This document shows, one piece after another, positions 1 through 32,712 of a stretch of 32,712 nt of DNA. Made by a program: the position numbers and the translations under genes. Every line of letters begins with the position of its first letter. Position 1 is the first letter of the stretch. Below the pieces are notes generated by a model that was not told where the DNA came from, ran no database searches, and was given only the letters and a program-made list of their open reading frames with translations. This DNA is from Catajapyx aquilonaris (Eukaryota), in the NCBI GenBank assembly GCA_000934665.2, contig KZ539125.1, positions 1 to 32,712 on the forward strand, given 5' to 3'.

Positions 1-1224
1 ATGCGTGTTTTCGCTTGTTGCCATATTTTCACCTCGCATATCTCAACGACACGCGGAGCTAGCACAGGTTTTATTGCATAACCTTTAAGGGGTCACCGAG
101 TATATCACAAAATAAAATCAGCATAACCGTCACGTTTACCATAACGCCGTAATAAATTGCGAAATATGCGAATTTTGACCAAAATATGCAATGTTGGAGA
201 TTTTTTTGCAGGTGACTGTACCATTAAATGAGGTAAATTTATGCATTACATGACAGTGTGTTCTTCCAAAAGCATGAGTAAAAAATTTCATGTTGGTTTT
301 CAGAACAGTTCCCGAGATATACTCATTGAAAGCAATGGAAAAAGTGCACTTCCAGTGAAGATTATTTTGGTACCCCTTGAAAGAAATATTAATATTTCGA
401 TAACTAAATTTAATCTCGTAAAACTGATTGCTCCATAAGGGTTCAATTGGATGTGGGTTTCACATATATATTTTGTTTAAAAATCGAAGACCATGACTGG
501 GCACCCTCCGTCTGGATTGAAATGGAACCAGCCTATAGTGGAATGTGACGAAAACCGCCATGTGCATCTGCTGTGAAAACCCGCCAAGTGTGGCAACAGC
601 CAGAAATGAGGAAAAAAGGACCATTATCTGACCATATACGCTATGTGGAGCAATTAGTTCAAAGAAATTCAGCTATGTGGTGCGTGTTACACATAGCGGA
701 TTTGTATAGAAGTGTATAGAAGATGACAAGTTCCTTTCTCTTAGCACCGTAATGATAAAAATTATTTTAATGTCCAACTGAACTATGAGTTAATAATTGA
801 AATAATAATATTTTATAATTATAATTATTTATCTGTCATGAACAAAATTCAGCTATGTGGGGCATGTGACTTGTTAAAATCCGCTATGTGTGATAATCAC
901 TAAGAAATGCGTATTATTTCCTGGAATTTCATATGAATTCTGTTTATTCTTAGTGCAATACATGCATTATGAGAAACATGCCTTAATAAAAAAATCTGGA
1001 TCACACACATGCCACTTCAAAGGTTTTAATTGGTTTTTTGTCCCTCCTGAAAAGTTGTCCTTCACCCACATAGAGGATTTCCGATGCCTAACAACGACTT
1101 GTCATCTAAGAAGTATGTGGGAAGATCAATAAAACTATTATTGTGCAGTGGGATGATCAACACACCTAATTAAGATAGAAGTCCTGACCTCTCTAATACC
1201 TTGTCTCCACTAGGGCAGGATCTA

Positions 1225-1969
1225 CGAGGGCGAATCAAATGAAACCCGTTCGTGGGGTCTGGAGGGGATACTGCTGAACACAGAGACTTGAAATTTCTAC
1301 AACAGCAACATAGTACCAATACCTTCCAAATGCATTGGTAAGAGTCTGCGCGTGCATACCGTGCACGCCGCTGCAGCCAATCCAAGTCGGCGTGCACTCT
1401 GCCGAGCATACCCAAGCTATAGGAGTGCATTGTTCTTCAATTTATGGTGACCGAGGGCTATAGAACCACGGAAATCCATCGGAGGATGCTTTGTGCAATT
1501 CCAGTTGCTTGGCAAAGACAAATGTCATGGAATGGTGCCGGAGATTTCAAGATGACAGACAATCCACTGCCGACCTTACCCGACCAGGCCAGGCTCGGCT
1601 CGCAATCACACCTGCTATCATTGCACATGTAGACCAGCTGATAAGGGATGATCGAGGATGAATCCGTCTTACTTGGATACAATGGTCAGCCTTAGTTATG
1701 GTGCGTGTTCACATTGTCCATTACCACCTGGAATACTGCAAGCTAATCAGAAATGGAAGAACAATGTGCTGATACCGCTTGGGTACTCTCGGCAGGGCGC
1801 ATGCCGTCTTGGATTGGCTGCGGTGGCATGCGCGGTATGCGCACGCAGACTCTTACCTATGAATTTAGAAGGTATTGGTATTATCTTGCTGTGGTAGAAG
1901 TTTCATGTCTCTGCGTTCAGCAGTATCCTCTCCAGACGCCACGAACGGGTTTCATATGATTCGCCCTAA
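1225..1969 (+). mobile_element. Non-autonomous mariner element with ~220-bp inverted arms (two 5' ends)
   Basis: TA|CGAGGGCGAATCAAATGAAACCCGTTCGTGG at left and its inverted copy ending GATTCGCCCTAA|TA at right; TA TSD; transposase fragment inside. Confidence 0.88.
1387..1745 (+). pseudogene. Decayed mariner transposase N-terminal HTH region
   Basis: Frameshifted pieces IVLQFMVTEGYRTTEIHRRML / CLAKTNVMEWCRRFQDDRQSTADLTRPGQARLAITPAIIAHVDQLIRDDR / MVSLSYG...IVHYHLEYCKL match the mariner DNA-binding domain; internal stops. Confidence 0.85.
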
Positions 1970-2584
1970 TAGCTCTACTGATGATGTACTATATCGCTCA
2001 AAAACATAGACGATTTTGCATTTGATTCAAGTGCAGGCTGCACTTGAGCCAATTGCAAAATTGTCTCTATGTTTTTGAGCGATATAGTACCTCCATACAT
2101 GATTCCGGTCAGCCTACAAGCACTCTCCATCTCTCCATGTGCTCTCCACCCCGTCTCCACTGTGATTCATGATACCAGATGAATGGAAGGAACACTGTAA
2201 AATATATGTATAATTATACACCATATATATATTTTAAACGATATTTCTTTGAAACACATATTTATCTGGCATGAATGGCCAATTAAATCGCGATCTTAAA
2301 GTACCCAAGCATCATCTGGCAACACCCACCATTTATGAACATCTAGGGGGAGGATGAGGGGGAGGCAGGGGAGCAGTTGAGGTGGGGGATGTTAGGACCT
2401 TAAGCCATAGGCTCAGATCTATGGCAATTGTTGCCTGGTCCTTTCAGAAAGGACACTGTGGACAGATTTCTGCTGTCAAATCTGCTAGGTGACCTTTTTG
2501 ATGCCTGCTGCTGACTAAAACAGGGTTGGTGCAGGAGTTTAGGTCAAAGGAGGTACAGAGGTACACTGGAAATTCACAAAATAA

Positions 2585-2765
2585 AGGCCCATACACAGGC
2601 TGTCGACGGTTTTGGTTTTTGGTCGCGTTGACGCCGCGGACCAATCATAACTCATGTAAACAAGCGCAACCCATTGTTTAGAGCTTGTTTACATGGGTCA
2701 TGATTGGTCCGCGGCGTCAACGCAGCCAAAAACCAAAACCGTCAACGGCCTGTGTGTATGGGCCT
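2585..2765. mobile_element. PIF/Harbinger (Tourist-like) palindromic MITE, 181 bp
   Basis: TAA|AGGCCCATACAC...GTGTATGGGCCT|TAA; ~80-bp arms forming a near-complete hairpin; 3-bp TWA TSD. Confidence 0.85.
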
Positions 2766-3424
2766 TAATGTTGATTGGAGGCTTTACATTTTTAATAACA
2801 ATGTTGTCAGGTCTGATACCCCTGCAAGGTTATGATACCAGCACTGTGATATCATTAACAACAGTAATGTCAATTGGACCTTTTGAAAATTGAAACATAA
2901 TTTTGCGATTAGTGTTCTTAAGGTTGCATTGATACAGTACATGCATACATACATAGTGTATTGCAACATTTTGCTTATAAGCCTATTAGAGGTAGTCAGT
3001 GACTAAGAAGACACGTTGCTTGCAATGGTAAGCTTCAATGCTGAATCAGTTTCTTCCACATTACTCCCACCTAGTTCATAATGCAGTTCCTTAGGCTAGA
3101 AGCTATATCCTGATGCAATGTGGCTGCATCCAGCAACAGGTGAAAGTGCTATCGGCATGGAAATGGGACAGACATTTGTCAATAGTCAGCTTACCCCCTA
3201 GTGTCCATACCATTTCCTCGCCAATAGTACAAGGTGTTATCTGAACTGGGTCCTCATGTTTCTCCATAAATGTGCAGTATGCCATTGAATTGGCATGTCC
3301 ATGGCTAATCTCTTGAGTTGCCACTTGCAACCTTCCCATGTGGGTAGGCAAATACACTAAACAGGTTGCAAAGCTTCCATCTAAAATGTTTCCACTAATG
3401 CAAATATTTTTGGATTTTTGGCAG

Positions 3425-3552
3425 GATGTGGGAAAACTCAAAATGATGATGATGACGACGACGAAGATGATGGCGATGAGGAAGATACATCAAATCCTGA
3501 GGATCCAGTGTCAATGCAAGAACTACTTAGAAGGGCCAATGAAAAGCAGTCT
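3425..3552 (+). CDS. PHF14: PHF14 exon, acidic region (CGKTQNDDDDDDEDDGDEED...RRANEKQS)
   Basis: tggcag acceptor and gtgagt donor; Asp/Glu-rich and in frame with the next exon. Confidence 0.8.
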
Positions 3553-4437
3553 GTGAGTTTTTAGTGAGGTAAACAAGATTTGATGTAATGCTAAATTCAC
3601 CATTACGTTTTAGGTGGATTTGATTCCAGGTTCCAAAGTTGTGGTCTGTTGTGCTTGCTTAGGAGACCGGAGCGATGGAATGAATGAAATTGTTGAATGT
3701 GATGGATGTGGCGTTTCTGTACATGAAGGTACGCATCTTGAGAGCCACTCAAGTAAAAAAATTAATTTGAGAAATTCCTTTCAGGTTGCTATGGTGTAAC
3801 AGACTCAGCCAGTGTCTCAAGTACCATATCATCATGCTCAACAGAGCCATGGTTTTGTGAGCCGTGCAAGGCAGGGATGGATAATCCAACTTGTGAACTG
3901 TGTCCCAATTCAGGTGCTGAAAGTTGTTGTTCTAGTTGGCACCCAATAAGTGTCTGATGCGAAGTGAGGTGCATTCTAATTGCAAATAATGATCACTGCT
4001 TGACTATATCAATGACAGCTTGCATTGTAAATTCTCATCAGATTCCGTCCACCTTCTCTTTATTCAATATAATTATGTAGTCATCCATGACAGACCTTAT
4101 AGTGTGGCAACTGTAACTCATATTAATTTTGTCATCTACCCATGACCTTGACTTTAGCATTATTGGTAGTAAAGGGCGACACGGTGGCCGAGGGGTTAGC
4201 GCCGCAGCCTTCCACCTCTAAGGTCCCGAGTTCGATCCCCGGGTCGGGCGGAGGATACTTATGTGGATAGAGTTTCGATGGGTTCTCTCCGTGTTCGCGT
4301 AGGTTTTCTCGGGGTTCTCCCATTTCCTCCCACTATCAAAATCCATCACATTACAGGCAAATGATTGAAGTCGGGGATTCAAAAGATGATCCCCTAAGAG
4401 GCCCAAGGGGCCTATCACGGGGTATCCATCATCATCA

Positions 4438-4490
<53 letters not shown>

Positions 4491-7400
4491 GGTAGTATTC
4501 CACCCATTGTTCCCCTGCATGATGTTTTCCCATATTCAACTAACTTTTTTTTTTTTTTTTGACACCATGTTCCTGATTGCTGTAACATGGCTTGATTCAT
4601 TAGTAACTGTGCGCATTTTAAAATTCTGAAACAGTAGCATATGCAGATATGACCTTGACTCAATTTTGGGGTAATTCCACGGGAACAGAGATATGATCCA
4701 AAAATGAAGTCATGTATTGTGGGGTGATAGATGGATTATTGAAAGCAGATCATTATGGGCTGTATTCAGAGTCGTTGGCTAATGCACTGCTAATGCACCG
4801 CAAAAGTCCTCACTAACTCGTGCGGCACTCACTTGCACCTCACTAGTTGCTCTCATTCACAGTTGCCTCACTACCTGTTTGGAGGAGTGCACTAGGTTGA
4901 AGAAGTTCACTAGTGAGTCGCGGTGTTGCCGCGATTTCACAGTCAGGTTTTCGGCCACCGTCTCTGCGATAAGTGGGCTTTTAAATATTGATACATGCCT
5001 TTTTCGATTTTATTACAGTTTATAGGCCTGAAAACACATTTTAGATGTTTAAACAATTAATAATGACGGATTTACAGAAAAAATTCGAAGCTAGGGAAAC
5101 AAATGACGATCGTTGCCCGCCTCTGTTCGGAACCGGATCTGGGATGATACATCCATCTGGGCTTGCGATATAAAATAATAAATTTGCGTTTGGAACACGA
5201 ACTAGTGTTCGGTACTTCGGTATTTAGCTTGGTTTTCGGTAGCAGCATCGTGGGTAGCAAGACATGTTGTGTGCACGCAAGGCTTATATTCCAATCCAGT
5301 AGTAGAAGTAGCCTTGGTGCACGTTGCAGACAAGTCAATCGCGTGAGATAATGGCCGGAAAGGGGGTGAAGAAGCCAAGTAGTATGGATCCAGGCGTGTT
5401 AGGGGTGTTGGCCACATACCGCACTCTCCACACACGCCGAATGTTGTGCAGGAGCCTGGCTAACCTGTCTCCCATTTCCCCCTGCACCTACTATCATGCC
5501 TGCTAGACTGTTCCATGTTGCTATGCTATTGGCCTACATTATTCCATTTCAAATGCCCCTTTAAAAAATCGCGCCTCTTGGCTGATGGCACTCTGACCCC
5601 GTTTTAAAAGTAAATGATTTTACTTCGTGAAGCTACATGAAGATAGCCAGTGCCCAAATCAGGATACACATATTTGTCCTGCTCCGTAAATATGTATGCC
5701 AGGACTGCACTGCCTCACATTCAGCTGGATTAGAGGAGCGGAGTCCAGCCGCCATTGCCTGTCTGGGGTTAGTGAAGGGTTAGTGCGACGCAAAAGATGG
5801 GGGCCCCCTTCACTAAGTTTTACCTTAGTGCACCGCTTTACCAGGATCCCACTAAGCCCGCACTAGGCCAGCACTAGGCCTAAAGCGCGACTCTGGATGC
5901 GACTTTCCTTAGTGAACTAGGTCACATGGTTTAAAGCACTGCACTAAACTCGTGTTGTTGACGCTGAATACAGCCCTATGTCATTATGTCAGATGAAGGT
6001 GTAACAACATCCTGCTACCAGATAGCAGCAGAACCATGGAAAAGTCAAGATGTAATAGTCTTAACAACGTTCTTAGAAGAATAGGTCGGGACACTCGCCG
6101 CCATCTTGCGTGCTGTTATCCCTTCCCACATTGGCGCTAGTATAGCTGCAATGGAATCACGCTGTGGAACTTGCTGTGGCATAGCAACTATCAACCCTGA
6201 CGGTACAACTATGCATCTTGGTGTATTGCTATCGATTGCTATCGGTACCGGTAGTTAGGTGTTAATGCATAGTTGCACCGTCAGGGTTGATAGTTGCTAT
6301 GCTGCAGCGAGTTCCACAGCATGATTCCATTGCAGATATACTAGCGCCAATGCGGGAAGAGATAACAGCACAGCTTTTTCTATTGCCCTGGGATAGAAGT
6401 GTCGGGGCTGGTCGTAACTGACGCAACTTTCCACTGTTAGTTGCGTCAGTTACGTTAATCCTAATTTCTCCTGTAAACCTGAACATGAACAGGCGTGGTC
6501 TAAAATAATCATAAAATTGCTCCTCTAGTGTAGATTACATATCAGTTGTAACATTACTTCTGAACACATTCAGCTCACAGGATTTCACGTCACTGCAGCA
6601 CCACCCAAAGAGCTCATTTCTTTTCATGTTGGTTCAGTTACATTATATAAATATTTTAAGGAGTCCATTCAAGTTACTGTTGTGAAATTCTAAAAATATG
6701 ACAATAAGCTATCAGGAGACAGCCACATGGGAATAATTTAAAATTCCATTTCCATTAACATTTGCCATTGCAATAAATGTAAGTACAGCATGAATCCCTT
6801 TCCAAATGTTACGTCAGTTACGGTGGAATTACCCTTTGAAGGTCTGGCAATTACAATTTGGTCTGGTATGTAGATGGAACACAGATTGCTAGTGGGGGCC
6901 AGTAAACAAAGGAGGATTGTGACTTGCCAAGCCTGATGAGCTTAGAGCAGCATTCGATCATTGCAGTTGAGATTCTGACGGTGTCATGTGCAAATCAGTG
7001 TGTCATGCACAGCTGAGACTTTTCGTTGCTGCTAAAGTACACTTTTACCTTACGTTACAAGTATTAACCCACTGCCATCATGGGGCAGGAACCTGTCGAA
7101 AAGTCAAAATGGACAAAAAATTTAGGTCCATCAGTAACAAACAATATTGGCGAATCATGTGAGCATGATTAGAGTAGACTTTTCATGTTTACTGCTATTG
7201 TCCCCAACATCCGTCACAGTATTGGGACTGAAACTGAAACCACCCATAACTCATATTTGGCCAAAAGTGGAATTACCCTTTCCCCCTCCCTCCTCCTACC
7301 CCCAGACCGCCCATTTCCCCTTTAAAAAAATCTATCCTAGCAAACCCAGCTTTTAGACCTTTTTTCATCCATCGAAAAAAGTCATATAGCACAGCTCTGT

Positions 7401-10400
7401 CCATCTGTCCGTCTGTGGACAGGTATCATGTATCATGGGGTCAGAGGAGCGAGGGGGGAAAGGGGGAGGGGATGGTGGGGGGACTGGGAGGTCAGGGGAG
7501 AATGGGCGGTCAGGGGTAGGGGGTGGTGGGCGGAGGGGGCAGGCAGGGGGAAGGGGTGGATAGAGTGAACCTGGAACCCTAAAATCGTAAAAAAGTCCAA
7601 TATCACGGCTCTGTCTGTCTGATACCTGTCCACAGACAGACAGACAGCCATTCTAGACGATTAATGTAGTGTGGACAGTAAAACATATAATAAGCATTTA
7701 AAAAACCTTCATGGTGAAATATCCTATAAAATTTATTGCAAGTAAAAATAACAGCAGCGATAGCGCAATCCTCTTGGGGGTCATGACTCACAAGTTGGGA
7801 ACCACTACCTAAAAAACCTTACCACTGTCCTAAATTGACAATCAGTAAAAAGCTGTCAACATGCCCTGAATGATGGATGTGGGGGTGCCAATTAGAGATA
7901 TGTTATTGCATGTTAACTCATTTTTCTGAGTTGAGTATTGTCTGATGTAACACATACACATTCATTGTGGAAAATTTCCCTGAACAGGGTGGTTCCCATG
8001 TACCGGGTGTTTCTCTGCCCAAGTTGACAGCAGTAGAGGAGAGGTGAGGGAGAATATGCTGATGAATTTGTCACCCTCGGTCTGCATTCAAATGTAGGTC
8101 CGGACTTTGCACAATGTTTTGGTCTTGATTTACCGTTTGCATGCCTTCGACATTGTTTGCATTAACATGGGGGAATAATTATTCATCAGCAACTATGATC
8201 TGCCCCCTCTTAGTTGATTGTCAATTTGGGAATAGGAGCACCCTGCCTATAGGTTTCACTCTGCTTCTCTTTATGGGTGAATATTTCACCATAACCTGCT
8301 TCATGGGTACCAAGTTACGGAAACTAACCCCAAAACGTATGACTTGAAACAAGTGATTGTTGTAGCTTTTTTTCCTTTCTCAAATGCACGTTGATCCATT
8401 AGCAGGAGTGTAACTAATATAATGGCATATTTGAGTGAGAAATGTAACTAATTAAACTTCATGTGGCTCTCATTTAAAGGTGGCATATTCAAAGAGACGG
8501 ATGTGGGAAAGTGGGTGCACTTAGTATGTGCCTTGTACGTGCCAGGTGTGGCTTTTGGAGAAGTTGACAAATTGAGCAGTGTAACACTGTTTGAGATGTC
8601 ATACAGCCGCTGGGGTGCCAAACCGTGCAGTCTGTGTGAAGATGAACGATATGGGAGGACTGGAGTGTGCATAGGTTGTGATGCTGGCATGTGTAGGACA
8701 TACTTTCATGTTACATGGTAAGATCATTAAGAACTGTTACGACATTAGCCATGTGTCAGCCTACTTGATTGGACTTCATTTGTAGTGCTCAAAGGGAAGG
8801 ACTTTTGTCAGAAGCTCACTCAGAGGAGGTGGACCAGGCAGACCCTTTTTATGCTCACTGCAAGCTTCATACTGACAAGATGTTGATGAGGTGAAACAAA
8901 GAGACTTTGAATAACCTGATTCTGCAGTGAAATTGCATTCCCAAAATGATATTTCAGGCGGAGGCGGAGAAACTGGTTGGCTCTTCATCTTCAGATCAAG
9001 CAGCGTCAACTGAAAAAGGAGCGTCTGAGGAACGGAACAGAAGTACCTGCTGATGCTAAAACTGATCAACAGCGCATACTTCGAAAGCTCCAGAAACATC
9101 ATGAGAGATTCGTGGCAAGCAAAGCTCTTAAACCCCCTCCTTGGGGTGAGTAGCAAAAATTGATCAGTATGTTCTATGTATAGTAAAGAAGATTGCAGGT
9201 ATCTTACAGATGATAGATAGGATTGCTGGTACCTTGCAAGTGGTATAATAGATTATGAATCTGCGATAAAAATATGCATATGCATAATGTTTTATAGTAG
9301 GGACAGTCCTTATTGGCAGTGTGTGTTTCTTTTGTCCCCACATATTTTTACCTTAAATGGAAAAGAATTGAACCGTGGAATCAGAAACCTAGATAAGTTA
9401 CATCACAAATGATTAGGCACATATGCACCTCTTGCTGAAGCCTTATCTCTATGGCACAGGGAGCATCATACATGCACCAAACTTGGGTGGTAGGTGCACC
9501 TGGCGAATCCAAAACTGTACTGGTTGTCACAACACTGATGGCAGAGATGAGTACGGTGTGGGAGTACGTTTCTTTGACCTCCCCCTATCTTAGCAGTTCC
9601 CCATGTAACATATCTTAATTTCTGATTCCACAGTGAGTTCGAGCCACATGGTCCTGCTCGTTTTACACTTTGAAAAGTCATATCTTCAGTTGGAAGTGCT
9701 GAAATATTTTTTTAACACTTTTTATGGGCATGCACCTTGAAGGTCATTAGATGTTTTAGTAATACAATTTTAAGTTTTAATTATTGGGACAGTGGCCCTG
9801 TAGTATAAAACCACCAAAAGGGGCATTCATCATTTAATATTGAACTGCGGACAGTGAAGCATCACTCTTTTTTTTATTATTAGGCTTATGGACAAGCCTT
9901 GTAAAATTATAATAAATGACCAAAAATGGTTTTATGCATTGAATAAGTATCCAAAAAACCTTTCCTTGAACAAAATATTAGCTATTGTACATGTTTACCA
10001 TGAAAAATTATTACGTGAGTAATTGACTGTATACAGTTTACCAGCAATTACACTACTATCCGTTTATTTAATATAGGCCCCCGTGTTTGACTTGAAACAA
10101 CTCCCAGGCAAATGATCCAAAAAATTAATGTTATACATCGTTGGAAAGCTTGTTTAAATCCACGTTACATACATGCGAGTTGGTTTCCTATCATCAGTGT
10201 GTAATTTTTTACCGCAAGAAGAAGGCGGAAAGGTGTCATTTTTTGACTAGTTGCCGTCGATACGCCGCAAAATGATTTTTTTTCTGACACTTCCAGAGGC
10301 CAAAAAATTCCTCCTGTGAACCATGGATAGTGCAGATCTTTGTCTATCTAATGATATATTTGAAACTTAGAAATAGCCATTTGTGTAATCATAATTAAGT

Positions 10401-13400
10401 TAATTGCACACCTCAGTTATCTCCGCCGTTTCTCATCGGAATTAGTTTGCGAATGTATCTACGGCGAGCCAGAAACGTGCAGTATTAAAATGGGGACACA
10501 TTTTTAGTTTATGAGACTGGAAAAATTGGTCATTGCCTACCTTTGTCATAAAAATTGACATTAAAATTAAGAAAGGTTCCTAGTCCCAGCTGTGACCATT
10601 TAATATGCAAAATTTTTCCAACTTTCATGCCAGACTTTTCATGTCTCAGAGAACAGATATTTTAAAACTTTGTTTCACATTTTCATCTAATATTATTAGG
10701 AGCAACTTCCAATATGAATATTATTGTGGGCCATTGCAAAACTGATTTGAGAAGACATCCTTTGTAACACTTATATTTGCTGAATGAGAAGCAGAGTGAA
10801 ACAAACAGGAGAGGAAAGTAGTGCATAAATCTCATCCCGCGGCTTTTCAGTTCCCACACAGAAAATGCCACGGTTGCTGACAACAAGTGCGTCAGCGTGT
10901 AAGAAGCTTCTTCACAAAGCAGAACTGATGGGAATTGACACTCAGGCTCTAGAAATTCAAGAAGCACAAGCAGCAGCATTAGTTGATATCAGAAAAAAGT
11001 GGCACATCCCTCCAGCATTCAGGTGTGCCATTTGTAAATGTATGTAGTAGTTGCACCTAATAGCGAATTGATCTGCATTATTTGGTTTTATGACAGCGTG
11101 GAATTTATTAGTTATTACCTGGATCGCAACATGCGTATGACATGTATGAAACAGCATTTAGAGGAACTCCTGGATCAGAATTCACAGTTGCAAGAAGAAC
11201 AACAAGCATTAAGGGACAAATATGACCAAGTAGGTTCTCTTGAAGACTGAGTGTGTTTCTTAGATTTTAATGATCCTTCTTGATATTGCAGTTGGTGCAG
11301 GAACATTCAGATGAAGATGATTCTACTGGTAAAATGAAAGAGCTGGTGGAAAAATATCACAGGGTTGTGAAGCTGCTTGTTCCCCAAAAGGAATTGCCTG
11401 CAGTGGAAAAAGGAAAGCATTTGTCAATGGCATCAAAAGCAATCACCAAAAAGGATCCAAAGGTAAAGATAGAAGAACGCCCAGGTGTCAAGAGCAGTAG
11501 GGTTAGAAATGGGCCGCAGAAAGCGTGTTGGACTTTCAACAACTTTGAAAGTGATGCCCTACCAACTTCCTTGCTGAATGAGTGTGGCATTTGCCGCCAA
11601 CTGAATGACCAGCATTTACTAGCAAAGTGTGATACTTGTCACAAGCACTATCACTTAGGATGTCTCACACCACCACTGACAAGAATGCCAAAGAAAACAA
11701 AACTGATGGGTTGGTAAGTGACCTGCAATTTAATAATTTACACAAGTGCAATTTTTAAAATGGTTGTTCATGCAAATTCTCAGGCAGTGCTCTGAATGCG
11801 ATAAGGAATCTTCCCCTTCTGAACCAGAAAATGTGGACACAGAAGCACCACGCAAGTTGCGCCAGACTATAAAGGAGCCTTGCAAATTTTCTCCAGTCCT
11901 CGGTAGCCCTATGTCTCCAAAGGTTTGAATATGTTGTGTTATTGTAGTAGGGTACTATTATAGCAGCAATTCTCAGGTTTAACCAAAATGGTGTTTCAGA
12001 TCCTATTAGAGAAACTGCCTGATCAAATCACTTCTTCTGAGAAAGAAAGGAAAGAGAAGAAGAAAAAGGAGAAGAGGAAACGTAAAGCAGAAAAGTTAAA
12101 GAGAAAGAAGATTTTGGATGGTGACTCAGACAAACACCTCGAAACGGATGCTCCACGTATTAAAATTAAGGTATGATTGCATAGCTGTTCCACTGTACCA
12201 ATCTCATGTGATGCCAGCTAACAAGTAGTTTATTGTGTTACAGATCAAACCCATCCCGCTGCCTGTGCAACCTGCATGGGAAATGCTGCCTGAAACTCCA
12301 AGGAAAGCGGCAGTGTTGTCAAGTTTGAAGCGTGCCAGAGATACTGATGTCAGAACTAGTTGTGATGTCTGCCATGAGCCTGGTGTTAATGACAACTTAG
12401 TTAGGTCAGTCCGGTTTACTATTTTATGGTTCATCGATAATACATAGTCAATCCTTGCTATTTGCTCTGGTTAGGTTGATTGTAAATGCCATGAATGCAG
12501 AAATCTGCATAAAAAGTACTAGGTTCTAGAGGAAAAGGTGTGTGTGGGGGAGGGGGGGGGGGGTTCTTGCAAGATCCTGTTCACTAGACACTGTTGCCAA
12601 TTCATTTACTTGTGGCAGTGGATCTGATGGTGGATTCATTCATGCTGAATTTGCTCTGAGAGATACTACAAATATTTCAGAACCAAGTTTATCTAACACA
12701 CTTTGTCATCGCAGCCTTCTTGCATTTATGTACTATGCATGGATGCAATAAGTAGTATGAAGAAGAAAAAAAAAACCCTGCAAAAACATGGATGAATGCA
12801 TTAGCTGTAAAACTAATCTTCTTAATTTGGATATATGAATATGTGCACATGATTCATGAAAATCATCTGGACTTGTTTTTAAGAAGTGCTTGTCCATTTC
12901 AGGTGTGATGAATGCAAGCGGTGCTTCCATTTTGCATGCCTGGATCCACCTGTGAAGAAATCTCCAAAACCTCGAGGTTATTCTTGGCACTGTGCTGATT
13001 GTGATCCCACAGTAAGTGATTATGATTCAAGTTCTTACCATGTTTTGTAGATTTGAAGTACGGAAACAGCCCCTTTCAGTATGCTAGATCCAACATGAAA
13101 TGACAGCTCTCACTCATTGCCTTATGGAAATGCCACAGACTCCAAACAACCCTGCATATTGACTTAGTGTTAGGGCAGTAAGAAGCTCTGCAAGATGTCA
13201 TGCCATGGGTATGATCATTGTCAAGGTACCTTGTGCCACATGCACGACATGAAAATCTCACATCTTGATAAGCCTTATATCATTTCCAAGTTATTGCTTT
13301 GGGTTGTCCAGAGTTTGTGGCATTCAGGTATGGTTTTGGGTGGGATCAATCCACCTTTTAAAGCTTGATCTAGAATCAGATTTTTGTGTGCTGTGAAATT

Positions 13401-13484
13401 TGACATAAGCAGAGCCGTATACTAACATATATTAATTAAATTTTTTTGTCAACACAGGATGAAGAGCTTCCCAGTGACAATTAA
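3425..13484 (+). CDS. PHF14: PHD finger protein 14 ortholog, 5'-partial spliced gene: join(3425-3552,3614-3728,3785-3913,8480-8717,8786-8890,8958-9145,10851-11022,11097-11229,11292-11713,11784-11922,12000-12170,12244-12404,12903-13011,13458-13484)
   Basis: All 13 introns are GT..AG with compatible phases; 2237 nt, open to TAA at 13482-13484. Peptides such as [69 protein letters not shown] and KKWHIPPAFSVEFISYYLDRN match PHF14 as I recall it. Confidence 0.93.
3614..3728 (+). CDS. PHF14: PHF14 exon, PHD1 N-half ([30 protein letters not shown])
   Basis: ttttag acceptor, gtacgc donor; PHD Cys/His spacing. Confidence 0.93.
3785..3913 (+). CDS. PHF14: PHF14 exon, PHD1 C-half and start of the following zinc-binding segment (GCYGVTDS...EPWFCEPCKAG...CELCPNS)
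   Basis: tttcag acceptor, gtgctg donor; phase 1 on both sides. Confidence 0.93.
4172..4484 (+). mobile_element. tRNA-derived SINE with V-domain-like core
   Basis: A box TGGCCGAGGGG, B box GTTCGATCC, core GGTTTTCTCGGGGTTCTCCCATTTCCTCCCAC, (ATC)n(ATT)n tail, 13-bp TSD ATTATTGGTAGTA (4159-4171 and 4485-4497). Confidence 0.88.
4428..4490 (+). repeat. (ATC)n(ATT)n microsatellite, SINE tail
   Basis: Read directly from the sequence. Confidence 0.95.
4757..5976. mobile_element. Harbinger-like non-autonomous element, 1220 bp
   Basis: TAT|GGGCTGTATTCAGAGTC ... GACGCTGAATACAGCCC|TAT (16/17 TIR match, 3-bp TSD); subterminal GCACTA/TAGTG repeats; CpG-rich. Confidence 0.8.
6110..6371. repeat. Long inverted repeat: 107-bp arms, 48-bp loop
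   Basis: 6110-6216 pairs with 6265-6371 with about 8 mismatches by manual alignment. Confidence 0.92.
7351..7650 (+). mobile_element. Helentron/DINE-1-like non-autonomous element with G-rich interior
   Basis: TTTTAGACCTTTTTTC..GAAAAAAGTC mini-hairpin followed by a CTGTCCATCTGTCCGTCTGT microsatellite; TCTGTGGACAGGTATCA recurs inverted as TGATACCTGTCCACAGA near 7620. Confidence 0.5.
8480..8717 (+). CDS. PHF14: PHF14 exon, extended PHD ([13 protein letters not shown]...CRTYFHVT)
   Basis: catttaaag acceptor, gtaaga donor; strongly conserved ePHD peptide. Confidence 0.95.
8786..8890 (+). CDS. PHF14: PHF14 exon ([32 protein letters not shown])
   Basis: ttgtag acceptor, gtgaaa donor; completes the ePHD. 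Confidence 0.93.
8958..9145 (+). CDS. PHF14: PHF14 exon (RRRRNWLALH...KALKPPPW)
   Basis: tttcag acceptor, gtgagt donor; in frame. Confidence 0.9.
10851..11022 (+). CDS. PHF14: PHF14 exon (VPTQKMPRLLTTSASACKKLLHKAELMG...KKWHIPPAF)
   Basis: ttttcag acceptor, gtgtgc donor; conserved PHF14 segment. Confidence 0.92.
11097..11229 (+). CDS. PHF14: PHF14 exon, coiled coil (SVEFISYYLDRNMRM...LRDKYDQ)
   Basis: tgacag acceptor, gtaggt donor. Confidence 0.92.
11292..11713 (+). CDS. PHF14: PHF14 exon, linker and PHD3 (ECGICRQLNDQHLLAKCDTCHKHYHLGCLTPPLTRMPKKTKLMG)
   Basis: ttgcag acceptor, gtaagt donor; canonical PHD spacing. Confidence 0.93.
11784..11922 (+). CDS. PHF14: PHF14 exon (WQCSECDKESS...PMSPK)
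   Basis: tctcag acceptor, gtttga donor; completes PHD3 (WQCSEC). Confidence 0.9.
12000..12170 (+). CDS. PHF14: PHF14 exon with a Lys/Arg-rich, NLS-like stretch (KERKEKKKKEKRKRKAEKLKRKK)
   Basis: tttcag acceptor, gtatga donor; phase 0/0. Confidence 0.82.
12244..12404 (+). CDS. PHF14: PHF14 exon, start of PHD4 (TSCDVCHEPGVNDNLV)
   Basis: ttacag acceptor, gtcagt donor. Confidence 0.88.
12903..13011 (+). CDS. PHF14: PHF14 exon, PHD4 C-half (RCDECKRCFHFACLDPPVKKSPKPRGYSWHCADCDPT)
   Basis: tttcag acceptor, gtaagt donor; PHD motif. Confidence 0.93.
13458..13484 (+). CDS. PHF14: PHF14 probable last coding exon (DEELPSDN*)
   Basis: T-rich tract plus aacacag acceptor, phase 0, TAA stop; AATAAA at 13862-13867 downstream. 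Confidence 0.7.
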   Translation, partial: DEELPSDN

Positions 13485-14829
13485 AGTAATGAATTGTCAC
13501 TTCAAATGAAAGACTCAAATAAGCAGAAGTGAAAGGATTTCATAGCTAGTTACTGTAAGTGGATGAAACTGAGTCGCATCTAGGATATTAAACCTCTGGG
13601 TCCCTCTGTAAGGACATTGAGCAAGCGAAAAAACCAGAATTATTTTGTGCGAATAAGCCAAGAAAGGAGTGGTTTTTTGGAACTTCAACATATAATTATG
13701 TAGATGAGCAATATAGCACAATTTTTATGACCTCCTGGCTGCCCCTGGAATGTGCCATTTTCAACACTTCCTAGGGTTTGCCGGTAGATGTCCACTGGAC
13801 ACTTTCGAGGTAGGATACACCTGAATTTGTTTTGAAATATTACTGCAAGAGCAGTGTTGAAAATAAAATTATACAATTTTCATTAATATTTGAAGGGCTC
13901 GGGAGAAAACATGATAACCGCCAGGGAAAAATGCAAATGGTTCTCGGCCTGATTCTGCGGAAACAAATGAAGCACGGAAGGTATCCTCTGGTAGGGAGTA
14001 CCTTCATGAGTATTCGTGAATTTTTTCCCACCTGCAGAGAGAGTCGGTTGCTGGCAGTCAGCCTGTGAGTGACCAAGGGTACTCGGCACCCGTTGAATTT
14101 TCATTTCCTGTGAAAATGACGGAACAACTTGAACAGGGTATGACTCATGACTCGTCACCAGTCATGACAGTGTTCAGGAAGTCGGGGTCACCGTTTCAGG
14201 AGTCCAGAATGCCCTGTGAGGCTTGCAGCTCCGTCACACAGTGGTCTGAACGCCGAAAATCGCAATCAAAAATGTTACCTTGAAAACTGTAGCATGTAAA
14301 TTCATTCTAAAAGTCGATTCATATGTTTTCGAGCTCGCTGGACTCGAATTTGTGATAATTTTGTACCTACAACCTATAGGGTGTATGAAAAAAATTTGCA
14401 AAAAAAAGCACCCTTAACTGTTAGAGGAAGATATTTAATTAATTAGTTTGAAAAGTCCCTGACATCTCTAATTCGGTTTAAATACAGCCTCATGTCATTC
14501 CAATATCATAATCCTACAGGATGTGCCAGAAATTATGCTCCAAATATCCAAAAATTGAACCATAACTGTTCAGGAATAGTGTATTATTGGATACTTCGAA
14601 CAGATTTTTTCATAGGCTCGTAAGTATTTTAATTATATTTTTAGGTAATTATAAGCGTAATCCTACTGGGTGTTTCAGTAATACCTCCCTGTCCACTAAA
14701 CTGCACGAACTGGTTGCTACAAAAGTTCGGCCTCTGTGACAGATTGTGTTGCTTTCTTGTGGTACATCCAGTAGGAATTATCCAGATTCTTGGCTCTATT
14801 ACTTTCACACCTGCATCCCAATAAACTTA

Positions 14830-15393
14830 TGATTTTAGATCAGAACTGAGCAGCAGCCTGCAGAAGAGATTCGTTCGTGAACATTTTTGTGTATAATTAT
14901 GATGTTCTCGAAAACGCTGAATGTCTTAGAAAAACTAAGACATTCAGCGTTTTCGAGAACATCATAATTATACTCATGTGCAATGTTGGTGGCATGTAGT
15001 AGCCTACTAGCCATAAAGCAGCACGCATTTCTATGCTGCTTTTAGGCAGTATTCCTGGAATATGTATGCCTCAATATCTTCCGCTCTCCTCATGTCGCTC
15101 AATATTATGCCGAATCTTCTGATCATGTCTTCACCAATTTCTTTCGTACAAAAATAATAAGATATAGATCGAGAAGTGTCGAACATAGTATTCCAGGTGA
15201 AACTTCAGTTACTTCAGCAGATAACTTGTGGTTGGCAAAGAATCGCCTTGCCGACCCCGTGCATAGACTAAAGCCTGTGTTATTGTAAAATTTTATACCA
15301 TTAGTCATCGTTCTGAACAAAGTAATATCGCTCTGATGATGGTAATCTTAATAAATCCCAACCTTGCAAGCGAGGTGGAATGTGTATTAAACA
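14830..15393 (-). pseudogene. Transib (RAG1-core-related) transposase C-terminal remnant
   Basis: Collinear minus-strand peptides CLIHIPPRLQGW, SARRFFANHKLSAEVT, IGEDMIRRFGIILSDMRRAEDIEAYIFQEYCLKAA*KCVLLYG, YYMPPTLH, DIQRFREHH...CSR...RLLLSSD follow recalled Transib motifs (ARRFF, LIRRF, WYYM..T.HK, KDFRRFREHH, SSDP); stops and frameshifts present. Confidence 0.85.
14891..14973. repeat. Perfect palindrome: 39-bp arms, AAAAA loop
   Basis: GTATAATTATGATGTTCTCGAAAACGCTGAATGTCTTAG-AAAAA-exact reverse complement. Confidence 0.97.
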
Positions 15394-18300
15394 AGAATCG
15401 TGGGGCCCTTTTTCACGACACGATGATATTTTTGTTTCTAGGGTCAAGTGTTTACACTCCCCAACTTGCAATGGGCAGCTAGTGGCAGCTGAATTATATA
15501 TGGCCACTTACCCCTCCTACAGGAGGATATGATGGCAGCAATTTCATGAGTTCCTGGTAATTACTCCCTTTTGGGGGACATATTTTATCAGGTAAACCCA
15601 GAAAATTAGGGTATATAAATAAAATAATTTTTTTGCAATATTATATCATCATCATCACGACATTTCCCTATGAGGGGTAGGCAGCGATGAAGGGAGACAC
15701 AAGCTAATCCAACATATGAACTAAATTAAAACTAGTGAAAATAGAACTATAAGCAACCTGTCCCACCCCCCACCCCTGCCCATCTCAGACGACAGACAAG
15801 ATGAAGTAAGTATTTTTGTAGAGTGATCCTTGGATACAAGAATCACTCTACAAAAATACATACATAATCTTTGTTAATAATACTGCATTGTCTGCATAAG
15901 TGAGTAACATAATCGCATATGTACACATTTTCAAGACAAAAATGACTGGTCTTAAAATGTGTATTTTTTTCTCTCACTTTGATACCCTGTGGTACCTTTA
16001 ATACAAAAGATATGGTCACACAACTTGGCCCACACGTGGCACACATCTATCAGTTTCATTTAAGGTACTTATGAAATTCCAACAATAATAGTCAAAAATT
16101 GATTTTTGATTACGGTTTTCGGCATTCAGACTGCTGTGCGTCGGTAGGTAGCTTTGGCACAAATTGAACGTCTCGGGAGTAAAACATGTTAACCTGCCTG
16201 CGGCAGTGGGCTCACAGGCTGACTGTTAGCAACTGGTGCTCTCTGCAGGAGGGAAATTATTCACGAATACTCATGAAGGCACTCCACACCTACCCACAGA
16301 AGGACACCCCCTGTGCGTCATTTGTTTCCGCAGGAAAAAATCAGGCCGAGATTGTTTTGCATTTTTCACTGGTGGTTATCACGTTTTCCTCCCAAGCCCT
16401 CCATTTAACTATGATTATTGATGGTGCCCTGCATCAGCTTTAGGTTAGTAATTGCACTTGCATCATTATGAAAATAAGTTCCTGCAGAATTACTGAAAGA
16501 ATGCTGGAATAGTTTTTTGAATCACTCATGCAACAGGGGAAGTTGAATATTTTTGGTGATGAAAATTTGAGGTCACAGGATCGACCTCTGTTATGACTTA
16601 TGAGGGATGTATTTCACTCCACTGTTCCTACACACATGATGAAAGTGTGATGCAATTGTGTACATGGACAATGTAGATTGGGAGAAAACCTATATCTTAT
16701 TTTGGAGCTGAAATTCCCACTTTGGAAATTTGTGTGTTGCCTAATATGATCAAAAACAGTGTCAAATTCCTCACACTACATTATTTTGATGATTGTTTTG
16801 AGAATTACACAAGCTTACAAGAAGGTATATGTAGCATGATAGCCCAGTCTTTCTATATGTCATGTCACCATTAGATATTAATTTATTTCCTAATATGCAA
16901 TATAATGTACATGTGGAACCCAGAGGGTTAGTGCACTGGAAGTGATTCCTTGGATAAAGAGCTGATTGCATTTAGTTGTATATCTTGTGAGGGTGAATTG
17001 CAAAGATGAGATGTAGGCTATGGCCCAGTGAGGCTGCAGTTTAAAGCTCGCCTGCAGTTGCAAAGATGAACTTTTTTACAAGGCTGTGGTTGTACTGTGG
17101 CAAACTCAGACCTGCCTCCAAGGTGGTGCAGGCTTGAATCATGGTATGATGTATAAAACAACAGAAATCAGCATCAAAATTAGGAATTTGGCAAATTAGA
17201 AGGTGAATTGTGATATCATCAATTTTTCTAGCCCACATGATAGGTCATGATAACATGAGATCACAGTTATTGGCTCTCCGATTTTGGCACCATGATAAGA
17301 TACAGATTAGCAATAACATTCCTTGGTCTGCAGCACACATGACAGGCAGTAATGGTGCAGTCATCATAAAGCCACATGAGTACACCAGCACTAGTGGGAT
17401 TGGGGAACCAATCATTGTGATTTTGAAATCCTGCTGGTAGGCCAGCTTTCAATAAAATAATGTCAATTGCAAAGCTGAGACATTGGAAAATTGCATAACC
17501 AATTCCTGACTTTGATATTTATGGAAAATAATAATTGCTTTCACATGTCAGGATCTCACCCAAGTACTGGAAGGAACAGTTTGCTGTCCTCTCTACCATA
17601 ATTTCCCTATATAAGAATTGAACATTCATGCTGTGATGAAATGTCATAAACAGCTACTGTAAGCAGTCTCATACCTACTCTCACAGCATGTGGTACAATA
17701 TGCTGTGTCTCCATCGCTGTAGGATGTCAAGACAGGAGAGCTACCTTTTCGAAACCTGATGTGCTGTTGCCAATGTTCCAAAGGCAGATCCCATTTTTTT
17801 ATGTACATTTAAGCTGAGGGTTGAACTTGGCCTAGTGAGACAGGGTTTAAAGACTGGTTCAGAACCTCATCTTTGCAATACACCCTTAATGCCTATCAAT
17901 GTAGCGTGCACCTGACCTTTAAGTAGTGTACATATCCAGTGTAATACTGACATTTCTATTTTGACATAATTATTTGCTAATTTATGGTGTTCTTGTAGTT
18001 GCAACAGTTAGAACATTGCCATTTTTATACTTACAAGGAAAGACAAGATGTGTGTCTGCCAGCTGGCCCGATAATTACGTCATGGGTAAATTGTAGGCTA
18101 GGAAATCATTGGTGAAATTGATCAGTTTACAACACAGGCATTTAGAGGTATGAGAGGAATAAGGAGGCATTGGACTTTCCACATTGCTCCAGTTCACTTG
18201 TGAAGGAGTGATGGCCAAAGTTGCCAAGCAAATGGCATTAACTAAATGGATAGAGTATTGGCTTAATGGTTGGAATGCCAGGTTCATGCCCACCCACTGG

Positions 18301-18872
18301 CATTTGTTTTCTTTAACATGCTTTTTTAGGCGATCTCTTGAGTATTTTGTGCTTACAAATGACTGAAATGCAATAGAATAGGCCTTAGAATGCATAGCAG
18401 GATAACTATCAGTTGCCTTTGATTATCATTGTATGTATTGCTGTATTTCTAGAGTAAGTGCCATTTGGCCATAAATGTTTTAAAAGGTAATTTCTCCTAA
18501 AAATCAACATAGCCATGCAATGACATGGATATTGAACTTACCACATAACACAAACAACAGTATGATTTGAACATTTCTAGATGTTTTTTAAAAAAAATTA
18601 GAAGTATTAGTATAATGTACCTAAAAACTGTGTGTCCTCCCATTGTATTACCCCACTCAAACCTATGGAACCAGTGCAGTGTTGCAAAAGCATTTACTTA
18701 ATTAAATATCTTTATTAGTGAACAATATGCAATGTTTATCGAACGTTGTCTATTATTGCTTGGAACATAGAACTTAGATTATCTCATGTTTACATTGCCT
18801 CCTGCAGTAATTTAATAATGGAAACAGTTCCAAAATTGTGAATTTCAAATGCAGATGTATGCAATTCCAGAA

Positions 18873-19093
18873 TAGGTAGGACAAACCTAAGTTTCCATTT
18901 TTCATGTTACATTAATATAACTTCTACAAACAATTGTGGTGGTTGAAGGAAAAAAACTACCCTGGAAGAGTTCCTTTGTTTGCTGTTCTGGTGAGAACTT
19001 TTCATCCAGAGCTTTTTGTAGGGCAATGAAGAGGTGGAAGTCTGTGGGTGCGAGGTTAGAACTATGGGCAGGGTGTTCTAAGACATCTTGAGC
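18873..19093 (-). pseudogene. Old mariner transposase 3' fragment
   Basis: Minus strand 19093-18995 reads AQDVLEHPAHSSNLAPTDFHLFIALQKALDEKF, a decayed HPPYSPDLAPSDFHLF motif; possible TIR remnant near 18873. Confidence 0.7.
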
Positions 19094-22000
19094 TGAAGTG
19101 CCTTCGCCTTTCCCATGATTTTTAAGACCTTAAAATACCTTCCTTGCATTCAGGCCCTACATTCAGACCTTGCATCCAGTGACTCTCATTCACTTGGCTG
19201 TCATACTCTTCCATAGTAACTTGAGCAGCTGCACCTATGGTCCCTTTCATTCTAATCTGTAAATGCCTCTCTTATGACACACAAATCTTCCTGCCTGCAA
19301 TTTGCCTGTGACACGTTTTTTAAAATTCCTGCTTGGCAGGGTTCACACTTTATTGTTCCTTTATTAGCCTGTGATGTTAGGCAAACACAAATATTGTTTA
19401 TGGTATTAGGTATTGGTTTTTGCATAATATTTGGAAGATGTAATTTTCATTTCTTTAGTCTGGGACTGCAATTAAATTATCCAGTCCAAAGTATTGAGTT
19501 GATATGATATATAATTATATGGATTTATTTAATATAGAGTAAATTATGTCTAGTCTACTACTGTCATAGTTTCATGGCTGGATGCAGTTGGGTCACCAAT
19601 CTCTGCCAAAAGCTAATTTGCTATAGCCTACAGATGGCAGAAGGGTAATTGAGAAACAATTGGGCCCAAACAGCCGAACCTTCACAGTGGGCCTGCGTCA
19701 TGAACTGTATTTTGCTCAGTTGACCTTTGTCATAAGCCATAAATTGGCTGCTGGTAGACAAACTTCTAGAATAGGCCAAGTTTTATTAGATTACGGTATA
19801 TAGTGCAAATTATGACTTGTGACAGAGGTTAACTGGGTGTACTACAACCTGTGATGCAGGTGAACCAGGAATTTGTGCCTGGATAGCTTGTTCAAGAGTA
19901 ATGGCACTACAGGCCTTTTAGTGGAAGAATGCCATGACTTCACATGAAAACGTCACTATAGTGCACTATTTTCAGCACAAGGGAGGATCTGGGACGTCAT
20001 TGTACATTTGGGACTCACAGGTTGCCTGGTGACTAATTCTGATGGGAATTGTGGGTGGGGGTCATTCATTGTTAGACAAATGTAGCCACTCATTCGGTTC
20101 CTCCTCACACCCAAAACTATTGCACAGATGTTTTCGTGCGACGACATGGCATTCTTTTACTGAAAGGACTGTTAATGAGTTGTCGTTTGCCTAGACAAAA
20201 CCTATCCATAATTCCAATCAAGGTGCCAATTGAGTAAACAACATGCAATATTTTCATTTCTTTATCCATAGTTACTATTATTGTGAGTCATTCCATACAG
20301 GCTGCAAGTGGCTCGAACTAAGTTGTGTAATTGGAATGCAATCTTTGCAAGCAGGGTCAAATTAGGCTGAAGGCAATTCTTGTGTGTGGTGAGTGTTGAT
20401 AAAGAAAGCAGAATTTTGACATGTGATGTGTGTAAGTAATCAGCAGCCAATAATTTTTAAGCTCATTTTCATTTAGTCCTGTGAAGAGTTGTGTCTTGGA
20501 AGTAAAATGTCCCCAATTTTCTCCCTCCCTTGCCCCCTCCCTTCCCATGTAACCCCCAACCAAGAAACAATTTGGTCACAATCAATCCAACCCATCTGGA
20601 GGTGTTTGTGCCCAGATTGCTCTTTCAACCCAAGCCTCTCAGTAAACCTTGCTCCCACATCAGTTGTCAGGCACGAGAAATAATCTGTAACTCGTGTGTG
20701 TGGGTATATCCTAATTTTTTTGTTGAAATTACTTGTGTGATAGGAGAACTTTTTATTATTTCCAGGCAATTACCATATTGATAGTTGCCTTTTGTGTGTA
20801 CCCCCCACCATCTTTACCCATGGTTGCAATTACTGTGAGTCAATCCGTAAGGGCCAGTTGCACCAGTGCAAGATGCAGGGTCAGATATGGTTCTACCCTT
20901 GTTATTGATTGATCGTTCATTGTTGCCAACAATTACTAACAAGGGTAGACTTGTATCTGAAACAGAATCTTGCATCGGTGCAACCAGCCGTCAGTGCTTC
21001 AAATGGCTATGCTCCCCTCCCCTAAATCACTTGTTCATACTTCCTCATAATGTATGCTGTTGCCATTTTGAAGCAGCCCAACATTCTTGCTTGTGTAAGG
21101 ATAGGGCAATTGTGACATAGCCACATGTAATGATGCGAAACTGGCATGCATGGGTAAGTCCCCATTATAACAATTCATTGTCTGAGAGTAGAACATATTA
21201 TAATTTTCAGGCAATTACCCCCATTGGTAGTTGCCTACAGTCACAGTGATTTAGTTAATTGCGTGACCAGGGCCTAAAATGTACAACAGATGAAAGTTGG
21301 TGATAATACTCTGATATAGTATCAGTTTGTGTTATTGTGCCACTGTTTATGAGCAGTATTTCACCCCCACCCCCACCCCACAATCTTACGTTGATTTGCA
21401 AATTAAAATGTAATGCAATATTTGCTAATGAAATGAATGCAATTTCTTACCCATATTTATTAATCTAGTGATTCAACAGAGCAAAGGCCAAAGTTCAGCA
21501 GGGAAGAAATATTGTATTCAGAGGAAAATTTGAGTTAGTTATTGATACTCCAACCTCGAAGTGACCCTGAGAGGCCAAAGTATGCTGTGAATTTCTGATG
21601 GCGATTCCATGAATATGTGTGTATTAATTACAAATGTGTTACCTTGAACTGTGGCCATTGTTCTATTGGGTCATTCAGTTGTACCTCACCAGAAACAGCA
21701 AATTGATAAGGATGATGCAGTAACGTTTTAGATATTGTAAAAGGCTTTATGTGGGATGGAGGGATGGAAGAATACATATGTTCCAGAGTTGGATTAGTTT
21801 ATGATGCTGCGTCTTTGGCAATTGGTTTCATGTGCTAATAGAGAAACTATTGTCCATCCATCCCCATATACAACTTCTTCCCAATAAGAAGCCCCCTTTT
21901 TTACAGCCCTGAAAAGCTTGTAGTATGAAGGCCACATGTCTGAATGTCATGATTCCAAAGCATGCTCCGCTATTCATGCCACATCCCCAGCCCCCTTGGC

Positions 22001-22680
22001 TGCATATATGTTGGACTCGCCTTGCAGGGGGGGGGGGGGGGNGGGGGGGGGGGGCTTATATATTGGATGAACAAATTAGAGAATGTTTTAAATTATGCAT
22101 CCAATGCATGAATCCCCTGTGCTTCATGGTGCAGGTGTGTTGAAGATTTGGGGAAGGCAAATGTGAATGGGGGTGATTGTGGCAAGTGGGGAATGAAAGC
22201 TATAAATTCTGTGTGGACCTCGGGCCAAGCCAACTTGAGCAATGTCACGTTCATTCAGTTCCAGTTATGTTTCCAGGTTGCATGCATTCTGCCACCCATT
22301 AACATGAGACTGCTACTCACAAAAGAACCAGGGCTTAGCAATCTTCATGAAGATCAGGCCATGCAGGTCACAGATATACAAAATTTCTTGTCTGTTCTGC
22401 TTGTAGGCAGAATTTGTGTTAAAATAAAAATTGCTGCAATTATTTAAATTTATCTATACATATCAATTTAAAATGTATTATTATTGTCATTGTTCTGTAC
22501 TCATGTTGCAATGTGCCGGAAAGGAGCAATGACTCATATAAACCCCTACTACAGAAACAGACCTGCAGTATCAGCTCCCTTTGGTGGAGAACTTGAAAAT
22601 GCAACACTCATTTCTCTAGCAATTGTCTCATGTAAATGAGCCTTTGTTTTCTTTCACTCTGACCAGCTGAATGATTCATG

Positions 22681-22685
22681 TAATG

Positions 22686-22731
<46 letters not shown>

Positions 22732-22758
22732 CAATAATAACAATAACAACAACAACAA
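22681..22758 (+). repeat. (TAA)n/(CAA)n microsatellite
   Basis: Read directly from the sequence. Confidence 0.95.
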
Positions 22759-23016
22759 GATAAGCCGCTTAGCGGTTCCTCTTTTCAATACCCATCTTTA
22801 TTAATTGCCCTGCATATGGCTTTTTTATTGCAGAAGGCAGCGGGAGGAAATAGGCCAAGGTTGGCCCATTTCTTCCCGCTGCCTTCCGCCAGGGTTTTCT
22901 CAGGGTTCTCTGAGAAAACTCGTCAAAACACTTTCCACATGATAAATGCCTCTCTCCAATCTGGGGATAACACCAGGCACTTCAGAGGTGGAAAACTCTA
23001 GTACTGACCACTGGTG
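22681..23016 (-). mobile_element. Degenerate V-domain-like tRNA SINE with internal inverted duplication
   Basis: Minus-strand head TTCCACCTCTGAAG...ATCCCC...GAGG...ATGTGGA aligns with the 4172 SINE head; tail is the (TAA)n(CAA)n tract. Confidence 0.7.
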
Positions 23017-23109
23017 TAAGTGGGATTTTTAAAAATACAATTGACCCTTTCTAGCTGATGTGTGCAATTAGCATTCCTACATGTTTGCACATCTTTGGTG
23101 ATTTTAATA

Positions 23110-23712
23110 CATGGTGTTTCAGTGTCACTGGTCAAGCGTGTGCGACGGGGTGGGGAAAAATCGTAGGCCACTACCAGGGTCGGTTTTATAAAACAATTAG
23201 AAATACGGCAGTAATCAATTTATTTATTACGGCCGTACGGCGTGTCGTCACATCCTACTTTCTGTTCGAACTGAGTGGCGCAGACTGGCAAATGCAAGGC
23301 AAATGCATTGGGTTGAACGGTTGACGGGTTTTTAGCCTTGCGGGTTGCACTGAAAAAGGCGCTCTCATGCTACACCGGCAGGGTACTGAATACACTACTG
23401 TACAGTAGTACACTACTTTGTACAGTACCCTACCGGTATAGCATGAGAGAGCCTTTTTCAGTGCAACCCGCAAGGCTAAAAAGTAAAAACCCATCAACCA
23501 GGTTCAACCCAATACATTTGCCTTGCATTTGCCAGTCCGTGCCACTCAGTTCGAACAGAAAGTAGGATGTGACGTCACGCCATACGGCCGTAATAAATAA
23601 ATTTATTACTGCCTTATTTCTCATTGTTTTATTAACCATACCCGGGTAGTTGCCACCTACGATTTTCCCTACCCCCTCGTGCGCGCTTGACCCGTGGCTC
23701 TGAAACACCCTG
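23110..23712. mobile_element. Tc1/mariner-type foldback MITE, 603 bp, almost entirely palindromic
   Basis: TA|CATGGTGTTTCAG ... CTGAAACACCCTG|TA; arms of ~270-290 bp; both strands give near-identical ORF peptides (SYFLFELSG.DWQMQGKCIGLN). Confidence 0.92.
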
Positions 23713-24544
23713 TATATTGCTAATACTCTGAGTTTCTATTGTGAGTGTTTGTTCAAATATATCATCCTTCATCCTGTCCCTGTTCTTCTGTACCGGTACC
23801 AGGCTGTTATTTGGGAAGATCCAGTGTGTTGTGTGCCTTTTTCTTCTTCCAGGGCAATTCAAGGACCCTTTTGTTCTGTTATGGCCATAGTCTTCCCTTT
23901 CTTCCCAACTCGATCCTTGTCCACTATTGTCCTGTCATGTAGAAGTGGGTGCAAGAACACCCGATTCCTCTTACAACCAACCAGTCATCCTTTATTCCCC
24001 TCATCCCTTCTGCGACTGGAGTTTTTGTGACTTGATATGTCTGACCCATCTGGGGAACCTACCTTGAAGATTTCCTAATCTATCCTGACTGCCACTCAAT
24101 TTGATATTAGCTGTTAATATTTGATAATATTTGATAAACATTTTCAAAGTAACTGATTAACAACAAGCAGGTTGGTGCCAAAAAAAAATAACTCACTATC
24201 TTCAAAGGGGGTAGAAATATGATGCCTTGTGGAAAGAAGCTAAAGGAACTAAGGCTCTCTGGCTGTAAGATGAGATAATCTAGCTGTGGGTTAATGCCCA
24301 TTCACACACCCACTCCTTTTTCTCAAGTGAGAGTTACAAATGATATATTTTTTTTAATTCGCTTCTAAAACTTGCTTAGGAAACAGAAGTGGTATTGGGC
24401 ACAACTGTACCATTATTTAGTGCTAAAAGCATTTAATTATGACAGGCATGTTCTGCTCCTGGCTGTACTTTTGAAGATATGACTCATCTACCTTGTATTA
24501 CAGTACAGGTGTACAGAGGGATTTCTCATGTAGGGAGATTAAGA

Positions 24545-24680
24545 CTAAGTGGGTTCCCTCCATGCTTGAGGTTTTCTTCAGATTCTCCCATTTTTTCCCG
24601 CAATTAAAACCCAGCAACTGCACAGGATTGGAATAAAGATGTGCACTTAGAGAAGGAACCCATAGAGGCCTATCTACTAC
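24545..24680 (+). mobile_element. Truncated, degenerate V-domain-like SINE
   Basis: GGGTTCCCTCCATGCTTGAGGTTTTCTTCAGATTCTCCCATTTTTTCCCGC core and a 3' ...GGAACCCATAGAGGCCTATC end resembling the other copies. Confidence 0.6.
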
Positions 24681-24713
24681 CAACCCCACTATTTTTATTA
24701 TAATTATAATGAT

Positions 24714-25057
24714 TTTTTTTTTACGTTACCCTGTGCTAGGGCCATGGGCCCTTTTAGGGGGGTGGGATGCCACCATTTGCTTCAATTTTCTATTTTTTCT
24801 TCTTCACTCCGGTGCAAGGATGAAAGGACATGGGGAAGGGATAGGGAATTTTTGGGGAGGGAACATGGGTGCAAGGTGCACGTCTGCAAACAGGTCATGT
24901 GCTGTTCCCCAGGAGGTTAGGTTGCCAGACACCTCCTTGGTGCAGGTCAGAGACCCTCCTGACGCAGGTGAAAGGAAAGTTCCCCAGGCGGGGATCGAAC
25001 CTGGGGCCTTTCACACAGCAAGCCGTGACGTTACCATCACGGCCACCACACCTCCCC
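24714..25057 (-). mobile_element. Second tRNA-derived SINE family, full length
   Basis: Minus-strand A box TGGCCGTGATGG, B box GTTCGATCC, poly(A) tail, 15-bp TSD TATAATTATAATGAT (24699-24713 and 25058-25072). Confidence 0.88.
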
Positions 25058-25639
25058 TATAATTATAATGATAAGAGAAATCTATTTGAAAGTGTGAATG
25101 ATTTGGAAAATATTCTACAATAGTTCGAGTGTTCACTGACAGACAGTGAACCCCATCAGTGCCAGGTACGTGTTGCTGTCACTATTATGAAAAGAATGCC
25201 AAAAATGCAGAGTCAATGTTGGGTCTTGCATGGGAAAGTAGCACGTTCAGCATGGCTTATGGGATAATCAGCCGCATAATGTGCTGCATGCTTTTCAGTT
25301 GATGTTGGGAATATCCCCTCCCAATTGATACTGTTATTAGTGCATGTTACAAAATTTATTCAGACACCAGATGGATGACTTTTTACAGGTGCAAAGTTAT
25401 AAAGGACAGACGAAGTGTTATGATTAGATTGCATACTGATGGCCAGGTATCTGTTGCGTAACGCATCAACACCCTTGGGGGAGTGTATGAAGCAGCAAGT
25501 TCCTGTAGCTTGATGTGTGTGTTGGTAACGTGTTGTGTACGTTGTATTGAAAAATTGCTGTACCAATTTTGGTACACCTTGCATATATCTGATGTTTCAT
25601 TCACTCCCAGACCACATTGATGTCTAATTTCGTAATAAC

Positions 25640-26229
25640 TAAGTCCGATTATAGACCGTGGAAAGGTGGTCTTTCATAATCCCCCTCGACTTATGGTCTC
25701 ACATGTAAGAATACAGTAATACTGTATTAGCTCAAGGTCACGTTCCATATCACATGTTGGATCCAAAATGGCGTCCAATTGAATTTCCTAACTCACGCTA
25801 ATAACATTGGGTGAAGTACATCCGATATAATAGCTACCGTGGTCATACGCGATTTAACCATTCGTGAGTGACGTCCGCTCCGCTCGTAAATTGTTGGCCG
25901 TGTACGTACGTTATGCCCAATTCTTGCCACACACCCAAGAGCAATATCGCTTAGCAACCTCGTTATTTACAAATCACCAGCGTCCCTGGAATGTTAGAGA
26001 CTCTTGAGACATGGTGAGCGTTTTTACAACTAACTGTTATTGGTAGCAGCGCCGTTAGTTGAGCCCATTCCATTTGTAGATTATTGAGGCCGGAGCTGTG
26101 GAACGTCGGGCTTCCTTGGCAGGCTCCACGACCTTTTAACTTAGTACCTCTTGAGGGAAGGCTGCCCACTATTCTTCCTGCCCAGCACCTGCTTCGGTCT
26201 CCCTTCTAGTCGTTGCTCTTCCACTGAAC
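25640..26229 (+). promoter_or_regulatory. Probable Gpdh promoter / 5' UTR region
   Basis: CpG-rich relative to its flanks and directly upstream of the ATG; YY1-like CAAAATGGCG at 25764-25773 and CRE-like TGACGT near 25869. TSS not determinable. Confidence 0.4.
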
Positions 26230-26270
26230 ATGTCCAAGATCAAGGTTTGCATCATCGGATCTGGGAACTG
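26230..26270 (+). CDS. Gpdh: Gpdh exon 1 ([14 protein letters not shown])
   Basis: ATG in AACATG context; GxGxxG motif split by a phase-2 intron with gtgagt donor. Confidence 0.93.
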
Positions 26271-29200
26271 GTGAGTTTTCAATTGCAGATCATTTTTTGT
26301 ATATAAAAGTTGGTGGACAGCCACACACTGGTTCATCTATTTTTAGTGATGTATTGGTGATGCTATGCATTAGATGTCATTACTCAATGCTAGTAGGCAG
26401 GATTGTGCTTGATATTTTAATATGATACTTCATTGGAATGTGTCAATATGCAGGAAACACATTCAGTGACTAAGCTTTTTGTGGTTAAAGAGTGTATTGG
26501 ACAATATGTGGCTTGCTGGTCACTGGCGCCTCAGGAAAATTAAAGCTGTGCCTAGGCAGCTGTGGTATATGAGCCGTGAATATAGTGTCAACAAAAATTT
26601 ATATTTAAAATTCAACCAATGTAAATTTGAAATGATTTCTTGATCAGGGCTCCCAACAAGAGTGGTTCAAGTCACAAAATGTTTCTGAGAAAATGGGACT
26701 TAAAAGTTAATGACATACACTGAAGTCATATACATGTGATCAAATATGAATCTTTGCGGTTCAAATCGTCCAGGAATTTTTCAGCATGACAACCCGTATT
26801 GCACGTGAAAGATGGTATCGTGGCGATGCCAATTTATGTAATTTTTTCCAGTGGCGGATCTAGATGTCGTTGTTGGGGGGGGGGGGGGNNNNNNNNNNNN
26901 NNNNNNNNNNNNNNNNNNNNNNNNNNNNNNNNNNNNNNNNNNNNNNNNNNNNNNNNNNNNNNNNGGGGGGGGGGGGGGTCACCCCGATCACCCCCATCTG
27001 CCACTTAATTTTTCTCATGATTTTTTGTCACTTGAACCACTCTTGTTGGGAGTCCCTCAATTCTGCACATGGAAAAGAACATTTTCCACTAATATGGCCC
27101 CGACTTGGTTTTAATTGGAACAATGATGATGATGATGTGCCTTTGGAAACATTGGGTTTGAAAAGAATTTTAAGTGTCAGGTTCCATGCTGATAATGATG
27201 TGGACAGCAATGTTGGCACAGTTTAGAATGTAAGACCACATTTGGCCTGATGCCAGTATAGTGTTCGGCTACCTACCTGAACAAATAGTCCAGATATGAT
27301 GCCCTTGAAGAGGACTCGGCTCCCTACAATAACTGGCAATTTGATTTTAATTTTAAATGTGTGAAGAAAGTTTTACAGTTCAACTGTACCAATTCCTAGC
27401 ATTCTGTGCCCAATGCTAAAGGTTCATGTGAATTTTGAAAGCATTAGAGTAGTATCATTCGACCTTGTAACCACTTAGGTCAGTTATATCACTTATGAAC
27501 AGAAGGTATGCATCCTGCTTTTGTCTCAAGAACTTCCCACAAGTTGATAAGATTAAGCCAGATGCTAGAGTAAGCCAGATCAGGGCTGAAGTGGGCAGGA
27601 AATGTTTACTACCAAGGTCATAAGGAGACACTAGCTCTGACCACGGAATATGGTCCTGACAAATGAAGTCAAATATTTAAAAACTTTTGAGTGCTTGCTT
27701 AATATGAGAACAGTCCTAGTTTGACCTCTGGCAGGTTAAGATATGCCTACAAAATTGGGGTGCATGTGTTCAACAGATGCTCCAGACAGCTTCCTGTAAA
27801 TCAGAAACTCCCATGTTTGCCCCAAGATGAGGATAAAAATAGGGAAAGTCAGAAGGGAAATAGCAGTTACCACCCACATGGAATTGTCTAGGTTTTTTTT
27901 TAAAAAAAAGTTGCAGTAATATTAACTGCCTTCCACTTGGGTTAAATATAGGCACTTAATTCTGCAAAGATTTTCCATGCTGAAAAGGTTCGGTTTCTTT
28001 TTATGGCAGAATGCATTCAAAATCCTCGACTAGGGCCAAATATTCTGTTATGGACAAGTTTGGCACTTTGTTAGAATTTGTTATTCACCAGTCATCAATT
28101 GAAGGATGTTGCAATATAAATAAGAGGTGTCCACTGGAACCATGTTTGACTTATGATTGTGTACATTACTAGGAAAAGTTATTCTGATGATTGTTTAAAT
28201 TCTTTCAGGGGTTCTGCCATTGCCAGAATTGTTGGCGTCAATGTGAAGAAATTCGATAAGTTTGATGATGAAGTCAAGATGTATGTCTTTGAGGAGATGG
28301 TGGAAGGGAAGAAACTGACAGAGGTCATAAATCAACAACACGAGAACATCAAGTATCTTCCCGGTTACAAGCTACCTGAAAATGTTGTGAGTATTTGACT
28401 TTTGTTTATCGATTGTCATTAAGCGGTCGTCCATAAATTACATAGACACTTTTTTCACTATTTCAACCCCTCCCCTGATGTGTACTTGTATACAATTCAC
28501 TGAAGTATACCTATGCACAGTTGAAGATCTCCTCCCCATCTTTCCCGTCTAGGTAATTTATAGATGATCCATAAGGAAAGGGGCAGGCTGCTAGTGGAAG
28601 TAGCCTTCCTTTCTCATCTTCTGAGTAGTTGTACGGGGTGGGGCAAAAGTCATGGGCAGGTTTAAACAACGCAGCATGGCGTAAGTAACGAACAATTAAA
28701 TTTTAATAAAATTACACTACACAGAGAAAGATATGCTATTTATTGATCAAGATCCTTGATGGATGCTGTAGATTCTTAAATTTAATTTTGCCTTGTAAAA
28801 TGTTGACCTGCCTGTGTGAAGAATTACACCCTTCTGTTCAGTGAGCAGACTACAACTGCCTTGAAAGAATAAGATTATCTAGATGAATTATATTGTATTT
28901 AAATGACGTTCTTATTGTAGGTTGCTGTGCCAGATGCATTTGAAACTGCCAAAGATGCCGATATTCTCATTTTTGTCGTTCCTCACCAATTCATTGATGG
29001 TATATGTGGTCCGATGGTTGGGAAGATGAAGCCTGGTGCCTATGGCTTATCATTGATCAAGGTATGCTTTGTGTGTCTATAGATTATATCATATTTAAAA
29101 ATACGAATACAATTGATAATACAAACATGAATGATGTATTGCAGGGCTTTCAGAAAAAGGATGGTGGTGGCATTGAGCTGATCTCACACATCATTACCAA

Positions 29201-29771
29201 AAAACTCGACATACCTGTGAATGTTCTCATGGGAGCAAATCTGGCTCATGAGGTGGCAGACGAGAAGTTCTGTGAGACTACCATTGGTGAGAGAGTGGAG
29301 ATGGGTCAGGGGTATTTGTTTCATGAGGGTCAGTCACAGGTCACATGATTGGGTTTATTTTGCAGGAAGCAAAAGCAAAGATCAAGGGACAAACCTGCGG
29401 GACCTGATCCAAACGGACTACTTCCGAGCCGTTGTGGTCGATGATGTGGAGACAGTTGAAGTGTGTGGAGCTCTGAAGGTCAGTTATCTTAACATTCATG
29501 GGCAGCCATAAAATGGTTGCTGATATACAAAATTATACAGAACATAGTGGCATGTGGAGCTGGATTTGTGGATGGCCTAGGATCAGGAGACAACACTAAG
29601 GCAGCAGTGATTCGCCTGGGACTGATGGAGATGATCAAGTTTTGCGAGGTGTTTTACCCAGGATCTAAGATAACCACCTTCTTTGAGAGCTGCGGAGTGG
29701 CTGACCTTATCACCACCTGCTATGGAGGGCGTAACAGGAAGGTGTCAGAAGCTTTCGTGAGGCTGAAGAAG
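26230..29771 (+). CDS. Gpdh: Glycerol-3-phosphate dehydrogenase [NAD+], cytosolic, 3'-partial: join(26230-26270,28209-28386,28921-29061,29145-29286,29366-29478,29541-29771)
   Basis: 846 nt = 282 codons with no stops. Rossmann motif [29 protein letters not shown], catalytic-Lys region CGALKNIVA, and [15 protein letters not shown]. All introns are GT..AG. Confidence 0.96.
26849..27006. mobile_element. Nested hAT-type poly-G MITE spanning the assembly gap
   Basis: CAGTGGCGGAT ... ATCTGCCACTT termini; 8-bp TSD ATTTTTTC/AATTTTTC (7/8). Confidence 0.7.
26889..26963. other. Assembly gap (75 N) flanked by G homopolymers
   Basis: Read directly from the sequence. Confidence 0.99.
28209..28386 (+). 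CDS. Gpdh: Gpdh exon 2 (GSAIARIVG...[12 protein letters not shown])
   Basis: tttcag acceptor, gtgagt donor. Confidence 0.96.
28423..28571. mobile_element. Degenerate Harbinger-type MITE in Gpdh intron 2
   Basis: TAA|GCGGTCGTCCATAAATTAC ... GTAATTTATAGATGATCCA|TAA. Confidence 0.65.
28921..29061 (+). CDS. Gpdh: Gpdh exon 3 ([24 protein letters not shown]...LSLIK)
   Basis: ttgtag acceptor, gtatgc donor. Confidence 0.96.
29145..29286 (+). CDS. Gpdh: Gpdh exon 4 ([17 protein letters not shown]...FCETTI)
   Basis: ttgcag acceptor, gtgaga donor. Confidence 0.96.
29366..29478 (+). CDS. Gpdh: Gpdh exon 5 (GSKSKDQG...VEVCGALK)
   Basis: ttgcag acceptor, gtcagt donor. Confidence 0.96.
29541..29771 (+). 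CDS. Gpdh: Gpdh exon 6 ([12 protein letters not shown]...[16 protein letters not shown])
   Basis: atacag acceptor, gtgggt donor. Confidence 0.95.
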
Positions 29772-32712
29772 GTGGGTTTGTAAAGCCATTTTTGAGGCAA
29801 CTGGACTTCACTAAAGTATTTCAAGCATTTTATTAGCCATGTGTGAAATACTAGCGAATGAAGTACCCTCTGAGAGACCAGAAAGTATTCTGAAAATTGC
29901 ACTTGTGTGTGGGATTTTCCCCTCATTCCTTTTGTATTTGCCAAATATTTTAGCACTGGATTGCTGATGATGGGACTCTAAAGAACTTTGACAAAGTAAT
30001 ATCCTAATTTCATATCCGAAAAGTTCGGTTGGCATTGCTGCAAAGGTGGAGTCAGCAGGGAATTCTAGTAAAGTGTAGCTCTACTTGTTCGTTGGTAATT
30101 CATATAATTTTTAGAGCATATATTTTTATTTCTCTCTTACCAAAGCCTACATAATGCAGGCAGCCCTACTTAACATAAGTGGATCATTATGAAACCTTAT
30201 ATGCAAGTCAAAGTCAAAGTAACACAAAACAGTTTTTTTTAAAATCATACGGTATAACTTGTCCATCAATACTGGAGTCACTGGTGTATTCAATTGAGGC
30301 CCTTGCAAGTGGGAAGGTATTCCTCACAAGGTCCAGAAGTGGGGTGCAAATGTCAGTGACATGTAAACAGTGAGGGAATGAGTCTCAGTGGCCAGGTTCG
30401 AGTTGTCTTGTGCCACAATTTCACTCTTTTTATTGCAACTGGTGGCATTTTATAAGTTGCCAGTTTATTTTGTCAATTCTGTAGATTTTTTGTCATGCTG
30501 TAAATTTTTTTACACAAGTCCAGATCTGCCATCCCATGAGTCAGGAGGGATTAGTGCAGGACATGCATGCGACTTTCACCCTTACTAGTTTTTGAGTTAC
30601 TGTGTTTCTCCACGGGACGGCAGAGATCTACACAAATAGAGACTGCCTAAGTCAGGGGTTGCCTGAATCAGCCTTTCAATTCAATGTTCCACCTCAAGTT
30701 CAAAGCAGTAGAGTTTGCGCACCAACCAGATGGTGGTGTTAATGAAGTGTGTGTCATAATTATGATGAAGAAAAATATCTGATATTACTGTATAGTCAAT
30801 GAGGATAGACTCGTGGAGTGAGTGGAGTCCAATACATCAATCTGGCTTTGTCCTTTCCTGTATGTTATGTTTGGTCCTTGGAGTAAGTTGTGTCCAGGTC
30901 TGATTCCCAAACCTATGCACAAGGCTATTGCAGAAGTTCCAAGGCCACCCATTGTGATGCCAGATCCTAAACCCTTTCTTCCTTAGTTTTCTCATACCTG
31001 TTGCATGTGCAGCTGCCCTCACAATATTGGCTGAGTGTCTGGGTGACTTTAAAACTCAAGAGGGTCAGGCAGTATGGTGGTTAGAATGGACTGTATTGTA
31101 GTGGTTTTTACATGATAGGGTGGAGAATGGGATACTCTGGCATTCCAGGTCTCAAACTGCAGAAATTGTTTTGAATACTAAAGATGTCTGCACAGTAAAA
31201 ATGCATGTGTTAGGGTGAAATAATAGCTGTTTGCCCACCATCTTCCAGAGGACTCTTTCAAGGTTGTAAAGTGTGCAAGGAGTTGGTGGGGAGGGGCTGT
31301 TGTCATTATGTCATTATATCCTCCTGAGACCTGAGAAGAATTTTTTAACGCAATGTCAGTTCCTATTGCATTTTCTGAACATGTTCCCAATAAGAAACGA
31401 GAAAAAAATTTTAGTTTTAAAATATCGACAAAAATGGCAACAAACAACCAATGAGAACATTAGGACCCAATTGGTGCTACAAAAGCAGAACGGATGAAAG
31501 CTGAAAATTGAAATACCACTTAATGGATCACTCACATAGTGCTCTATCCTCCAAACAATGTTTTTAAAATTTATTTGTGGTATTCGTGGTAGCAATTCCT
31601 CTCAGAAGACAATTAAAGATAAATGAAATTATTTTTTAACGCCACCACTCCAGGGATGGGGCTTGCTCCTTCCCTTCTTACCCGCTAGAGTGGTACCTTG
31701 CTATTCTAGATTTTAAAACTGAACTGCACAGTGAAAAGCGCATTCCTTATGGGTGTATAGGTACAGGCACGTAAAGAAAAGTCACACCCATTCAGCTAAA
31801 AATGCAATTTTTCGGATGTCCACTTAAATGGACATTTGGTCTCAGGAAGAAAAGAAAATGACCAGTTCTCTACAGCAACAAAAGATTGTCACAGAATCAT
31901 CTTTTCGTAGTTCCTAAGACACATTCCTTGCGAATCCCAGGACATTCACTGCATTGCAAAAATCGCATTCTAAATATGAGTAAAAAAATAAAACTGATCA
32001 GATGAGCGCCTAGCTTCAGCAGCGGAATCCGCCATTTTGTCCGCGATTTAATTTTCGTGGCCCAAGCCAGATATTCGACGCTAGGTGGCTACAGCTATTG
32101 AGGCCAGATTGGAACCATGGGATACCAGCATATTACAGTTCTGTTGGCATCACTGGTTGGCGCCAAAAAAATCTTTTGCTGATGTCGACATATGTCGACA
32201 CCAGGTCTCAGGAGGATATGATAGAACCAGTTATCTGTTTTTCAGAAAGTAACGATACTGAACTTTTGTCAGAAAGTAGCCTTACCATAATTATATGCCT
32301 ACAGTATCTGGTGTTCAAAATAAGCCTTGAGTGGTAGGGATGTAACATTGAACAGAATTCAATTACAGTATGTGGATGAAGAGGGCAACATAAATAGTTG
32401 CATTACTGACATGATTATCAGAAATATATGCTGTGGTGGGAAGTTGTTTGTTTCTTGACCTCCTTTTGAGTTTTTCCAACACACACACTCACACACCCAC
32501 ACAGGATAATGCATACCCAATTTGGGTGCACCACCGGACGGTGACAGGAAATGTTGTCCCCGACAAAATGTCCCCTTGCTAAATGTTTCTAAAATAGAGC
32601 ATAGTGAGACGTGATAATTAAGGTGGAAATGAAGCGACTTGCTAATCAAATGAGAGTCTAGAATTGGAATGTTAATAAGAAGGGCTAAAATCAGGGAAAC
32701 ATACGCGACCGA

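Follow-up and report, generated by a model that had tools for sequence, protein, structure and literature searches.

What is the sequence that lies about 750 bases past the stop codon of a PHF14 gene in Catajapyx aquilonaris, and why does one of its ends begin with the exact V(D)J heptamer CACAGTG? Transib transposases are relatives of the antibody-gene recombinase RAG1, and the initial annotation described the locus as the fossil of a Transib whose ends resemble RSSs and whose 5-bp target duplication is of the CGNCG type. We analysed the whole 32,712-nucleotide stretch (contig KZ539125.1, C2390 in our numbering; hereafter the window) together with the assembly, which comprises 286 Mb in 20,583 contigs. 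The description was borne out by a protein match to HzTransib, by the flanks of related copies and by the empty target site. The element is very probably a non-autonomous, internally deleted Transib DNA transposon that carries a broken C-terminal transposase remnant and was inserted in a CGTCG site of a MITE.

The element spans 14237-16138 (1,902 bases) and contains no open reading frame longer than 80 codons. Its inverted ends, 14237-14273 on the plus strand at the 3' side of the transposase and 16102-16138 on the minus strand at the 5' side, are identical at 32 of 37 positions. The first end consists of CACAGTG (14237-14243), 22 nt and a nonamer-like block, TCAAAAATG (14266-14274), with 6/9 matches to ACAAAAACC. 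The other end consists of CACAGCA, 22 nt and TCAAAAATC, with 7/9 matches. Re-reading the sequence thus reproduced the 37-bp TIRs, the heptamer and the nonamer-like block that had been noticed at first. The spacer is 22 nt at both ends, and the 12/23 asymmetry was not seen. A CAC start and an A at nonamer positions 5 and 6, which characterize Transib ends, were found at all six ends of the family described below. The element is flanked on the plus strand by CGTCA at 14232-14236 and CGTCG at 16139-16143, as originally reported, and the left copy fits CpG decay from CGTCG.

The surrounding sequence is itself a repeat, which was overlooked in the initial annotation. The element is nested in a Sola1-like MITE of about 610 bp with long inverted ends (13892-16402), present in at least 40 copies in the assembly. 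On the plus strand, the left part of the MITE is at 13892-14231 and the right part at 16144-16402, and its own target duplication, ATTT, is found at 13888-13891 and 16403-16406. Identical 4-mers flank 13 of the 20 MITE copies with intact ends (window included), and all of them are AWWT; a 4-bp AWWT duplication is a hallmark of Sola1 according to PMC3845634.

The MITE paralogues made it possible to see the target before insertion. Forty of 68 candidates were scored; 39 remained without the window, and five were dropped to leave 34 with both halves. At the junction where the window copy has two 5-mers, 33 of the 34 paralogues have a single one (CGTCG in 10 and CGTCA in 4, the rest being mostly CpG-decay variants). 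Since the paralogues carry one CGTCG-type 5-mer, the 5-bp target duplication of the Transib is real, and the empty CGTCG site that the initial annotation had proposed to look for in related genomes is present within the same genome. A search of the assembly for another MITE copy in which a GTG end occupies this site, as a hot spot would give, returned one match, the window itself. Contig joints that skip the element were considered as an empty allele and rejected, being indistinguishable from MITE paralogues.

One MITE copy (C1625:11171-11198, loci L039 and L077) contains a doubled CGTCG, CGTCGCGTCG, with no element between. A pattern search of the assembly gave one match to the doubled site, this copy, versus 22 to the single site. 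The doubling is the sole perfect tandem duplication of at least 3 bases among the 34 MITE copies, and it falls on one of the two CGNCG sites in the 610-base host consensus. The copy shows little CpG decay (4% vs about 26%) and has an insertion of about 110 bases. Because it has one derived non-CpG change in common with the window copy, no more than other copies have, the doubling looks like a separate event. We tentatively suggest, with somewhat less than even confidence, that it is an in vivo scar of RAG-like excision by the intron-bearing, CGNCG-targeting Transib clade, with the flanks rejoined without loss or gain of bases as a counterpart of the V(D)J coding joint. The MITE family might then, at the same tentative level, record both the filled and the vacated state of one Transib target. 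This is a single case, and slippage is a possible source of the doubling. If the scar is true, nested repeats could reveal genome-wide how the flanks cut by invertebrate RAG-like enzymes get repaired.

The transposase remnant was identified by protein comparison. When 14800-15141 was read through its stops and compared with the PDB, one of 177,635 sequences was matched at E ≤ 10. It was HzTransib, with an E value of 7.4e-6, and the match spans chain residues 342-454. The comparison of the peptides with Transib/RAG1 proteins that the initial annotation had called for was therefore positive. Its Transib reading was to fall if no such match appeared or if other copies lacked 5-bp duplications, and CGNCG-like flanks are present at each of the six family ends. 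A profile based on the transposase of C3133, another Transib of this genome, was aligned with frameshifts allowed; residues 553-684 were placed at 15254-14833 with a score of 164.7, while the best of 30 shuffles reached 47.6. The score of 15255-16138 against the transposase profile was 33.4, equalled in 5 of 30 shuffles. The collinear minus-strand peptides reported at first accordingly hold for 14833-15254 and do not for 15255-15393 and the peptides further upstream, which scored no better than shuffles. The region 14237-14830 was also tried as coding sequence (score 40.0 vs 35.6 for the best of 10 shuffles) and set aside, being non-collinear with the remnant.

Only the C-terminal 130 or so transposase codons survive in the element, and similarity to the Transib superfamily was found in this part only. 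The last exon (14833-15140, minus strand) corresponds to about residues 570-684 of the C3133 transposase and is broken by a stop and indels, without the catalytic Glu motif. What is left of the exon upstream, including the ARRFF motif, lies at 15206-15254 on the same strand and begins at reference residue 553. Between them, a 65-base gap at 15141-15205 (minus strand) marks an intron remnant at an ITG|IDE site, in which the acceptor AG is kept and the donor GT is lost; the donor is retained in the sister copy on C1318. All four intron-bearing transposase loci that were checked have GT...AG at this same site. The intron remnant had been overlooked in the initial annotation, together with two fold-backs and part of a repeat of very high copy number. 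The shared intron site bears on whether the element could instead derive from a RAG1L/RAG2L element of the ProtoRAG type or from Chapaev. The exact RSS heptamer at one end, the GC-rich 5-bp duplication and an unexplained 380-base segment would agree with such an origin. The PDB search, however, gave HzTransib and no RAG1, RAG1L or 6b40 chain at E ≤ 10, and the intron position is that of the Transib transposases of this genome, which makes the derivation extremely unlikely.

The catalytic residues of HzTransib are D125, D224 and E435, as stated in bioRxiv 10.64898/2026.08.26.747230. HzTransib aligns with the C3133 transposase at a constant offset of 16, which puts these residues at reference positions 324, 436 and 647. 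None of the three is detectable in the element. The first two fall outside the remnant, and the third falls in about 28 codons, including the Glu motif, that were overwritten by the arm which a fold-back duplication (14888-14976; arms 41/42 identical, 5-nt spacer) added. Hence an open transposase of about 500-700 amino acids with D, D and E, as expected of an autonomous Transib, is not present: the remnant has a stop and indels, the Glu motif is replaced and the upstream part is undetectable. Twelve stop-to-stop and four read-through frames from the element had no relevant match in Pfam, for which single frames are too broken. Two short frames and a further read-through frame gave no Transib match in the PDB, and a search of the read-through frame against a large protein database returned 18 candidates, none of which was scored. 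The PF12940 profile found no match in the genome, and its controls likewise gave none.

Among the other internal parts, a subterminal arm at 14274-14832 is common to the sister copies at 77-83% identity and has no interpretable coding similarity. The segment at 15264-15646 is present in three family copies at 72-75% identity, and a coding origin was not demonstrated with these copies and their majority sequence. One sister copy gave a weak hint of the second-Asp region (score 44.0, reached in 0 of 30 shuffles), which was seen neither in the remaining two copies nor in the majority sequence. At 15645-15798 on the minus strand, a piece of a very high-copy repeat that ends in a (GAT)n run was inserted; contig depth of this repeat is up to about 1e5 vs about 25, and it is absent from the sister copies. 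It is likely a retroposon 3' end, and it adjoins the second fold-back duplication (15798-15871, arms 31/35). Both fold-backs most likely arose through template switching in gap repair.

The decay of the host MITE places a bound on the age of the Transib insertion. The window copy of the MITE differs from its consensus by 6.5% overall and by 3.8% outside CpG, with two indel events in about 600 bases. This decay is too slight to account for the transposase damage, so the element was probably defective before it moved. The stretch between the ARRFF motif and the 5' end measures 884 bases, about 190 of which are an addition, and the intact reference has 490 codons upstream of the motif. The C1318 copy is collinear with the element in this region apart from its own insertions, and the C12677 copy over the part it holds. 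An autonomous Transib that was inserted intact and then decayed in place would explain why both ends, the intron remnant and collinear coding pieces are retained, and one fold-back is young (41/42), so that some of the damage may postdate insertion. Such a history is nevertheless improbable, since about 490 codons became undetectable where the host MITE shows 3.8% non-CpG change and 2 indels, and since the shortened layout is common to the sister copies. Deletion before insertion is therefore preferred. The same short 5'-side layout in three copies, together with lesions that exceed the post-insertion decay of the host MITE, points to an enzyme supplied in trans. Since no intact parent was found, we infer rather than observe both the deletion and the mobilization in trans.

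To characterize the family, the whole assembly was searched with the end pattern. Six ends were found, and none with the reversed pattern as a control. DNA searches found partial copies, 72-83% identical to the element, on at least five other contigs, and all these counts of ends and copies are lower bounds. Flanks agreeing at three or more of the four CGNCG-type positions were observed at six of six ends, with exact agreement at four, compared with background rates of 1.4% and 0.07%, respectively, in the window. The genome-wide TIR search suggested initially thus succeeded in building a family of six ends with CGNCG-like flanks and did not find an autonomous copy; none of the transposase-bearing loci has the ends of this family. 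The copies on C12677 and C4620 are both cut off by one and the same inserted repeat at corresponding positions and both have CGGCG, and for these reasons they are probably halves of one copy. The six ends would then probably stem from only four insertion events. The repeat that interrupts both half-copies starts with GGGGAGACTGGGG after TA (L002:1766-1861 and L015:8300-8373) and is probably a single transposon, targeting TA, whose insertion left the copy divided between two contigs. Contigs assembled from the DNA runs (one sample, perhaps the source of the assembly) span most of the element at the depth of its flanks, and no near-identical copy is therefore evident.

Other Transibs in this genome provided a further comparison. 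The same read-through query found six other loci, the transposase frame on C3133 among them; the best are Transib transposases with 43-44% identity (E 3.9e-9). These best matches, on C10220 and C2886, have the same ITG|IDE intron. One end was located in each, CACAGTAG beside CGTCG and CGACG, respectively. The ends are 25/38 identical to those of the element, and blastn detected no DNA similarity; judged by these sequences, they represent a related family and not the parent of the element. Two further alignment gaps on C10220 are intron-like. The Transib on C3133 (L069:1820-5053) belongs to a different family and shares only 22 of 38 end positions with the element. It is 3,234 bases long and looks intact, with CACAGTG at both ends, a perfect CAACG duplication and a 730-codon frame whose C-terminal 661 residues match HzTransib (E 3.8e-131). 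A 325-codon frame on the same contig (L069:4904-5881) starts within the Transib end region and continues past it; it may encode a LINE ORF1-type coiled-coil protein.

These families also bear on the ancestral heptamer. Initially the right end, CACAGCA, had been taken to suggest a CACAGCG ancestor, with CACAGTG produced by CpG decay. Positions 6-7 of the six family ends are TA in three, TG in two, CA in one and CG in none, and the related family has TA at the two ends located in it, which speaks against that suggestion. A CACAGCG ancestor costs four CpG decays and one transition, while CACAGTA costs three transitions and is the better guess, though CpG decay strong enough to allow CACAGCG is seen here (25% vs 3.8%). 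The exact heptamer is in any case unremarkable, because both termini of the unrelated intact Transib on C3133 read CACAGTG. Transibs commonly carry a perfect V(D)J heptamer at an end, and its presence has no special meaning.

The position of the element beside a conserved gene raises the question of a host role. The exons upstream encode PHD-type fingers (Pfam) and match PHF14 (PDB 7d8a, E 7e-41). The probable last coding exon, placed by splice signals at 13458-13484 on the plus strand, ends with TAA at 13484, in agreement with the distance of about 750 bp given initially. A contig of sequencing run X5 spans 13491-13893, and no RNA run was among the sequencing runs listed as containing the locus. 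Further along the window, at 28150-29780, are exons of a glycerol-3-phosphate dehydrogenase gene (PF01210, PF07479). Co-option of the element into the PHF14 3' UTR or as regulatory sequence could be imagined from this distance to the stop of a conserved gene. It is very unlikely, as an AATAAA at 13862-13867 comes before the MITE and the element is heavily damaged. Closeness to PHF14 shows no functional link.

Taken together, the element is a copy without its own enzyme and with no demonstrated host role. By established Transib biology, a DDE transposase would bind the two CAC-ended repeats, excise the element and insert it, through cuts staggered by 5 bp, in a GC-rich target. The enzyme would probably have come in trans from an autonomous relative. 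The element entered the CGTCG site in a MITE copy of about 610 bp, where the duplication of five bases is seen directly.

The element was compared with known systems. HzTransib of Helicoverpa zea (PDB 6pqn, 6pqr, 6pqu, 6pqx, 6pqy and 6pr5) resembles it in C-terminal transposase sequence, whereas the element has a broken remnant with an intron and no detectable counterparts of D125, D224 and E435. Like the V(D)J signals recognized by RAG1, it has an identical heptamer at one end and RSS23-like spacing at both; unlike them, it lacks 12/23 asymmetry, and it has no RAG1 match; nor was a RAG2-like gene seen. Its likeness to V(D)J signals is inherited from the Transib superfamily. In Kapitonov and Jurka 2005 (PMC1131882), the defining features of Transib are ends of 38 bp that resemble RSSs and GC-rich duplications of 5 bp, and many insertions into other transposons are noted. 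The consensus described there agrees with the element in ends of about 38 bp, the CAC heptamer, a spacer of about 22-23 nt, an A-rich nonamer and the GC-rich 5-bp duplication, but it is 3-4 kb long, whereas the element is 1.9 kb with no open transposase. Transib1_SP, compared by its description in the same paper, has a CGGCG duplication and two exons. Ends that resemble RSSs and GC-rich duplications of 5 bp, CGGCG among them, are already published as hallmarks of the superfamily. According to bioRxiv 10.64898/2026.08.26.747230, Hopper/Kodama is a non-autonomous deletion derivative of Drosophila Nozomi moved in trans. Kodama is similar to the element as an internally deleted Transib with 37-bp ends, mobilized in trans; it differs in its abundance, its single precise deletion and its CARTG target, whereas the present family is rare and old, with a CGNCG target. 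Beyond repeat annotation the significance is small: what the locus contributes is a Transib family, small and old, that shows a clear CGNCG target duplication and an intron common to related families.
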